In this document: one piece after another, positions 1-64,000 of the stretch | How the letters are laid out: every line of letters starts with the position of its first letter | Position numbering within the stretch: the stretch's first letter is position 1 | Source: a virus | DNA: 64,000 nucleotides | Virus genome (UHGV): UHGV-1378817 | Reading direction: 5' to 3' (one strand) | Notes under the pieces: generated by a model | Database searches by the model: none | Seen by the model: the letters and a program-made list of their open reading frames with translations, nothing else | What the model was told of the DNA's origin: nothing | Translations under genes and position numbers: made by a program

Positions 1-1202
1 AAGGTCCCTAAGAAACCTTCTCTGTGGATGCCTTGGAAATAAACACTTTCTGTCCAGCTAACTGGCAGGCGTTGCTCAACATATTTAGCTGTAGCAAGAG
101 CTTGATAGTGGATAAAATTTGCCCTAGGGCTATTGTTTGCAGATTGTGCACCAATATCATTACACAAGTTGCGAGAGAATCCACGATACTGCTTAGTGCC
201 ATTGTTGAAGAAAATGCCACTTGTGCCGTACCCACGAGCCATTATTACCTCATGGGTGTAGGTGATATTTAAGGAACGCCATGTGTCATCTCCCCAGACG
301 TCTTGCCCGTAGAATACGTTAACAAGCTGCTGGTCATTGGGTGTGTGCATCCTCTGTGTGGCAATTATTGCCCCGTTAGGACCGCACATAAACCCTTTCC
401 ACTCCTCATCTGCAGGAATGCCTCTCAAATCGTTACGAGTAATCTGCACAGGAGGCCAAACAAGGTCGTTTCTACTGTTATTTCTCAGAAAGTCGTATCC
501 AGCAATCCAGAAACCTCTAGGACCACCGAAAATAACAGAGTTGTCATGAACTTCACAATTAATTCTTGGATTTTTCCAAGGACCTGTCTCTGGACTTTCA
601 GATGTTTCACCGATCTTTACAGGGGTTGCATGCTGATTTTTATCTACATGCAAAGATCCGTAGGTGTTGTTACCAGATCCATACAGGTTCAGTATGCCAG
701 TGCCTTCTGCTTCTGCAATAACCCAGACCGTGTTGTTAATACCTCCCATCACCTCAATAAGGCGCTCTGGGTGGGTGTCAAGGTGCAACCCTTTAACGAT
801 CTGTTCAGGAAGAGGTGTCCACTCTCTTACACAAACATCATTACCGCCTGCAGCATCAGACCCAATAAGCCCTGCCGTGCAGCCGATGTAGAAAAACTGG
901 TTATCAAAAGTTCGGATCACAAACGCACGGTCTGCTCTCCACACATGATCAACGTTCCAGGCAGCCTCGTTGGGATAGTTTATCGTGTCAAGATCCCCAG
1001 TGCGGCACTCTCCGAACCTGTTATAGCCCGTGATATTAAGTTGACCATCATCAAAGAGTATAGCTAAGCTATTTACATAGGATACTGTGTTGCTTGTACC
1101 ATCACTGTTGTCTATTGGGTATGACAGAACAGCAAGTTCCTTAATTCCACCCCTCTTATCGAGGAAATGACGACCAAGTTTTAGCAAAGGGATTGGAAGC
1201 AT
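1..1202 (-). CDS. tail fibre/spike-like structural protein, partial (C-terminal part runs off the window edge)
   Basis: Minus-strand frame is open from ATG (plus 1200-1202) to position 1 with no stop, checked codon by codon; GGAGA 7 nt upstream of ATG; absent from ORF track because it has no in-window stop; lies at distal end of the fibre cluster. Confidence 0.4.
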   Translation of the reverse strand, partial: MLPIPLLKLGRHFLDKRGGIKELAVLSYPIDNSDGTSNTVSYVNSLAILFDDGQLNITGYNRFGECRTGDLDTINYPNEAAWNVDHVWRADRAFVIRTFDNQFFYIGCTAGLIGSDAAGGNDVCVREWTPLPEQIVKGLHLDTHPERLIEVMGGINNTVWVIAEAEGTGILNLYGSGNNTYGSLHVDKNQHATPVKIGETSESPETGPWKNPRINCEVHDNSVIFGGPRGFWIAGYDFLRNNSRNDLVWPPVQITRNDLRGIPADEEWKGFMCGPNGAIIATQRMHTPNDQQLVNVFYGQDVWGDDTWRSLNITYTHEVIMARGYGTSGIFFNNGTKQYRGFSRNLCNDIGAQSANNSPRANFIHYQALATAKYVEQRLPVSWTESVYFQGIHREGFLGT

Positions 1203-1220
1203 TGTGTTCTCCAGATAAGA

Positions 1221-1246
1221 AAACCGCCCCGTCAGGAGCGGTTAGA
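1221..1246 (-). terminator. candidate intrinsic terminator
   Basis: On minus transcript: stem AACCGCUCC / GGGGCGGUU with UGAC loop, followed by U-rich UUUUCUUAU; sits between stop of 1251..2996 and next start. Confidence 0.35.
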
Positions 1247-1250
1247 TATA

Positions 1251-2996
1251 TTAACGTTGTGCAATTACCACGTCTACGATATCACCAACACCGCAATACG
1301 TTAATTGCAGCAAGGTAACACTGTTAGCCTTGTTGTTAATAACAGGTGTTGCCGACAGGATAGCATACTTATCGTGCAAAGTCACGTTGTGACCTACAGC
1401 ATCCTGAATGACATAGATAACTGCAGTGAATGGATAAGGTTTATCTTCCGCTGATGTACCAGGCCATTGCCCTATTGTAAAATCCCCTTTCGCGTGAACA
1501 ACATACATGCTGGCCTGCCCGTTAGGTGTCCATGTCCCACTGGACGCGTCAACCTCCTCTAAATCAAAATCTACCTTTCCTGCGTGGAAAGTAGGGGCAG
1601 TAATGGTTTTACCCGCCTCAATTTCTTGAGAGGTGGTTATCTTACCACTGGAGTTAATGCCATTACAAACAAAGTTGACATTAGAGAAGTCTGGCAGCCA
1701 CCCAGTCACTGTGCCGGATATTTCAAGGTTGTGAAGGTAGGTGGTGCCCGTCCCTGCTGCGTTTAAACTAACATCTCCATTTACCTGCAAGTTTCTGGTA
1801 ACGTTGCAGTTTTCAGAGTTTGCAGTTGTTGCAGTTAAAGTAGTGGTTGTCAGCTCGGTAATTACACCTTTGTTGGCTGTAAGCCCTTCCCCTTCAAAAG
1901 TTGCACGCTCATTGACTCTTAGGGTATTCAGAGCTATGTTTTGGATAGAGGCTGTACCTCGAATAACTACAGATCCGCCAACTTCTAAATCACCATTTAT
2001 TAATGCGTCCCCCGTACTTTCAATATAGCTAGGGTAGATCATGGTGCCATCGACAGAGTAGGTTATCCCTGTAACAGTGCCTGTCACCTCAAGGTTCTTA
2101 ACCCTGGTGGTTCCATCTACCTGCAATGTCGGTTCGGTTGCTGCCTTCATGGCATTACCACGAATGTACACGTAGTCAAAAAAGTTATTACCTAGACCAT
2201 CAAAATGCACATCGTTATTATTAGCCACTGGTTTCCCAGAAGTTATAGTGTCAGCTATAACCCTGTGGGTGGACACTTCATGAGGTTGCAGCTCTGTGCT
2301 TCTCCAGTCTGCATGTTTAGGATCGCTCCACGCAAAAGTAAGTGTAGAAGTATTTGCCGTGAGGATTAGGTTCCTGAAGCGTGCAGTAGAATCTGCTCCA
2401 TTAACAGGCCCATGTAAGGTGAGTGTGCCCCCAACTATGGTGTTAGCAAGTTCTGTAAGACCTTTTACCACCAAAGACCCTACAGTAACTTTCATTCCCT
2501 CCATGGCTTCAAATATGCTATCCACATAGTCAACAACAAACTCTGTGTTTGCTATAGACTCAGACTTATCGTCCATTGGAGGCGTAGGTACTCGCGGGTC
2601 ACCTTCGAACCTCGGGCTGTTAAGTTTTGCGTAGTATTTTGCCATTACTGCAGAATCGGTATATAATCTCCAGTTTGGAGATTGTGAAGGATCTGCTGGC
2701 ATTCTAACAGGGTTAGATTTTGATGCTGCGGGAGCGTACCACCACTGAGGACCTGTGTCCCCTTTAAACTCGTACAGCTGGTTAAAAACTGTTGTGGATG
2801 CGCCATACGCCCAAGGGATCGGTGGCGTTTTAAAATAAAGGTTGTCAAGCATGGCTTTTCGTACCGTAGGGATGGTGGTCCCATCCTCTACGACAACTTC
2901 ATCCACAGCGTTACCGTTGACAACCAAGTGCAAACGTTCAGAATCAACAATTACTTGATCTACCGCCTGCTCAAAGCTTGTCATGTCTTGCGCCAT
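1251..2996 (-). CDS. tail fibre / tailspike protein (581 aa)
   Basis: Long ORF in fibre cluster; Gly/Thr/Asn-rich repetitive beta-type sequence (e.g. TGTVTGITYSVDG, GDLEVGGSVVIRG) typical of fibre/spike shafts. Confidence 0.55.
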   Translation of the reverse strand: MAQDMTSFEQAVDQVIVDSERLHLVVNGNAVDEVVVEDGTTIPTVRKAMLDNLYFKTPPIPWAYGASTTVFNQLYEFKGDTGPQWWYAPAASKSNPVRMPADPSQSPNWRLYTDSAVMAKYYAKLNSPRFEGDPRVPTPPMDDKSESIANTEFVVDYVDSIFEAMEGMKVTVGSLVVKGLTELANTIVGGTLTLHGPVNGADSTARFRNLILTANTSTLTFAWSDPKHADWRSTELQPHEVSTHRVIADTITSGKPVANNNDVHFDGLGNNFFDYVYIRGNAMKAATEPTLQVDGTTRVKNLEVTGTVTGITYSVDGTMIYPSYIESTGDALINGDLEVGGSVVIRGTASIQNIALNTLRVNERATFEGEGLTANKGVITELTTTTLTATTANSENCNVTRNLQVNGDVSLNAAGTGTTYLHNLEISGTVTGWLPDFSNVNFVCNGINSSGKITTSQEIEAGKTITAPTFHAGKVDFDLEEVDASSGTWTPNGQASMYVVHAKGDFTIGQWPGTSAEDKPYPFTAVIYVIQDAVGHNVTLHDKYAILSATPVINNKANSVTLLQLTYCGVGDIVDVVIAQR

Positions 2997-3005
2997 GATT
3001 TCTCC

Positions 3006-3272
3006 TTAAGCTTTTTGCTCTTCGTTTTTAACGTGGTCAGGGTGCTGGCAACCCCACCGGAGCGAGATGAATTTGCTAATAAGCTGGGGGCAAGCTACTG
3101 AAGGTGCATATATCCACGCATACCATTCGGGAAGCGTATCATTGTACCCCATATGAATAAACACCCCAGTCATCACCGCCATGCCTATGTTCGACCATAG
3201 CTTAGATTGGGACACTTTCGTAGGGTCATCAGATGCCGCAACCAGCCCCCATAAAAACTGAGTTAGTTTCAT
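3006..3272 (-). CDS. hypothetical small protein (88 aa) with one hydrophobic segment
   Basis: ORF tightly packed between two fibre genes; hydrophobic stretch WSNIGMAVMTGVFIHMGY; no recognisable motif. Confidence 0.35.
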   Translation of the reverse strand: MKLTQFLWGLVAASDDPTKVSQSKLWSNIGMAVMTGVFIHMGYNDTLPEWYAWIYAPSVACPQLISKFISLRWGCQHPDHVKNEEQKA

Positions 3273-3283
3273 TTACCCTCTTT

Positions 3284-4327
3284 TTAAGCATAAGATATAG
3301 TGATCCATTGACCATTTACAAGTTTTTGGATAGCACCTGTCCAGTAATCACCTTGATAAGGGTGTTTATAAGCGTAGTTACCAGAGCACATCACATGTCC
3401 AGGGTAGACTCTTGACTCTCTGTAGGTGGTTTTGAAACGATTTGCTATCCTTACATCATCAACCCCTCTACTGGGCATAGGGATAGTAAGGTTACCACTA
3501 CCGTCTGCGCTGTTACCATTTACCCTGCGGACCACGTTTCTTCCACCAACTGTTGCATATTGGCCCCTAACGGTTTCATCGTTACAATCAACTCTTTCAC
3601 CTATTTGAGCGCTTCCGCAGGATTGTTGTCCGTTGACAGTTGCTCTTGGTATCGTGACCGCATTGGCATTTGCAGAGGAACTTTTTGCATCATTGCATTC
3701 AAGATTTCCTTGGATAGCCAGTCTTGCACGGTTGGCAGTTATAGCATTGAGCTTCATAGCCGAAAACACAGGCTGCCCACCAGAAGGTTGAAATCTCCAA
3801 CGGAACCCGTCTATTTGGTGAGAAGGATCATCAAGATCTGTGCCGTCAGCACCACCGATGTTGTCCATAATCCAGAAATCCATTGTCGTCTTGTCTGGAG
3901 TTATGGTGGTATATATTGCCGCACTATCTGTTGACGCAGATGCAAACTCGATTCTTTGAAGACCTAAAGTTTGAGTCTGAGTCATTATGTCTCCAGACTT
4001 GTCAACATATAGATCGTCCATTTCTTCAGGCGAGTATACATTGAGAACTTGACGTGCAGCAGCTTTGTCTGGAACGTCTGCTAGATTATTAGTGACCCTT
4101 AAGAATCTATTATCCCATCCTGGGACAACATCTTCTGTTAGATGCTTTAACCACGCAGAAAGCATGTGAAGTTCAAAGTTAACAACTTCACATGCCATTC
4201 TTTGTGTCATATCCCAACCTTTCAATCTCTCTTCTTTTTTTGGTTGAGACTTATTCAACTCTCCCGTATTTTCAAGCACAACATCCTGATTGGCCCAAAT
4301 ATCAAGAGGGATAACTGGTTTAGTCAT
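3284..4327 (-). CDS. tail fibre protein, paralog A
   Basis: N-terminus (PLDIWA..QDVVL.NT....GWD) and C-terminus (QKLVNGQWITISYA) match 5342..6382; GDIMTQTQTLGLQRIEF resembles the GDTMTG motif of phage fibres; start taken at ATG 4327 (AGGAGA 5 nt upstream) rather than GTG 4330. Confidence 0.7.
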   Translation of the reverse strand: MTKPVIPLDIWANQDVVLENTGELNKSQPKKEERLKGWDMTQRMACEVVNFELHMLSAWLKHLTEDVVPGWDNRFLRVTNNLADVPDKAAARQVLNVYSPEEMDDLYVDKSGDIMTQTQTLGLQRIEFASASTDSAAIYTTITPDKTTMDFWIMDNIGGADGTDLDDPSHQIDGFRWRFQPSGGQPVFSAMKLNAITANRARLAIQGNLECNDAKSSSANANAVTIPRATVNGQQSCGSAQIGERVDCNDETVRGQYATVGGRNVVRRVNGNSADGSGNLTIPMPSRGVDDVRIANRFKTTYRESRVYPGHVMCSGNYAYKHPYQGDYWTGAIQKLVNGQWITISYA

Positions 4328-4357
4328 CACGTTCTCCTGAGAAAATTCCTTAGGACT

Positions 4358-4389
4358 ATTTTAACACTTTAGAGAACAAAATGCAAGAA
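4358..4389 (-). promoter_or_regulatory. candidate promoter (TTGCAT-17-TGt-TAAAAT, extended -10) for fibre paralog A
   Basis: Minus strand: -35 TTGCAT (plus 4381-4386), 17-nt spacer, TGT then TAAAAT (plus 4358-4363); about 30 nt upstream of the ATG. Confidence 0.35.
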
Positions 4390-4406
4390 CGGAGTCCTTT
4401 CCGTTC
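4371..4406 (-). terminator. candidate intrinsic terminator downstream of 4417..4731
   Basis: Minus transcript hairpin GAACGGA-AAGGACU-CCGUUC followed by UUGCAUUUUGUUCUCU. Confidence 0.4.
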
Positions 4407-4416
4407 TGACCTTTGT

Positions 4417-4731
4417 TTACCTTTTACTATGCTCTACGAGCATGTGCAAAATCTTTTGTACATCAGCTCGGATACCGGAAACATCTGTCCTGACATCCTG
4501 CTTAAGGTCGTTAATATCGGCCTCTAGCTTGCTTAACCGGGTCTCGATAACGGAATCAAGTCTATCTTTTGTAACCATACTGTTTTTCACTAAGATGAGG
4601 TCTTTCTCCAGCTCATCCAACCTCTTGGAAATGCCTTTCCATTTGGTGTGCCACTGGTTGAAAGCCCATACACAGATCGGGACAACGGTACCCATGCAGA
4701 TACCGTACAATGCCGCCAAATCCAACTCCAC
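4417..4731 (-). CDS. membrane-anchored coiled-coil protein (104 aa), function unknown
   Basis: N-terminal hydrophobic helix (LYGICMGTVVPICVWAF) followed by heptad-rich charged region (ELEKDLILVKNSMV..LSKLEADINDLKQDV). Confidence 0.5.
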   Translation of the reverse strand: MELDLAALYGICMGTVVPICVWAFNQWHTKWKGISKRLDELEKDLILVKNSMVTKDRLDSVIETRLSKLEADINDLKQDVRTDVSGIRADVQKILHMLVEHSKR

Positions 4732-4742
4732 AACACCTCCTC

Positions 4743-5327
4743 TTAGAGGGTAGGTCGCTCCGGGAAGAAAATGTCAGGGGCTTTAGATGTATCTATTTCA
4801 AGAAGTTTTACCCTGTACATTTTCAAATCTCTGATGTTACGTTTCTGGTCATCAGTAAGATCATATTCAAGGTCAATCATGTCTTGATAGGCACCAATTC
4901 TAGCAGTAGCCCAAGCAAGTTCTGTCTCTATGACACCCTCTGCCTGTTGAACAAAGAATTCATTGTCTGTGACAAATTCATCACCAACTAAACGCAAAGC
5001 GTCGTGGTGAAGCATAATGTTTTCTGGTACCTCTTCTTTTTTGGCGATAACCACACGAAGACCTGGAGCAGGCCATAAGGCATCAGGTTCTTCTGTAGAT
5101 GTCTTAAGAATTCCCTTTTCGTCAACAAGTAGGAAGATACAACCCGGATTTTCTTGTCGTAATGTTCGTGACTGCACATACCAATCGCCATCATCATTAC
5201 GTAAAAAATACCCAGTGTATGCGGTGTAATCCTCAACCTCTTGAGGGGTCAGCTCTTTGGTTTCCTTGTTGGCGTGGTATTCGCCAGATCCCGGTTGGTA
5301 AAGTTTAAACTCTTGAAGTATTTTCAT
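4743..5327 (-). CDS. tail fibre assembly protein (Tfa-type chaperone)
   Basis: C-terminal region MYRVKLLEIDTSKAPDIFFPERP matches the conserved C-terminal block I recall for Caudovirales tail-fibre assembly proteins; located immediately downstream of fibre gene 5342..6382. Confidence 0.6.
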   Translation of the reverse strand: MKILQEFKLYQPGSGEYHANKETKELTPQEVEDYTAYTGYFLRNDDGDWYVQSRTLRQENPGCIFLLVDEKGILKTSTEEPDALWPAPGLRVVIAKKEEVPENIMLHHDALRLVGDEFVTDNEFFVQQAEGVIETELAWATARIGAYQDMIDLEYDLTDDQKRNIRDLKMYRVKLLEIDTSKAPDIFFPERPTL

Positions 5328-5341
5328 GCTAGTCCTCCGAT

Positions 5342-6382
5342 CTATGCATAATTAACAGTGATCCATTGACCGTTTACAAGTTTTTGTAAAGGTCCTGCCC
5401 AGTAAGTTGAACCACGCATCTCTTTTTTGTCACCGAAATGCCAGCCTGTGACAACGTAGCCGTTGCGGATTGGAGATTCAGAAACGCCGTCCACAAGTCT
5501 TGCACCGATTCTGATGTCTTGCACACCTGTCTGTGGGATAGTGATCGTTACATCACCGTTACCGTTAGCCGTCACCCCGTTCACAGAGCGAACCACATTT
5601 CTGTTACCGACAACACAGTGCTGGCTTCTTACAACCATACTGTCACAACTTGCACCACCATTAACATATACTGACCCAGCCGTCAACTGACTAGCCACAT
5701 TACAGTTGGTGAATGTTGCGGTATTGCTGATAGTAAGGTTATTGCACCTCATGTTATCGACAACTTCAACATTGCCTACCACTTTCAACAGCGCACGGTT
5801 AGCCGTGATCGCGTTAAGGTACATCAAAGTGAACTCCGGATTAATATCCGGCTGAGTTGGCTGGAATCTCCAACGAAACGCATCTATTGTAGATGTGCCA
5901 CCATCATCAAACGCCCCAATATTATCACTTAACCCAAAGTCGAGAGTTGTCTTATCTGGGCCAATGGTTGTCTCTATCCAAGCCTTATCTGTCTCGGCAG
6001 CTTTAAAGTTGATACGTTGCAAACCCAATGGGCCTGTCATTGTATCACCTGTAACTTTTACATACCTGGCGTCTGCCTCTTCCTTAGTAATAATCCCAAG
6101 GTTTCTACGGGCAACAGGGATGTTCAAAAGATCACTCAAGTTATTATCACGTACCAGATAACGACCTTCTTGAGCGGGGATCTGCTCGTCAGCAATGTAT
6201 TTTGCCCAAGTCCCGAGCATATTGAAAATATAGTTAAGCTCTTCGCACGAGGGCTTTTGACCAAGATCCCAACCTTTTCTCCACAAATCATCAATCGGGC
6301 GTAGCCTGTTCTGTCTGTGGGTGTTAGGCAGAACCTGATCCTCCTCTGCCCAAATCTCTAATGGAAAACTAGGTTTTGACAT
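5342..6382 (-). CDS. tail fibre protein, paralog B
   Basis: Shares N- and C-terminal blocks with 3284..4327 (PLEIWA..QVLPNT....GWD ... LQKLVNGQWITVNYA); contains GDTMTGPLGLQRINF. Confidence 0.7.
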   Translation of the reverse strand: MSKPSFPLEIWAEEDQVLPNTHRQNRLRPIDDLWRKGWDLGQKPSCEELNYIFNMLGTWAKYIADEQIPAQEGRYLVRDNNLSDLLNIPVARRNLGIITKEEADARYVKVTGDTMTGPLGLQRINFKAAETDKAWIETTIGPDKTTLDFGLSDNIGAFDDGGTSTIDAFRWRFQPTQPDINPEFTLMYLNAITANRALLKVVGNVEVVDNMRCNNLTISNTATFTNCNVASQLTAGSVYVNGGASCDSMVVRSQHCVVGNRNVVRSVNGVTANGNGDVTITIPQTGVQDIRIGARLVDGVSESPIRNGYVVTGWHFGDKKEMRGSTYWAGPLQKLVNGQWITVNYA

Positions 6383-6394
6383 TTTATCTCCTGA

Positions 6395-8467
6395 TTATGA
6401 GAAGTCTGGCGGGACAACATCTTCTACATACCCTTTCAAAGCAACCTGCCCCATATGAAGCACGGTAGAATCTCTAGCGGTAACAGTGATGCTGTCGGAC
6501 ATTACTTGCGGGTATGCCCACACATACTGTTTTACCTCAGGGTATCTATACTCTATAGTTGCCATGTTTCCGCAAATACATCTCCATAAAAATTCTTGGT
6601 AATTCCTAGTTGGGTCGTAGCCATATACCGGAGCAAGCTCTTTACTAGGAACGAACCCTGCAAGGTATTGTATTTCGGACGGTTGCCAACCTAACTTAAC
6701 GATAGGTATGTTTACAGACTCTTTTGCCTTTTCAATACCTCCCTGCATCACCCAATCGTAGCACTCGGTGCAGAAGAAATCAAGAGCACCTGCTTCCTTT
6801 TTATATTGGTCAGCAAGGTTCAGCTTTTGTGTAAGCTCAGTTTCCATAATGGTTGGGAAAAACAGCAAAGCTGTCATCTGAGCTGATGCAGCGTGTGCCT
6901 TTATTGCCTTTGAAATAGCCGCAATACGAGCGCCAAGCTTACCACGACAAAATGCTACATACTTGTCGTAAACACCACCAGTTTTAGGATCGTCAATAGT
7001 CCCAATATCTAATGCATACTCACCTGTCTCATCATAAAACGCCTGCTTTGTAGGGTAATCATAAATACAAGGTCTACGAGTATCGGTATTGTACCACCAC
7101 CACGGTTCACCAACCTGCATAATCACTGGCAGGTTGTTTCTCATAGCGGCTGATGCAAAATTCTTAAATACTGCAGTAAGGAAATTCATACCCTCTTCAA
7201 TGGTTGGGGACAGGAGGTAGCTACAAGGTGTATACCCTGTTTTAGCGTAGTTATCGTTCCAGTCTCTTTGGGTCCATTCCAACGGGCAGGCATCGCTGAA
7301 AAGCTCAAAACTTACAGATTGCATAACGTCGAAGTTATGTCGTTTGGCATTGTACATAAAATCATCATGCCATTTATAAGCTGCAGCGTTTAGAGCCCCT
7401 GTTCTGTTTATAGACCATTGGGTTCCGGACCATGTGTAGTCATAATAATGACTCATACCAACATAATGGTTTATGGTTCCGGTATAGCCCAGACGCTTGA
7501 TATTGTTCAACACCCTTAAAGGAGACACGTTCCACATATCGTCATATGCGGTGCAGATCCCAACGTCGTGCTCTCTCACCTGGATATTGTTAAGTTGCAT
7601 CATTTTCCAGCCTGTGTCTGGCTGAAGCAGATCTAGGCGCAACTCACACTCTACATTTTCCGTTCTCGGGTCTGTGCTGTTACTTACCCAGTCTTTAGGC
7701 ATAAGTGGTATTAAAATCCTTCTCACCTGCCGAGGATCAACACCCATCATGCTGTTATTCTGGTCCATCCCGACGCAGTCCTCAAAATCAATATGAATTT
7801 CTGCAACATTCTTATCCTCTGAGATGCTGACAGCATATTGAGCTAAAGGAACATAGATGATTGTGCCATCAACAAGGTCTACAGTCATAATCATCTTTTC
7901 AGGAGTGGAGAAGTTGCTGGCGTTGGTTATTGACATTCTGAACCAAAGCTTGGTGTTTCTCATCTCATAGTGATCATCAAACCCAATACCGAAATGGTCA
8001 TACTTGTCAACTGTTTCCCAAATGCACCCAGCCATACCTCCATATGTTCTTGACACTAAACGGTTAATACAACAGTTGTTATCTGCAACAATACAGGTAC
8101 TTTCAGTCTGCTGAGTAGTTGTAACCCAATATCTTGGGTGAAACATTCTCTCCTCGACAGTATCCCAAGATATCCTGTCAAGATTCTCATCTGAAACTAT
8201 TGTACATTTCGCCCTTTGTGTCCCAATCATCACCCCTTGAGATTTTGATGAAAACTCCATAAAGAAGCTTCTTGGTAACCTGTTGGGTAATTTGTCAACA
8301 ATTTCCACTGGGATCTCAATACTGGTTGCCCCAATTGGGATAGTTACATCGCCCTCAACATGATTATAATCTCTACCAGGAACGGCAGTATCCTGAACTG
8401 TTCGGTAATGAAACTGTGCAGCCATTGTAGAGTAATCACGGTAAGGTTTAAAAACAGCTGTTGCCAT
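6395..8467 (-). CDS. tail fibre/spike protein (690 aa) with Calx-beta-like N-terminal segment
   Basis: TAVPGRDYNHVEGDVTIPIGATSIEIPVEIVD resembles the Calx-beta pattern; large Trp/Tyr-rich C-terminal region could be enzymatic; position in fibre cluster. Confidence 0.45.
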   Translation of the reverse strand: MATAVFKPYRDYSTMAAQFHYRTVQDTAVPGRDYNHVEGDVTIPIGATSIEIPVEIVDKLPNRLPRSFFMEFSSKSQGVMIGTQRAKCTIVSDENLDRISWDTVEERMFHPRYWVTTTQQTESTCIVADNNCCINRLVSRTYGGMAGCIWETVDKYDHFGIGFDDHYEMRNTKLWFRMSITNASNFSTPEKMIMTVDLVDGTIIYVPLAQYAVSISEDKNVAEIHIDFEDCVGMDQNNSMMGVDPRQVRRILIPLMPKDWVSNSTDPRTENVECELRLDLLQPDTGWKMMQLNNIQVREHDVGICTAYDDMWNVSPLRVLNNIKRLGYTGTINHYVGMSHYYDYTWSGTQWSINRTGALNAAAYKWHDDFMYNAKRHNFDVMQSVSFELFSDACPLEWTQRDWNDNYAKTGYTPCSYLLSPTIEEGMNFLTAVFKNFASAAMRNNLPVIMQVGEPWWWYNTDTRRPCIYDYPTKQAFYDETGEYALDIGTIDDPKTGGVYDKYVAFCRGKLGARIAAISKAIKAHAASAQMTALLFFPTIMETELTQKLNLADQYKKEAGALDFFCTECYDWVMQGGIEKAKESVNIPIVKLGWQPSEIQYLAGFVPSKELAPVYGYDPTRNYQEFLWRCICGNMATIEYRYPEVKQYVWAYPQVMSDSITVTARDSTVLHMGQVALKGYVEDVVPPDFS

Positions 8468-9153
8468 TAACCCTCCTGTCTAGTTGCGTTTACTGTAATA
8501 CTTTCACAATAAATGGTTGTGGTGTCCCAATCAGGTCTTACGTCAGGAACATATAGCAAAGTAGCCAGCCCACCAACTCCGAATTGGTTTTCTTCCCACA
8601 CTGATCCGAAGCCAAGAGCTGTAGAGTCCCCTTCAAAACCAAAAGCTTGCCCTTGCGATTCTGTAAGACGCAAATGACAAGGTAATGGTAGCATATCTAA
8701 GATCTGATCGATAGACTGCAATATGTCAAAGCAAGTTTTTCTAATATTTATGTCAAACCTGAAGTTGTCTCCTTTCCACGTATCGAAATTGTCTCTTCCG
8801 AACAATTGTCGCAAGGTGGAGATGACATCTTCGCGAGTCCCGCCCCTTGATGCTGCAGCCTGCTGAATAATTAGTGTGGCACGAAAATCAGCATCTGAAA
8901 GTCCATTCCTAAGAATACCAAGTTGATTACCAACTTCGTCAAGGTATCTTCCGCTGGCATTGTTAAGCAATCTTCCTTCAGCCAAACCTACCAGCATCTT
9001 ATCAACATCCTCCAACCTTTTAAGGTACACGGTTAAGAATGTGACTAAATTAACCTTCTCAGCCAGAAAATCTCCAGGCAGGTAGTCAAGACCTCCCTGA
9101 ACAAAATCTGGCAGAGTGTGGATGTGGTTAACATCCGACTTAATCTCTGCCAT
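8467..9153 (-). CDS. baseplate/tail structural protein (228 aa)
   Basis: ORF with 1-nt overlap to downstream gene (translational coupling); position between baseplate and fibre genes; no diagnostic motif. Confidence 0.45.
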   Translation of the reverse strand: MAEIKSDVNHIHTLPDFVQGGLDYLPGDFLAEKVNLVTFLTVYLKRLEDVDKMLVGLAEGRLLNNASGRYLDEVGNQLGILRNGLSDADFRATLIIQQAAASRGGTREDVISTLRQLFGRDNFDTWKGDNFRFDINIRKTCFDILQSIDQILDMLPLPCHLRLTESQGQAFGFEGDSTALGFGSVWEENQFGVGGLATLLYVPDVRPDWDTTTIYCESITVNATRQEG

Positions 9154-9164
9154 ATCTCGCCGCC

Positions 9165-10655
9165 TTAAATAGTTTGTTGGAAAGTTATATTACTTTCGTC
9201 GAGGTCAAACACCTCGGTCATGTTCGCAACAATATCGTTTGTAGTGTAAGCTTCATCAGAAGCTCCTACAGATTTAACTTGAATTACCAGTCTATTAAAT
9301 CTGCCTATTGACACAGCAGCAGATGCAGCACCGACCAATTGGATATTGTACAACGTATCTGCAACATCCAGCCCGTTAACAACCTGCAAAAGAGCCTCTA
9401 CAATGGCATCTTTTTCGGTTGTGGAAAGCGCAGCACCGGAGTAGGTAATTCTTACATCCAGGCGGTAGGTATTTGCCTTGGAGTAATAAATTCTTTCAGT
9501 TTGACCGTCAGATGTAGTGACATCGTAGAAAATATTACCATAAGTCCTGTTCGTACAGGCTATAGTTTGGTAAAGTGCTTGGCAAATGTCCTCCGTTGCA
9601 CCACCAAACACAACCACTTGGAACTTGTAAGGAGGTATACCTTTAGCATCAGTTTTATCAGTGTTGTTGGAGAACACTCTCACTTTCTCAACACCTTTCA
9701 CCTCGCTTACAGCGCTAAGGATTGCAGGACGGGTAGCCTTAGATGTTAACTGTTTTGTGCTGGAAGCTCTTAAGCGATACTCTGAGTCTTTCTCAACATC
9801 CCTGCCTTCATTGAACCTTTCTCGGTTGGTAAGCTTGATAAATCCACTGGGAGTAGGTGACATTGTTGTCACGGTTTCTGCCTCTCTTGACAGCTCACCA
9901 GCCTCGTTAGCGATAACATCCAGTGTGATAGTTCTTTCCCCTACAATCGGGGATACTCTGAAATCTACTCTACTATTAAGTCCAACTTGATCAAGATTCG
10001 AATTGTACCCTATCCACAACGTTCCTGTCAACATATCGATCTGAATCAAATCGTCGTTCAACAGGGTTGTATTATCGACAATGAATTGCTTAATCTCTCC
10101 GTAAAAGCTTGGCAAATCAGAAGAGTCCAGAGACTTATCTGTTAAAACCAGGCTTTTTGTTTTGATACTTCCATCTGTCTGGTTGGTAATTTGAAAGTTG
10201 TATTTACCAATCCTTAGGTCTGGAGCATTTATTCTGTGAGCAATAAGATTCCCTGCTACTTGCACATCGTTGCTAAGAACAAAGTTGCCACTGTCCAGCG
10301 TATAAGTTTTGGAATCATAAATCATATTGTACGGCACAGTTGTGTTGATTGTCAACTGGCAGGTACCTGATGATTTAGAACGGCCTCTTCGGTAAATACC
10401 CTGTCTTCCAAGAAGCTCATCCAGGTAAATACCTTCTGCCCCATACAGCGTCTGTGATGCGTATACAGATGCTGCCATAAGAATAAGTTGATACTCTCGC
10501 TCGTTGAAGATAGTGGTCAGCTTATCTGCAACGGAGTTACTCTGTACGTTGAAGTTTTCGCCAAAAGCACGGATCAGGCTTTGCTTAGTTTCAACGATTA
10601 GGTCATTTAGGGTTGGTATAACGAAACCAGCCTCTGTCAATCCATACTTAGCCAC
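9165..10655 (-). CDS. baseplate-associated structural protein (496 aa)
   Basis: GTG start with GGAGGA 7 nt upstream; large structural ORF directly after a terminator-promoter cassette; function by position only. Confidence 0.45.
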   Translation of the reverse strand: MAKYGLTEAGFVIPTLNDLIVETKQSLIRAFGENFNVQSNSVADKLTTIFNEREYQLILMAASVYASQTLYGAEGIYLDELLGRQGIYRRGRSKSSGTCQLTINTTVPYNMIYDSKTYTLDSGNFVLSNDVQVAGNLIAHRINAPDLRIGKYNFQITNQTDGSIKTKSLVLTDKSLDSSDLPSFYGEIKQFIVDNTTLLNDDLIQIDMLTGTLWIGYNSNLDQVGLNSRVDFRVSPIVGERTITLDVIANEAGELSREAETVTTMSPTPSGFIKLTNRERFNEGRDVEKDSEYRLRASSTKQLTSKATRPAILSAVSEVKGVEKVRVFSNNTDKTDAKGIPPYKFQVVVFGGATEDICQALYQTIACTNRTYGNIFYDVTTSDGQTERIYYSKANTYRLDVRITYSGAALSTTEKDAIVEALLQVVNGLDVADTLYNIQLVGAASAAVSIGRFNRLVIQVKSVGASDEAYTTNDIVANMTEVFDLDESNITFQQTI

Positions 10656-10688
10656 GTCACTCCTCCGGTATGAAAATCTCTACAAGGT

Positions 10689-10717
10689 ATTTTACCAAAT
10701 TTTGTAACAATAGTCAA
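10689..10717 (-). promoter_or_regulatory. candidate promoter TTGACT-17-TGG-TAAAAT
   Basis: Minus strand reads TTGACT ATTGTTACAAAATTTGG TAAAAT; -10 at plus 10689-10694, -35 at plus 10712-10717; TGn extended -10; about 30 nt upstream of the GTG start at 10655. Confidence 0.45.
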
Positions 10718-10723
10718 TCTGAG

Positions 10724-10752
10724 CATAAAAATAAACCCCGCCGAAGCGGGGC
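10724..10752 (-). terminator. intrinsic terminator (UUCG tetraloop hairpin + U tract)
   Basis: Plus CCCCGC-CGAA-GCGGGG (10736-10751); on minus transcript GCCCCGC-UUCG-GCGGGGU then UUUAUUUUUAU; immediately after stop of 10761..14600. Confidence 0.6.
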
Positions 10753-10760
10753 TTTAAAGG

Positions 10761-13700
10761 TTAGTCGTGAGACTCGTTCCAAGGTCCTTGGAAACTAGAG
10801 TTAGAACGGCTTACCACAACAGTAGGACAGGATATTGCGACCCCTGTTACAGAAGACGTTGACCATGGTGTGTAGATTTCAACAACAATATCTATGGTTT
10901 GTTCACCAAGACCCGTTATCCCTACCGCACACATGCCGTTGTTGTCGTTTCCGTACTTCTTACCTGCAAGGATTTGATGTCCGGCTATCCAAACGTTAAG
11001 CTGGGAGCTGGCAAGAGTACCATTCAGTTTAAAGAAGAATGTTACGTTCTTACCCTGACCTGAAACGTTATCTACGTATCTCCACCTCCAACGGCAAACC
11101 CTTTGCTGGGAGTTATATACTGGAGCACAATCTCCGTAAGTCCTGTGTGCAACAATTGCACCTTCGAACTGGTTAGCGCGGATAACAGAAGCTTCTACAC
11201 GACCACGGAAGGTACCTCCGGTTGCATCTATGGTGCCTCTAAAGCTACCATTATTGGCATAAACATCCCCACGGAAGGTACCACTAGTGGCGTTAACTGC
11301 TCCTGTGAAGTTACCAGAACTGGCGTTGATGTTGCCTTTCACCCACACATCCATAAATTGGGCGTGCCCGTTCTTGTTAATATACCAACCGTATTTATGG
11401 TACCCGTTGCCATCGTAGTTGTTTGACGAAATTTCTTGTGCAATCTTGGCAGAGGAGATCGTGCCATTCTCTATAAAAGCGTCTTTCAAGAACGCTTGGT
11501 TGTTCTTGATTGCGAAAGCAAGGGTTGCTGTTCCATTGCCAGGGTTGTATACCGCAAAATTGTTTGCGCTAACCATGAAGTAGGATTGAACTTGGCCTCC
11601 AGACCCTTCCATCCCCAACTGAATACCTGCAACATATTTATTCCCTGCGGAGTCTACCTGTATTTTTGTGCCCCATTGAGCATTTACTTTACCCTCTAAG
11701 TCGGTTACAGCCTTAGATGTTGTAGCTACTGCAGCCCTGATCTCAGACACATCCCCAACATCATCAATGATCTCCTGCTTAGCAACAGCAAGTTCTTGAC
11801 GAATAGCTGACGCTGTGCCGTTGATAAGGTCCACAGTGGCTTTATTGGTATCGGAAATTGTAGCATCCAGCGCTGTTTTTGTGGAGGTCAGTTTTCCATC
11901 CAAAGCATCAATCGCTTGCTTGTTGGTAGAAATCTCCCCACGTGCAGAAGTTATCTGCTCTGACAGTGCAGATGTTTTCTGATTCAACAAGTCAGTGGTG
12001 GCCTTGTTGGTATTGGCAATCAAGGTGTTGAGGTCAGTTTTTGCGGTAGTTATCTTGCCGTCAAGGGTGGTATAGTTTTTAGATACCGTCGCGTTTGTCT
12101 GACTAATCTTTTGATCCAGAGTTTCAGATGTCCTGTTCAAAAGATCCACAGTGGCCTGGTTAGTGCTCAAGATGCTTGCGTCAAGTTCTGTTCTCTGAGT
12201 ATTGATCTTACCATCCAGAGTTTTATCTCCGGCTAAATACCCGCTCTCAACTCCCTCTATCTGCTCTACCAGCTCACCTTTGGCGGCAACCAATTTCTCA
12301 TCTAAAGCCTCTGTCTTTTTGTTCAGAAGATCAGTAGTTGCTTTATTGGTTGTCTCGATTAGAGATGCCAGTCTGCCACTTTCAGTGTTCAGATCGTTGG
12401 TGAATTTGTTCTGTGCAGCAACAAGTTTCCTATCCAGCGCTGTGATATTGCCATTGACATCCTCAAACTTCTGAGTTGTCTCTGTAACTACCGCACCTAT
12501 TCTGTCTCCAAGTTGCTGGAATGCCTCATCTACCCTACCATCCATGTACCTGTTAAGTTCTGTGACACGATTTTCAACCTCTTCAATAGAGGAATCCAAA
12601 GTGCTCATCAACTCTTTATAAGTTTCTGTCTTTTTGAATTCAGCATCTATCTGAGGCATCAAATCCTCAATAGAGGTGTAGCAGCGTGCAGCGCATTCTA
12701 CAAACTGAGAACTACCAAAAGCGTTTGTGGTTCGAATATACCAATAATAAACCTTATCGTTCTGCAGACCTGAAGATGTCCAAGTTGAACCAACACCCAT
12801 ACGGGTGGCGTTCGAAGTAACGGTTGCATCACTGGTGTCGGGCAACCTTGTCATACCAGATGTCCAAAAGTCATACTGGGTGCTAACACTTGCTAAATCC
12901 CTACTATGCGGAATCAAGGTGATAGCAAAGTATCCTTGCTTAACCTCTACAGAAACCGGAGCTTCAGGTGCCTGAATGTTAAACTCACAATACGCTTCTG
13001 GAGATACACCACCTTTATAAGATGTTGCAACCACGGTTGCTGTGTATGACCCTTTTGTCAAACCTTCTACTCTGACAAACTGCTCAACTGTCTGTGCTGT
13101 CCAAACAATCTCTCCGTTCTTTCTTACCTGCACAATATTTTGAGCGTAAGTCCCAACGTTGTCCCAGGCCAAAACACCGTGAGTTACTTCCCCAGCTTGG
13201 AGAACGGAGTATCTGAAGTTTTGCGGCTGAGCTACACCGGACGGGGATATCGGAATATCTACATCGCCGGAATCCGGAAGTTGCCCTGTGGCATCATTCC
13301 ACTCTTTAGCATCTTGACGAAGTTTTACCTTGACACCGCCCTTTTTGGTGAACTCCCATTCAAGAACCCTCATTTCTTGGCCCACTATACCAATACTTGG
13401 GAGATTCATTGTAACGTAACGGCCAGGCTTAAATTTAAAACCTCGCATATTGCAGGTGACTTCAATAATCCTGCCAGCTCTAGCGCGTCTTAAGAAGATT
13501 GCAGAAACACGCTGAGCTTGATAAGGGCTGGTAACAAAGCGATAGTCTATATCGATTATCTTTCTTTCTCCATCCTTCTCTATCCACTCTGGGACAAACA
13601 CTGATGGAAAATCTGTTTCAGAATACCCTTTGGTCGGACTAGTGAATCTGCCAGTTATTGTGTTGGATCTTTTGTCAAATGAGGCTTCAGGATAGATCTT

Positions 13701-14600
13701 AACCTCACCACAGACACAGTCCTCACTCAGTGTCATTGTTGCAGGGCCATAGTATGCACCAACCAGCAAACCATACTTACCAGCAACATAACTAAGATCT
13801 GCACCGCAAGCTTTCAGCATTTCTGCCATAATACTTGCTGGGGCCTCATCCATATCGAACTCACCATTAATGGTGTAACGGCGCTCACTGGTTCCGTCCG
13901 CGTTTCTTACCGCCTCATCGCATATGTTAGCAGCCTCCTTGAAGGACTCCCAGTTGATGGTTTCGTCAGGACATTTAAGGTACGTTCTTAAATAGTCTAG
14001 AATCACCAAGGCCGCGTTATTGGTATACACCTCTTTACTGATACGGGGATCATAGCATTTTTTACCAACCTTGACGAGTGTAACGTTTGGCAACCCAAAA
14101 GGGAACTTGTTAGGGTCAAACCTGAAGCTGGCACGTAGCCAACTGATCCCTCTACCTATCATGTCTGGTGACCACGATGGACAGTGTGTACCCATGAAAG
14201 GATCAGCTGTTTTTCTGTCGTTATGTAGCTCCCACGATACCAAATCCCCATACGAGGAAATAGGATTACCGTCGATGAGTATATCTTCTATACCTTCCAG
14301 AGGGTGATTGGCAAGAACAATAGCACAGTGGAGAGTTCTGTCTCTATCCTGCTCCAAAAACGCAAGCAATCCGGATGTGCGTGTCTTCCCATACACTACA
14401 GAGCAAGGTGCAGCAGAAGATCTGAGAAGCTTTTGTCTATCTTGCTGACTTCTGTAAGATTTGTTGCCCTCAAAAATCTTATCCAAAGTTCTGGTGGTCA
14501 CAGTGTTCAGGCTGTCAGCCAGAGCTGCCTTGGATGCGTTCCAGTCATAACTTGAAGATCTTGCAGAAGCAACGATGTTATCAATCATTGCAATTGGCAT
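10761..14600 (-). CDS. large tail tip / host-specificity-like fibre protein (1279 aa)
   Basis: 1279-aa ORF; N-terminal globular part, central coiled-coil repeats, C-terminal Gly-rich repeats (SGNFTGAVNATSGTFRGDVYANNGSFRGTIDATGGTFRG). Confidence 0.55.
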   Translation of the reverse strand: MPIAMIDNIVASARSSSYDWNASKAALADSLNTVTTRTLDKIFEGNKSYRSQQDRQKLLRSSAAPCSVVYGKTRTSGLLAFLEQDRDRTLHCAIVLANHPLEGIEDILIDGNPISSYGDLVSWELHNDRKTADPFMGTHCPSWSPDMIGRGISWLRASFRFDPNKFPFGLPNVTLVKVGKKCYDPRISKEVYTNNAALVILDYLRTYLKCPDETINWESFKEAANICDEAVRNADGTSERRYTINGEFDMDEAPASIMAEMLKACGADLSYVAGKYGLLVGAYYGPATMTLSEDCVCGEVKIYPEASFDKRSNTITGRFTSPTKGYSETDFPSVFVPEWIEKDGERKIIDIDYRFVTSPYQAQRVSAIFLRRARAGRIIEVTCNMRGFKFKPGRYVTMNLPSIGIVGQEMRVLEWEFTKKGGVKVKLRQDAKEWNDATGQLPDSGDVDIPISPSGVAQPQNFRYSVLQAGEVTHGVLAWDNVGTYAQNIVQVRKNGEIVWTAQTVEQFVRVEGLTKGSYTATVVATSYKGGVSPEAYCEFNIQAPEAPVSVEVKQGYFAITLIPHSRDLASVSTQYDFWTSGMTRLPDTSDATVTSNATRMGVGSTWTSSGLQNDKVYYWYIRTTNAFGSSQFVECAARCYTSIEDLMPQIDAEFKKTETYKELMSTLDSSIEEVENRVTELNRYMDGRVDEAFQQLGDRIGAVVTETTQKFEDVNGNITALDRKLVAAQNKFTNDLNTESGRLASLIETTNKATTDLLNKKTEALDEKLVAAKGELVEQIEGVESGYLAGDKTLDGKINTQRTELDASILSTNQATVDLLNRTSETLDQKISQTNATVSKNYTTLDGKITTAKTDLNTLIANTNKATTDLLNQKTSALSEQITSARGEISTNKQAIDALDGKLTSTKTALDATISDTNKATVDLINGTASAIRQELAVAKQEIIDDVGDVSEIRAAVATTSKAVTDLEGKVNAQWGTKIQVDSAGNKYVAGIQLGMEGSGGQVQSYFMVSANNFAVYNPGNGTATLAFAIKNNQAFLKDAFIENGTISSAKIAQEISSNNYDGNGYHKYGWYINKNGHAQFMDVWVKGNINASSGNFTGAVNATSGTFRGDVYANNGSFRGTIDATGGTFRGRVEASVIRANQFEGAIVAHRTYGDCAPVYNSQQRVCRWRWRYVDNVSGQGKNVTFFFKLNGTLASSQLNVWIAGHQILAGKKYGNDNNGMCAVGITGLGEQTIDIVVEIYTPWSTSSVTGVAISCPTVVVSRSNSSFQGPWNESHD
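11760..12520 (-). repeat. in-frame tandem coiled-coil repeats inside 10761..14600
   Basis: Roughly 50-aa units repeat about 3-4 times (..TNKATTDLLNxKTxALxExI....LDGKxTxxKTxL..); coordinates approximate, placed from the protein sequence. Confidence 0.4.
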
Positions 14601-15037
14601 TAATACCTCCAGACATCAACAACGATAGAATCTTTCATGTCGAACATAAAGACCCCTTTATCACCTTTAGCCAAAATCTGGTTGTTCCAGAACACACCAG
14701 CGGTGAGCCCGTTCAGACCTTCGAAAATGACAATATCTCCACGCTGAACCTGTTTAGGAGTATCCAGCCGAGTCATAAAGAGATCAAAAATAGTAGGCAG
14801 GTGTGTGGTCTTGAAGCGAAGCATGCACCATCTTTTGCTTTCCAACTCTGTTTTATACGTTCCTTCAAAGCTAGAAAGAAAATCTGTTCCGTATTGGGCA
14901 TCAACACACTTAGCTGCAAATGTGCAACAATCGTGGAATCCCCATTCAAAAGGTATGGTGGCCTCTTCGTCAAACACTTTCCACAATCTTTCTTGCCAAT
15001 CCACTAAACGAGGGTGTGTGCTCATTAAACCTCCCAA
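14600..15037 (-). CDS. minor tail protein (145 aa)
   Basis: ORF overlapping neighbours by 1 and 13 nt (coupled); one of three small genes just upstream of the large tip protein. Confidence 0.4.
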   Translation of the reverse strand: MGGLMSTHPRLVDWQERLWKVFDEEATIPFEWGFHDCCTFAAKCVDAQYGTDFLSSFEGTYKTELESKRWCMLRFKTTHLPTIFDLFMTRLDTPKQVQRGDIVIFEGLNGLTAGVFWNNQILAKGDKGVFMFDMKDSIVVDVWRY

Positions 15038-15591
15038 ATGATCGGGCGGCTCGCCACCTGATCCACATATTTAAAAAATCTGTCGTTATCGTTTCTTGAG
15101 CTGTGGCTTTCCTCCGTGTACCGATAAGGAAAACCTCTTAACCAGCTGTTGAAGATGGAAGAGATGGATATGGACAAAGCACTATTCTCCCCTGTCTGAA
15201 TAGCCATATCTGTTATAAGGCCGTCAAACAAGCCATTAGTTGTAACAGGTAGACCATTCTCCATGGCGGTAATGTACAACGTGGCACGACAACCAGAATA
15301 CTCCGTCTTCAGCAGATCACCTACATACTTAGGATCAAACCCGTTCAATGTTGCTACCACAGATCCGAAGTTGGTGGCATCTTTCTCAGACACAGCGGTC
15401 AATGTTGCTGATCCACCTATCCCTATAAAATGTTGCCCCTCAATTACTACAACACCAGTGCCTGAGCACACCCTGACAGTTCCTGTCGGTAGCTCCAGCT
15501 TTGCAGCAATTAAGATCTCAACACCATCAAGCTCCAGCTTTTCAAGAAATAAATTATCTAATGGCGCTCTGATCATCTTAGAAATCCTCAA
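15025..15591 (-). CDS. minor tail protein (188 aa)
   Basis: ORF in coupled array upstream of the tip protein; no diagnostic motif. Confidence 0.4.
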   Translation of the reverse strand: MRISKMIRAPLDNLFLEKLELDGVEILIAAKLELPTGTVRVCSGTGVVVIEGQHFIGIGGSATLTAVSEKDATNFGSVVATLNGFDPKYVGDLLKTEYSGCRATLYITAMENGLPVTTNGLFDGLITDMAIQTGENSALSISISSIFNSWLRGFPYRYTEESHSSRNDNDRFFKYVDQVASRPIIWEV

Positions 15592-16168
15592 AGAAGTTGA
15601 TAACTATATTATCACCTTTTTGCATAGCATCGACTTTTTGCTTAATTTTATAAATATCTCTGATATGAAACCTACCCTTCGGGGATTGAGTTATTATCTT
15701 CATAGTGTCCCCTGCTGCAATAGGTTTTCTAAGTCTTGGAGATATGCTTATAACAGCAGACCCAACACCATCGCTACGCACTGGAGCTGTTACCACTTTC
15801 AATTCATCATTGACAGATATTTTATCCCCAGCTCTGGCTATGTCTCTGTTTGGCTCCCATCCGACCGTCTTCAAAAAATCGTCGTTACCAGTAGGCCCAA
15901 GGGCGATTGGCTCATTAGCTGTTACTGAGTGACCGTAAGTTTTAATGAGAAAAATGTTCCCATCTTTATACACCTGATCAACAAAGCTCTTAAGCTCTAG
16001 CAACTGTGACTCGCTGATATTGGAGACCGTCAAAGTGCCTTTCCAGTTAGGTGTGGCATAGGTTACTTTTTGCGTCTTACCTGTAAACGGACTTTTAAAC
16101 GTAACAATATCTGCCAGCAGCTCCAATCTGATATCTGGAAGGTATCTAGGCCTTTCCCATAAAAACAT
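15578..16168 (-). CDS. minor tail protein (196 aa)
   Basis: ATG with CCTCC-complement SD (GGAGG) upstream; first gene after a terminator-promoter cassette. Confidence 0.4.
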   Translation of the reverse strand: MFLWERPRYLPDIRLELLADIVTFKSPFTGKTQKVTYATPNWKGTLTVSNISESQLLELKSFVDQVYKDGNIFLIKTYGHSVTANEPIALGPTGNDDFLKTVGWEPNRDIARAGDKISVNDELKVVTAPVRSDGVGSAVISISPRLRKPIAAGDTMKIITQSPKGRFHIRDIYKIKQKVDAMQKGDNIVINFFEDF

Positions 16169-16199
16169 TGTGCCTCCAGGTTAAACAATCATGATAGTT

Positions 16200-16228
16200 A
16201 TTTTACCAGATTTTGAGTTAATACGCAA
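16200..16228 (-). promoter_or_regulatory. candidate promoter TTGCGT-17-TGG-TAAAAT
   Basis: Minus strand: -35 TTGCGT (plus 16223-16228), 17-nt spacer, TGG + TAAAAT (plus 16200-16205); shares TGGTAAAATA with three other late-region sites. Confidence 0.4.
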
Positions 16229-16230
16229 TA

Positions 16231-16260
16231 CAAACAAAAAGCCCCCGCCGAAGCGAGGGC
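16231..16260 (-). terminator. intrinsic terminator (UUCG loop)
   Basis: Plus GCCCCCGC-CGAA-GCGAGGGC (one mismatch); minus transcript hairpin followed by UUUUUGUUUG; directly after stop of 16268..20068. Confidence 0.5.
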
Positions 16261-16267
16261 AAAACAG

Positions 16268-19200
16268 TTACTTCAATTTCTCTTGCAATCCAGTAACAAC
16301 CTCTGTCAATTTTTTAACCTGCTCCTCAAGGGCGGTTATTTTATCGTCCTGTTCCCTGCAAACCTGGACAAGCAAGCCTGTTACAGCTGCGTAGTCAACG
16401 TTATAGAACCTTTCCTCAGTCATTAAAGGAATGCCGTCTTGAGTAGGACCTTCTATTTCCTTCCTTTTCACGAAAGATCCTACTGCCTCTGGCAATGCTT
16501 CCATAACCTCTTGAGCAATCACGCCTGCATAAGGCATACCATTCTCTTTCAAGGTGTAGGTATAGCCTTTCATCTTTCTAATTGCTTCCAGAGCGTTAGG
16601 TATGACCTCTATGTTATCCTTCAGGTCCCTATCGGAACTTTGGCTAACAGTAGTACATTCTACCGTGCCGTTGACAGCAAAATATCTTGATTTAGCCTCA
16701 TCTGCCTTAGCGCCACAGTGGAATACCCAGCTGGCGACTGTTGAGTTATCACTTATCTGAAACTCCAGCACATTCTTCCTATCTGCGCCATTACCCCAAT
16801 AGTACAACCTGCCTGTATTAGAAGGCATGTTGGAAGTGTTGGTAACATCCGTCCCACCACCTGTGTGTATTGTGAACTCCGGCTCAAGATTGGATCCTTG
16901 AGTTTTTAAAGTGATACCTTTACCACCAAGCTGCTGCCAATGGCCCCATGTGAAAACACCACCTATCGTTGTTCCGTAACGCAGGAATTTTTCTCCAAGA
17001 TATGTCGTATATTCCTGTACGCAACTCTCTGGAACGTTGGCATAGTTTCTGTAGACAACTAGAGTACCTGCCTGGGAGCATGGGTAGTTTTTATCAAGTG
17101 CGGCTTGAGCATTAGCCTCTTGATGATAAAAACCCTCTCTATCCCCTTTGTAGTCATTAAGGTCATTAGTCCCCAGCCCTTGACCACGGTGCTGAATAAC
17201 CTTGTTCCATGCCCTATGGTTACCACCCTCGATAGACCTGGTGTATAACTGATCAAGGCGACCAGCCATTTGGAAGGCATAGTTTCCAGAAAACGCCACA
17301 GACAGTCCGCCAACAACCATCGAACCTTCAGGTCCGTTGACGTTGCCAGCCATTATTTTGGACGGATTATTATTCCCGAACTGGTTGTTCCAGTCTGCAC
17401 CTGTGTGGCATACAAAACCACCCGGTGCTGAGAAAGTACCATCTTTGTTGAAATTGTAAAATCTGTGAGCAGAACCTACAATATCGCGAACAATAACTTG
17501 ACCAGCCTCTGGAGTAGATCTGAACTCTGCCTGACCTTTGAGACCAGCACCATTACCGCATTTAGAGGTAAACGTACCGTTAGTCAGATCCTCTGTCCCA
17601 TCGGATGCGCACTGGAATCCTGCATTAGAGAATAACGCCTTTCTAGGACTGCCGTAGCACAAATAGTCAAGACCGTCTGCCCATAGCTCGACTTTTGGCA
17701 TATTCATTTTGCTCATCACAGCATAGCGTTCAGCAGTGCCTATATAGTGCCACTGTGTGCCGCCGCCAGTGTAGAACCCTGAAGTACCTTTGAAGTCAAC
17801 AATAGGTCTGGTATTGGTGTTGTTATCTCCAAGAATAGCAAGATTCAAATCTGCTGACTGAAGAGGTGCAACGAACTTAACCCCATCCTGATTGTCTGTT
17901 ACAGCCCCGACCTGGTAATCTTGCTCTCTGGTAAACACTTCGACAACATTTCTACTTGCGTATATGCTGACAGGGAAAGCACGAGCTTCTACATAGAAAG
18001 CAACATACTCTTGTTTACCCCTTGTTGGAGCAACCATCCCAAGAAGTGCTTTTTCATTCTGGTAGAAATTTACTACCCCGTAGAAAGAGTCTCCTCTGTC
18101 TGTCCAGCCACCAGTTCTATAGTGACACTGCAGAGTGGCACAGTTCATAGGATCATTTCCAGATGAAGACCTGGTGACTATAGTAATATCTGTACCTGTC
18201 GAAGGGGCGTAATACGGATCTGTTCTAACGATGATTGGGTAGTATTTCCCATCTTCCATCCCTGCGGTTCTTGGCAGTGTTAAGAAGTCTTTTACACCTG
18301 CTGCTATAGGAACTTTGAACAGATTCTGAGCATCTGCTAAAGTTGTAGCCCCGGTGCCACCTGCGGCTTGAGGTAGAGGTTCCCACTTGGCCTTCCGGTT
18401 GTTATAAACACCCCATTCCAGAGTGCCGTTACCGGATTCGTCCATCCCGCCATCCCAGACAACCATCTTGGCGGCTTTCTTGGACCCCCAGAAGCCTCTT
18501 TCTGCCCCTGAACTACGGATCCACTCTCCAAGTCCCCAGTTTGTCAGCTGACCAGTAAGATCCCCAACCTGCATATATTTAGGACAGTCTAATACACCGT
18601 CTTCGCGGAAACCTAAATATCTATGAGTTTCAGATCCTTTTGCACCTTTGTGCAGGTGGATTGTCAACCAAGCCTTATTGTCGTTTCTTACCTCAGAGTA
18701 GATCCTATATCCATGCTCAAGGACACCGTCAGCGCTGTATTTGTCCCCGTTAACAATACCTGATGCTGACTTAACATCAGCAGAGCTTTGAGACAGGTAA
18801 AGGTGCCCGAAGGTAGGGGTATTTCTAGGCCCAAGACCGATGTGCGATCTAAAGGTATCATCGTTACGAGGTCTGACCATCGGCTGCCATGCAGTCCACT
18901 GGTTTGTGTTGGCCTGATAGGTTCTCAAATACCAAACATCTACGTTAGAGAATGGATAGTATTCCTGACGACAACCTGTACCGCCGTTAGCATTGTTCTG
19001 CCAAACAATCAAGTGACCAGCACCAGAACCTGCAGGGTAACCATTTGCCTCAGTTGCATTAGCAGTCATCGGCTGGTAGTACACACCATCCTGATTACCA
19101 GTCAAGTTATTGATATTGAAATTTGCCTCAAGGGCTGCACGTTGCTTATAGAAAGCCCCTAAGTTAATGCGTGCACCTGCGGCATCTCTGGCACCTGTAC

Positions 19201-20068
19201 CGCCTTGCTCTATAGCAAGAGGTTGCCACGAGGCTGTTTGTTGGTTCCACATACCCCAACGACCTGTTGCGTCAAGCTGCAAGTACCCTGCCGTGTTTAA
19301 ATCATCTCCAGCACGAATAACTGTTCTTGTTGGGTTATTTGCCTCTAGGCGTTTAAATTCATCACGAAGTGCTATTCTTTTTGTTGTTGCTACACCGTTG
19401 GTTACTGCAATGGTATACATTGCTCCGGAGGTAGCGCCACGGAAAATACCATCAACAGTTGTAGTATCACGACGAGATACCACACCGTTCAGAAATTTTT
19501 CACCAGCTGCTACAGAAGGGTAGTTGGTAGTTCTTCCCTCTTCAATAACTGCAGCGCCAACAAAGTTATCAAGGTGAATAACATCGCCTACAGTATGCAC
19601 TGTACCAAAATCTACACGCTGTGCAAGGGCTTTAGCATCGTTAGCTGTCTGAACAGTAACATCCATTACATCCTGCACAGACTGCCCTTCAGCTGTCATG
19701 ATCATAGATGCGCCAATGGTGGATTCCAGCTCCTCCCTTAGGGACGGGTCAGTATATACCATCCATGCAGCGTCAGTAATCCCACCATCGGAGTACGGTG
19801 AAGATAGTGCAGGAACAGTGTGTGGAAATTCGCCTTTCCAACGCAGGTAGAGGTCTTCCTCTTCGAAGTAGGCAAAATCCATTGGGCCGTTTAACTTACC
19901 ACCTTCCTTAAAGGAGATTACATGAGAAACAGTCCCATCCACATGGACAACATCGCCAATTTTTACACGACGAGTCAGGTCTGGTTGTTGAACAACCAGG
20001 TAATCATCCTCTGTCACTGCGGTAGTGGCAGGAAGAGATTCAATTCTGACAACTTTAATATCAGCCAT
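16268..20068 (-). CDS. long tail fibre with C-terminal intramolecular chaperone (S74-type autoproteolytic) domain
   Basis: 1266 aa; C-terminus has SDRDLKDNIEVI..GYTY..AQEV motif and a terminal coiled coil, matching the self-cleaving chaperone domain of endosialidase/L-shaped fibres; N-terminus has LVV..TRR.KIGDVV anchor-like motif. Confidence 0.65.
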   Translation of the reverse strand: MADIKVVRIESLPATTAVTEDDYLVVQQPDLTRRVKIGDVVHVDGTVSHVISFKEGGKLNGPMDFAYFEEEDLYLRWKGEFPHTVPALSSPYSDGGITDAAWMVYTDPSLREELESTIGASMIMTAEGQSVQDVMDVTVQTANDAKALAQRVDFGTVHTVGDVIHLDNFVGAAVIEEGRTTNYPSVAAGEKFLNGVVSRRDTTTVDGIFRGATSGAMYTIAVTNGVATTKRIALRDEFKRLEANNPTRTVIRAGDDLNTAGYLQLDATGRWGMWNQQTASWQPLAIEQGGTGARDAAGARINLGAFYKQRAALEANFNINNLTGNQDGVYYQPMTANATEANGYPAGSGAGHLIVWQNNANGGTGCRQEYYPFSNVDVWYLRTYQANTNQWTAWQPMVRPRNDDTFRSHIGLGPRNTPTFGHLYLSQSSADVKSASGIVNGDKYSADGVLEHGYRIYSEVRNDNKAWLTIHLHKGAKGSETHRYLGFREDGVLDCPKYMQVGDLTGQLTNWGLGEWIRSSGAERGFWGSKKAAKMVVWDGGMDESGNGTLEWGVYNNRKAKWEPLPQAAGGTGATTLADAQNLFKVPIAAGVKDFLTLPRTAGMEDGKYYPIIVRTDPYYAPSTGTDITIVTRSSSGNDPMNCATLQCHYRTGGWTDRGDSFYGVVNFYQNEKALLGMVAPTRGKQEYVAFYVEARAFPVSIYASRNVVEVFTREQDYQVGAVTDNQDGVKFVAPLQSADLNLAILGDNNTNTRPIVDFKGTSGFYTGGGTQWHYIGTAERYAVMSKMNMPKVELWADGLDYLCYGSPRKALFSNAGFQCASDGTEDLTNGTFTSKCGNGAGLKGQAEFRSTPEAGQVIVRDIVGSAHRFYNFNKDGTFSAPGGFVCHTGADWNNQFGNNNPSKIMAGNVNGPEGSMVVGGLSVAFSGNYAFQMAGRLDQLYTRSIEGGNHRAWNKVIQHRGQGLGTNDLNDYKGDREGFYHQEANAQAALDKNYPCSQAGTLVVYRNYANVPESCVQEYTTYLGEKFLRYGTTIGGVFTWGHWQQLGGKGITLKTQGSNLEPEFTIHTGGGTDVTNTSNMPSNTGRLYYWGNGADRKNVLEFQISDNSTVASWVFHCGAKADEAKSRYFAVNGTVECTTVSQSSDRDLKDNIEVIPNALEAIRKMKGYTYTLKENGMPYAGVIAQEVMEALPEAVGSFVKRKEIEGPTQDGIPLMTEERFYNVDYAAVTGLLVQVCREQDDKITALEEQVKKLTEVVTGLQEKLK

Positions 20069-20104
20069 TCTTTCTCCTGAAAGGGGGCAAACAGCCCCCC
20101 TATG

Positions 20105-22702
20105 TTAAAGGTACAATCCACGGTATTGAGCATAAAGGCCCAGACCGCGAAGGATTTCGCCAGAGTGATAGCCAACCGGATCAGAAACTGCCCAGCAGCC
20201 GTTTAAAATATTATCCCCATTAATGAAGTGGTGCTTTTGCAGTAGCTTCACACAGGCTTCCACAACAATATCTATTTGAGGTATTGTCTCTGAATACCCG
20301 CACAGACCTAGCCAGCAGCAACCTGCAAGCCATTCACCTACCACCCACATCCTGTCTCCTCTGTCCTGATAAGAATATCCCCCAGAGGTGTTAAAGTCTG
20401 TAGGCAGATTTCCTGAATGAGATGACTGGAATCTGTTGAGGAACCATGCCCATTTCTGGCAGAACAGGAATAGTCTTTCATCAACAGGTTCTTTATGTTT
20501 CTTGAGCTCATATATTGTGCGGCACGCAGCAACAAAAGATCTTGACTGGAGCTTAGAGTTATCTACCATCTCCCACCAACCAGTCAACCCTTCATTACCT
20601 CTTTGCCATACATAACGTGAGGCAACTGGACCCTCTGTCTTAAATGTATTATTATACCAGACTTGAGCGTCATACAGAAAGCCTATTGTATTTGACAATC
20701 TATGGCGATCTATGTTTTCTGCACCCATGCAGTAGACTGCTGGGTATTGCATACCAGGGTAGGGCCAATTTGGCCTTTCCTCTAAGAGATAGTTTTCCTT
20801 ATCTATCACCTTTCCGGCAGGGAACACACCCGGTGTGTGCCTGTATGCACCTTGCTTGTAGTTTCTGACATAGCAATCGCCAACCTTAGCGGTTGATTCT
20901 GTCTTGCTTGCCATCCATACGCTAAACCAGATTAGATAAGCATCCCTATCTGCAATATAAAATTGCGGCAGTGTGTTGACGCAATACAGATCAAACAAGC
21001 CATTACCTATCTGCCTGTCGCTTAGACTGAAATCTACAGAGGTTAGCCCCTTAGGATTAGCAAAGAAAGGTTTAATCTCTTCTTCGGTGTGATGAGGTTG
21101 TGTCGGATCTAGTTTGAAATCTCCTAGGGTAAGAGTTTCTGTTATCCATTGTCCATTGGTGGCATATAGATCAGCATACCATAACCACCTGTCTTTGTCA
21201 AGAAATTTGACCCTTACCATCTCATCATCTGATCGATAAGTTACTGAGTTTAAAGAAATCTCTCTTCCAAAATTGAAAGTTACTTTGCCTCTTGCTATAT
21301 TACAACGGGTGAAGTTGTCAGAGTGGTTGTAAATGTCGGTATCATACTGCATACTGACACTAGCACCACCGCTTACGGCAATGTTTTCCTCTTTAGGTAA
21401 GAGATACGGATTACCGTCTTTACCAACTACCTCTACGAAATCGGTAACCTTGGCAACTATTTCTGTTACCTCTGCCCCTCCAAAAGGAACCCCTATCCTG
21501 TACTGTTTTTTGTTATTGTTGCCATCATTAAGGATGAAATGTGGCTGGAATAGAACCCCTTCTCCTCCGAAATTCATAACAATTTCAGCATCTCTGCCTA
21601 TTTTGTATGTAGTCCCTTTTTGAATTATTTCGCAAGGCTGGCGTGCGTTCATTCTAAAATTGATATACCCGTCACTGTCCCTGCTCATGACAGGAACTGT
21701 TCCTGCAACAAGACAAGTACCATCTGTGAACGGTGCCTTAATCAGCGTGGTCTTTCTAAACAGCTTGTCGTAGGCGTTTATATCACTGAAATTAAGCAAC
21801 TTGTTGTAAGACTGTTTAAACGCGGTGTAATACTTTTCCTCACCTGTCAAGGTGTAGAGTTGATAACAAGCGTCACACCACATTTCTTCCCCGTCCAACT
21901 CTGGGGCCTGATTATCTGCAACCACGTTTATAGGATTTACAATTACAGGGGATCCTGCAGGTATCACCGATCCACCCTGCTCTTGAGGTAATCTTACACA
22001 ATAGGTCACCTTGTGGCTGCCTGTAACACCCTTATCTTGTAGTTGGATTGTGCCGAACTCTACAGACGTATGACCACTGTCGGCTATGCTACCGTTAGCC
22101 CAATAGCGGTTACCATCCCATGCTATATACCACTCAACCCACCAACTTAATCCGGATGTTGTCCAATCTGGGTTAGCATCTGTGCCACCGTAAACATCAG
22201 AGTCTACAGTGTTTCTTCCTAACACACCGTTATATGCTTGAAATGCCTTGTCTAGGTATTCCCCCCATGTCGGAGATCCAGCTGGGATTTTTCCTCTACC
22301 ATTGGTAAAAGACACCACCACATCTTTAAACCCACCATGTGATGGAACCCCATCTGTGGATAGAGGGTAGTGGGACAATCTTTGCATTTTACTTTCTACT
22401 GCATATGCACCCAGAAGATGGCTATTGTAAGCTTCCCAAGCATCTTTTGCCCTATCCAAGTAGAAATCGCTTTTCGATGCCCTGTATGCTTCAATGTACC
22501 CCAGAATCAACACAGCTTGGGACTCGTGCATTGCCCAATCATTATTTATCTTATTACCTGCCCACCCTGCAGCTATAAGACCATCAGGGTTTACTAGCTT
22601 ATTTTGTGTAGGGGTGTTGGTAATACCTGTGTTGTTATCGAGGCACTTCCTGTGCCCCTCAATCATCTGAAATACGTTATCAATGTTATGTTGAATACGC
22701 AT
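20105..22702 (-). CDS. large tail-associated protein (865 aa), possible enzymatic spike
   Basis: 865-aa ORF between fibre genes; Trp/Tyr-rich globular sequence without fibre-like repeats; function not assignable by eye. Confidence 0.4.
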   Translation of the reverse strand: MRIQHNIDNVFQMIEGHRKCLDNNTGITNTPTQNKLVNPDGLIAAGWAGNKINNDWAMHESQAVLILGYIEAYRASKSDFYLDRAKDAWEAYNSHLLGAYAVESKMQRLSHYPLSTDGVPSHGGFKDVVVSFTNGRGKIPAGSPTWGEYLDKAFQAYNGVLGRNTVDSDVYGGTDANPDWTTSGLSWWVEWYIAWDGNRYWANGSIADSGHTSVEFGTIQLQDKGVTGSHKVTYCVRLPQEQGGSVIPAGSPVIVNPINVVADNQAPELDGEEMWCDACYQLYTLTGEEKYYTAFKQSYNKLLNFSDINAYDKLFRKTTLIKAPFTDGTCLVAGTVPVMSRDSDGYINFRMNARQPCEIIQKGTTYKIGRDAEIVMNFGGEGVLFQPHFILNDGNNNKKQYRIGVPFGGAEVTEIVAKVTDFVEVVGKDGNPYLLPKEENIAVSGGASVSMQYDTDIYNHSDNFTRCNIARGKVTFNFGREISLNSVTYRSDDEMVRVKFLDKDRWLWYADLYATNGQWITETLTLGDFKLDPTQPHHTEEEIKPFFANPKGLTSVDFSLSDRQIGNGLFDLYCVNTLPQFYIADRDAYLIWFSVWMASKTESTAKVGDCYVRNYKQGAYRHTPGVFPAGKVIDKENYLLEERPNWPYPGMQYPAVYCMGAENIDRHRLSNTIGFLYDAQVWYNNTFKTEGPVASRYVWQRGNEGLTGWWEMVDNSKLQSRSFVAACRTIYELKKHKEPVDERLFLFCQKWAWFLNRFQSSHSGNLPTDFNTSGGYSYQDRGDRMWVVGEWLAGCCWLGLCGYSETIPQIDIVVEACVKLLQKHHFINGDNILNGCWAVSDPVGYHSGEILRGLGLYAQYRGLYL

Positions 22703-22703
22703 C

Positions 22704-23372
22704 TTAGATAGCTCCTGCGATAATCAGTGCCCCGTACCAAGTTAACCCGTTGTCGTAGGTTTCCAACTTGAAAATATCTGTTGCACCAGCTGTAAATGTT
22801 AGGATAGGATCTCTTCCGTAGGACCATTTAACATTACCAGGCCAATAGACTTTGTTGCCGCCAGAGGTCTGAGTAATGCATACGGTTATAGTTCTCGCCA
22901 CCCCTTCAAGACCTTCTGTTTGATTTTCAAAAGAGATTGTGGTATTTGAAGTTAGTCGAACCTTAAAGGTATCCGCAACTTCAAGATCCATATCAAGCTG
23001 ACCACCGATAGATCCGTAATCAACTATTCTGCCAGAAGAAGTTGCAGCAAGCTCACCAAAAACAGACCAGGCATTTGCAGACACGCCCCCAGCACCCTCT
23101 ACAGTGGAGTCTGGTAGGATTATTTTAGGATAATCCCCGTTCCACGTGTAGTAGCGCTTAGTCTCTGGGTCATAAGCAAAGTCCTTCTTGCTCTTAAGAT
23201 AACCACCCTCTGTGAAATAGACTATCTTAGTAATACTAAGATCGTTGACAACATCGTCAATCTTAGCCTTTCTTGTCCCATCAGTCTGGTTGACAACCAA
23301 GAAGTCATCACTCAGGACTGTTTCTGCATCTTCAAGATCTGGAATTGGTATTGTAGGATAAGCTACAGCCAT
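22704..23372 (-). CDS. short tail fibre-like protein (222 aa)
   Basis: N-terminus PIPDLEDAETVLSDDFLVVNQTDGTRKAKIDDVV parallels the N-terminus of 16268..20068 (ESLPATTAVTEDDYLVVQQPDLTRRVKIGDVV). Confidence 0.45.
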   Translation of the reverse strand: MAVAYPTIPIPDLEDAETVLSDDFLVVNQTDGTRKAKIDDVVNDLSITKIVYFTEGGYLKSKKDFAYDPETKRYYTWNGDYPKIILPDSTVEGAGGVSANAWSVFGELAATSSGRIVDYGSIGGQLDMDLEVADTFKVRLTSNTTISFENQTEGLEGVARTITVCITQTSGGNKVYWPGNVKWSYGRDPILTFTAGATDIFKLETYDNGLTWYGALIIAGAI

Positions 23373-23381
23373 GATTTCTCC

Positions 23382-24098
23382 TTAGTTAACATCAACAGCA
23401 CGACCAGACTGGTTGGCAATAGCCTCATCATTGGAGGTAGCAATAACACCAGAGTATTCGCGCTCATCTGGAGCAAGCGTCCAGGTATTGCGGTTAATGG
23501 TTTGTTCTGCCTCAGTCATCAGCAGATCTTTATCCTGAGTCAACAGAGAGCCTACAGGGATCGGGTTTTCCATCTCAGGACCAGCATACTGGTTCCACCA
23601 TGTGGCATCTCCGGTTCTAGGTAATCTGAAGTTGATCAGGTAGTACAGTTTATTAGCCCACTTAATCCAACCCTCATCATCACAGAGAGAGGTTGTCCCA
23701 GAATCAGGTTGTGGGTAGGTGAACTGATCAAGACCTACGAAAGCCAGCCTTACAATCTCGTTCTCTTTGGTAACAACCTCAAAGAACGCTTGGTATGTTC
23801 TCGATCTTCGATCCATGGTAGACTGGAAGTTTATGATGTTTAGCACATCCGGCTCTTGTCTTGCCACTTCCATGATCTTGTTATCAAGAACAGTCTTCAT
23901 GACCTTCTTACTGAGAAAGTCCATATAAGGGAAGCCAAACAACTCGTCAAAGTACCAGCTCCCCTTCCACGTATTAAACCTCATCCACAAGCGCTGGCGC
24001 AGACTTACTTGGTTTGAATCTATCAACTCAAGACCTTTGTCTATCGCCAAATCGCCTGTCTGTGGGTCCATTAATATATCACTATAAAGCGTAGCCAT
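23382..24098 (-). CDS. baseplate protein (238 aa)
   Basis: ORF in coupled baseplate array; position only. Confidence 0.4.
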   Translation of the reverse strand: MATLYSDILMDPQTGDLAIDKGLELIDSNQVSLRQRLWMRFNTWKGSWYFDELFGFPYMDFLSKKVMKTVLDNKIMEVARQEPDVLNIINFQSTMDRRSRTYQAFFEVVTKENEIVRLAFVGLDQFTYPQPDSGTTSLCDDEGWIKWANKLYYLINFRLPRTGDATWWNQYAGPEMENPIPVGSLLTQDKDLLMTEAEQTINRNTWTLAPDEREYSGVIATSNDEAIANQSGRAVDVN

Positions 24099-24110
24099 GA
24101 AAGCCCTCTA

Positions 24111-24788
24111 TTAGTGCGGTCCACTTGTCTCGCCATCAGGGCAAGAGTGGGTATGACCTTTATATTCTGCATAGAATGAATCCAAATCCACACCCGCAGC
24201 AGTTATAATTCTACCAGATGGGTCTATTGTGGCACCATTCATTCTGATATTTCCATCCACAGTAGCTCGCAAATTGGCAGCTCCGTTAGTGAAAGAAAAC
24301 TCCCCGCTACTGTCACACCGTAATGTCCCACCAGGTGTTTGAAGCTCAAAATCACCAGAAGGTGTCAGTTTAAAATAAACCCTATCATTCCATAACTCTA
24401 CGTTATCAGGATCAATCTGTAAAGCGTTTGAGTCTGAATGGACAGAGGTGATTGCCCACCCTGGAAACAGGCCGTGAGTTTGTTGATCGTCGTTATTGTT
24501 TTCATTTCTCTCTGAAAACTGCAATCCTACAACATCCCCAGCCTTAATAGGAAGTGTTAACCTTGCCTTTCCGCTGTTTGCAGACATCACCTGAATTGGA
24601 ACGTCATAGATAAGAGGGTATCTCTCCACATCTCCGTCATCAAACGTGGTTTCAGCTATTGGCTGCACGGCTGCAGAAGGTATACTGTAGTCAACACTGA
24701 CAACTCTGGCCCTGATACTGGTGTGGTAGTCCCTCATTATTTTTTCTATAAAGGATCTTACAGCAGCATCTTTCCTATTTATTGCCAT
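24111..24788 (-). CDS. baseplate central spike protein (gpV/gp5-like)
   Basis: 225 aa; C-terminal GHTHSCPDGETSGPH resembles the His-rich apex motif of phage/T6SS spike tips; position between hub and baseplate genes. Confidence 0.5.
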   Translation of the reverse strand: MAINRKDAAVRSFIEKIMRDYHTSIRARVVSVDYSIPSAAVQPIAETTFDDGDVERYPLIYDVPIQVMSANSGKARLTLPIKAGDVVGLQFSERNENNNDDQQTHGLFPGWAITSVHSDSNALQIDPDNVELWNDRVYFKLTPSGDFELQTPGGTLRCDSSGEFSFTNGAANLRATVDGNIRMNGATIDPSGRIITAAGVDLDSFYAEYKGHTHSCPDGETSGPH

Positions 24789-25792
24789 TATACCTCCTCA
24801 GTTTTGTCAACAACTCCACCCACTGTTTCCCCAAGGCCGAGCTCTGTAGTGTAATCACCACCTTCTATGGTGCCCTTATGATGCACCGTGATCACCTTGT
24901 AGAAGCCTGTATATTGCTTGCTTTTAAGATAAATAGTGGACTCTGGGAGGATAGCTCCGTTAAGGCATGTGGTTACAGTAAGGCCAACATCCTCTCTCGG
25001 GTTTTTCTTTTTCTTTTTAGATGTCGAACCACCTTTGGCAGCAGCTTTAGCTTTTCGTTTTTTAGCAGGTTCTGGGTTTTTAGGGGTGGGAGATCCGTGC
25101 ATCCCAGACTCTGCACTTATTTCAAACACAGAGTCTTTGAACCTTTTTCCAACCTTGGTCCAATACAAAGCCCCATCCTGAACGCTAAATGTGGAGTTGG
25201 TCAGCCTTGCAAACCTGCGGAGGTTCTCTGCAGTGTTTCCAGAGAAAGCCATAGAGTATTGCAAAGTCTGGTTTCCAAAACCAACAACCCTACCTTTTGG
25301 CAAGTTCATATCCTTCAGCAGGTCATTAAGCACAGAGTTCAGAGGTGTGCCTTTCTGATAAGATCTTGTGCTTTGGCACTTAATAATGTTCTCAGTGCCA
25401 TCCCCGAAGATGAACTTAGTTTTTCTGGTCGGACCTTCCCATCTGTCTTCAACAAACTCCACAGTTCCGGAGAATATTAACTGGTTCTCATTATCATAGC
25501 CAGCTTCAAACATAACTGCAAGGGCATCAGCCTGATGCATATCCAGATAGCTAACTGTATCGTCAGACAGGTTGTAAACTGTCACATAACCTTTGTTTGG
25601 CTCTTTGGTATTGTCCTTTTGTATGTCAAACTCTATATTGGCAGCACCAGTGTCCGAGCTAACTTCATAAACTCCGGAATCACTCTCCCCTTTCTTTTCA
25701 ACAGATTTTGGGATATTGGTTTTTGATTTACCGCCATGTTCTACAGGACGACCAAACAATAATCGCCATGTTCTACGTCTGTACTCTGCCAT
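24788..25792 (-). CDS. baseplate hub / tail protein (334 aa)
   Basis: ORF with Lys-rich low-complexity insert (AKKRKAKAAAKGGSTSKKKKK); coupled to neighbours. Confidence 0.4.
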   Translation of the reverse strand: MAEYRRRTWRLLFGRPVEHGGKSKTNIPKSVEKKGESDSGVYEVSSDTGAANIEFDIQKDNTKEPNKGYVTVYNLSDDTVSYLDMHQADALAVMFEAGYDNENQLIFSGTVEFVEDRWEGPTRKTKFIFGDGTENIIKCQSTRSYQKGTPLNSVLNDLLKDMNLPKGRVVGFGNQTLQYSMAFSGNTAENLRRFARLTNSTFSVQDGALYWTKVGKRFKDSVFEISAESGMHGSPTPKNPEPAKKRKAKAAAKGGSTSKKKKKNPREDVGLTVTTCLNGAILPESTIYLKSKQYTGFYKVITVHHKGTIEGGDYTTELGLGETVGGVVDKTEEV

Positions 25793-26172
25793 TATTCTAA
25801 CCCTTGCTGTTCCTTGTAAAGATCAACCGGGGTGCCGTATACAAGTTGTAGCTCAGATCTCGCCCCAAGGTTATATCTTCCAACCCTGCCCCAATATTGA
25901 TCGTCTTTAAACGACAGCGCCATCAGTCTACCTTTCGGTAAATCATCTCGGTAATGCAGTCCGTCTAAAATATCTTGACAAGCTGTTACTTTTCTGGTTA
26001 CTAAAGGGCTGTCACCTACTGGACCAAGAGATAACCACCAGGACTCATCCCTCTCATTCCATTGCATACGCATTTCATACGTTTCATTGTCTAAAACAAC
26101 ACGCATGGTTTGATCAGGAAAGCCGTCAATGTCCCACACAAAGGTGATTATGCACCAATCTTTAAGCTCCAT
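25792..26172 (-). CDS. tail protein (126 aa)
   Basis: ORF coupled to downstream gene by 1-nt overlap; position only. Confidence 0.4.
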   Translation of the reverse strand: MELKDWCIITFVWDIDGFPDQTMRVVLDNETYEMRMQWNERDESWWLSLGPVGDSPLVTRKVTACQDILDGLHYRDDLPKGRLMALSFKDDQYWGRVGRYNLGARSELQLVYGTPVDLYKEQQGLE

Positions 26173-26184
26173 TATACGCTCTCC

Positions 26185-27069
26185 TTATTTCCCGTTAACT
26201 TTGTTGTAGTTTCCCTGCTCAGAGGGGACTATGGTAGAAGGTCTTCCATATTCCTGATAATACCAATCCGCAGCCGATTGGGTAACACCGTTTTCATCTG
26301 TCCACATCATAGATTTGTATGGCTGCCACTCCTCTGCAGCGTTTGTGGATGCAGTGTCTGCGAATGCTCCTGTGTCCCTCTTGTTACCCACGTTACTGCC
26401 ATTCTTACAGTCGTTGACAGCACCTTTTTGCTGGGTTTTGCCTACTTTCTTAGGATTGCTGTATACAGTTGCATTAACAACCTTATTCAAGTAGAATGTG
26501 CGGAACTCTGTAAGCTCTACATCAAACACCATTGCAGCACCTTCACCAACAGACTTGTTGGCAGAAAGACTGGTTATGATGTAGTTCTCAAGAAGTCTCT
26601 CCTCGGTAACCAAAGAAACCAACTGTCGCTTATTGATAATCTCAGTCAAAGCCTCCAATGCAGCGCCTGGTCGCATAGATGCTGCAGGGTTTTTAGAGTC
26701 AGTATTCCTATCAATGTAGTTTTGCTCATAAATTATGTGTGGGGATGTATTTACCCTACCAGTAAAAGAAAATACACCATCTTTAATTACAGCGTGGTCT
26801 GACAGGGTAGATTTATCTTCCACCGCAAACCCAGTCTTATCAACAGAATGTTTGAAAGAGTAATTCTCAACCTGATCGAAGATAATGGCAAGATCGTTAG
26901 TAAAGTTTTTACCCTTCATCTCCGTATTGCGACCGCCATAGTTAAGACCGCTGACAAACATAGTGTACTTTACATCGCTTTCAGTTTGCTGCTCTGCCTT
27001 TTCAGCCTTTGGAGATTTAACCTCTTGAGGCTTGTACAGGTCTTTTTCATCAACTATATTGCTTGGCAT
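26185..27069 (-). CDS. tail protein downstream of tape measure (start revised to internal ATG)
   Basis: Track ORF 26185..27096; the upstream promoter -10 would put the transcript start at about 27096, so ATG at 27069 with GGAGAGG upstream is preferred. Confidence 0.4.
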   Translation of the reverse strand: MPSNIVDEKDLYKPQEVKSPKAEKAEQQTESDVKYTMFVSGLNYGGRNTEMKGKNFTNDLAIIFDQVENYSFKHSVDKTGFAVEDKSTLSDHAVIKDGVFSFTGRVNTSPHIIYEQNYIDRNTDSKNPAASMRPGAALEALTEIINKRQLVSLVTEERLLENYIITSLSANKSVGEGAAMVFDVELTEFRTFYLNKVVNATVYSNPKKVGKTQQKGAVNDCKNGSNVGNKRDTGAFADTASTNAAEEWQPYKSMMWTDENGVTQSAADWYYQEYGRPSTIVPSEQGNYNKVNGK

Positions 27070-27102
27070 AACCTCTCCAGGACACTCCGATACCATCTAG
27101 AT

Positions 27103-27131
27103 ATTGTATCATAAAATAGCCGTTTTTACAA
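27103..27131 (-). promoter_or_regulatory. candidate promoter TTGTAA-17-TGa-TACAAT
   Basis: Minus strand: -35 TTGTAA (plus 27126-27131), 17-nt spacer, TGA + TACAAT (plus 27103-27108). Confidence 0.35.
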
Positions 27132-27135
27132 CACC

Positions 27136-27163
27136 GATAAAATAAAGGGGGCCGGAGCCCCCT
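27136..27163 (-). terminator. intrinsic terminator after tape measure gene
   Basis: Plus AGGGGGC-CGGA-GCCCCCT (27146-27163); minus transcript hairpin followed by UUAUUUUAUC. Confidence 0.55.
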
Positions 27164-27173
27164 GCACAGTTTA

Positions 27174-29510
27174 TTACCAAAGGTCGGTAGACATGAAGTT
27201 GATATCTTTATTGTTCTCCCACTCAAGTTTTGCATCAAATATTTTGTTAAACTCACCCTCATCTATTGAAATCGTGATTTTCCCATCACTGATCTCTAAA
27301 GGTAGCATTTCCATAGTTCTTAATTGAGAAGCAAAACCAGGGCCACCCGGCAACGGAAGAGTCCCGCCCGGTAAGGTGTCCAAAGGATTAACAAACCCGT
27401 TACCTCCCGATATGATATCTTTGCGAATCATATCGCTGATAGTATCCAGCTGCTGATTTCTTTCACTTAGTGGGTTGTAACGGTCATTAAATAATTCCCC
27501 GGCGCTTAGTATTGTACCGATAATGCCCAGCTTACCGAGCAGACCAACTTTGCCACCAGGTGTCTTGAGACCACCTCCACCTTTTCCTGCCGGAGCTCCA
27601 CCACCAGATCCTTCTGTAGTAGCGGCACCCGCTGCTCCAGCTGCACCTCTTAGAGAGTTAAGGAATTTAAAGGTTTTTACAAGCATGGATGCCATGACAA
27701 AACCTTTTGTTAGGGCGTTGACTACCAGCATGATGGCAGCAGCAAACCCTGCCCATTTAGCATAGCTAAAGGTGTCATGAAGCTCTTCAGAATATTCCTT
27801 CGTCTTAGCTGTTATGAATCCCCATTTAATCCCCCATTCAAGGAAAAACATGCGGATCTTGACTATAGTGTTGTTTAGTTCACCAACTACCCAGTTAAGG
27901 CCTCTCACAAACCCGCTAACAAAATCACCAGAGGCATCCCACACAAATTGCAGAGTCTCACCCGTGCGGATTAGTGTATAATAGAACTCTGTTAGTTCGT
28001 CAGACCAACGGGTGAACAGTTTCTGACGAGTCAGTTCGATGAAGGTTTTCAGTCTGTTTTCTGCCAGCACGTTAGACTTCTGCATTCTTTCATAACCAGC
28101 TGCAGATGCCTCGTTCATGTACTTAGCCACATACTTCATGATCTTGGCTGTTTTAACCTCACCTTTCTTCATCATGTCCATGAACTGATCCATGGAGAGT
28201 TCAGAAAGACCAAAAGCCTCTTTGGTGGCCTTGATAAAAGGTTCGTATGCACCAGGCAAGGCTTCAGCAAGTTGTTGCTTCAGTTCTTCGGACATTACTT
28301 GTCCCTTGCCAAGCATCTGTTGGATTGCCATAATACCGCGCTGGTATTTTACCTCATCAGCACCATAAGCAGCAGCGTACTGGGAGTATGCAGAAAACAG
28401 CTCATGCACTTCCTGATTTGTCATCTGGTTTTTGGCGTTTACCGACATCTGGGCGTAACCTTGAAGACCAGATTTGAGATCAAAACCAAGACGCATAGCC
28501 TCTTGCTGGACAAACGCAACCTCACTGTTGGCTTTGTTTGGATCTCCAGTAACAGCAGTAAGAGCAGCACTTGCCCCCTCCATCATGTGACCGGATCTAT
28601 TAACCGCAGCAAATCCAGAAAAAGCTGTATACGCAGCTGTTGCATTAATAACAGATCTACGTAAGTCTCTCATGGCATCGCCTAGTGTAAGCGTTTGGCT
28701 GGTGGCGCTTTTAAACCCAGACTGCAGCGCTGACAGGTGGGCGTTAAAGGTTGACTTTTTCATCTCCCCGCGAGCAAACCTGGACTCTAACTCTGAGTAT
28801 CCTGGCAAGCTTCCACGGAATCCGGCCCCATACTTGGCAGAAAGTCTTATCGCGGAGTTGTAGAGGTGGGTTCTTCTTGCCTCACGATCCGACATAAGCC
28901 TATTATCCATACCAGCTTTACCATCCCTTCTTAGCTGTCTATGATAACGATTCATAGCAGCTGTCTGAGCTTTTACAAGATTAGGGTCGGAAGCCACACC
29001 ACCCATATTAGGGTTACCGGGGATATATTTGAAAGCTTTGGCATTAGCCAGAACTCTTGCCTTAGGTGCCTTATAACCGCCGTAAGACACTGGTGCAGAT
29101 TTGGCAGCCTTTTTGGCCTCTTTAGCTTGCTGCTGGTAGAACTTACGCATCCTAGCCATTTCTGGATTTTTAGCGGTAAGATTACCTACAGCTTGTTTAC
29201 GTCTCGCATTCTCCCTACGTTCTATTGCAGCCCTTACTGCAGCCTCTTTCTTGGCCTGTGCTACGCTCTCCCTGTGAAGTTTAGCATTTGCCTGAGATTG
29301 CTGTCTGGCAACCCTCTGCATTGTCTGCTGGGTTTTAACAGCTACCGCCTGCCATCTACTCATGGGGTTGGCTGAGTTAAAATCCTCACCTAGTTTCCTG
29401 AACTCCCTCCCAATACTGCGAATTTTCTCTACAGCTTTTTTGTAGGAGGAGTTCTCTATCTCAAAGCCAATCTTGTTGACTGTTGTGGCAACTATTTTGT
29501 TTGTAGCCAT
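27174..29510 (-). CDS. tail tape measure protein (778 aa)
   Basis: Long alpha-helical Ala/Gln/Lys-rich N-terminal half, central hydrophobic segments, Gly-rich tract (GAAGAAGAATTEGSGGGAPAGKGGGG), directly downstream of G/GT chaperone pair. Confidence 0.7.
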   Translation of the reverse strand: MATNKIVATTVNKIGFEIENSSYKKAVEKIRSIGREFRKLGEDFNSANPMSRWQAVAVKTQQTMQRVARQQSQANAKLHRESVAQAKKEAAVRAAIERRENARRKQAVGNLTAKNPEMARMRKFYQQQAKEAKKAAKSAPVSYGGYKAPKARVLANAKAFKYIPGNPNMGGVASDPNLVKAQTAAMNRYHRQLRRDGKAGMDNRLMSDREARRTHLYNSAIRLSAKYGAGFRGSLPGYSELESRFARGEMKKSTFNAHLSALQSGFKSATSQTLTLGDAMRDLRRSVINATAAYTAFSGFAAVNRSGHMMEGASAALTAVTGDPNKANSEVAFVQQEAMRLGFDLKSGLQGYAQMSVNAKNQMTNQEVHELFSAYSQYAAAYGADEVKYQRGIMAIQQMLGKGQVMSEELKQQLAEALPGAYEPFIKATKEAFGLSELSMDQFMDMMKKGEVKTAKIMKYVAKYMNEASAAGYERMQKSNVLAENRLKTFIELTRQKLFTRWSDELTEFYYTLIRTGETLQFVWDASGDFVSGFVRGLNWVVGELNNTIVKIRMFFLEWGIKWGFITAKTKEYSEELHDTFSYAKWAGFAAAIMLVVNALTKGFVMASMLVKTFKFLNSLRGAAGAAGAATTEGSGGGAPAGKGGGGLKTPGGKVGLLGKLGIIGTILSAGELFNDRYNPLSERNQQLDTISDMIRKDIISGGNGFVNPLDTLPGGTLPLPGGPGFASQLRTMEMLPLEISDGKITISIDEGEFNKIFDAKLEWENNKDINFMSTDLW

Positions 29511-29517
29511 GGTTTCC

Positions 29518-29561
29518 TCATAATAAAAAGGGCCAGATCCCAGAAAAGGAATCCGGCCCTT
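29518..29561 (-). terminator. candidate terminator/hairpin between chaperone and tape measure genes
   Basis: 7-bp stem AAGGGCC/GGCCCUU with large internal loop, then UUUUUAUUAU on minus transcript, then GAGGAAAC SD and the tape measure ATG. Confidence 0.35.
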
Positions 29562-29564
29562 AGA

Positions 29565-29813
29565 TTATCCTCTCCTGCGCTTAGCTTTCGCAGCAGCTGC
29601 GGCAGCCTTCTGCTCCCGCTCCATTTCCCTGTTTTGGACGGTATCTAGGAATTCTTCGATATCAAGATACTCACAGAGCTTCAGGAAATACGCCATATCT
29701 GCAAGATTTAGCGATTCAAAATTTTCCCCTTTGAAATTCTTGAGCACCCTGCACCAAAGAAAGTCGAACCAGTTAAGTGAACTGTTCTTGGCTGCCCACT
29801 CACTGGCCCTCAC
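29565..29813 (-). CDS. tail assembly chaperone -1 frame extension (gpT-like), probably expressed as a fusion with 29825..30298
   Basis: This frame is -1 relative to the upstream chaperone ORF and stays open from the slippery site (plus 29924-29930) to the stop at 29565; C-terminus Ala/Lys/Arg-rich. Confidence 0.5.
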   Translation of the reverse strand: MRASEWAAKNSSLNWFDFLWCRVLKNFKGENFESLNLADMAYFLKLCEYLDIEEFLDTVQNREMEREQKAAAAAAKAKRRRG

Positions 29814-29824
29814 AACAACCTTGC

Positions 29825-30298
29825 TTATTCCTGCTCTTCCGGAGTCTGATCCAGGTTGTTCACCTGCTGAATCATACCCATCTGCTGTAACATCTCCAGA
29901 AGGCTTCCTAAACCGTCTTGTGTGAAAAAACAGCCGTAGTTAACCTCCAGAACCTTACCTGCCAGCTTAATCATCTCCAGCAGATGCCCTGCAAACACAA
30001 CATCCGGGTTAAGCTTATCCACACCATCTACGGTAATATCTTCGAACAAAATTTTAAATAACTCTTCAATAGAGTTATCATCAAGTTCTTGGAACAGGTA
30101 AGCCAGAGCAGTAGGAAGGACTTCTGCCATGTTCTGACCGCCTGAGATAATAGATCCGCCGATAGCACCTAGCGGGACAGCCACAATCTTACCGATTTTA
30201 GGCATGTTTTTCATTGCTTTCATCGGTCCCCAGTGGGTGATCACAAAGTTGTGCCCTGCTAAATCAATCTCTGTTGTAGGTCTAAAGTTTATAGCCAT
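29825..30298 (-). CDS. tail assembly chaperone (gpG-like, 157 aa)
   Basis: First gene after promoter at 30342-30370; acidic C-terminus; immediately upstream of tape measure gene; contains slippery heptamer. Confidence 0.55.
   Translation of the reverse strand: MAINFRPTTEIDLAGHNFVITHWGPMKAMKNMPKIGKIVAVPLGAIGGSIISGGQNMAEVLPTALAYLFQELDDNSIEELFKILFEDITVDGVDKLNPDVVFAGHLLEMIKLAGKVLEVNYGCFFTQDGLGSLLEMLQQMGMIQQVNNLDQTPEEQE
29924..29930 (-). promoter_or_regulatory. candidate -1 ribosomal frameshift slippery heptamer U_UUU_UUC
   Basis: In the zero frame of 29825..30298 the sequence reads tgT TTT TTC (C-F-F); the heptamer fits X_XXY_YYZ and the -1 frame is open downstream. Confidence 0.5.
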
Positions 30299-30341
30299 TT
30301 TATAGCATCCTTATTAGTCATGTTGTGCACCATATTTGTGT

Positions 30342-30370
30342 ATTTTACCATGATTATGGTGCATTGTCAA
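30342..30370 (-). promoter_or_regulatory. near-consensus promoter TTGACA-17-TGG-TAAAAT
   Basis: Minus strand reads TTGACA ATGCACCATAATCATGG TAAAAT; sits between tube-gene terminator and chaperone gene start (30298). Confidence 0.5.
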
Positions 30371-30410
30371 TTTAACCTTTCAAGCAATTCAAGAACGTGT
30401 GTCAAAACCA

Positions 30411-30442
30411 TAAAAGCAAAAAGCCCCACCCGAAGGTGAGGC
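30411..30442 (-). terminator. intrinsic terminator after tail tube gene (UUCG loop)
   Basis: Plus GCCCCACC-CGAA-GGTGAGGC; minus transcript hairpin followed by UUUUUGCUUUUA. Confidence 0.6.
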
Positions 30443-30460
30443 TTATGCTAAAGTGTGCCC

Positions 30461-30934
30461 TTAGATAATACCTGCAAGACCTGCGAGGCCAGTAAGAGCA
30501 CCAGTGATGTTATCACGGTTGAGCCATGCATCCAGAATACCGATATCCCAGTCCAGTTGACCTACTTCGGTTCCGTAAGTCAGGTCAGGCTGTTTCTGGA
30601 TCCAACCGATTGTGGAAATACCAGGACCCTGGCTACCTTCCAGCAGAACCGGGAAGAATACCAGGCCAGTAATCGATGCCTGTTTCTGCCAGTCAGAAAG
30701 GTAAGCGTTCCATACAGAAGTGTTCTGCAAAGACACGGTCATAACACCGGATTGGTTACGGGACAGAGCCGCAGACATTTCACCATCCACACCGACGTGA
30801 GGATAAATGTTGTCTTCGTTTCTTGAAACAACAATCTTGGTGTCAGCAGCGAAGCCAGTGACACGCTGCTGCATCAGATACAGTTTGACCTTTTTAGGGT
30901 CATACGCATAAGGAGTTAAAATTTGAGTTTCCAT
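30461..30934 (-). CDS. tail tube protein (157 aa)
   Basis: Size and position (between sheath and chaperones); strong terminator downstream as expected for an abundant structural gene. Confidence 0.6.
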   Translation of the reverse strand: METQILTPYAYDPKKVKLYLMQQRVTGFAADTKIVVSRNEDNIYPHVGVDGEMSAALSRNQSGVMTVSLQNTSVWNAYLSDWQKQASITGLVFFPVLLEGSQGPGISTIGWIQKQPDLTYGTEVGQLDWDIGILDAWLNRDNITGALTGLAGLAGII

Positions 30935-30944
30935 CTAGGCTTCC

Positions 30945-32321
30945 TTATTCAGTCATTGCAACAGCATTGGTGGATTTAGAACCAACTTTGTCCAGAAGGA
31001 CGTTGATCCGGATACGAACGAAGTGCAGGGCGTTATTATACACCAGTTCTACTTTCACACCTTCCAGAACACGAGCAGCCAACTGATTGGTTGGGATTTC
31101 TGCACGTTTAGGAACTGTGATGATCGGGTCGTAGAATACATTATTGTCTTCGTCGAAACCTGTCAGGATCGCACCATTCTTAATGCCAGTGTTGATTGGG
31201 TTGTTCATCAGGACAGACTTGATAACCGGAAGATCATCATCAGACATCTTCATGCTTAAACCCATATTAGAGCGACGATGCATGTACCCAAACATAGATT
31301 CTTCAGATCTGAACTTGATCCAGTGTGCAAAACGAATAGCGTCTGCATACTGGCCTGAAGCACACTTGCCTTCCCAGAAAGCACCAACACCGTTAATCAT
31401 TCTGTAGAAGTTAACGTGGTTTTCCCAAATCGCCATACGCTGAGTTAAAGTCATAGATGGTGCAATCACACCCGGCATCTGTTTTAAATGCAAGCTGTCA
31501 CCGTAAGACGGATCGTTGGATGCCATAGCGCCTACGATACCACCCTCTGGAAAATCTTTATCAGCACGAGGGTCGTACATGCCAACACTGTCATATTGTG
31601 CAGCCATCAGTTTGGTGGCGATGTTATTATCTTTACCAGTCACATCTTCTGCAGTAGAGTAGACATGCAGTTTGTAGTTAGCCTGAGCCCACTTAGCACA
31701 TGCTTCAATGTCGGTGTGGTCTTCATGGCACAGGAAGTACCAATTGTCACGCTCAGCATTGATCTTATCAACCACTGTAGAAGGTTTTTCAGCATTGGCG
31801 ATATTTTTGATTGTATAGTTACCGGTATGGTAACCAACAGTACAGTCACCAGTGATAGTGATAACACCATCATCAGCCTCTACGGTGATATCGTTCAAGC
31901 TATCATCTGCTTCAATTTTAGTCTTCATTGACTCTGCAATCTGAGTTGCACCTGTTCCACCAGAGATAGGTACTATCAAAGAAGTATTGTAGCTACCTTT
32001 TGCAATAGTCATTACGACATCGGTATCAGCTGCGGCAGCAATACCTTTAAAATCTACAGTGGTCTTTTCTTTGGCCTGTCTGCCGATCATAACGTATTGT
32101 GGAGGGAATACACCACCAAAAGCTTTTGCTGCAAACTCATACGCTGCAGAGCCTTGTGCGAAACCATCTTCCACCATCTGATCCAGCTCTGCATATACGC
32201 GAGCTCGCTCAGTAAAGTTGTTGTGGATAGCGATGAACAGGGGAGTTTCGAAACCTACAGTGTCTATAGGCTGGGTTCCGAGGTTAACTGTAACATCTAC
32301 CACTTTATCTAAATATGGCAT
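30945..32321 (-). CDS. tail sheath protein (458 aa)
   Basis: 458-aa ORF immediately upstream of tube gene; AAGAGGAAAC SD; order sheath-tube-chaperones-tape measure typical of contractile tails. Confidence 0.6.
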   Translation of the reverse strand: MPYLDKVVDVTVNLGTQPIDTVGFETPLFIAIHNNFTERARVYAELDQMVEDGFAQGSAAYEFAAKAFGGVFPPQYVMIGRQAKEKTTVDFKGIAAAADTDVVMTIAKGSYNTSLIVPISGGTGATQIAESMKTKIEADDSLNDITVEADDGVITITGDCTVGYHTGNYTIKNIANAEKPSTVVDKINAERDNWYFLCHEDHTDIEACAKWAQANYKLHVYSTAEDVTGKDNNIATKLMAAQYDSVGMYDPRADKDFPEGGIVGAMASNDPSYGDSLHLKQMPGVIAPSMTLTQRMAIWENHVNFYRMINGVGAFWEGKCASGQYADAIRFAHWIKFRSEESMFGYMHRRSNMGLSMKMSDDDLPVIKSVLMNNPINTGIKNGAILTGFDEDNNVFYDPIITVPKRAEIPTNQLAARVLEGVKVELVYNNALHFVRIRINVLLDKVGSKSTNAVAMTE

Positions 32322-32362
32322 TTGTTTCCTCTTAATATCTGTGCACGGATATCAAACACGCA

Positions 32363-32389
32363 GTGTAATCATTACACTACACAATTATA
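32363..32389 (-). promoter_or_regulatory. candidate -10 element (TATAAT) followed by palindromic 5' leader element upstream of sheath gene
   Basis: Minus strand TATAAT (plus 32384-32389) then palindrome GTGTAAT-G-ATTACAC (plus 32363-32377); -35 region is weak. Confidence 0.3.
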
Positions 32390-32393
32390 ACGA

Positions 32394-32945
32394 TTACTGA
32401 CCACTGTCTGTAACCGCTTTACCAGAATTGGGTGAAGGGAAGTGTGTGGTTATTTCAGCCTTAATTCCCTGAAGATCCTCAAAAGCCCCAATGTCTGTTT
32501 CAACAAACCTTACGTTAAATGTCAGCATCACAGTGGCTCTATTTTCATACATCTGCTTATTCAACGGCACTCTTTGAGGTGAGATTGTTGAATTGTTAGA
32601 GTAGGCAAAGCACGATCCCAGAGGGAAATACTTGTCATAAAACATTGGAAGGTTTATTGCTTGCAATACTCTGCTAAGTGCAGCATATGCCCTGCCACGA
32701 TAAGCTGTTAACAGATAAGTAACAGTATAGCTGTGGGTGACGTAAGCATTACCCTCCGCGTCTTGAAACTCATTATCTTCCCAAGTGGTTGGATTGATCG
32801 CCAAGGTTTGTAAAAGTACAAACTCACCTTCCGGCTTAGGTATGGTAGAGCTTTCTGCCAGAACTACAGTTCTTCCTGTGGCAACCTTGACGAGCTTGGC
32901 AATGGTTGTTTCAAGATCAGAAAAAACTTTTTCGAAAGCTTCCAT
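32394..32945 (-). CDS. neck / tail completion protein (183 aa)
   Basis: ORF between head-tail joining genes and sheath; position only. Confidence 0.4.
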   Translation of the reverse strand: MEAFEKVFSDLETTIAKLVKVATGRTVVLAESSTIPKPEGEFVLLQTLAINPTTWEDNEFQDAEGNAYVTHSYTVTYLLTAYRGRAYAALSRVLQAINLPMFYDKYFPLGSCFAYSNNSTISPQRVPLNKQMYENRATVMLTFNVRFVETDIGAFEDLQGIKAEITTHFPSPNSGKAVTDSGQ

Positions 32946-33370
32946 CAGTTTTCTCCTTCAGGCTCTTCTACCACAAAAAATCTATATCTCCCACCACCAG
33001 AGGTAACATATGCATCGCATTTTAAAACAGTAAACCATTTCAAGTCACCACGGATGTCGGGCAGCTGAATTTGGTCAGCCATTGCATATGTTCCTTCATC
33101 CGGACTGTACAACTTGGTTGAGGAGTAAACTGTAAAAGCCTCGTACTGTCTGTCACCTTCAGGGTTTATTTGAGAGGAGTAATCTTTGGCTGCCCTTCCT
33201 GTCAACGGCTGCACAACACACTCTAAGACATCAAACTCTTCATACTCAAGTTCTAACCCCTCGTTGGCAAAAGGGCCACCAACTGTTTTGTTATACACTC
33301 TGTGGCGACCTTTGAATGTTTTACGAGGTATTAGTCTGTTCTTTCCTATCAGCTTATAACCTGCTGCCAC
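32945..33370 (-). CDS. head-tail joining protein (141 aa)
   Basis: ORF coupled by 1-nt overlap to downstream gene; position only. Confidence 0.4.
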   Translation of the reverse strand: MAAGYKLIGKNRLIPRKTFKGRHRVYNKTVGGPFANEGLELEYEEFDVLECVVQPLTGRAAKDYSSQINPEGDRQYEAFTVYSSTKLYSPDEGTYAMADQIQLPDIRGDLKWFTVLKCDAYVTSGGGRYRFFVVEEPEGEN

Positions 33371-33385
33371 TCAACCCCCTTATTT

Positions 33386-33844
33386 TCACTGTCCGATTTT
33401 AAAGGTTGCAGATTCAAGCAGCACATCGTAATGCCGCATAGCCTCGTTGAAGCCCTTTTCTTGTGCCCACTGCTCACTAACAGTAGGATTACTAAACTGC
33501 CCAGCCTCAATAACAAACTGAATAGCTTTGGCCCCTGTGTCCCCCATCTGCTTAAGAATATCCTCTGCACTTGATCCTCTAGCCATAGCTCTCAACAATT
33601 TTTCTGTCAAGGTCTGTAGTTGAGTACTATGAAATGCAAAGGCTGTCTCCATGAAATTGCGAACAGGCAGCCCGTTCCAACCGAAGTTGTGAATGGCTGC
33701 CAATGTTGCCATATTTAAGCCTGACGGGTGAGGTTCGTCATAAAAGCCGTAGGTTATTGTTTTACTTTCAAGTCTCACAAGGTCTTTGTAGAAGCGATCT
33801 AAACGCTTTAGGTTGAACCTTGTTTGACATTTAACCTTTAGCAT
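33386..33844 (-). CDS. head-tail connector region protein (start revised to ATG 33844)
   Basis: Track ORF starts at GTG 33856; ATG at 33844 has GAGGGA SD upstream and lies just downstream of a TGGTAAAATA promoter-like site. Confidence 0.4.
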   Translation of the reverse strand: MLKVKCQTRFNLKRLDRFYKDLVRLESKTITYGFYDEPHPSGLNMATLAAIHNFGWNGLPVRNFMETAFAFHSTQLQTLTEKLLRAMARGSSAEDILKQMGDTGAKAIQFVIEAGQFSNPTVSEQWAQEKGFNEAMRHYDVLLESATFKIGQ

Positions 33845-33862
33845 TATATCCCTCACTAATGT

Positions 33863-33891
33863 ATTTTACCACAAAGATACATCAAAAGCAA
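33863..33891 (-). promoter_or_regulatory. candidate promoter (weak -35 TTGCTT, TGG-TAAAAT extended -10)
   Basis: Minus strand TGTGG TAAAAT ACATTAG; shares TGGTAAAATAC with the promoters at 10689 and 30342. Confidence 0.3.
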
Positions 33892-33897
33892 CAATTT

Positions 33898-34518
33898 TTA
33901 AAAACTGCGTTTGCGTCTTGGGTGGCGAGGAGGTTGGTTATTTAGACCACTGATAGGTGTAATCCCCTGGACATCAAACGGTCCGTTGCTGTTTTCATTA
34001 AATTTAACCCGAATTCCTTCGTCTACACGAACACCACCAATGATAATCATTCTGCTGTAAGCATCCAGTTCAGAATCTACATAGTCAGGGTGTGCCAGCA
34101 GCCAATCAAGGAAATCTTTCCATTGGGCGTAGGAAGATCCACCACGAATCTCTATGGTCTCATCACCTATTTTTTCCAGACGGGAAGTTATACTTGCATT
34201 ACCGCTGGACACTTCCTGCATCATCAGCCACCTCACAAGCTGCACAAGCACATTGTACTTAAGCAGAGGTAGCTTATCAGGATCTGCCGGATAATTTAGT
34301 TTCAGCTTCTCCATGTCAAGGAATGTTTTAATTACCTCGTCAGGGAGGGTTTCCTCATCAACATTGCCAAGCAACAACCTCATAATATTAATAAGAGGTT
34401 GATCTGGATCAGGTTCCGGAGGTACAGGATCTTCTTTTGGTGGTTCTTCTGGGGTATCAACTACACCATCATGGTTAGGCGGGGACGGGATAATCTCTTC
34501 ATCTTCATACCATGCCAT
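33898..34518 (-). CDS. structural protein with Pro/Glu-rich N-terminal linker (start revised)
   Basis: Track ORF extends through an upstream terminator to 34575; ATG at 34518 (MAWYEDEE) follows the terminator and a GAGG SD. Confidence 0.4.
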   Translation of the reverse strand: MAWYEDEEIIPSPPNHDGVVDTPEEPPKEDPVPPEPDPDQPLINIMRLLLGNVDEETLPDEVIKTFLDMEKLKLNYPADPDKLPLLKYNVLVQLVRWLMMQEVSSGNASITSRLEKIGDETIEIRGGSSYAQWKDFLDWLLAHPDYVDSELDAYSRMIIIGGVRVDEGIRVKFNENSNGPFDVQGITPISGLNNQPPRHPRRKRSF

Positions 34519-34530
34519 TTGAAAATACCT

Positions 34531-34568
34531 CGTAAAAATAAAGCCCCATTCCTGATTTGGAAGGGGCC
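34531..34568 (-). terminator. intrinsic terminator
   Basis: Minus transcript GGCCCCUUCC-AAAUCA-GGAAUGGGGCU then UUUAUUUUUACG; downstream of stop of 34578..35426. Confidence 0.5.
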
Positions 34569-34577
34569 TTAACAAAA

Positions 34578-35426
34578 TTATGCCAGTGCAGCCTCAAAAT
34601 CTTTCATCATATTTTGGAAAGTTTTTGCCTTACTTAAGGTAACACCGTACTCTTTGGCGAAGGCTTGAAGTGCATCTTTTGAACCACTTTTGTCATCTTC
34701 GTTGTTAAGAGCTGCTGCCTGCTGTAGCAGGGCATCAACATCACTGCGAGAAGATCTTGATTCTTGTGCCTGTTCAGGATCCTGCTCAGTGCCTTCCTCC
34801 GGTACAGTCGGGCCTTGGGATTCTTCACCACCACCACCAGGTTCAGTAGGACCTACAGGCGGCTCCGGCTCTGGTTCAGGCGGTGGAGCTATCGTAGAGA
34901 CCAGTCCAAGATTTACAACCTGAGAACGTTTCTTAGGCCACTCAATGGTGAAAGTTTGGGTATCTTCTTCATAAACAATGCTGCATTGCTCATCGTTTAT
35001 GGTCACTTTTTTAGGCATCCCTACAGGGTCCCATAGATGGCCCTCTGCCACGGAAACTTGGAAAGCCGCATCTACCTCTTTAAACACTGACGGGGTGAGT
35101 GTGATATTGACATCCCCGCTTTGCAGTGTTAAAGTGCTTTCATCAAGGTTCTCTGTGAAGAACAGAAGAATAACACCCATACGGATAGTTGAAATACCAG
35201 TATCAATTGGCAGTCCTGTATGTTTTGCAATCTTCTCGAAGAAGTCTACAATCGTTCTGCACGGATAGTGAACACTGCCGATAACGAATTCTGTTGGTGG
35301 CAGCAGGGCTGATAAACCAACATTGATTTCTGGATTATATTGTGCTAAAAATTGATAAAAACTTAACTGATTGTTGAAAACTCTTAATAGAGGATCATAC
35401 TCAACTGGGTAGACGGTTCGCTTCAC
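34578..35426 (-). CDS. head-associated protein with acidic Pro-rich linker (282 aa)
   Basis: GTG start with AGGAG SD; PPPEPEPEPPVGPTEPGGGGEE low-complexity linker; first gene after capsid-gene terminator. Confidence 0.4.
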   Translation of the reverse strand: MKRTVYPVEYDPLLRVFNNQLSFYQFLAQYNPEINVGLSALLPPTEFVIGSVHYPCRTIVDFFEKIAKHTGLPIDTGISTIRMGVILLFFTENLDESTLTLQSGDVNITLTPSVFKEVDAAFQVSVAEGHLWDPVGMPKKVTINDEQCSIVYEEDTQTFTIEWPKKRSQVVNLGLVSTIAPPPEPEPEPPVGPTEPGGGGEESQGPTVPEEGTEQDPEQAQESRSSRSDVDALLQQAAALNNEDDKSGSKDALQAFAKEYGVTLSKAKTFQNMMKDFEAALA

Positions 35427-35447
35427 GGGACACTCCTGTTAAACCCT

Positions 35448-35483
35448 AATAAATAAAAAGGGGAGGGGGAGAACCCCCTCCCC
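35448..35483 (-). terminator. strong intrinsic terminator after major capsid gene
   Basis: Perfect 10-bp GC stem GGGGAGGGGG-AGAA-CCCCCUCCCC (plus 35460-35483); minus transcript followed by UUUUUAUUUAUU. Confidence 0.65.
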
Positions 35484-35507
35484 ATATGGGATGAATCACA
35501 TCAGTGA

Positions 35508-36518
35508 TTATTCACCACCTTTCAGAGTTGCTTTAACAACCAGCTCTGGACGGGTGTTAACTGCCAGCATGGAAGTTTCAGATTCAATCTTCTCTTCACG
35601 CAGGTATGCAGAGTGTTTATACCACATGTACAGTTCCTGTGCTGGAGTGTTTGCTTCGTTAACATCGTCTGCCGGAGCAAAGTGCAGCTGGAACATCTGA
35701 TCAATACCCATCGGCAGAATGCGAGCTTCTTTCTTAGGAATATTGCCAGAGATATCTTCAATAAAGGTGATACCTTTATGCTCAAACACACGGTATACGC
35801 TGTCTTGACCGCCAGCACCCAGACGGCGACGCAGAGGTTCCTGAGCAGAGCCGTAATAGGTGTATGCCAGTTCTACCAGCGGGTGATGAGTAACAGCACT
35901 GAAGAACTCCGGTGAGCACAGAGCTACAATGCGATAGCCAGCTGCGTTATCACCAGCTTGCAGTGCGATGTGCAGACGAGCTTCTTCCAGAACCTCCATA
36001 GGATCCTGATCTGCTTTTGCAGGGTCGATCTCAACAGACTTCTGAGACACACCCCACAGAGTGTAGTAATCATACTGGCAGGTAGCGTCACCAGGTGCAT
36101 AGGATTTACCAAGAATAGCCTGGAACAGCGCTTTCTCACGCAGTGCTTCATGGGAAACACGGATACGGCGAACAACGCGGGTTACTACGTCCTGAACAGT
36201 TTTCGGAGCATCAGGAGTGAAGTAACGACGGAAGTTCTGGACATCTGCAGCAGTGATACCTTTATCCAGAGGGAAGAACGGGATGTTCAGGTTTTTAACC
36301 TGAGCACGTTCATTACCAACGTAGTTACGCTCACCACCACGACGGCGTGCCGGAATGTCGGTTACAACTTCATCAACACGCTCAATCTGAGCAATTGTTG
36401 AGGTGCCAAGACGAGTTTCGAACAGATCCATGCCGGTAATCAGGCGAAATTGACGCGGAACAAGGTCCAGAGTAGCACCTAAATCGACAATGCCAAATTC
36501 ATCTTTACGAGTAATCAT
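35508..36518 (-). CDS. major capsid protein (336 aa)
   Basis: Size, position after scaffold/decoration genes, GGAGAAATAA SD, and a very strong terminator immediately downstream. Confidence 0.65.
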   Translation of the reverse strand: MITRKDEFGIVDLGATLDLVPRQFRLITGMDLFETRLGTSTIAQIERVDEVVTDIPARRRGGERNYVGNERAQVKNLNIPFFPLDKGITAADVQNFRRYFTPDAPKTVQDVVTRVVRRIRVSHEALREKALFQAILGKSYAPGDATCQYDYYTLWGVSQKSVEIDPAKADQDPMEVLEEARLHIALQAGDNAAGYRIVALCSPEFFSAVTHHPLVELAYTYYGSAQEPLRRRLGAGGQDSVYRVFEHKGITFIEDISGNIPKKEARILPMGIDQMFQLHFAPADDVNEANTPAQELYMWYKHSAYLREEKIESETSMLAVNTRPELVVKATLKGGE

Positions 36519-36569
36519 TTATTTCTCCAAAGTAAAACTTAAATATTTTCCCGAACAATTTAGGGCTTA

Positions 36570-36956
36570 TTATTCACCAAGAGTCTGGACGTGAACTTTG
36601 TTACCTAAAGCTTCCAACTTATCCAGAATTCTTTGGTCTGCTTTAGCTCCATCTGCACCTAACAGCATGTCTTTTGCAAAGGTAACACCATGGACGGCAA
36701 CAACCAGGTTATAGGATTGGCCTACTTCTAACGGTTTTGCAAGATGGACCGTACCAGCATCTTTGACAAGAGCACGGTCAACAAGAACGCCGTACACATC
36801 AGAACCGTCTGCGTTAGCGATGGTACCAGTTTTTGTTACAACAGTGCCAGCGTGGTGATGCTCTGTCAGTGTTACCTTAATCTCTTTAAAATTGTAGCCA
36901 GCATCGCTAGAATCAACTTTGCCGAGCACGATATCAGAATATTGAGCGGTAATCAT
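36570..36956 (-). CDS. head decoration-like protein (128 aa)
   Basis: Small Gly/Val/Ala-rich ORF between scaffold and capsid genes. Confidence 0.4.
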   Translation of the reverse strand: MITAQYSDIVLGKVDSSDAGYNFKEIKVTLTEHHHAGTVVTKTGTIANADGSDVYGVLVDRALVKDAGTVHLAKPLEVGQSYNLVVAVHGVTFAKDMLLGADGAKADQRILDKLEALGNKVHVQTLGE

Positions 36957-36976
36957 TTATTTCCCCCGTTAATGTC

Positions 36977-37954
36977 TTATTTGGTAGATTCTGCACGTGC
37001 ACGAGCAAGTGCTTTTGCAACGTTTTCAGCAAGAATTTCTTCTGCGGATTTCGCAATATCATCCACAACAGGTTCGCCATCATTACCATGTTCAGTGGTG
37101 GCAAACTCTTCTTTGGTTTTATGCACCTCTGCTTCCAGCTCTTCAATTTTTGCTTGAGCTTTCTCCAGCATAGCTACGATAGGTTCGTTAGCTTTTTCCA
37201 GCATGAAGTCAACCAGGGTTGCATGATCTTCTTCACCAACAAAGCTTAAAGCTTGAGCCTTAGTCAGCATTTTAGCTTTTTCAACTTCAACCTGGGCCTT
37301 GATGATTTCTTCAGCTTTACTCTGGGTTGCTTTCAGCTCTTCTACTTGCTTCAGCAGATCCAGATACTCTTTAGTTTTGGTTACGTCCACCGGATTCTCC
37401 TCGGTATTTGCGGATTTTGCAACATCATCCACCTCGGCAGTTTTATCCACCTCAGCAGGTTCCTGTACCGCCTTGATCAGGTTCCCTTCTTTATCGAAGA
37501 GATCAGCGGTTACTTGTTCAAAAATCTGTTGTGTTTTTAACAGGCTGTACTGATCTACCACGCTAAGCTGCTTACCTTCTTTTGCAGCTTTATGAATGGT
37601 CACGTTATCACAACGCTCTTCCAGCCATGCAATACAAGACTCTGCGTCAGCTTGCGCCCATTCCCAATCAGGATGCTCTTTAGCCCAAGCCTCCTCTTCA
37701 ATCTCAAAACCAAGCATGTGTGCAAGTGCTTTAGCATCATCATACCACATATCAAAGAAACGACGCAGGTATTCTTCAAAACTAAGCTCCACAGTAACTT
37801 GGCGAAGTGCCTTAACAATATCGTCTGTTAACTGCTCAGGCTTAAGATCACTCTTCATCAAAAGAGATACAGGTCTGTTGTTAGCGCTATAGCCTTGCGC
37901 CTTATGGCACAGGGCAATCCCCTTCTCTTTAATAGTAATCGTTTTTTCAGACAT
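36977..37954 (-). CDS. scaffolding protein (325 aa)
   Basis: Highly acidic, alpha-helical, Glu/Lys/Ala-rich sequence with coiled-coil segments; position between portal-side genes and capsid gene. Confidence 0.55.
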   Translation of the reverse strand: MSEKTITIKEKGIALCHKAQGYSANNRPVSLLMKSDLKPEQLTDDIVKALRQVTVELSFEEYLRRFFDMWYDDAKALAHMLGFEIEEEAWAKEHPDWEWAQADAESCIAWLEERCDNVTIHKAAKEGKQLSVVDQYSLLKTQQIFEQVTADLFDKEGNLIKAVQEPAEVDKTAEVDDVAKSANTEENPVDVTKTKEYLDLLKQVEELKATQSKAEEIIKAQVEVEKAKMLTKAQALSFVGEEDHATLVDFMLEKANEPIVAMLEKAQAKIEELEAEVHKTKEEFATTEHGNDGEPVVDDIAKSAEEILAENVAKALARARAESTK

Positions 37955-38385
37955 TATTCATTGCCCTCTTCTACAACACTGATCCCGAAGTTTACGTTGG
38001 TAATTTCACCAGTTTCTTCATCAACATTACCTGTTGCCTGAATGCTTAGGCCACCAACAATGCCAGCCTTCTTAGCTTCCCATAATTCAGGATTATTGTA
38101 TTTAACTTTAGCAACCCAAGAGCCAGCCTTGATGACCTGCTCAGTGCCAATTACTACAACATCAAACTCTTCTTGAATCCACGTCTTTTCAATAGTGAAA
38201 GAATCTGTAGAGGTCAAGTGAAAAAGGTTTTCAGAAACTAGGCCTGCGGCGTATGCTGCGTCCCAGTTATCTTTAGCCTTTTTGATGGTGTCTTTACTCA
38301 TCCACTCACCGTGAGCATCTTTAGTGTCAGGTTCGTAGATGATTTCGTAGGAAATCATTTCTTCCTGTGGCATCTTATTCCCCAT
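37954..38385 (-). CDS. head morphogenesis protein (possible prohead protease/assembly factor), start uncertain
   Basis: Track ORF 37954..38529 overlaps the portal gene by 89 nt; first ATG downstream of the portal stop is at 38385. Confidence 0.35.
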   Translation of the reverse strand: MGNKMPQEEMISYEIIYEPDTKDAHGEWMSKDTIKKAKDNWDAAYAAGLVSENLFHLTSTDSFTIEKTWIQEEFDVVVIGTEQVIKAGSWVAKVKYNNPELWEAKKAGIVGGLSIQATGNVDEETGEITNVNFGISVVEEGNE

Positions 38386-38440
38386 GTGGATTATTTTATC
38401 ACGCCAAAGGAGGTTTTGCAACCCCCTGTGTTGATAATTT

Positions 38441-39997
38441 TTAATTTTCCATGTTGGATATGGAATTATCTCTGGTTGATGACATCTTAGAAGTGCCGTT
38501 GCCAGTGGATCCTGCAGCCATTCCATCACCAGCCCTACTAATGTCCTGGCCCAAGAGCTTCATCAGCTCTTCCTGATCCATGTCCTCGTCAAATCTTTCA
38601 TCAAACCCGCCTACTTCAAGAATCTTATTAATTACTGCAGGAGTTTTTGGCAAGTAACCTACAGCACCGATCCTCTGGACAAACTTGGAGAAGCTCTCCA
38701 TATCCACTTCTTCAATCAGACCAGGTTTCAGTTTAGGCATATCATCATCTTCAAGGATGATACCATTCAATGCCAGAAGCTGTGGAATAAGATCTTTATT
38801 GAAGGCCTCAGTGATAATATCTATATCACGCTGAACAAAATGACCATGGATAGACTGTTTTGACTCAGACAGAGAGAAGGACCCAACGTTATCGTTACCG
38901 AGGTTAATAAAGCCAGCACCGAAACGGTCAAGAATCGCCTTCTTACGGGCATCAATCAAATCTTTAGTGGAATACTGCTTACCCATACCGTCAACCCCCT
39001 TCAGGGTCATGGAGTAAAGCTCTTTACCAGACTTATCTCTATCAGACGGAAGTATAAAGAAACTTTGCTCACCACTATGGGCGTTTGCTGCGTCAAGCAT
39101 AAGGTCTGCAACCATTCTCCCTTCCATTGAATTCGGGTCAATGCTGGCCTTGTTCAAAATATTGGAAGGAATTTTCAGCTCAAGCACACCACCAAGGTCT
39201 TTGGAACAGCCAACAACCTCAAGGTTTTCAATCAGAACTTTCTCACGGAAAGATCTGTAGCAACCTATCATCGGTGACACACCTGCAGGGTTAGATTCTG
39301 TTCCTGACAGGGTCATGAGCATAAGCTTTTTAGCAGGGATGAAAATTTCAGGCTCATTAAAGCCTTTTGAAGGCATTGCAGCAAGAGGTCCAGCCCAGCG
39401 TGCATTCTGAGTGTTTAGAAATGCATTAGGTGATTGATAAATACCTGTCAGTGTTCTACTATTCTTGTCAAAGACAAACGGCTCTGATCTGGACAAACTG
39501 GCCTGAGGTCGGAATGCAATTTTATCAATAAGAAGCATCCCGGTATATTTACCTTCTTTCTCTCTGCGGTATACTTTCTCAAACAGTGAAAAACCATACT
39601 CGTTAAAGGTAGCTGCGCTTCTTGCAATATCTCGAAGAGTTTGTTGGTTTGCCAAATTACGCAAAGAATACTCTATAAGCTCTGCAGCTTTCTTAGAGTC
39701 TTCACTTTTAACATTATAAAGGATCTTAAAATCATTGAATGCTTTCGTGATGAAAACATATTTTGTATCTAAGGCAGTAGCAACTGTGGAATCACATTTC
39801 ATAGTCTCCACTGTGGCAATCAGCTGAGGCCAACGCAATTCCTCAACCATCATAGATTGCGATTCTGCCATAATTTGGGAAAGTGCGCCAGAACCGATCT
39901 CACTCATACGAACATTATGAGTTGGTGCGCCTGCGTTCCCAGATTTATTCACAGTTTTGGCTGTGGCGTTGTGTTTCCTGCGGTTCTTTTTGGACAC
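38441..39997 (-). CDS. portal protein (518 aa)
   Basis: Approx 500-aa ORF immediately downstream of large terminase; basic N-terminus, acidic C-terminus. Confidence 0.65.
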   Translation of the reverse strand: MSKKNRRKHNATAKTVNKSGNAGAPTHNVRMSEIGSGALSQIMAESQSMMVEELRWPQLIATVETMKCDSTVATALDTKYVFITKAFNDFKILYNVKSEDSKKAAELIEYSLRNLANQQTLRDIARSAATFNEYGFSLFEKVYRREKEGKYTGMLLIDKIAFRPQASLSRSEPFVFDKNSRTLTGIYQSPNAFLNTQNARWAGPLAAMPSKGFNEPEIFIPAKKLMLMTLSGTESNPAGVSPMIGCYRSFREKVLIENLEVVGCSKDLGGVLELKIPSNILNKASIDPNSMEGRMVADLMLDAANAHSGEQSFFILPSDRDKSGKELYSMTLKGVDGMGKQYSTKDLIDARKKAILDRFGAGFINLGNDNVGSFSLSESKQSIHGHFVQRDIDIITEAFNKDLIPQLLALNGIILEDDDMPKLKPGLIEEVDMESFSKFVQRIGAVGYLPKTPAVINKILEVGGFDERFDEDMDQEELMKLLGQDISRAGDGMAAGSTGNGTSKMSSTRDNSISNMEN

Positions 39998-40099
39998 AAG
40001 CTTTACCCCTCAAAACAGTATAACAAAATAGCCCTCGTGTTAGAGGGCTAGTATCTCCGATTACTCTATTCTACCACATCTAATTAAGATTGGCAACAC

Positions 40100-41647
40100 T
40101 TAGATAAAACGCTTGAACATAGAAGGTGATGAGATTGATGGAATCACACAAGGAAGTGCTACCTCCTCTTTCTCCAGGAAATTAATCGCAGAAGCTACAC
40201 AGTCGGCCCAGTCGTCTTTTCTATTAAATGTTGATCTTTCCCCGTTGAATTTTTCAAGTTCAGTCAGAAATGCTTCCAGAGTATCAGGATGGAAACTGGA
40301 TTTTACAATCCTCACCATTCCTTGTTGGGCAAGATTGGCAAAAGGTGAGAACCTTGTCAGTTTAGATTTGTTGGAAGGCATTGGGTCTTCTTCAACCCTA
40401 AACCCTTCGGCGAGCAAGGATCTAGAGGAGGTTAAGAACTCACTCTTACCTGCCTGACCTGGGTCCACAGAGAAGACGATTATGCAATCATCACCATCAA
40501 ACTGCGCCTGTTTCCTGATGATCACATCTCGTTCACCAGCCTTTTTACAGAACTTGCCTTCCAGACCTGTGGAATACCTCCCGTCATCCACGTTCTCAGG
40601 ACAATAATCACCGGACAGGTAATAAAAGCCGTCGCTATCTTTACTTACCTTAACACTGGCGGTAAAGTCAGGAAACTTATTACCAGAAGTTCTCTCGGTT
40701 CCTGCCTTATCCCATGCCCTACAAGATACTGATCCAAGGGGCACTCTGTCGGCATCACGAAGGAAAGATCTTTGAAAATAGTTTGCACCCTCAGGCTTTG
40801 CAAACCAGTTACCATGGAGAAGCTGAGCTTTTTCAAGCTCGGGCAGACCTTCAAGGAAAGCAAGGTATTCTGGGTTGTCTCTTAAGCAGACAGGATTATC
40901 GAATATTGTTGCGCCTATAAACGAGAATGACAACGGTCTTGGCTTGATCTCCACACCCAGTCCGTTAACCGTGGTGTATTTCTCTATCAACTCTTCTTTA
41001 GAGTCTCCCCAGATAAATTCACCGTCGCGTCGGATAAAATATCTTTTCTTACCACATTTCTCCGGATCTGGATACCCTTCATCGTCCAACCACCATCTAA
41101 CCAGTTTGGCAAGCATGTGTTCTGAATCGGGGTTACAGCTGATAACCATTCTTGATGGATACTTTGACTGAGATCGCAGACGAGACATCAGATAGTCTAT
41201 CTGCTCCCATTCGAACTGCGTGCCCTCATCGAAGCAAACCATGGTATACTCAAGCCCTTGATGGTTAAGCTTATCTTGTACATACTCCATGTGGCAGTAT
41301 TTTACAACAGCTCCCTTTTTGCTTCTATCCCACTTGCCAGTGTTCGGATCAAACCGTGGAAAAATGAACTTATGATCCTTCTCTCTGAACTTTGGCTTAA
41401 TGTTTTCAGGCAGATCACTATAAATAGCTACTGCTTTAGGCCATAGTCCACCCTCACCTTCCAACTGTGGGGTTGTTCTTCGGAACATAACCACAGAGCT
41501 GTGGGGGTCATCAATAATTTTAAGTGGCATCAATTGCAAGAGGAACGACTTGCCAGACCCTGCGGCACCGCCGATTACCAAAATATCTGCATCGTTTTCG
41601 AGGATCATCTTCTGCTTTTCAGAACACGGTCCGTAAATCTTAGACAT
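40100..41647 (-). CDS. terL: terminase large subunit
   Basis: Walker A GGAAGSGKS near N-terminus (ILVIGGAAGSGKSFLLQ); 515 aa; followed by portal gene. Confidence 0.75.
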   Translation of the reverse strand: MSKIYGPCSEKQKMILENDADILVIGGAAGSGKSFLLQLMPLKIIDDPHSSVVMFRRTTPQLEGEGGLWPKAVAIYSDLPENIKPKFREKDHKFIFPRFDPNTGKWDRSKKGAVVKYCHMEYVQDKLNHQGLEYTMVCFDEGTQFEWEQIDYLMSRLRSQSKYPSRMVISCNPDSEHMLAKLVRWWLDDEGYPDPEKCGKKRYFIRRDGEFIWGDSKEELIEKYTTVNGLGVEIKPRPLSFSFIGATIFDNPVCLRDNPEYLAFLEGLPELEKAQLLHGNWFAKPEGANYFQRSFLRDADRVPLGSVSCRAWDKAGTERTSGNKFPDFTASVKVSKDSDGFYYLSGDYCPENVDDGRYSTGLEGKFCKKAGERDVIIRKQAQFDGDDCIIVFSVDPGQAGKSEFLTSSRSLLAEGFRVEEDPMPSNKSKLTRFSPFANLAQQGMVRIVKSSFHPDTLEAFLTELEKFNGERSTFNRKDDWADCVASAINFLEKEEVALPCVIPSISSPSMFKRFI

Positions 41648-41934
41648 TAACCTCTCTCCTTTGGAAACAGTGTTCTAATATAGTCTTGCAAAATGATCAA
41701 TTTAGCTCTATCATTGCTACAAGACAGATTATTATCCCTCATAATGCCAGAATTCACTGCATCTGGAGCACCTTTCTTCAAAGGCATAGCTTTAGCAGGT
41801 GGTTTCATGGCACCTTCCGGGGGTTTAACAATCAACCTTCCTACATCCGGAGGGTCAATCTTGTATTCTCTCTCAACGCTGGTTGCACACCCACATAATA
41901 ACAAGCACACAATAAACAGTGTAGCAACTCTCAT
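41647..41934 (-). CDS. outer-membrane spanin (Rz1-like lipoprotein)
   Basis: Signal peptide with Cys-containing lipobox-like LLLCGC; Pro-rich mature part; 4-nt overlap with upstream i-spanin-like gene. Confidence 0.55.
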   Translation of the reverse strand: MRVATLFIVCLLLCGCATSVEREYKIDPPDVGRLIVKPPEGAMKPPAKAMPLKKGAPDAVNSGIMRDNNLSCSNDRAKLIILQDYIRTLFPKERG

Positions 41935-42329
41935 CGATCCTCCTGATTGATACTCTCATTATAAATATCTATAAGCTGATCAGGGAGTGTTGACTTCTTG
42001 CCTTCAGGTGATTGGAGGTAGATAATCTGCTTTTCTTTACCTGCCCTCTCAGCCATATTTAATTTATCCTGCAGATCAGAAAGAGATTTTTCAAGGTTTT
42101 TAACCTCCTCTGCGTGGCCCATTTTAATTTTGTCGGCCTGCTTTTGTTGCTGATCAAGGATCCGTTCCCACTTTAACTCTGTTGCTGACACACCCTCTTG
42201 GTAGGCATCATTAAGCTTGGAGTTAAACCAATACACGGCCCCAAGATAAGCTGTACCTATCGCAGCTGCAAAAACTAAACCTTTTATGATCCCTCTATAC
42301 CTACTCAGCCATGTTAAAACTGAAATCAT
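41931..42329 (-). CDS. inner-membrane spanin (Rz-like)
   Basis: N-terminal TM helix (GLVFAAAIGTAYLGAVYWF) followed by coiled-coil periplasmic domain; paired with overlapping lipoprotein gene. Confidence 0.5.
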   Translation of the reverse strand: MISVLTWLSRYRGIIKGLVFAAAIGTAYLGAVYWFNSKLNDAYQEGVSATELKWERILDQQQKQADKIKMGHAEEVKNLEKSLSDLQDKLNMAERAGKEKQIIYLQSPEGKKSTLPDQLIDIYNESINQEDR

Positions 42330-42345
42330 TTTAAGGCTCCAGAAA

Positions 42346-42380
42346 CGAAAAAACCCCGCAGCTATACAGCTAACGGGGCG
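42346..42380 (-). terminator. candidate intrinsic terminator
   Basis: Minus transcript stem CCCCG/CGGGG with 15-nt loop followed by UUUUUUUCGUUUCUGG. Confidence 0.4.
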
Positions 42381-42434
42381 GGTTAAAATTGAGTAACCTA
42401 AATAGATCGAAACTAACTAAAAGGAGACTAATAC

Positions 42435-42704
42435 TTATCGAGGCACTCGGTGGATGATTCTAACAGTAACTGCATTTTCATTCATCAAGTATGCATCTAC
42501 ATCTCTGTAAATATAAAACTTCTGCTCACTATCAACAACACAAGCTACCGCCCCTTCAGAGTTGTCTTCAAAAAAGACCACCACTGCATCGCAGCTGAGT
42601 TCATGATATGACTCTCGAAGATTTACAGCCAGAGGATTGAAATCGTCACGAAAATCTACGGTATGGGTTGGATTTACACGCTCTACAATTTTAAGTGTAT
42701 ACAT
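42435..42704 (-). CDS. hypothetical protein (90 aa), start revised
   Basis: Track ORF 42435..42794 would overlap tRNA-Pro; internal ATG at 42704 has AAGGAA SD 8 nt upstream. Confidence 0.4.
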   Translation of the reverse strand: MYTLKIVERVNPTHTVDFRDDFNPLAVNLRESYHELSCDAVVVFFEDNSEGAVACVVDSEQKFYIYRDVDAYLMNENAVTVRIIHRVPR

Positions 42705-42750
42705 TTTAAAGGTTCCTTTTGTTTGTATATGTTTAAAGTATAACTGAAAG

Positions 42751-42827
42751 TGGTCTCCACGGAGTGATTCGAACACTCGACCTCCTGATCCCAAATCAGG
42801 CGCTCTACCAAGCTGAGCTACGCGGAG
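42751..42827 (-). tRNA. tRNA-Pro (anticodon UGG)
   Basis: Hand-folded cloverleaf: acceptor CUCCGCG/CGUGGAG (one G-U), D-arm GCUC..GAGC, anticodon loop UUUGGGA, T-arm GAGUG-UUCGAAU-CACUC, encoded CCA. Confidence 0.8.
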
Positions 42828-42838
42828 TATTTATTATT

Positions 42839-42913
42839 TGGTGGCCCTGGGTGGAATTGAACCACCGTCTGGCGATTATGAGTCGCTTGCTTGAACCTTC
42901 CAGCTACAGGGCC
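42839..42913 (-). tRNA. tRNA-Met (anticodon CAU; elongator Met or Ile2, G1-C72 paired)
   Basis: Acceptor GGCCCUG/CAGGGCC perfect, anticodon loop CUCAUAA, T-arm GGUGG-UUCAAUU-CCACC, encoded CCA. Confidence 0.75.
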
Positions 42914-42914
42914 A

Positions 42915-42990
42915 TGGTGCTGATAGCAGGACTCGAACCTGCAACCTATTGATTACAAATCAATTGCACTACCAATTGTGCTACATCAGC
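42915..42990 (-). tRNA. tRNA-Thr (anticodon UGU)
   Basis: Acceptor GCUGAUG/UAUCAGC (one G-U), D-arm GCAC..GUGC, anticodon loop UUUGUAA, T-arm GCAGG-UUCGAGU-CCUGC, encoded CCA. Confidence 0.8.
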
Positions 42991-42995
42991 AAAAA

Positions 42996-43094
42996 GGTGC
43001 TAGGTGATGGAATCGAACCACCTATGTATTCAACGACTACCTCGTCTATTTTCAGGATTAAAAATCCTCGCCCTTGCCAAAGGGCTTACCTAGC
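42996..43094 (-). ncRNA. atypical tRNA-like gene (98 nt), possible pseudo/variant tRNA with UUU anticodon-like loop
   Basis: Perfect 7-bp acceptor GCUAGGU/ACCUAGC, D-arm GCCC-UUUGGCAA-GGGC, T-arm GGUGG-UUCGAUU-CCAUC, but 3' end is CC not CCA and there is a 30-nt extra region between anticodon and T arms. Confidence 0.35.
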
Positions 43095-43100
43095 TCAGTA

Positions 43101-43189
43101 TGTTGACCATGTTGCTAGTCGGCGATGACGACTGTAACATTTGATAATCCGGTTCTGCTTCCGGCTTTCGCTTAATTACAAGGTCAACA
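43101..43189. ncRNA. candidate structured RNA element inside tRNA cluster
   Basis: 8-bp terminal helix UGUUGACC...GGUCAACA encloses about 72 nt with two internal hairpins (AGUCG/CGACU and CCGG/CCGG); does not fold as a canonical tRNA by hand. Confidence 0.2.
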
Positions 43190-43192
43190 ATA

Positions 43193-43283
43193 TGGCTGAG
43201 GGTAATGGAATCGAACCATCATCGAGTCATCCTCAACGGGACGGTTTTCAAGACCGCTTGAGCACCATTGCTCCCTACCCTCA
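43193..43283 (-). tRNA. tRNA-Ser (anticodon UGA), type II
   Basis: 91 nt; acceptor UGAGGGU/ACCCUCA, anticodon stem GCGGU/ACCGU with loop CUUGAAA, long variable arm, T-arm GAUGG-UUCGAUU-CCAUU, discriminator G, encoded CCA. Confidence 0.7.
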
Positions 43284-43397
43284 TTTATAAACAATACTGA
43301 TAATGACACTGATTTTCGAGCAGTTAGTGACTAGTATAAACGACGATAAATATCAATGCCATTATCTGTATGATTTATGCATTTAAAACTATAAATT

Positions 43398-43484
43398 TGG
43401 TGGGGAGTGGTGGAGTCGAACCACCCGAGTCGCAATGACAATAGATTTACAGTCTACACCGCTACCTCTACGGGATAACTCCCC
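43398..43484 (-). tRNA. tRNA-Tyr (anticodon GUA), type II
   Basis: 87 nt; acceptor GGGGAGU/ACUCCCC, anticodon arm GUAGA-CUGUAAA-UCUAU, long variable arm, T-arm GGUGG-UUCGACU-CCACC, encoded CCA. Confidence 0.8.
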
Positions 43485-43488
43485 AATT

Positions 43489-43563
43489 TGGCACCCCGTA
43501 CTGGACTCGAACCAGTGTCAACGGCTTAGAAGGCCGCTGCTTTATCCACTAAGCTAACAGGGC
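43489..43563 (-). tRNA. tRNA-Arg (anticodon UCU)
   Basis: Acceptor GCCCUGU/ACGGGGU (two G-U), D-arm GCUU..AAGC, anticodon arm GCGGC-CUUCUAA-GCCGU, T-arm CUGG-UUCGAGU-CCAG, encoded CCA. Confidence 0.75.
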
Positions 43564-43621
43564 ACTGGGTGGCTTTCTTTTACACCTTAGCCGCCAGAAA
43601 AGGTGGGAGACCATGTTTACA

Positions 43622-43650
43622 ATATTACACTGTTAAGCAAAGTTTGTCAA
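43622..43650 (-). promoter_or_regulatory. near-consensus sigma70-type promoter for the tRNA cluster (TTGACA-17-TAATAT)
   Basis: Minus strand reads TTGACA AACTTTGCTTAACAGTG TAATAT; predicted start about 50 nt upstream of tRNA-Arg 5' end. Confidence 0.5.
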
Positions 43651-43659
43651 GAAAATATT

Positions 43660-43998
43660 TTAGCTATTGCCAACAGGTTGTATTTCTGTGGTAAATGGCA
43701 TAAAAGGTGCTGGTTTTTCAGCCTCTTCTACTACCACCTCTTCCTCTTCACCAAACATCTCATCATATTCTTCCTGCATTCGGTCTGCCTTATCAAGAAC
43801 ATACTCTGCAATGCTTTGACGAATATTTTGTTTGGTTTTCGGGTCCAACATCAGCTCTCTTAAAACTTTGTGAGCTTCTGGAACCATCGCTATAAAAGAT
43901 TCCTTCATATCAAGGATGTTCTTCTCTAGCTGAATGGCGTTGGACTCCTCTTTCAGAGGTCTGCCTCTACGGCGACGCTTTTTAGTTGTATCCGCCAT
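43660..43998 (-). CDS. small AT-hook-type DNA-binding protein (112 aa), start revised
   Basis: ATG at 43998 with GGAGGA SD; N-terminal KKRRRRGRPLK (AT-hook-like GRP core); acidic C-terminus; track ORF extends upstream without SD. Confidence 0.45.
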   Translation of the reverse strand: MADTTKKRRRRGRPLKEESNAIQLEKNILDMKESFIAMVPEAHKVLRELMLDPKTKQNIRQSIAEYVLDKADRMQEEYDEMFGEEEEVVVEEAEKPAPFMPFTTEIQPVGNS

Positions 43999-44039
43999 GT
44001 TTCCTCCATTATCACGTGATAGGTGGATTTTATCATAGC

Positions 44040-44300
44040 AAATACTGATTGTCAAGTTCGCCGCAGGGTGGTATTCCCTGCGACTTGCCCAGCGTCCTGG
44101 ACCAGCAAGACCCAACAAGTGGGTTTTCCAGCTATACCCATTACCGCACACAGGCTCGACCTTATTACAGGTTGGCTGGGGTCACATCGTCATGTGCTGG
44201 CTGCCCCTACCATTTTAAGTGTGGTGCACTATCAAGCCCTCTAAGGGGAACTCAGCCTTCTCCGAACCCTGTTTCAAAGCATCCGGAGATAAAGCCATCA
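44040..44300. other. GC-rich non-coding island (candidate structured RNA or acquired fragment)
   Basis: Visibly GC-richer than flanking AT-rich phage DNA; local hairpin GCAGGG-UGGUAUU-CCCUGC; overlapping plus-strand ORFs lack SD/start context. Confidence 0.2.
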
Positions 44301-44346
44301 AATTCATCTTTAAATTGGATATTCATCATAATACACGAAAACAACC

Positions 44347-44589
44347 TCATTGTAAAGCACAAATAAATAAAACATACTTAATTTGTTTGTTATCAGGCTC
44401 AGGGTAGAAGTAGAAGATCTTGCTATCACCGATCTGAACACCACCATCCCAACAGCATAGCCCATAACCCGTATTCATACAAGCTAAGTCGTTGGCAAAA
44501 TCTATTGCATCATCCAGTGCACGAAATTCACCTTCATCTTCTAAATAATCCTCATTCATGGAACGAAAAACGAGCTTAACCTTAAACAT
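44347..44589 (-). CDS. hypothetical protein (80 aa)
   Basis: ORF from track; acidic, Cys-containing; no motif recognised. Confidence 0.35.
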   Translation of the reverse strand: MFKVKLVFRSMNEDYLEDEGEFRALDDAIDFANDLACMNTGYGLCCWDGGVQIGDSKIFYFYPEPDNKQIKYVLFICALQ

Positions 44590-44665
44590 AGCATTACCTG
44601 TAGACCTCGTAAGTTAAAATTGTATCACATCATATTGCAGATCTTATCAGGTAACATTATTTTTG

Positions 44666-44875
44666 TCAACAGATTCCGGCCTTATCTCGCCTGTCTGCGT
44701 ATTCTTTAATCGCAACCTCCTCGGCATGGGTGACTAAATCTTCAAAGTAACTCTCAAGCTCCTCGTCAATGTCAGGAAACCAACTCTTTTTCCTGTCAGT
44801 GTGAATCGCAGACTTGTTGAATTTATTACAGTTCTTTGCTACCGGATTGTTCATTAATCGCCCCTCAGCGTTCAT
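44666..44875 (-). CDS. hypothetical protein (69 aa)
   Basis: ORF from track, overlaps upstream gene end by 11 nt. Confidence 0.3.
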   Translation of the reverse strand: MNAEGRLMNNPVAKNCNKFNKSAIHTDRKKSWFPDIDEELESYFEDLVTHAEEVAIKEYADRRDKAGIC

Positions 44876-45443
44876 AGTAAATCTTATTTAACATTACCTC
44901 ATCCTTTGCAGAGAGAATACCGAGATATGCATCACCGAACCTACCTGCAACAACCTCTACATGATACATAACTTCGTTAATATCGTCAAGAGTGATAACT
45001 GGATGACCGTATCTCTCTGAGTATTGTCTCAGAGTGCGATGTAGGGAATCATCATCGTAGGCAGACTTTTTAATATCACAAACACGACGAATAGCCTTGA
45101 TGTCGAAAAACCCTGTGCGATACCAACCAAGAAAAAGGTTTCGTACAGTGTCAACACCTACATCAACACCGTCAAGAACCTTATCTACAAGATAGCTGTC
45201 ATCCTTTGGACCTGCTTCCTTAGTTCGAATGTAGTTGCCATCTTTTCCAGGTGACAGCTCCTTCTCATCACCAACCTGAATGCCATCATTTGGCGGTGTT
45301 AACCACTTATCCGGATGCTTACGATCACGAGCGTTAGAATGATTACGCTGGAAACCTGGCTTCCACTTGAAAGTTTTCTCCATCTGTTCTTCATTCTGAT
45401 AACGTTTTGCAATCTTTTCACGGTCATCTTTGCGTGGACTCAT
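44865..45443 (-). CDS. hypothetical protein (192 aa)
   Basis: ATG with GAGGAGG SD; basic N-terminus; first gene downstream of the long non-coding region. Confidence 0.45.
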   Translation of the reverse strand: MSPRKDDREKIAKRYQNEEQMEKTFKWKPGFQRNHSNARDRKHPDKWLTPPNDGIQVGDEKELSPGKDGNYIRTKEAGPKDDSYLVDKVLDGVDVGVDTVRNLFLGWYRTGFFDIKAIRRVCDIKKSAYDDDSLHRTLRQYSERYGHPVITLDDINEVMYHVEVVAGRFGDAYLGILSAKDEVMLNKIYYER

Positions 45444-45539
45444 AACTACCTCCTCTTCAAGTTATAGAAAAACTCACTGTATCGCTTTGTAACGAGCTTT
45501 TCTATCAAACTGGTGCGATTGCCTTACCTGGTATAGTTT

Positions 45540-45820
45540 ATATAGCTGTGGAGCGATTTAGGTGCCTTCTTGTCCGTTTCCACACATAAACTTCATCCAA
45601 GCTCGCGCGGGAGACTCTCAACCGACTCCTTACGGCGCTGGCAAGCTTTCGTCGGTGGTCCACATCAGTGCTCGGCCTTTGGCCTGCGCTATCGCTTCGC
45701 TCCCACACATGTTAACAGACCTGCATGTATGCACTTCTGTTATTGTGTGCACCAGGGAGGCCCGGCATCTCGCCCCTCGTAGGCGAGTGCCAATGAAGGG
45801 CCGACACTACCCATAGTAAG
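45540..45820. other. GC-rich non-coding island (candidate structured RNA)
   Basis: GC-rich block within an AT-rich intergenic region; plus-strand ORFs 45562..45816 and 45570..45782 lack SD and look like composition artefacts. Confidence 0.25.
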
Positions 45821-45846
45821 TAATAAATTTAAAACATGGTACTTAG

Positions 45847-45904
45847 GATCTAGTATATTCTACATAAGTTAAGTATATGTACTTAGTACCATAAGTACTA
45901 GATC
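45847..45904. repeat. 9-bp inverted repeat (GATCTAGTA ... TACTAGATC) spanning an AT-rich tract
   Basis: Arms at 45847-45855 and 45896-45904 separated by 40 nt of AT-rich sequence containing repeated GTACTTAG. Confidence 0.4.
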
Positions 45905-45946
45905 TTTTATTTTTTATTATTTAGTTATTTTAGTTATATTCTTTAT

Positions 45947-46029
45947 GTGTCCGTATCACGGACAGTTAGTGTCCGTATTACGGGCAGATGTGTCCGCGTG
46001 ACGGACAGTAGTGTCCGTATCACGGACAG
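45947..46029. repeat. four phased dyad-symmetric iterons (candidate operator array or origin iterons)
   Basis: GTGTCCGTATCACGGACAG at 45947, variants at 45969 and 45990, exact repeat at 46011; each has arms TGTCCGT/ACGGACA; spacing 22, 21, 21 bp. Confidence 0.6.
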
Positions 46030-46103
46030 TTACTAACCTCTGTTCCATAGCGAACATAAAACATACGAATCCTTATAGTACAGATATTTAAGTTTTTACT
46101 GGT

Positions 46104-46454
46104 CTAACCAGTTGTTGACATTCGAATAACCTCTTCTGGTGGCAAAACTTTGGAAAATGTGCATCTTTTACCTCTCCCTTGTGTGGATATTTCAACCACT
46201 CCTGCACATTCTAAAGTTTTAACGCACGCTGCTGCTTTTGTTTTCTTTATCCCAACATCTGCTGCAATTTTCCTTGTGCTGGGTGTGAAGCGTGAACTTC
46301 CTCCAAGCTTATACCAGTTGTGCAGGTAGCAGTATACGATCTTGTCATACAAGTCAAGAACAACAACCTCCCCAGTTGTGTCATTCAAAACTTTTGACAT
46401 AGACAGTATTTCAAGGGGGACTTTAAGATATAGCAGCTTATCCCCATCTTTCAT
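46104..46454 (-). CDS. putative helix-turn-helix DNA-binding protein (116 aa)
   Basis: Segment SSRFTPSTRKIAADVGIKKTKAAACVKTLECAGVVEI resembles an HTH/winged-helix recognition unit; iteron array lies 75 nt downstream of its stop. Confidence 0.45.
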   Translation of the reverse strand: MKDGDKLLYLKVPLEILSMSKVLNDTTGEVVVLDLYDKIVYCYLHNWYKLGGSSRFTPSTRKIAADVGIKKTKAAACVKTLECAGVVEISTQGRGKRCTFSKVLPPEEVIRMSTTG

Positions 46455-46501
46455 ATCTCCTGATTCTCCTTGTGTGGCAATTTTCTTTAAAATAGCAGGG
46501 A

Positions 46502-47056
46502 TTACTCCCCGCTGTCAATAGCAAGACTCATTGCAATACTGTATGCCTCTTCTAATGGTAAGAGTCTACCCCACACATCCCAACCGACATCAAACTGCCT
46601 GCCAAACAACTGTTGTGTGGTTCCGTGAGCATGACCGAACAGTTGTACTGATCCGTGAGGCTTTCTGTTCCACTTTGCAAACTGGTAATGGCTCATACAG
46701 ATCAAATTCTTGTTGTGGCGAAGCTCGTAATAATCTACAACCTCATGATAGAACTCTTTCATAATTCTGACAGTCGTCCTTGTGTCATGGTTGCCACGAA
46801 CAAGAATAATATGTCCGTTCAACATATTTAGAATATCTGGAAGTAAGTTGTTGATATTTTTATCAGTAGTGCACGCAATATCTCCCAAGTGGAACACAGT
46901 GTCTGCAGGTGACACAACAGAGTTCCACTCGGCGATGATTCCCGCATTCATACTGTCAAGATTGTGATCATACTGAGATCTGTGTTTTTGACATGAATCA
47001 AACTCCATGACCCGCTGGTGGAGAAAGTGTGTGTCGCTTGTTACAAAGTATTTCAT
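46502..47056 (-). CDS. calcineurin-like metallophosphoesterase (candidate RNA-repair phosphatase), start revised
   Basis: Motifs SDTHF, HLGDIA, VRGNHD, FGHAHG; ATG at 47056 (MKYFVTSDTHF) lies just past the stop of the kinase gene; track ORF extends to 47161. Confidence 0.65.
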   Translation of the reverse strand: MKYFVTSDTHFLHQRVMEFDSCQKHRSQYDHNLDSMNAGIIAEWNSVVSPADTVFHLGDIACTTDKNINNLLPDILNMLNGHIILVRGNHDTRTTVRIMKEFYHEVVDYYELRHNKNLICMSHYQFAKWNRKPHGSVQLFGHAHGTTQQLFGRQFDVGWDVWGRLLPLEEAYSIAMSLAIDSGE

Positions 47057-47063
47057 ACATTCC

Positions 47064-47474
47064 TCATTTAAGTTTAATGCAGTTTTTAAGCTGGCGTTCC
47101 ATACGATCCACAACCCTGTCTGGAACATCATGAATGCTTTTATTACCGTGTCGGTTTTCAACCACGATTACGGTATAATTATACCCATGGCTGATTGCCA
47201 TGTCAACATATTCTTGCACATGTTTTTCTTTTGTAAACGTATTACTTACCACGATACGGTCGTATCCCATACGCATCATATCTTCTACGTTATCTTTGCA
47301 CCATTTTGCTGCAAGTGTTACTTTACTTGCATCCCAGTTGTAATTGCCGTCATCGTCGTACCAGAACATGTCGTTCTCAAAATGTGGATACAGACCTTCT
47401 AAAGATAGCGCATTTGCCAGTGTTGATTTGCCAGACCCTGGTAGACCACGCACGATATATAGCATTTTAGACAT
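47064..47474 (-). CDS. P-loop kinase, polynucleotide kinase-like, start revised
   Basis: Walker A GLPGSGKST (as in T4 Pnk kinase domain); ATG at 47474 with GGAGG SD; track ORF extends to 47531. Confidence 0.6.
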   Translation of the reverse strand: MSKMLYIVRGLPGSGKSTLANALSLEGLYPHFENDMFWYDDDGNYNWDASKVTLAAKWCKDNVEDMMRMGYDRIVVSNTFTKEKHVQEYVDMAISHGYNYTVIVVENRHGNKSIHDVPDRVVDRMERQLKNCIKLK

Positions 47475-47502
47475 AGTAATCCTCCGTTTTAATTTCAAAG
47501 AT

Positions 47503-47531
47503 AGTATACCTAACTGTTTTGTTAATTTCAA
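47503..47531 (-). promoter_or_regulatory. candidate promoter TTGAAA-17-TATACT for kinase/phosphatase operon
   Basis: Minus strand reads TTGAAA TTAACAAAACAGTTAGG TATACT in the 100-nt divergent intergenic region. Confidence 0.4.
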
Positions 47532-47592
47532 GTGTTGACACTAGGTTATTTGTGTGGCAGGATAGACTGACAAAATGACAAATGAGGAACGT

Positions 47593-48510
47593 ATGATGAA
47601 GTATTTTAATGCAGACGACCTAGTTGACAAAGGTCTTGTAACCAGTAGATATTACCCAGATCTTGGGTTAAAGATCTATAAATACGCCAGAAAAGTATTT
47701 TACAACAATTTATGGCATTTGTCCCCTCGTTTACTGGAGTGCCGAGGCATTGTTGTCGGTAATGAAGGAAATGTTGTGGCATGGCCCTTCACAAAAGTGT
47801 TTAACTTGGGAGAAAACTCCACCAACCTGCCTGACAATAAGCTTGTGACGGCGGTAGAGAAAAAGAACGGATTCCTTGGTGTGGTATCATCTCATAAAGG
47901 TGAACTATTGTTCTCAACAACCGGATCTCTTGATTCTCCATATTGTAACCTTGCAAAGGAAACCATCCAGGAGCAATGCGGTAATTTAGATCTTATCAAG
48001 AAGGTTATGGGCAATGAAAACATGACATTCATGTTTGAAATTTGTCACCCTTCAGATCCGCATATTGTTCAGGAAGATCATGGCGCATATTTGATAGGTT
48101 GCAGGTATAATGATTCTGGAATAATGCTACCAGAGGCAGCTTTAGATGGGATTGCCAAATACCTTGGTGCAAAACGTCCTCACACTGTGCGTGAAATTCC
48201 GTTCAGCTATGCAAAAGAATTGGCTGCAGAAACAAGAGGTGAAGGGTATATGATTCGTAAGCCTTACTATCCTTATGATCTGCAGCTGAAGATCAAGTCT
48301 CCATACTATCTGGCACGGAAGGCCGTAATGAGGGGTAAAGCTTGGAAGATTTGGGATGATGATATCTTTAAACGTGTTGACGAAGAGTTTTACGGCATGG
48401 TAAACTTCATTCGCAACAACTACACAGAGGATGTATGGAACTGCCTCCTGGAGCAGGAACGCCGTGAGATACTTGACTACTATTTCCACAACGAGGACTA
48501 TATGCAATGA
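47593..48510 (+). CDS. nucleotidyltransferase-superfamily ligase, RNA-ligase-like
   Basis: Motif I KKNGF (KxNG), motif IV-like EGYMIRK, motif V-like LKIKSP; start taken at ATG 47593 after GAGGA (track 47575); a TTGACA -35-like hexamer lies upstream at 47535. Confidence 0.5.
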   Translation: MMKYFNADDLVDKGLVTSRYYPDLGLKIYKYARKVFYNNLWHLSPRLLECRGIVVGNEGNVVAWPFTKVFNLGENSTNLPDNKLVTAVEKKNGFLGVVSSHKGELLFSTTGSLDSPYCNLAKETIQEQCGNLDLIKKVMGNENMTFMFEICHPSDPHIVQEDHGAYLIGCRYNDSGIMLPEAALDGIAKYLGAKRPHTVREIPFSYAKELAAETRGEGYMIRKPYYPYDLQLKIKSPYYLARKAVMRGKAWKIWDDDIFKRVDEEFYGMVNFIRNNYTEDVWNCLLEQERREILDYYFHNEDYMQ

Positions 48511-48857
48511 AGAAGTTGATTGTGTGGCTGGATGACTTGAGAGACCCGTCAAATTATGGGCTCCCAGACGCTATTTGGCTAAAGAATTCCTCCGAGTTTA
48601 TGGATTTTATTAACGATAATAGAAAGCTCTACAGACGCGTTTCTGAGTGGCATATGGACAACGACCTTGGAGAGGTATTAGAAGGGTACGATTGTCTATC
48701 TATGTTGGAGGAAAAATTTGTATTTGGTAAGCCTCCTGTAGTTGACAACGTGAAGATTTTCGTGCATACTTCTAACCCATCAGCTGCTCGTAAATTCATG
48801 CTTGCAGCTGACTCGTTTAAAAAGTTTGGAATAGAGATTAAACAAAACATCTACTGA
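48507..48857 (+). CDS. hypothetical protein (116 aa), receiver-like fold suspected
   Basis: ATGA overlap with upstream gene; pattern IVWLDDLRD...WHMDNDLG...VKIFVHTSNP loosely resembles a CheY-like receiver topology (weak). Confidence 0.4.
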   Translation: MKKLIVWLDDLRDPSNYGLPDAIWLKNSSEFMDFINDNRKLYRRVSEWHMDNDLGEVLEGYDCLSMLEEKFVFGKPPVVDNVKIFVHTSNPSAARKFMLAADSFKKFGIEIKQNIY

Positions 48858-48865
48858 GGACACTT

Positions 48866-49627
48866 ATGCGACGACTTATTATTATCTCCGGTGCTGGTTT
48901 GAGCGCTGAATCTGGTATTCCCACTTTCCGATCTGGTAGCACTGCAATGTGGGAGAATTTCAGCATCGATGAGGTGTGCAACATCCACACCTTTGCCAAG
49001 AACTACTATAAGGTGCATGACTTTTACAATGCACGTCGTGTAGCTCTAGGCAGTGTTGAGCCTAACCTTGCACATCTTCGGATCGCTGAGTGGTATTCCC
49101 GCTGGTCTGGTCGTGTGATCAACCTTACCACCAATGTAGATGATTTGCTGGAGCGTGCTGGTGTAAAACATGAAGATATTTTACATGTCCACGGGTATTT
49201 GCCAGAAATAGTCTATGAGGACGATGAAGGAAGTGACGTCATTAAGGACATTGGATACTCTGAGGTAGACGCAGGAAAGTATACCTGGGTTAAGCCTAAT
49301 GTGGTGTTCTTCGGAGAAGTAGCTCCGAAGTATACAGACATGTATGACCTGTTGACTTCTCTTACGAGCAATGATATGGTTATCCTTGTAGGGTGCTCCA
49401 ACACAGTTATCAATTTTAACTGGGAGCTATTCCCTGCCTGCAATAAGGGAACAAAACTGCTGATCGTTAACAAATACGACTCACAGCAGCTAGGGGAGAA
49501 TGGCATTTCACGTAGTGATATTTACCAATATGAGGATCGCGGCATCCCAGTTTGGTTTAACGGGGCGGTTGATGCTTTCTCTGATAAAACATTCATTGAG
49601 ACCGTAGAAAACTTTATGGAACTTTAA
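48866..49627 (+). CDS. Sir2-family NAD-dependent protein (sirtuin-like)
   Basis: GAGLSAESGIPTFR matches the sirtuin GAGIS..SGIP.FR motif; later TTNVDDLLERAG and HG..P blocks; GAGGA SD. Confidence 0.7.
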   Translation: MRRLIIISGAGLSAESGIPTFRSGSTAMWENFSIDEVCNIHTFAKNYYKVHDFYNARRVALGSVEPNLAHLRIAEWYSRWSGRVINLTTNVDDLLERAGVKHEDILHVHGYLPEIVYEDDEGSDVIKDIGYSEVDAGKYTWVKPNVVFFGEVAPKYTDMYDLLTSLTSNDMVILVGCSNTVINFNWELFPACNKGTKLLIVNKYDSQQLGENGISRSDIYQYEDRGIPVWFNGAVDAFSDKTFIETVENFMEL

Positions 49628-49640
49628 AAGGAGACCTTTA

Positions 49641-50354
49641 ATGCTGAATACCAAATTAATTGACAACCTGGAAAAACTGTCCCAACCTGAAAACTACCTT
49701 TGGTCTGCCAACTGGGTGGAAAACTGGAACCGTGTGGCAGCTAAAGTGAAAAAATCATACACACCATTCGAATTACAGCTTAGCTTCATTGAGGAAGAGT
49801 TCAATGAAGTTTTGGAAGAGCTGGAGAAAGGTGATGGCGGAGATCACCTGCTAAAAGAGGCCTGCGATCTTCACGTTGTCACAAGTTATGCCGCTTATCT
49901 TGTTAATGATAATCACGAAAAGTGGTCAAACCTGTTTGATAATCCACAGGGTCTTAAGTTCAAGATCGGTGAGTTCTATGATACACTGATCGCTGCGAAA
50001 AACACCTCTAAGCAAAAAGCGTCCGCTTACCGCTTAGCAGAGTTGTCAACAGCTTTGCTGTTCCAGCTTCGCGGCGATGTGTGCGGGATGATGCGTAAGG
50101 TTCTCAAATCGAATGACAGCAAGTTTGCACGGGTCAACCATCTACGGTATTCACACGGTGCCAGTGCAGATATGCCTGCTGAACAACTCATCGAGTTGGA
50201 GATTAAAGATCTTGAGCGACGCTTTGATGGTCGATATGAAGGTTTTGTTGCTAAGGAAGAATTCTACAACGGTAATAAAGTTATCATATTCCTTGACAGC
50301 AAAGGTAAGATCATGAAGCCTTCGAGCTTCAAGGATGTAACAGAGTATATTTAA
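49641..50354 (+). CDS. MazG-like all-alpha NTP pyrophosphohydrolase domain protein
   Basis: EEEFNEVLEELEKGD ... EACDLH fits the ExxE...ExxD metal-binding pattern; AAGGAG SD. Confidence 0.4.
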   Translation: MLNTKLIDNLEKLSQPENYLWSANWVENWNRVAAKVKKSYTPFELQLSFIEEEFNEVLEELEKGDGGDHLLKEACDLHVVTSYAAYLVNDNHEKWSNLFDNPQGLKFKIGEFYDTLIAAKNTSKQKASAYRLAELSTALLFQLRGDVCGMMRKVLKSNDSKFARVNHLRYSHGASADMPAEQLIELEIKDLERRFDGRYEGFVAKEEFYNGNKVIIFLDSKGKIMKPSSFKDVTEYI

Positions 50355-50360
50355 CAACAT

Positions 50361-50386
50361 AGCCGGGATTACCCGGCTTTACTTGT
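50361..50386 (+). terminator. intrinsic terminator
   Basis: AGCCGGG-AUUA-CCCGGCU followed by UUUACUUGUUG immediately after stop of 49641..50354. Confidence 0.5.
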
Positions 50387-50417
50387 TGTGGAAAGTATGC
50401 AAGTGAGGAAGATAGTT

Positions 50418-50726
50418 ATGTACAAGCACTCTAGAGATCTTGAAAACGATGCTGTGTTTGGGGATCAGATGAAAGAGTTGGTTAAACTCATAGGCAGGAT
50501 AGAGGATAAGTTTGACACTAAGATCTACATCGACAGCAAAGTATTCAACCACAAAATATGGACAAATCTGTGTGTTGGACTACATGGAGATAAAGATGTG
50601 GTAAATTTAGTTGTAATTAAGTTCATAGTGTGGCAGAATAAAACTATAAATTATTACGATCCACACCTGCTTGTTTACCCGATAAAAGACCTATTAGATA
50701 AGGAGGACTGCAGTGCCGTTATTTAA
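50418..50726 (+). CDS. hypothetical protein (102 aa), start revised
   Basis: Track start GTG 50388 lies inside terminator tail; ATG 50418 has GAGGAAG SD. Confidence 0.4.
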   Translation: MYKHSRDLENDAVFGDQMKELVKLIGRIEDKFDTKIYIDSKVFNHKIWTNLCVGLHGDKDVVNLVVIKFIVWQNKTINYYDPHLLVYPIKDLLDKEDCSAVI

Positions 50727-50982
50727 TCTTGCTAAACCTGTAGAAGCACACCAGTTTGACGGAAGCTCTTCATCAGTATCTGATCTGCAACGGTGGATTG
50801 ATACAGGTGTGTTTACATCGTCACCTGTTCGTACCAGAGATCTTCGTCGCATGTGTGAGCTTGTCGAGCCGTTTGGTAACCTGGTCTTGTACCAGGGAGA
50901 TTGGTTAGTTGACTTTATGGGAGACTGGTTGGTAATGAGTAAAGAAGAGATGTTTAACATTTTTAAGGAAGAGGCCGAGTAA
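50713..50982 (+). CDS. hypothetical protein (89 aa)
   Basis: GTG start with AAGGAGGA SD 6 nt upstream. Confidence 0.4.
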   Translation: MPLFNLAKPVEAHQFDGSSSSVSDLQRWIDTGVFTSSPVRTRDLRRMCELVEPFGNLVLYQGDWLVDFMGDWLVMSKEEMFNIFKEEAE

Positions 50983-52265
50983 TGCATCAGATCAAAACAA
51001 CACTGTACGCACTGAACAAAGATGGCAGCTACCAACAGTGGAAAGTATTCACGGATGGTGATAAGGTTATCGTAGAGTTTGGCAAGCTTGATGGTAAACT
51101 GCAATACAAAGAGACGGTATGCACGCCTAAGAACGTAGGTCGTGCCAACGAGACTACCGCTGAGCAACAGGCCGAGCTTGAGGCTATTAGCAAGTGGGAA
51201 AAACAAGTCCGTCTTGGGTATGTTGAGAATATGGAAGATTGCGAGCAGGGTGTTGACCTTTTACCCATGCTGGTGCATGACTACCTGAAGCGTGGCAAGG
51301 CTCTTAAATTACCTTGCTGGATCTTGCGTAAGTTAGATGGCCTTCGTCTACTTGTTGTTTTCCAGAATGGTGAGCCCAAATTTATTTCCCGTGGTAATAA
51401 GTCCTACCCTATTCAAGGAAAGCTTCTGGAGCAACTTCGCTCTTTCCACCTCACCACTGGGATTAAACAGCTCGACGGAGAGCTCTATATTCATGGTCTG
51501 CCTCTGCAGAAAATAGTTTCTCTTGCTAAACGATGGCGCACACAGGAAGAAATTCAGGCCGAGATCGATAAAGACTACAAGGCAGATAAAAAACGCCGTC
51601 AGGCTGCTATTAAGGCAGGTTTAGCAACATACAAAAACTTCAATAAGATGGACATTCCTGTTGATGTTGAGCCTGTTCGTGATGATTTGCGTTACGGAGG
51701 GTATTGCAGCTACGACTTAGAGTATCATATTTTCGATATCCCTAGCGATAAGGTGTGGTGGGATCCTGAAACAGAGTCTGGGCGCTGTAAGGATCTTATG
51801 GAGGCAAATGGTGCCATTTCTTCTTTGATGCTTGATCATATTAAGGTTGTTGATGCAGAGCTTGCATATACAGTTGATCGGTGCGAAGAGTCTGTTGGTA
51901 TATTTATGTCTGAGGGATATGAAGGTACCATTATGCGTAACTTCTGTGGTAAGTATGAGTATGGTCAGCGAACATCTGAAGCATTGAAATGGAAAAAGTT
52001 CAACGACGCAGAGGTGAAAGTTATTGACGTTGAGAAAGATAAGAATGATGAAGGTGTTCTTATCTGTGTTGACAAGGAGGGTGTTGTTGTTAAAATGAAG
52101 ATGAAAGGCACGCACGAGGAGCGTAGCTATGACAGGATGCAGGAAATGATCGGCAAGTTTGTCACCTTCAAATATCAAGCAAGGACAGAAGACAACAATT
52201 ACCAATTCCCTGTCGGTATCTGCGTCCGAAATGTTAACCCGGACACTTGGGAGGTGCTGGAATGA
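50982..52265 (+). CDS. ATP-dependent DNA ligase
   Basis: Motif I KLDGLR (KxDGxR adenylation lysine) at about aa 115; 427 aa. Confidence 0.7.
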   Translation: MHQIKTTLYALNKDGSYQQWKVFTDGDKVIVEFGKLDGKLQYKETVCTPKNVGRANETTAEQQAELEAISKWEKQVRLGYVENMEDCEQGVDLLPMLVHDYLKRGKALKLPCWILRKLDGLRLLVVFQNGEPKFISRGNKSYPIQGKLLEQLRSFHLTTGIKQLDGELYIHGLPLQKIVSLAKRWRTQEEIQAEIDKDYKADKKRRQAAIKAGLATYKNFNKMDIPVDVEPVRDDLRYGGYCSYDLEYHIFDIPSDKVWWDPETESGRCKDLMEANGAISSLMLDHIKVVDAELAYTVDRCEESVGIFMSEGYEGTIMRNFCGKYEYGQRTSEALKWKKFNDAEVKVIDVEKDKNDEGVLICVDKEGVVVKMKMKGTHEERSYDRMQEMIGKFVTFKYQARTEDNNYQFPVGICVRNVNPDTWEVLE

Positions 52266-52279
52266 TGTAGTGAGGTTCA

Positions 52280-52327
52280 GTAGGTAACGGTAGCCAATTG
52301 AATGATGGTTTTTCAATTGGCACCTAC
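52280..52327 (+). other. long imperfect hairpin downstream of DNA ligase gene
   Basis: Inner 10-bp stem GCCAATTGAA/TTCAATTGGC with 9-nt loop plus outer 6-bp GTAGGT/ACCTAC and a 7-nt bulge; no U tract follows. Confidence 0.3.
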
Positions 52328-52389
52328 ATAACCACACTATGTAGTGTTGTTGATCGGGTTAGTTATGAGTAAACTGGAGAGTATGAAAG

Positions 52390-52860
52390 ATGAAACTTGA
52401 TAAAAATGTTCAACGAAAAGCTTTCTTGGATATGATCGCATATTCGGAAGGCACAGATAATGGTAGACAACCTACCAAGGATCGGGGGTACGATGTCATA
52501 GTCGGAGGCAAGCTGTTCAGCGATTACAGCAAGCATCCCGGTGTTTACGTTAAGCTAAATGCTAAGCTTACCTCCTCCGCTGCTGGGCGTTACCAGGTTT
52601 TGGAGAAGTTTGCTAAACACTACATGAAACAGTTAGGATTACCAGATTTTGGCCCTGCCAGTCAGGACAAGATTGCGTTGCAACTGATCCGTGAGTGCAA
52701 GGCTCTCGCCGACATTGACGAAGGGCGTATCCACGAAGCTATCCGCAAATGCCGTTCCCGCTGGGCTTCGTTACCCGGTGCCGGATATGGTCAGCATGAA
52801 CAGAAGATCGAGAAGTTGATCGAGGTGTTTAAAAAGGCAGGCGGCATTGTTCTGGATTGA
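52390..52860 (+). CDS. endolysin, lambda R-type lytic transglycosylase
   Basis: Near-colinear match to lambda R as I recall it: QRKAFLDM..SEGTDNGRQ..GYDVIVGG..AGRYQ..KQLGL.DF..WASLPGAGYGQ. Confidence 0.85.
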   Translation: MKLDKNVQRKAFLDMIAYSEGTDNGRQPTKDRGYDVIVGGKLFSDYSKHPGVYVKLNAKLTSSAAGRYQVLEKFAKHYMKQLGLPDFGPASQDKIALQLIRECKALADIDEGRIHEAIRKCRSRWASLPGAGYGQHEQKIEKLIEVFKKAGGIVLD

Positions 52861-52863
52861 TCA

Positions 52864-52892
52864 TTGACATAACCACACGGACGTGGTATTGT
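52864..52892 (+). promoter_or_regulatory. candidate promoter TTGACA-17-TATTGT
   Basis: TTGACA at 52864-52869, 17-nt spacer, TATTGT at 52887-52892, then AGGAGGG SD and ATG 52924. Confidence 0.4.
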
Positions 52893-52923
52893 TACCTCAT
52901 AAGATGTTCAGGAGGGTTTAACC

Positions 52924-53130
52924 ATGAAAGATTTTCTGTTGGCAATTTTGTTCATGGCAGCATGTCTGTCCTGTGGTGTCGTGTTTGCAGGTGAAACAGC
53001 GTATCTTGTCGATGTGTATCGGGACAATGGTAAACGTATTTGCCTTTATGAGACAAGCCAAGGTGAGCTCTACGAGCTTGTGAAACAAGGCGAGGCAGGT
53101 TCCTGCCCTCGCACCCATTTCTTTGAATAA
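52924..53130 (+). CDS. small secreted/lipoprotein-like protein (68 aa)
   Basis: N-terminal signal peptide LLAILFMAACLSCG with Cys near cleavage region; strong SD; own promoter; directly downstream of endolysin. Confidence 0.5.
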   Translation: MKDFLLAILFMAACLSCGVVFAGETAYLVDVYRDNGKRICLYETSQGELYELVKQGEAGSCPRTHFFE

Positions 53131-53139
53131 GGGGGATAC

Positions 53140-53604
53140 GTGGAAGACGGACGTTTAATGAAGTCTGAACGCAGGCTTATTGTGCAACTGATCCCAGAAA
53201 CAGCTTGGTATAATAACCTCCGAAACGCTGTGAAGAAGAGTGAGTGGGATAAGATCCGTAAGAAGTGCTACAGAGAAGCCAACTACACTTGTGAGGTGTG
53301 CGGCGGTAAAGGCAGCAAACATCCAGTGGAATGTCATGAACTTTACACTTTCGAAGAGGGAGTGATCCGGCTTGTCGGACTGATAGCGTTGTGCCCAGAT
53401 TGTCACACATCTGTGCATCCTGGGTTAGCAAATATCCGTGGAAAGTATGCTCAGGCAGTTAGTCAGTTGGCTAAGGTGAATAAGATCACTAAGGGTATGG
53501 CAGAGGCGTATTACCGAGACTGCTTTGCAGAGTGGCGTGAGCTTAGTAAAGTTCCGGAATGGAAGACTGACTTTTCTTGGATACATCAGTATTTGGAGAG
53601 TTAA
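53140..53604 (+). CDS. HNH endonuclease-like zinc-finger protein
   Basis: CEVCGG...HPVECH...LIALCPDCHTSVH fits the CxxC...H...N/L..C..CH HNH pattern; GTG start after AAGGGGGAT. Confidence 0.45.
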   Translation: MEDGRLMKSERRLIVQLIPETAWYNNLRNAVKKSEWDKIRKKCYREANYTCEVCGGKGSKHPVECHELYTFEEGVIRLVGLIALCPDCHTSVHPGLANIRGKYAQAVSQLAKVNKITKGMAEAYYRDCFAEWRELSKVPEWKTDFSWIHQYLES

Positions 53605-53606
53605 GT

Positions 53607-54461
53607 GTGGTATACTACAATGACAATGATAAAGATGCAGTTGCTTGGTTGAAGAATCTAATATCTTTAGGACTACTTCCTCAAGGCGAGGTGGATGATC
53701 GTTCTATTACAGAGGTTACTGTAGAAGATCTTAGAGGTTTCACTCAGTGGCACTTCTTCGCTGGCATAGGTGGATGGCCTTTGGCCTTGAAACTTGCTGG
53801 CATTCCAGAAACTTGGTCGGTATGCACAGGATCTCCGTGCTGCCAACCTTTCTCTCAGGCAGGTAAGCAACGTGGAAAATTTGACCCAAGACATCTTGCA
53901 CCAACATACCTCCGGCTCGTTAAACAGCTTAAACCTGAGTTCATGTTTGGAGAGCAGGTTGCAAAAGCGGTTGAATCTGGATGGCTCGACGATATGCAGA
54001 ATGAAATGGAAAACTCTGGTTACAGCTTCGGGGCTTCCATACTTAATGCTGCAATCCTCAACGCCCCGCACCGCCGCGAACGACTTTACTTCGGGGCAGT
54101 TAGCAACGTGGTTAACCCCTACGGTAACTCAGGTAGGGTGCAGATCTCAGGAAGCGATGGAAAGGCGCAAGCAACAACGCTTAGCAACTGGCAGGAAGTC
54201 ATTAAGTCCTGGGAATCTGTGGGAGCAGGTGAGGATGTATTACGGGTGTGGGAGCATACAAGACAGTATCTATGCCGAGACGGAAAATGGCGTAAACTTC
54301 CTGAACCCGGCATTCCCTTGTTGGTTGATGGGCTATCCACCCCAATGGGATTGTCTCGCCACAAAGGCTTCGGTAACGCTATAGTTCCGCAAATAGGGGC
54401 ACTTTGGGTGCAAGAGTTTATGAAGTCAGTGGATGATTGTGTAAGAGGTGAGTATGGCTAA
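53607..54461 (+). CDS. DNA (cytosine-5)-methyltransferase
   Basis: Motif I FFAGIGGW, motif IV GSPCCQPFSQAG (PCQ), motif VI-like FGEQV; start ambiguous between ATG 53577 (overlaps HNH gene) and GTG 53607. Confidence 0.75.
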   Translation: MVYYNDNDKDAVAWLKNLISLGLLPQGEVDDRSITEVTVEDLRGFTQWHFFAGIGGWPLALKLAGIPETWSVCTGSPCCQPFSQAGKQRGKFDPRHLAPTYLRLVKQLKPEFMFGEQVAKAVESGWLDDMQNEMENSGYSFGASILNAAILNAPHRRERLYFGAVSNVVNPYGNSGRVQISGSDGKAQATTLSNWQEVIKSWESVGAGEDVLRVWEHTRQYLCRDGKWRKLPEPGIPLLVDGLSTPMGLSRHKGFGNAIVPQIGALWVQEFMKSVDDCVRGEYG

Positions 54462-54744
54462 GAAACCTGTAAAAGAGAAATTTGATAAGACAGCTTTTGT
54501 ATTCGATACACCTCTGGACGACATCATCAGAGGTATGCAATCCTTGTATCGGAAGGCTGAATCTGAGCAGTTGTCTGAATCAGAACTTTACTGGCTTGGT
54601 TGGTGGGAGTTAAACCTGCCTAAAGCTGAAAGTTCTTGTCTGAGAACTGTTAAAACGTGCGCCCAAGAAAACGCTGCACTTGGAATCTACCACAAAAGGA
54701 AAAGATCAACAAAAAGCTCTCCAAGAAAGACCAAAAAGTCTTGA
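54454..54744 (+). CDS. hypothetical basic protein (96 aa)
   Basis: ATG 54454 with AAGAGGTGAG SD, overlapping methyltransferase stop; Lys/Arg-rich C-terminus. Confidence 0.4.
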   Translation: MAKKPVKEKFDKTAFVFDTPLDDIIRGMQSLYRKAESEQLSESELYWLGWWELNLPKAESSCLRTVKTCAQENAALGIYHKRKRSTKSSPRKTKKS

Positions 54745-54770
54745 CAAAAGTGTTATTAATCTGATATTAT
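54741..54770 (+). promoter_or_regulatory. candidate promoter TTGACA-18-TATTAT
   Basis: TTGACA at 54741-54746, TATTAT at 54765-54770, then AGGAGA SD and ATG 54804. Confidence 0.45.
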
Positions 54771-54803
54771 CGGTCAGATATCTATAAACTAGGAGAACTA
54801 GAT

Positions 54804-55112
54804 ATGCTTAAAATTTTTATTGTTGAAGATAAAGATATTGTCCAGTTGTATGCAAACGAGAATCATAAAGGTATGATTCTGAAGAAGGCAAGCAACCTTC
54901 ATGAAAACACAATTCAACCTGGCGATGTAATTAAGATCTGTGGTTATATGATATCAGACTCCTTGATGAAAATAACCCACCACTGGGGGTCTAATCCGTT
55001 CCTTTTTGAAAAGTATTGGGATGTTGAGTCACTTATTGCAGAGAGTGATGATGCATTCCATTACAGCATCCAACCATCTTGCAGAATAACTAACAGGAGG
55101 GTCTTTGAGTAG
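54804..55112 (+). CDS. hypothetical protein (102 aa)
   Basis: ATG with AGGAGA SD downstream of promoter; no motif recognised. Confidence 0.45.
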   Translation: MLKIFIVEDKDIVQLYANENHKGMILKKASNLHENTIQPGDVIKICGYMISDSLMKITHHWGSNPFLFEKYWDVESLIAESDDAFHYSIQPSCRITNRRVFE

Positions 55113-56244
55113 AGAATATCCACTTATTGAGTCCATAGATTGTCTGGCTGATCTTCTTGAACCTGACGCTATAGTTTATTATGACTTCGATCAAGTTGCA
55201 TATCAAGCTGCAGCAAGTTGTGAAAAAAGGACAATTGAGGTAACACACAAAGCCTCCGGACGTAAGAAGATGTTTAAAACACGAACAGAGTTCTGGGGGC
55301 GGCAGAAGAACACCGTTGGTGGTTGGTTAAAAGCTGAGAATACCAACCGTGAAGCTGCATGTAAAAAGGCTGGCAAGGAGTTTATTCCGTGGACACGAGA
55401 AGATTTCGATGTCTTGGATATCCAAACCCCTGATCCTGTAGAGAACTGCTTGCACACAATTAAGTGTAAAGCTAATGCAGTCCTTAATTATCTCGGTATT
55501 CCGGAAGATCGGTGCGTGGGGGTACTTGGAGGCACAGGTAATTTCAGACTAGATCTTCCCATGCCGGAAAGATATAAAGCCAACCGTAACAATACTCTTC
55601 GACCACTGCTGCTTGGAGATGCAAGACAGTATCTCCAAAAGCAGTATAATGCTCAAGTGATCAACGGTATCGAGGCTGACGACTGGTTAGCTATCCAGCA
55701 ATTTGAAGGTTGGAACCACTACCAAAAAACAGGTAAGTTCAACAAGTTTATTATCTCTATTGATAAGGACCAAAGAACACTACCGGGGCTTGTGTTCGAT
55801 CCCATGCGAAACGATAAGGGAGATTTTGTAAGAGAAACCCCTATGCTGATCGATAACGGTATGGGAAACATCTTCATGAAGCCTAATGGAGAGGTTGGTG
55901 GTTACGGAATGCTGTTCTTCGGATACCAAATGCTGTGTGGTGATTCTGCTGACAACATCAAGCCGTATCAGGGACTTATCGGTAAGGGTAAGTTCGGAGA
56001 TGCCTCAGCATTCTACCTACTGTCTCAGTGCAGCACTCCAAAGGAGATGTGGATGGCTATTATTGATCAGTACAAGAAGTGGTTCCCGAAAGGTGTTGTT
56101 AAGTATACTGACTTCAATGGTATTGATCGTAGAATTTCCGTAGGTCAATGGATGAGTATAATTTTTGACTGTTTGTATATGAAGCGAACATTCAATGATC
56201 AAACAAAACTTGTTAACGTTCTTAGAAATGTTGGAGCAATTTGA
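55105..56244 (+). CDS. 5'-3' exonuclease / flap endonuclease (RNase H-like)
   Basis: GIEADDWLA matches the conserved acidic EADD block of FEN/T5-D15-type nucleases; TTG start with AGGAGGG SD. Confidence 0.6.
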   Translation: MSREYPLIESIDCLADLLEPDAIVYYDFDQVAYQAAASCEKRTIEVTHKASGRKKMFKTRTEFWGRQKNTVGGWLKAENTNREAACKKAGKEFIPWTREDFDVLDIQTPDPVENCLHTIKCKANAVLNYLGIPEDRCVGVLGGTGNFRLDLPMPERYKANRNNTLRPLLLGDARQYLQKQYNAQVINGIEADDWLAIQQFEGWNHYQKTGKFNKFIISIDKDQRTLPGLVFDPMRNDKGDFVRETPMLIDNGMGNIFMKPNGEVGGYGMLFFGYQMLCGDSADNIKPYQGLIGKGKFGDASAFYLLSQCSTPKEMWMAIIDQYKKWFPKGVVKYTDFNGIDRRISVGQWMSIIFDCLYMKRTFNDQTKLVNVLRNVGAI

Positions 56245-56576
56245 TGACTAAAAATTCTGTAGATAACGCAATTATGGAAGCTGTTTTTGAGGATGATCAC
56301 ACAACAGGGACACTTAAAACAAAAAATACATTCGTTGTTGCCACAGGTATGTGGCGGTTGTATGAAGATGACACCATTTCATACATCCTGTACACGGATG
56401 ATTACGCAGATGACCGTGTATGGTCTGCTGTTTTAAAAGAGGATTGTGAGCTGATTGAGGGCGAGCGGTTATGCATGTTCACCAGTGTGGAAACAGATGT
56501 TAAGCTTTGCTCTCTCGTATTGTTCAAAGATAAGGCTTATGCTCCTGATGAAGGAGAGGAGGATGAGGAAGCATGA
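56241..56576 (+). CDS. hypothetical acidic protein (111 aa)
   Basis: ATGA overlap coupling with upstream gene; acidic C-terminus. Confidence 0.4.
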   Translation: MMTKNSVDNAIMEAVFEDDHTTGTLKTKNTFVVATGMWRLYEDDTISYILYTDDYADDRVWSAVLKEDCELIEGERLCMFTSVETDVKLCSLVLFKDKAYAPDEGEEDEEA

Positions 56577-57202
56577 GAGAGCGTCTATTATCCATAGACC
56601 AGTCGTTGACACACACAGCTTGCGTTGTATGGGACGATGGAAAGCCTGTTCATAAGGTTGTGTTACGAACTCAAAGCTCATCTGCAAAAGAGAAGAAACC
56701 AGGGACGGTTTCTTTTGCAACAGCTGCTGAGCGTATTGACTGGATCTGCAAACAGGTCAGATATTATATCCACACGCACGGCGTTGACACCGTAGTTATG
56801 GAAGGGCTTTCCTTTGGATCACGCGGGGATGCCACACGTGAACTGGCTGGGTTGTTTTACGGTCTTGAAGTTATGCTTTGGGATGCCTTAGCTGATTGTG
56901 AAAATGACGGCCTGTTTAAGGTCCACACAGTGACACCAACAACTGCCAAAAAGTTTGCTCGTAGTCATCTTCCTGAGGAACTGGCTTTCGAGGAGAAGAA
57001 AAAGCTTGACAAAAAGACAGGTAAAGAGCATACTGTGAAGAAACCTGTTACAATGGATAAAAAGTTGATGGTTAAGGCCTGCGAAGTATCTGAACCTGGG
57101 TTCCTAGATGGGATCAATTTGGTACAAGGTAAGGCCGATCTCGCAGATGCTTATTGGATAGGCAGGGCGCATCTGGAGGGATTATCGCAAAGCGTAAAAT
57201 AA
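56573..57202 (+). CDS. RuvC-like Holliday junction resolvase (tentative)
   Basis: N-terminal LSIDQSLTHTACVVW resembles the RuvC beta-1 Asp motif; later VVMEGL acidic residue; overlap coupling. Confidence 0.4.
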   Translation: MRERLLSIDQSLTHTACVVWDDGKPVHKVVLRTQSSSAKEKKPGTVSFATAAERIDWICKQVRYYIHTHGVDTVVMEGLSFGSRGDATRELAGLFYGLEVMLWDALADCENDGLFKVHTVTPTTAKKFARSHLPEELAFEEKKKLDKKTGKEHTVKKPVTMDKKLMVKACEVSEPGFLDGINLVQGKADLADAYWIGRAHLEGLSQSVK

Positions 57203-57759
57203 GAAAGAAAGCTGTCAAAGCCCCCGTTCATAACGGGTGGTTAAAAGATTCTAAGGACATAGCCAACTTTCGAAAAGAATTGTCAGAGGAGCAGGATGGT
57301 CTTGATCCGATCTTGTGCGAGCCACTTCGTAAGCCTTGTTTGGATCATGACCATCTGACTGGTCGTTGCAGGGGTGTTTTGTCACAATGCACTAATACCT
57401 TTGAGGGGTATGTGCTTAAATACTGGATGAAATACTGTAACGAGTATACAGATTGCAGTTTATCAGAGGCGTTGCGCCGGATGGCTGACTATTTGGAGAA
57501 AGACTACAGCGACTTCCCGCTCCACAAAAACTACAGAGATGATATGACAAAGTTCTTGAGGAGATGCTCTAAAGCTACGATCATTGCACGAGCAGAATCA
57601 GATCTCAATCTTGTCATTAATCCAGAGTGCACCAAGCATGAGGCTATTGAGTTCTACATGCAGGAGTTTATAAAGAAAACTGAGGAGAGAGATTTCTATG
57701 GGGATGAAAAAGGTATTCAATCCTTGCGACTCAGTCCTGATCAGGATGAAATACCGTAA
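57154..57759 (+). CDS. endonuclease VII-like recombination endonuclease
   Basis: ILCEPL...CLDHDHLTGRCRGVLSQCTNTFEG parallels T4 endo VII CLICQREL...HLDHDHELNG..RGLLCNLCN; start uncertain (TTG 57154 overlaps upstream gene). Confidence 0.55.
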   Translation: MDRQGASGGIIAKRKIRKKAVKAPVHNGWLKDSKDIANFRKELSEEQDGLDPILCEPLRKPCLDHDHLTGRCRGVLSQCTNTFEGYVLKYWMKYCNEYTDCSLSEALRRMADYLEKDYSDFPLHKNYRDDMTKFLRRCSKATIIARAESDLNLVINPECTKHEAIEFYMQEFIKKTEERDFYGDEKGIQSLRLSPDQDEIP

Positions 57760-57919
57760 CTGGAAAGGTGTTGTTGCAGATCGCTGCGTTACTGAGCCTA
57801 ATTTATGGTTTGGCTCTACAGAGTATCATAAAGAAGAGCAGTGGTTGATGCGTGCCTTCGATGTAGACAAGGGCGAATATCGTGACTTCGCTTTAAAAGA
57901 CATTCTTCAGTTTTACTAA
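57746..57919 (+). CDS. hypothetical small protein (57 aa), start uncertain
   Basis: Track ORF 57698..57919 overlaps upstream gene by 62 nt; internal ATG 57746 chosen; weak SD. Confidence 0.3.
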   Translation: MKYRNWKGVVADRCVTEPNLWFGSTEYHKEEQWLMRAFDVDKGEYRDFALKDILQFY

Positions 57920-57931
57920 GGAATCTTAACG

Positions 57932-58915
57932 ATGATGACAAAGTTAACTCTTGAGCAAATTTTAACACTAAAGCAACAGGGATACACTAATAGACAAATT
58001 GCTCGTGAATTTTTAGGCCGTGAGTCACGTGAGAGCTGGATCCGACTACAGCTTAAACGTGCACAAGAGAATATGTCAGAGATTGTAGGAGAAGCAACGG
58101 AGCGCTTCCTTGAAGAGCACAAAGGTGCTAAAGTTTGGGTGTATGATACAGAGACATCTCCAACAAACGGCTGGTTCTTTGGGCACTATAAGACCAACAT
58201 TCAAACCTGCGGTATTGAAATTATGCCCTACATGCTAACTTTCGCAGGTAAGTGGTTAGACAGTCCTAGTGTGGTTGACTGCGCTCTTCCTGATTACAAA
58301 ATGTGGGATGAGGATATTCACAATGATCTCGAATTGATTCAGGATTTGTGGTATTATCTGGATACATGTGATGTCGCAGTAGCCCACAATTCAGGTTTTG
58401 ACTGTGGGTGGGCCAACCAACGATTTGCATTTCACGGATTGCCTCCAACAAGCCCCTACAAAGAGGTTGACACCCTTAAAATGATCAAGAAGGCATTCCG
58501 TTTGAATGCAAACACTTTGGAGTATGCATGCAAATACTTCCAACTTGCCCGACAGAAACTGATTGACCACACATTTGAAATGTGGATCAAGTGTGTTCAC
58601 GGTGATCTTGAGGCGTTTAAACAGATGCGGGAGTACAATGTTGGCGATATCCTATCTCTGGAAGGCCTGTATTTGCTGGCTCGCCCGTTTGCTAAGCAGC
58701 ACCCCAACATGTCATTGTACTACCAGGATGAGGAGCCAAAAGTTCGTTGCCCACGCTGTGGTGGAGAACACCTTCACGAGGAAGAAGCTTTGGCGTATAC
58801 TCAACTGAGTGCATTTAAAACATACCGCTGCGAAGGTTGTGGATCTGTTGTTCGTGACCGTAACAACATCCGCACCAGAGAAGAAATGAAAAATACCCTG
58901 ATTCAGATAATCTAA
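57932..58915 (+). CDS. DEDD-family 3'-5' exonuclease with N-terminal HTH
   Basis: Exo I VYDTETS, Exo II AVAHNSGFD, Exo III region HGDLEAF..Y..D; N-terminal LKQQGYTNRQIAREF HTH-like. Confidence 0.6.
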   Translation: MMTKLTLEQILTLKQQGYTNRQIAREFLGRESRESWIRLQLKRAQENMSEIVGEATERFLEEHKGAKVWVYDTETSPTNGWFFGHYKTNIQTCGIEIMPYMLTFAGKWLDSPSVVDCALPDYKMWDEDIHNDLELIQDLWYYLDTCDVAVAHNSGFDCGWANQRFAFHGLPPTSPYKEVDTLKMIKKAFRLNANTLEYACKYFQLARQKLIDHTFEMWIKCVHGDLEAFKQMREYNVGDILSLEGLYLLARPFAKQHPNMSLYYQDEEPKVRCPRCGGEHLHEEEALAYTQLSAFKTYRCEGCGSVVRDRNNIRTREEMKNTLIQII

Positions 58916-58923
58916 CAATTATA

Positions 58924-58951
58924 GGGAGGCTTGCGCCTCCCTTTTCCTTTT
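58924..58951 (+). terminator. intrinsic terminator
   Basis: GGGAGGC-UUGC-GCCUCCC perfect 7-bp stem followed by UUUUCCUUUU, directly after exonuclease stop. Confidence 0.6.
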
Positions 58952-58960
58952 GGAGGCACT

Positions 58961-59779
58961 TTGAGCAAGAAAGAGTCCAACGACAAATACTACACAAACC
59001 CTGAGTATGCAGAATATCTTGTTGGTAAAGTAAAAGATAAGTATGGGAATTGTGCATACGTTGAGCCTTCTGCTGGAAGGGGTTCTTTTTCAAAACTATT
59101 TTCAGAGATACTGTCGTACGATTTAGTACCAGATCCTGAATTTGAAGGACCAACACCGTGCATTCAGGCAAACTTCTTGGAGGTGCATCCCAAGGCAGAT
59201 GTCTTCATAGGTAACCCACCATTTGGCAAGAATTCATCCTTAGCTTGCAAATTCTTTAACCATTGTGCATCATTGCTAGAGCTTGGAGGGGCTATAGCCT
59301 TCATCTTGCCACGGACATTTGAAAAAATATTTTTTGCAAACAAACTGGACATGTCGATGCACCTTGTCTACAGCGAAAGGTGCCCTAAGAATTCGTTTTT
59401 ACTTAATGGCAAACCTTATGACGTGCCATGTGTTTTCCAAATTTGGGAGAAAAAGGCGTGCAATAGGGATCCTGTAGAGATTGGAGAGAATAAGTTATTT
59501 TCTTTTAGCACACCAGATGACTACGACTTCTGTGTAAGACGTGTTGGGTATAATGCTGGAAAAGTATTGGGGGATGATGACCCAAAATCTGAAGAATCAA
59601 CATATTTCATAAAATCTTTAGTTAACGGTGTTGACAGAGTGTTTGCTGAATGCTATTCTTCTTTTCAAGAAGAAGCAGGTAAGACTGCTGGAATGAAGAG
59701 TATAGGTAAGAAAGAACTACAATACATTTTGGAGACCAGGTATGATCAAAAGCATAGACTTGACCAAAGAACTTACTGA
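58961..59779 (+). CDS. DNA amino-methyltransferase (N6-adenine or N4-cytosine class)
   Basis: Motif I YVEPSAGRGSF then motif IV FIGNPPFGK (NPPF); start moved from track 58931 (inside terminator hairpin) to in-frame TTG 58961 after GGAGG. Confidence 0.6.
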   Translation: MSKKESNDKYYTNPEYAEYLVGKVKDKYGNCAYVEPSAGRGSFSKLFSEILSYDLVPDPEFEGPTPCIQANFLEVHPKADVFIGNPPFGKNSSLACKFFNHCASLLELGGAIAFILPRTFEKIFFANKLDMSMHLVYSERCPKNSFLLNGKPYDVPCVFQIWEKKACNRDPVEIGENKLFSFSTPDDYDFCVRRVGYNAGKVLGDDDPKSEESTYFIKSLVNGVDRVFAECYSSFQEEAGKTAGMKSIGKKELQYILETRYDQKHRLDQRTY

Positions 59780-60200
59780 TGCAAAAGCTTTTGGTGAGAC
59801 AGCGGTACAAAGAGGACAGGCGATGGGACTGGCACTACCTTTCGTCTTAAAAGAGCACTTTACAGATTTTCAACTTATCAAAGGTGATAAGGGAATGCTT
59901 ATCCTGGAGCATAAGTTGAGTAAGAAACGCTATAAAGTCGTTTTTAATTCTAAAGCTCCAACAAAACTGGGATTCAGAACTTACAATCTTAACCCTTCCT
60001 ACACTAAGGGTGTTGGAAGGGTAGAACAACAGCATTTCAGTGCCAGAGCTTCTTTAGCCCCTTTGATGCTAAATTTCTCAGGGGTGGCTTTAGGATACCT
60101 TGATAAGAAAAGGGTTCTTCATGTTCGTTTCACAGACTTTGTAACGCTTTTAGCTAACAACGAGGTTGATGAGAAGGGACGTGTAAAAACAAACTTCTAA
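59742..60200 (+). CDS. hypothetical protein (152 aa)
   Basis: ORF from track overlapping methyltransferase end; no motif recognised. Confidence 0.4.
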   Translation: MIKSIDLTKELTDAKAFGETAVQRGQAMGLALPFVLKEHFTDFQLIKGDKGMLILEHKLSKKRYKVVFNSKAPTKLGFRTYNLNPSYTKGVGRVEQQHFSARASLAPLMLNFSGVALGYLDKKRVLHVRFTDFVTLLANNEVDEKGRVKTNF

Positions 60201-60215
60201 TAACGCATAGTATGA

Positions 60216-60419
60216 TTGGAGACCGAAATGACACTAGAGTTAACAATTCCAGACAGCTTTTCAGAAAACTTTATCCCAGAAATGATGAGTAAGATGCGAT
60301 CATTGCTTGATCAGATTGAGGAGGCTGTTTGGGAAGACGATGCTGTAGTGGCTAACGAGCTGGTAGATAAGTGTAAAAGTATTATTGATGCAGTTGAAGA
60401 ATACCACGGAGGTTTTTAA
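60216..60419 (+). CDS. hypothetical small acidic protein (67 aa)
   Basis: ORF from track with GGAGA SD; coupled to downstream gene. Confidence 0.4.
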   Translation: METEMTLELTIPDSFSENFIPEMMSKMRSLLDQIEEAVWEDDAVVANELVDKCKSIIDAVEEYHGGF

Positions 60420-61033
60420 TGGATATTATTGTTCTTAACGCCCCACCCAGCAGTGGTAAGGATCACATTGCAGATCTCTTGTTGGAAGCTATTCCTAACT
60501 CACACCACCGTGAGGTTAAGGAAATGCTCTTCAGTGTGGCAATTAAGGCAGCTGGTGTAACTCCTCAACTCTGGAATGCACTTTATGACCGCCACTACAA
60601 AGAAGAGCCTTGCCCTTTCTTAATGATAGACGGCAAGCATGTTTCTCCGCGAGAATGGATGATCCATTGTAGTGAAAATCTGATTAAACCTATCTTTGGT
60701 GAAGATGCTTTCGGTAAAGCCGCAGTCGCATCTTTGAAGAAAGATTTCCCTGAAGGTAAAGGGGTTATTGTTTACTCCGATGGGGGATTCAAAGAGGAGC
60801 TGGCATGCCTTAGCGAGTACGCATACAGCACAGGTGGAGATCTGTTGTTGTTCCGTATTCACCGTGTAGGATATGACTGGGGAAATGATTCCAGAACCTA
60901 TCTAAGTCTGGAAAAGAACGGAATAAAAGGGGTTGAGTTTGATGTTGTAAACCCTGAAGGTGCACCTTGGGAGTGTGCATCGGAGATTGTGTGCAAGTAT
61001 ATTGATGCTAAAGAGGCCCAAGAAGAATGTTAA
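60419..61033 (+). CDS. deoxynucleoside monophosphate kinase-like
   Basis: N-terminus MDIIVLNAPPSSGKDHIADLL parallels T4 gp1 MKLIFLSGVKRSGKDTTADF as I recall it. Confidence 0.55.
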   Translation: MDIIVLNAPPSSGKDHIADLLLEAIPNSHHREVKEMLFSVAIKAAGVTPQLWNALYDRHYKEEPCPFLMIDGKHVSPREWMIHCSENLIKPIFGEDAFGKAAVASLKKDFPEGKGVIVYSDGGFKEELACLSEYAYSTGGDLLLFRIHRVGYDWGNDSRTYLSLEKNGIKGVEFDVVNPEGAPWECASEIVCKYIDAKEAQEEC

Positions 61034-61620
61034 TCGGAATTGATGTAGATCTGACACTGGTAGATTCAGGAACAGCATGGTGGGAGTGGTTGGAGCGTTT
61101 GTATGGTCCAGCCAGTAAGACAGTAGCTAAACCTTCTAATGGGCTAATGTATTACGATTTGTCAAAGTATTGGCCTGATCGTCCCAAAGAAAACATCATA
61201 GGACCTTTTGATTTCTGGAGTGATCCGTTCCTCTACGACTTCCTTAAGCCTGAAGAGGGGGCTATTGAGGTTATGAAAGATTTGGTGGCTCGTGGTCACA
61301 AGCTTGCATTTATCTCGGTATGCAAGAAAGGTCACCTTGCATCTAAATCAAGGTTCTTAAAGCGTTGGACCAGTGATTTTATGGACCTGGACGATCACAC
61401 CCAGGGCCACGGCTTCTACGCCACACATTTCAAAGGGAATGTGGCTGTAGATGTTATAATTGACGACAGGCATGAATACCTGAACCAATTCGCTTCACGA
61501 CCTGAAGTTATTAAAATCCTAAAAGATACGCCTTATGAGCAATTCGAGGAGTTAAAGGTCAGTGTTGACTATACCGCTAATAGCTGGTATAAAATAGGAA
61601 AATTTTTAGAAGGTATTTGA
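61027..61620 (+). CDS. HAD-family phosphatase, 5'(3')-deoxyribonucleotidase-like
   Basis: N-terminal IGIDVDLTLVDS fits HAD motif I DxDx(T/V). Confidence 0.5.
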   Translation: MLIGIDVDLTLVDSGTAWWEWLERLYGPASKTVAKPSNGLMYYDLSKYWPDRPKENIIGPFDFWSDPFLYDFLKPEEGAIEVMKDLVARGHKLAFISVCKKGHLASKSRFLKRWTSDFMDLDDHTQGHGFYATHFKGNVAVDVIIDDRHEYLNQFASRPEVIKILKDTPYEQFEELKVSVDYTANSWYKIGKFLEGI

Positions 61621-61621
61621 A

Positions 61622-61822
61622 ATGGGCAGATGTTCTAAAGGTGGCGATCCTGTAGTCAGATACGGTGACTGGCTAGAGGTGTATGATCTAGGAGGTAAGC
61701 TAGTGTATGCCTCTAGGATCACCCAAGATATGTGCTCTGACATGTTCAACAGATACCTTGCATTTAAGGCCAACATAAACCCAGACGAAATTTCCAAAAT
61801 TAAAACAAGGAGAGCTAAATAA
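61622..61822 (+). CDS. hypothetical small protein (66 aa)
   Basis: ORF from track, coupled to ThyX-like gene start. Confidence 0.4.
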   Translation: MGRCSKGGDPVVRYGDWLEVYDLGGKLVYASRITQDMCSDMFNRYLAFKANINPDEISKIKTRRAK

Positions 61823-62805
61823 TGCTAAAACTGTGCACTGCAAAGATTATTGCTGACAGCATTTCCGAGAAAGGTAAGCGTATCACCACTTTTGAACTAG
61901 AGTATCCTCGAATTATTCACTCAGAGCTTATGACGCACCGAGTGTTCAGCCGAAACGCCATGTCTTCCCGTGCAGTACCTGTCGGCAAGATGCTGCAACA
62001 GATTGTGGAGAATCCGGCAATGCCAGTTCGCTTCGGTGTAAATAAGCGAGGAATGGAAGATGGTGGGGAACACGATCAAAAGATCCGTGTAGAGTACACT
62101 GACATGGAGCTAACTCCTGAAGAGTTTTGGAAAGAAGCTGCAAAAAACGCCGCTTGGCATGCAGAGAAGTTCGCCCTTGCTGGTTACCATAAGCAAGTAT
62201 GTAACCGCTTAGTGGAGCCGTTCCAGCGCATGAAAACAGTTGTAACAAGCACCGAGTGGAATAATTTTTTCCACCTCCGTTGCTGGCACGATGCGGATCC
62301 TACGATTCAGATGTTAGCTAATTGTATGTGGGAGGCTCTTGAGAATAGCACTCCTGAAATCCTTAAACCGGGTCAATGGCACACCCCATATGTAGAGCAC
62401 GTTTATTTGGACGGAGAGTTTAACTACGCTGTACGTGACACAGAAGGAAAGCTCTGCATTCTCGATACTAAAGAAGCTCTGTCTATCAGTGCTAGTTGCT
62501 GTGCACAAGTATCTTATCGAAATATTGACAGCACGTTTGAAAAGGCAGATAGTGTGGCTAAAAAATTGATTGGTGGGGATCGTATTCATGCAAGCCCTTA
62601 CGAGCACCAGGCAACACCTATGGATCACGATAACGCAATGGAACGTTTAAACTACTACCTGTCTTCATGTGAAATCACACAAGACATCAGTACTTGGCAG
62701 GAAGGTGTAACCCATCAAGACCGTGATGGTAAATTCTGGTCTGCCAACTTTTGTGGGTGGGTTCAGCACAGACAACTGCTTAATAACCACTTCGTGAAAG
62801 GTTAA
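61822..62805 (+). CDS. thyX: flavin-dependent thymidylate synthase (ThyX-like)
   Basis: SELMTHRVFSRNAMSSRA aligns with the ThyX RHR..S.N..S.R signature; GGAG SD. Confidence 0.7.
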   Translation: MLKLCTAKIIADSISEKGKRITTFELEYPRIIHSELMTHRVFSRNAMSSRAVPVGKMLQQIVENPAMPVRFGVNKRGMEDGGEHDQKIRVEYTDMELTPEEFWKEAAKNAAWHAEKFALAGYHKQVCNRLVEPFQRMKTVVTSTEWNNFFHLRCWHDADPTIQMLANCMWEALENSTPEILKPGQWHTPYVEHVYLDGEFNYAVRDTEGKLCILDTKEALSISASCCAQVSYRNIDSTFEKADSVAKKLIGGDRIHASPYEHQATPMDHDNAMERLNYYLSSCEITQDISTWQEGVTHQDRDGKFWSANFCGWVQHRQLLNNHFVKG

Positions 62806-62806
62806 T

Positions 62807-62823
62807 CCTATCACAGTGATAGG
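62807..62823 (+). terminator. perfect palindrome CCTATCAC-A-GTGATAGG (terminator hairpin or operator)
   Basis: 8-1-8 dyad immediately after ThyX-like stop, followed by TAACTTTTGTG; overlaps region upstream of a consensus promoter. Confidence 0.4.
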
Positions 62824-62834
62824 TAACTTTTGTG

Positions 62835-62863
62835 TTGACTAATAGTATTAGATAATCTATAAT
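62835..62863 (+). promoter_or_regulatory. consensus-like promoter TTGACT-17-TATAAT
   Basis: TTGACT at 62835-62840, 17-nt spacer, TATAAT at 62858-62863; the track ATG at 62865 lies only 2 nt after the -10. Confidence 0.45.
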
Positions 62864-62903
62864 AATGGCTCACTTTGTTGGTGAGCCAGAAATGGAGACA
62901 GAT

Positions 62904-63365
62904 ATGAGTAATGTTATGATTCCTAAAAAGACATTTATTTCAGTTACTTTAGATTTTCTATCTACCGTCCCCGGGTTTAACGTTCGCACACGAAACGGTC
63001 TCCGAGCTGCACTCTTTGCCGTAGGGTTTGATTTAAAAAGTATTGATGTTCTTCGTGGAAAAAACGTTCGATGCAAAAATAAGCCAACACATTATCGAAA
63101 GGCAGATGTATTTGCTGGTGTCATGCGTGCAGACTTTAGATACCCACAAATGTATAACGGTGTAGATATTTTAGATGTAGATAAAGCACCTGGTGAGGCA
63201 ATGCTTGTTCAAGATCTCCCGTATGATATCCCCGTAGAGGATCGTGTTAATGTAAGAAAGTATACAAAACAATCTGAAAAGGCTGAAGATATTCATATTG
63301 TTGATGAACCTTTCAATTTTGAAGATCTGCATCGCCTGGAAAAATTATTCGGTATTGAAAGCTAA
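62904..63365 (+). CDS. hypothetical protein, start revised to internal ATG
   Basis: Track ORF 62865..63365 would begin upstream of the predicted transcript start; ATG 62904 (MSNVMIPKK) is preceded by GGAGA. Confidence 0.35.
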   Translation: MSNVMIPKKTFISVTLDFLSTVPGFNVRTRNGLRAALFAVGFDLKSIDVLRGKNVRCKNKPTHYRKADVFAGVMRADFRYPQMYNGVDILDVDKAPGEAMLVQDLPYDIPVEDRVNVRKYTKQSEKAEDIHIVDEPFNFEDLHRLEKLFGIES

Positions 63366-63375
63366 GGTGGTGAAG

Positions 63376-63606
63376 ATGAATCATAACTCCAAGTGGAAGG
63401 ATCTTGGTTTTGCAAGTCGGGCAGAATATGTTGGTTGGCTTTGGTTCAACGGCCTGACAAACGATATTAAAATGTATGATGATGTTTATTATGACGAGTA
63501 TACAGGTAAAATTATAAATATCTCTGTAGAAGAGGATACCTTTATCCAGCAAGATACTGATACCTGCCTTGATAAATACGTTAATGAAGTGGAGGAAGCA
63601 AATTGA
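63376..63606 (+). CDS. hypothetical small protein (76 aa)
   Basis: ATG 63376 with GGTGGTGAAG upstream; in frame with track ORF 63298..63606. Confidence 0.4.
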   Translation: MNHNSKWKDLGFASRAEYVGWLWFNGLTNDIKMYDDVYYDEYTGKIINISVEEDTFIQQDTDTCLDKYVNEVEEAN

Positions 63607-64000
63607 TCACCAAGGTAATTAAAAGCAACGGATGTGAAGTGGCATTCGATCCAGAACGTTTAAATAAGGCAGCTATTTTCGGTGACGACGGTAACGGCAA
63701 TTGGTCACACATTGCACTGGATGCATACAAACGACTGTATGATGGATGTACAACCAAAGAAGTTAACCAAGCTATCATAGACTCCTGTGTTAGCCGTAAA
63801 GACGAAGCACATTCCCGTATGGCTGGTCGTGTTCTTATTGGTCAGATTTATAAAGAGGCTTTTGGAGGGTTTACAAAGATCCCTTCCTTACCATCATTTT
63901 ACAATGACATGGTTGAGAAAGGTTATTGGGAGGATATGGGTTATAGCTTTACCGAGCTAAACACTTTAGACGCTGTTATTGACCACAGTAAAGATCTCGG
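63603..64000 (+). CDS. nrdA: ribonucleotide reductase large subunit, N-terminal ATP-cone region (partial, continues beyond window)
   Basis: TTG start with GGAGGA SD 6 nt upstream; ITKVIKSNGCEVAFDPERLNKA ... resembles the ATP-cone N-terminus of NrdA-type reductases; no stop before window end. Confidence 0.55.
   Translation, partial: MITKVIKSNGCEVAFDPERLNKAAIFGDDGNGNWSHIALDAYKRLYDGCTTKEVNQAIIDSCVSRKDEAHSRMAGRVLIGQIYKEAFGGFTKIPSLPSFYNDMVEKGYWEDMGYSFTELNTLDAVIDHSKDL

What the first reader, a model, noticed from the sequence alone, without database searches (positions are those of the whole stretch)
53140..59779. Two DNA methyltransferases of different classes plus an HNH protein
A C5-cytosine methyltransferase (FAGIGG, PCQ motifs) and an amino-methyltransferase (SAGRGSF, NPPF) are both encoded, with an HNH-type gene ending at the first one's start. 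Double methylation suggests broad anti-restriction protection. The HNH gene could be a homing-type nuclease or a modification-dependent partner.
Basis: partly seen in the sequence, partly recalled or inferred. Interest (0 to 1): 0.4.

Follow-up and report, generated by a model that had tools for sequence, protein, structure and literature searches.

The report
Two orphan phage methyltransferases, one mobile
An rV5-like E. coli phage carries two stand-alone DNA methyltransferase genes and a conserved HNH nuclease gene, all already annotated in near-identical phages; the only unusual points are that the cytosine methyltransferase is a rare mobile cassette and has its sequence motifs in a shuffled order.

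Summary
The window, from an rV5-like Vequintavirus, encodes an HNH protein (53140-53604), a C5-cytosine methyltransferase (53607-54461) and an NPPF amino-methyltransferase (58961-59779). Near-identical genes are already annotated this way in public phage records.

- BASEL plating data for CarlMeissner, which carries both genes at about 98% identity, show strong restriction by EcoRI and EcoRV. Its profile is nearly the same as that of a sister phage without the C5 gene. Broad protection is therefore contradicted.
- The HNH gene is a core gene of the whole subfamily. It is not a sporadic homing gene and not a dedicated methyltransferase partner.
- The amino-methyltransferase is also a core gene, of the TaqI/BseCI-like gamma class.

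Three things were new to me.
- The C5 gene is a roughly 0.9-kb accessory cassette found in 4 of 121 Vequintavirus records. It replaces the last ~16 HNH codons and has spread horizontally to the same site in a TH18-like lineage, and to the nrdA-nrdB gap of Krischvirus.
- Its family, about 4,200 clusters, has motif order II-III-I-IV. I did not find this order described.
- This clade has Cys-Cys instead of Pro-Cys at the catalytic site, yet evolves under purifying selection.

Overall this is ordinary, with modest curiosities.

The parts
52864..52892 (+). Promoter-like site (TTGACA-17-TATTGT, TG extension) upstream of p68, HNH, the C5-MTase and p98
   Evidence: Consensus scan only; function is inferred.
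53140..53604 (+). HNH (beta-beta-alpha-Me, CxxC...CxxCH) nuclease gene, a core gene of Vequintavirinae. An alternative start is ATG 53158.
   Evidence: PHROG 5200 at 2.6e-71. Weak matches to the IscB, ZorE and group II intron HNH domains. tblastn finds it in 240 phage records, 233 at 80% coverage or more.
53556..54453 (+). Minimal mobile cassette: a replacement copy of the last ~16 HNH codons plus the C5-MTase gene. The left crossover lies between 53550 and 53556, the right one between 54453 and 54528.
   Evidence: SNPs at 53556, 53577 and 53584 and the indel are linked to methyltransferase presence in 5 MTase+ versus 7 MTase- genomes. The window carries rV5-type SNPs immediately outside this stretch. 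The left boundary is the same in the TH18-like lineage.
53607..54461 (+). C5-cytosine DNA methyltransferase, 284 aa, with motif order II-III-I-IV-VI-VIII-IX-X. YYNDND 53613-53630, FAGIGG 53757-53774, SPCCQPFS 53832-53855, GEQV 53949-53960, PHRRER 54066-54083, GNAIVP 54372-54389.
   Evidence: AF2 core residues 1-165 are confident and the region between motifs VIII and X is not. The top fold match is M.HhaI.
54448..54744 (+). p98 (PHROG 6208, function unknown). Its ATG overlaps the methyltransferase stop codon; in MTase- genomes it overlaps the HNH stop codon instead.
58923..58942 (+). Terminator-like hairpin followed by a T-run, separating the DnaQ-like exonuclease gene from the amino-MTase gene
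   Evidence: The HdK5 record also annotates a terminator in this region.
58961..59779 (+). Gamma-class amino (probably N6-adenine) DNA methyltransferase, 272 aa. Motif X DKYYT 58982-58996, motif I EPSAGRGSF 59063-59089, motif IV NPPF 59213-59224, followed by a C-terminal target-recognition domain.

Best explanation
The window comes from the DNA replication and recombination module of an rV5-like (Vequintavirus) E. coli myovirus. It encodes two stand-alone ('orphan') SAM-dependent DNA methyltransferases with no restriction partner. Their evolutionary status differs.

(a) The amino-methyltransferase is 272 aa and gamma-class, with motifs X-I-II-III-IV(NPPF) followed by a TaqI/BseCI/CamA-like recognition domain. 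It is a vertically inherited core gene.

(b) The C5-cytosine methyltransferase is 284 aa and is an accessory cassette of about 0.9 kb. It is embedded in the 3' end of a core HNH gene and brings its own copy of the last ~16 HNH codons. It is translated from a GTG two bases after the HNH stop codon. The cassette is exchanged horizontally among large lytic myoviruses.

Inferred, not shown: each enzyme methylates one short motif on replicating phage DNA. That would block only the restriction enzymes that read that motif, so protection is narrow and host-dependent rather than broad.

The HNH protein is a conserved phage nuclease that belongs to the neighbouring nuclease, ligase and resolvase module. 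It works independently of either methyltransferase.
For: Identity of the phage: 121 phage records match the region at 90-99.5% identity.

C5-MTase as an enzyme:
- PF00145 at 4.7e-20, profile matches to M.HhaI, and Foldseek top hit HhaI at 1.7e-9.
- The catalytic Cys, the E of motif VI, RxR of motif VIII and GNAIVP of motif X are invariant in the family.
- dN/dS is 0.14-0.23, so the protein is under purifying selection.

C5-MTase as accessory and mobile:
- Only 4 of the 121 Vequintavirus records carry it.
- It is a precise presence/absence allele in rV5-like genomes.
- The same site and the same left boundary are used in the TH18-like lineage. There the methyltransferases are 79.5% identical while ten syntenic neighbouring proteins are 34-61% identical.
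- It is also a presence/absence cassette between nrdA and nrdB in Krischvirus.
- No close copy exists in 5,426 E. coli genomes.

HNH as a core gene.

No broad protection: BASEL text and raw EOP data.
Against: - No methylome or biochemical data exist for either enzyme, so target motifs and even activity are inferred.
- The C5 enzyme departs from the consensus at key positions: Pro-Cys becomes Cys-Cys, motif II E becomes D and W becomes N. These changes occur in only 2 of 120 relatives.
- It scores below the TIGR00675 cut-off, 54.8 against 100.65. [quoted passage not shown]
- No benefit of either gene was visible against the six RM systems tested in BASEL.
Confidence: 0.6

Rival explanations
1. 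One reading: the two methyltransferases together methylate the genome densely enough to give broad protection against host restriction.
For: Two methyltransferase classes are encoded. The short variable region of the C5 enzyme could in principle mean low sequence specificity.
Against: CarlMeissner carries both genes at about 98% identity, yet it is restricted about 1000-fold by EcoRI and below detection by EcoRV. Its profile matches that of a sister phage without the C5 gene. The BASEL authors state that these phages lack effective protection. More than 95% of Vequintavirus genomes do without the C5 gene. GC-rich palindromes are avoided in the window, which suggests that restriction pressure is met by site avoidance.
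Confidence: 0.07
2. The C5-MTase cassette is a selfish element that homes. A phage nuclease, possibly the adjacent HNH, breaks MTase-less genomes at the HNH 3' end in mixed infections. Repair then copies the cassette in, with the methyltransferase as cargo or as a selective bonus.
For: - The insertion point and left boundary are the same in two lineages whose backbones are only about 50-60% identical.
- The window is a recombinant whose donor-type tract ends within 6 nt of the cassette edge on the left and within 75 nt on the right.
- In Krischvirus the cassette occupies the nrdA-nrdB gap, which in sister phages holds a homing endonuclease gene.
Against: - The HNH protein is identical in MTase+ and MTase- genomes apart from a few C-terminal residues, so it would cut its own genome in more than 95% of phages.
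- The HNH gene is core, not sporadic.
- No HNH lies next to the cassette in Krischvirus or Seunavirus.
- The low frequency, 4 of 121 records, argues against efficient drive.
- Ordinary homologous recombination among co-infecting phages, given enough time, explains the short linked tracts equally well.
Confidence: 0.12
3. The C5-MTase-like protein is not a conventional sequence-specific m5C DNA methyltransferase. It might be weakened, act on another substrate, or transfer another group.
For: - Cys-Cys replaces the near-universal Pro-Cys, and the motif II residues that hold the SAM ribose and adenine in M.HhaI (a role I recall from the structure, not tested here) are changed, E to D and W to N.
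- The motif order is shuffled and the recognition region is very short and poorly modelled.
- A natural C5-carboxymethyltransferase (PDB 8yf3) is among the fold matches.
Against: - Purifying selection is strong.
- All other catalytic residues are invariant.
- No Cx-SAM synthase or other modification gene was seen among the gene products I characterised at 49.6-62.8 kb; the first 48 kb of the window was not scanned for such genes.
- The closest profile matches are ordinary Type II and orphan m5C methyltransferases.
Confidence: 0.1
4. The NPPF enzyme methylates RNA (rRNA or tRNA), or makes N4-methylcytosine, rather than N6-methyladenine in DNA.
Against: - Only DNA adenine methyltransferases (M.BseCI, MmeI, M.TaqI, CamA) align over both domains, 226-251 of 272 residues.
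- It matches REBASE-derived PADLOC Type II MTase models over the full length, at 3.3e-34 and 1.5e-25.
- Cellular relatives sit in defence or mobile contexts. They are followed by a conserved ~200-aa protein with a faint REase_II match.
- The motif X 'D-x-Y-Y-T' is typical of gamma-class DNA amino-methyltransferases.
Confidence: 0.15

Closest known systems
Orphan phage DNA methyltransferases (for example T4 Dam, P1 Dmt, the Bacillus phage SPR/phi3T C5-MTases, and the methyltransferases of Drexlerviridae and Dhillonvirus)
   Same: These are stand-alone SAM-dependent methyltransferase genes in a lytic phage, with no cognate endonuclease. They are presumed to mask restriction sites on phage DNA. 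The C5 enzyme here belongs to the same sequence family as the 'C-specific methylases' of Dhillonvirus, Klebsiella siphophages and N15.
   Different: No protective phenotype was seen against six RM systems. The C5 gene is a rare, horizontally moving cassette in otherwise near-identical genomes. What is recalled about T4, P1 and SPR comes from general knowledge and was not tested here.
Canonical C5-MTases (M.HhaI, M.HaeIII, Dcm; Pfam PF00145) and the known circularly permuted ones (M.BssHII, M.Alw26I, M2.Eco31I, M.Esp3I, M2.BsaI)
   Same: The catalytic core is the same: motif IV Cys-Gln-x-Phe-Ser, motif VI Glu, motif VIII R-x-R and motif X G-N-A-(I/V). The closest fold match is M.HhaI.
   Different: The motif order is II-III-I-IV...X. 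The FxGxG loop and helix A have moved to between motifs III and IV. Moving residues 43-66 back to the N-terminus in silico raises the Pfam score by about 25 bits and gives one colinear match, and separate hhalign runs agree. In the described natural permutations, IX-X precedes I-VIII, and a 2018 REBASE survey reported only that type (PMC5944983). This clade also has Cys-Cys instead of Pro-Cys.
Gamma-class N6-adenine DNA methyltransferases M.TaqI, M.BseCI, CamA and the MmeI methyltransferase domain
   Different: This protein is much smaller (272 aa against 380-550 aa). Sequence similarity is below Pfam thresholds. There is no restriction partner in the phage, and the target motif is unknown.
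Free-standing HNH homing endonucleases of phages (for example T4 MobA-E, I-HmuI)
   Same: It is a small HNH protein encoded between conserved genes of a large lytic phage. A presence/absence polymorphism lies at its 3' end.
   Different: The HNH gene itself is not polymorphic. It is core across the subfamily and diverges in step with its neighbours. The polymorphic element is the methyltransferase.

Membership tests
C5-cytosine DNA methyltransferase (Pfam PF00145 / Dcm superfamily) | Significant match to the family profile above the curated threshold | tested here: met
   PF00145 scores 72.7 bits against a cut-off of 22. However, TIGR00675 scores 54.8 against a cut-off of 100.65, which is not met.
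C5-cytosine DNA methyltransferase (Pfam PF00145 / Dcm superfamily) | Motif IV catalytic Pro-Cys dipeptide (GxPCQxFS) | tested here: inconclusive
   The catalytic Cys79-Gln-Pro-Phe-Ser is present and invariant in the family. The preceding Pro is replaced by Cys in this clade: 2 of 120 relatives have CC and 117 have PC.
C5-cytosine DNA methyltransferase (Pfam PF00145 / Dcm superfamily) | SAM-binding motif I (FxGxG), motif VI (ENV), motif VIII (QxRxR) and motif X (GNxV) | tested here: met
   FAGIGG, GEQV (E invariant, N replaced by Q), PHRRER (RxR invariant, Q replaced by H) and GNAIVP are all present.
C5-cytosine DNA methyltransferase (Pfam PF00145 / Dcm superfamily) | Canonical linear motif order I to X | tested here: not met
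   The order is II-III-I-IV. TIGR00675 aligns from profile position 24. HhaI residues 2-33 align to query 35-66, and HhaI 35-73 to query 1-38. The de-permuted sequence gains about 25 bits. The trait is family-wide: 114 of 120 relatives by motif search, and the top 150 of 4,202 clusters nearly all begin at or near protein residue 1-5.
C5-cytosine DNA methyltransferase (Pfam PF00145 / Dcm superfamily) | Formation of 5-methylcytosine at a defined DNA motif | not testable with these tools
   No methylome or enzyme data were found for any Vequintavirus.
Gamma-class amino (N6-adenine) DNA methyltransferase | Catalytic (D/N/S)PP(Y/F/W) motif IV after motif I, with motif X at the N-terminus and the recognition domain at the C-terminus | tested here: met
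   DKYYT, then EPSAGRGSF, then D54, then GNPPFG, then the C-terminal domain. These are invariant in 68 relatives.
Gamma-class amino (N6-adenine) DNA methyltransferase | Match to curated family profiles | tested here: inconclusive
   Pfam Eco57I scores 16 bits against a cut-off of 25.3, and there is no NCBIfam hit. PADLOC MTase_II PDLC03255 matches at 3.3e-34 over the full length.
Gamma-class amino (N6-adenine) DNA methyltransferase | Two-domain fold like M.TaqI | tested here: met
Gamma-class amino (N6-adenine) DNA methyltransferase | DNA rather than RNA substrate, and m6A rather than m4C product | not testable with these tools
   The best matches over the catalytic domain alone are RNA methyltransferases. 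The genomic context of cellular relatives hints at RM systems.
HNH (beta-beta-alpha-Me) endonuclease | CxxC...CxxC zinc ligands flanking the catalytic His, and a match to HNH profiles | tested here: met
   C51xxC54, H66 and C85xxC88-H89 are present, plus H93. PHROG 5200 and seven other HNH PHROGs match, and ZorE HNH matches at 1.9e-5. There is no Pfam HNH hit at E 0.01 or better.
Free-standing homing endonuclease | Sporadic presence/absence among closely related genomes | tested here: not met
   The gene is present in 240 phage records, including all Vequintavirus matches examined and related genera at about 50% identity.
Type II restriction-modification pair (HNH nuclease plus C5-MTase) | Nuclease and methyltransferase co-inherited, with the methyltransferase needed to protect against the nuclease | tested here: not met
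   More than 95% of genomes carrying the HNH gene lack the methyltransferase. Methyltransferase homologues occur without an adjacent HNH gene.

The most novel reading that the evidence does not exclude
The C5-methyltransferase cassette could be a selfish, site-targeting mobile element of large lytic myoviruses. It would home into the 3' end of the conserved HNH gene, and into the nrdA-nrdB gap of Krischvirus, after a nuclease-made break. It would also represent a previously undescribed, non-circular motif permutation (II-III-I-IV) of the C5-MTase fold, with a minimal recognition region and a Cys-Cys active site, possibly with unusual specificity. The permutation itself is well supported (about 0.85). 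That it is undescribed, and that the cassette truly homes, are the uncertain parts.
Probability: 0.15. Interest if true: 0.55.

Novelty: new member of a known kind. Interest (0 to 1): 0.3.

Why it matters
As found, it matters little. Near-identical genes are already annotated in GenBank as a putative homing endonuclease, a C5-cytosine methyltransferase and an N6-adenine methyltransferase. Published plating data show that they do not make these phages restriction-proof. That is a useful caution against reading 'methyltransferase' as 'anti-restriction' when phages are chosen for therapy.

Three modest points of value remain.
- The natural pair Bas48 (MTase+) and Bas49 (MTase-) is a ready-made test of what a phage orphan C5-MTase is for.
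- The cassette's recurrent insertion at one site in diverged phages offers a tractable case of gene mobility among lytic phages.
- A very large family, about 4,200 clusters at 50% identity, of C5-MTases with motif I moved to between motifs III and IV extends the known plasticity of this fold beyond the circular permutations described so far.

Tried and rejected
- HNH plus MTase as an RM-like or addiction pair: rejected on distribution.
- A hidden motif I upstream of the C5 ORF, through a frameshift or miscalled start: rejected. Relatives begin at 'M-x-Y-Y-N-E-W-D', and the top 150 family representatives nearly all match from or near protein residue 1-5.
- A prophage origin of the cassette: only two weak hits, 26% coverage at 68% identity, in 5,426 E. 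coli genomes.
- A restriction partner for the amino-MTase: cellular relatives have a conserved downstream phrog_6892 protein, but the window has no homologue, and the phage's downstream p152 belongs to a different family.
- Target-motif inference from palindrome statistics: uninformative. GC-rich 6-mers are avoided and GATC is not.
- IMG/VR scan for more HNH-MTase junctions: only 5 HNH loci were found and none had the methyltransferase.
- Literature searches for a Vequintavirus methylome, or for characterisation of this methyltransferase family, found nothing.
- The AFDB fold library was unavailable.
- I could not inspect model coordinates, so the strand order of the permuted fold rests on sequence alignments and the predicted secondary-structure order.
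Residues 2-33 and 69-170 agree with the PDB alignment. Residues 34-68 could not be checked against any tool output and rest on memory.

Full report
**Where the window comes from.** The 6.6-kb region matches 121 phage records at 90-99.5% identity, almost all of them rV5-like Escherichia phages of the genus Vequintavirus. All the genes discussed here are on the + strand, downstream of a coding-strand switch near 48 kb. From 50.9 to 62.8 kb the order is as follows.
- DNA ligase, endolysin and p68.
- HNH, then the C5-MTase.
- p98 and p102.
- A 5'-3' exonuclease, p111, a RuvC-like resolvase and endonuclease VII.
- p73 and a DnaQ-like exonuclease.
- The amino-MTase.
- Further genes, ending with ThyX.

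This is a replication, recombination and repair module.

**Checking the observation.** It is correct.
- HNH, 53140-53604: it has the CxxC...H...CxxCH pattern and matches PHROG 5200 at 2.6e-71.
- C5-MTase: it matches PF00145 at 4.7e-20. Its true start is GTG 53607, two bases after the HNH stop codon.
- Amino-MTase: it has EPSAGRGSF and NPPF. Its real start is ATG 58961, behind a strong terminator hairpin at 58923-58942.
- No other ORF of at least 120 aa in the window has the [DNS]PP[YFW] or [PC]CQx[FY]S motifs I searched for.

**The amino-methyltransferase.**
- Sixty-eight relatives share DxxYT (motif X), EPxxGxGxF (motif I), an acidic motif II, GNPPFG (motif IV) and a conserved C-terminal domain. 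This is the gamma-class order.
- Pfam and NCBIfam do not reach threshold. PADLOC's REBASE-derived Type II MTase model PDLC03255 matches over the full length at 3.3e-34.
- The AF2 model is confident, with pLDDT 93.
- Cellular relatives sit beside a Type I RM locus or on a conjugative element. They are followed by a conserved ~200-aa protein (PHROG 6892) with a faint REase_II match. The phage has no such partner.
- The gene is core in Vequintavirus (94-99.6% identity) and Phapecoctavirus (54%), and is found in some jumbo phages.
- I conclude it is an orphan gamma-class DNA amino-methyltransferase, probably making m6A. The target motif is unknown.

**The HNH protein.**
- tblastn finds it in 240 phage records: about 95-97% identical in Vequintavirus and about 50% identical over its full length in Seunavirus, Certrevirus, Mydovirus-type and related phages.
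- Its divergence from the TH18-like lineage (59%) is in line with its neighbours (34-61%).
- It is therefore a vertically inherited core gene. It is not a sporadic homing gene.
- It occurs without the C5-MTase in more than 95% of genomes.

**The C5-methyltransferase is an accessory cassette.**
- Only four database records carry the gene, all at 98.9% identity: HdK5, pangalan, CarlMeissner and Alma. In the others the HNH gene runs straight into p98.
- An alignment of 5 MTase+ and 7 MTase- genomes shows that the indel is linked only to SNPs at 53556, 53577 and 53584.
- Immediately outside this stretch, at 53550 and upstream and at 54528 and downstream, the window carries the rV5_ev147-type alleles. 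It does not carry those of the four MTase+ database phages. The window is thus a recombinant: an rV5-type backbone plus the cassette.
- The cassette replaces the last ~16 HNH codons with its own version (…EWKTDFSWIHQYLES*).
- The closest non-Vequintavirus relative (80% identity) lies in TH18-like Vequintavirinae contigs, again directly after the HNH homologue. The isolate TH18, 95% identical in nucleotides, lacks it.
- In that lineage the MTase+ allele also swaps the HNH tail from the same point, just after the conserved Ser-Lys codons.
- The methyltransferases are 79.5% identical, while the ten syntenic neighbours with a detectable match are 34-61% identical. The cassette therefore moved horizontally into the same site.
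- In Krischvirus a 57%-identical copy sits between nrdA and nrdB in 4 records. Most relatives lack it, and some carry a homing endonuclease gene there instead.
- In Seunavirus the gene lies elsewhere, about 9 kb from the HNH gene.
- No close copy exists in 5,426 E. coli genomes.
- dN/dS of 0.14-0.23 shows that the protein is maintained by selection.

**Motif order.**
- The protein starts directly with a motif II-like strand. MVYYNDNDKDAV here, and MNYYNEWDK in the family consensus, compare with M.HhaI VYSNEWDKYA.
- FAGIGG plus helix A lies between motifs III and IV.
- Four results support this.
  - TIGR00675 aligns from profile position 24, with an insertion of about 27 residues.
  - HMMER aligns HhaI residues 2-33 to query 35-66 and HhaI 69-170 to query 66-164.
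  - hhalign places query 1-38 on HhaI 35-73 and query 43-68 on HhaI 10-35.
  - Moving residues 43-66 to the N-terminus raises the PF00145 score from 72.4 to 97.0 bits. For a second family member the rise is from 61.6 to 86.1 bits. In both cases the result is a single colinear match to profile positions 5-163/165.
- The order is family-wide: 114 of 120 relatives by motif search. Of 4,202 clusters at E 1e-30 or better, the top 150 nearly all match from or near their own residue 1-5.
- A 2018 survey of REBASE reported only permutations in which IX-X precedes I-VIII (PMC5944983). I found no description of this II-III-I-IV order, but my literature access is limited.
- The AF2 core (residues 1-165) is confident. 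Its secondary-structure order is strand, helix, strand, strand, helix, strand, which agrees with the shuffled order. The segment between motifs VIII and X is poorly modelled.
- The Vequintavirus and TH18-like clade alone has Cys-Cys for Pro-Cys and D/N for E/W in motif II.

**Function.**
- Direct data exist for a near-identical phage. Bas48 CarlMeissner has both methyltransferases and is restricted about 1000-fold by EcoRI, below detection by EcoRV, and 10-50-fold by EcoCFT_II.
- Its profile is nearly the same as that of Bas49 EmilHeitz, which lacks the C5 gene. The authors describe the group as exceptionally susceptible to RM systems.
- 'Broad anti-restriction protection' is therefore contradicted.
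- The remaining, inferred role is narrow, motif-specific masking that pays off only on particular hosts. This fits the rarity and mobility of the C5 cassette.
- Pangalan, which carries the cassette, was isolated on E. coli K-12 MG1655. That strain is McrA+ and McrBC+ by general knowledge. Either methylation is sparse or it is not in an R-m5C context. This is inference only.

**Verdict.** The finding is real but ordinary, and already annotated in public records. Its functional interpretation is mostly unsupported. The mobile nature of the C5 cassette and the shuffled motif order of its very large family are modest curiosities and deserve only a brief follow-up.

Noticed in passing
window 58923-58942: A strong terminator-like hairpin (AGGGAGGCTTGCGCCTCCCT followed by a T-run) lies between the DnaQ-like exonuclease gene and the amino-MTase gene. 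The methyltransferase is therefore a separate or read-through transcription unit, and the TTG 58931 ORF start is spurious.
   Followed up: partly
window 52864-52892 and 54741-54770: Two near-consensus sigma-70-like promoters with TG extensions. The first is upstream of p68, HNH, the C5-MTase and p98; the second is upstream of p102 and the exonuclease gene.
   Followed up: no
window ~52860-52924 versus L002 1533-2216; L023 1701-1919: There are other small presence/absence ORFs in the same neighbourhood. rV5_ev147 has an extra 684-bp ORF between the lysin gene and p68 that the window lacks. ECP26 has an extra 219-bp ORF just upstream of the HNH gene. The region is a hotspot of small indels.
   Followed up: no
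L004 3434-4285 (Krischvirus nrdA-nrdB gap): The same methyltransferase family occupies the nrdA-nrdB intergenic gap in 4 Krischvirus records. Most relatives have nothing there, and JSE, phiS and AV108 have a homing endonuclease gene at that locus.
   Followed up: partly
L010 4805-5404; L012 4788-5471: Cellular homologues of the amino-MTase are followed by a conserved ~200-aa protein (PHROG 6892, N-terminal 'QSHGxxFE') with a faint Type II REase match. This may be an uncharacterised restriction enzyme family.
   Followed up: partly
whole window: Several GC-rich 6-bp palindromes are absent: TGGCCA 0 against 8 expected, CGATCG 0 against 5, GGCGCC 0 against 4.6, GGGCCC 0 against 4.2. GATC (313) and GAATTC (13) are not avoided.
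   Followed up: no
window 54448-54744 and 54804-55112: Public records label one or the other of these small ORFs 'transposase-like'. Only the PHROG 14449 family name supports this, and there is no Pfam transposase domain. The label looks like a propagated misannotation.
   Followed up: partly
public records: About 20 records named 'Campylobacter phage' are 98-99% identical to rV5-like E. coli phages. In rV5_ev147 the name 'EndoVII' is attached to the RuvC-like gene. These are probably host and annotation errors.
   Followed up: no
window ~48000: GC skew changes sign at about 48 kb, which coincides with a switch of coding strand (divergent transcription units).
   Followed up: no
window 57932-58915: The DnaQ-like 3'-5' exonuclease (PHROG 403, 'DNA polymerase exonuclease subunit') carries a C-terminal CxxC...CxxC zinc ribbon.
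   Followed up: no
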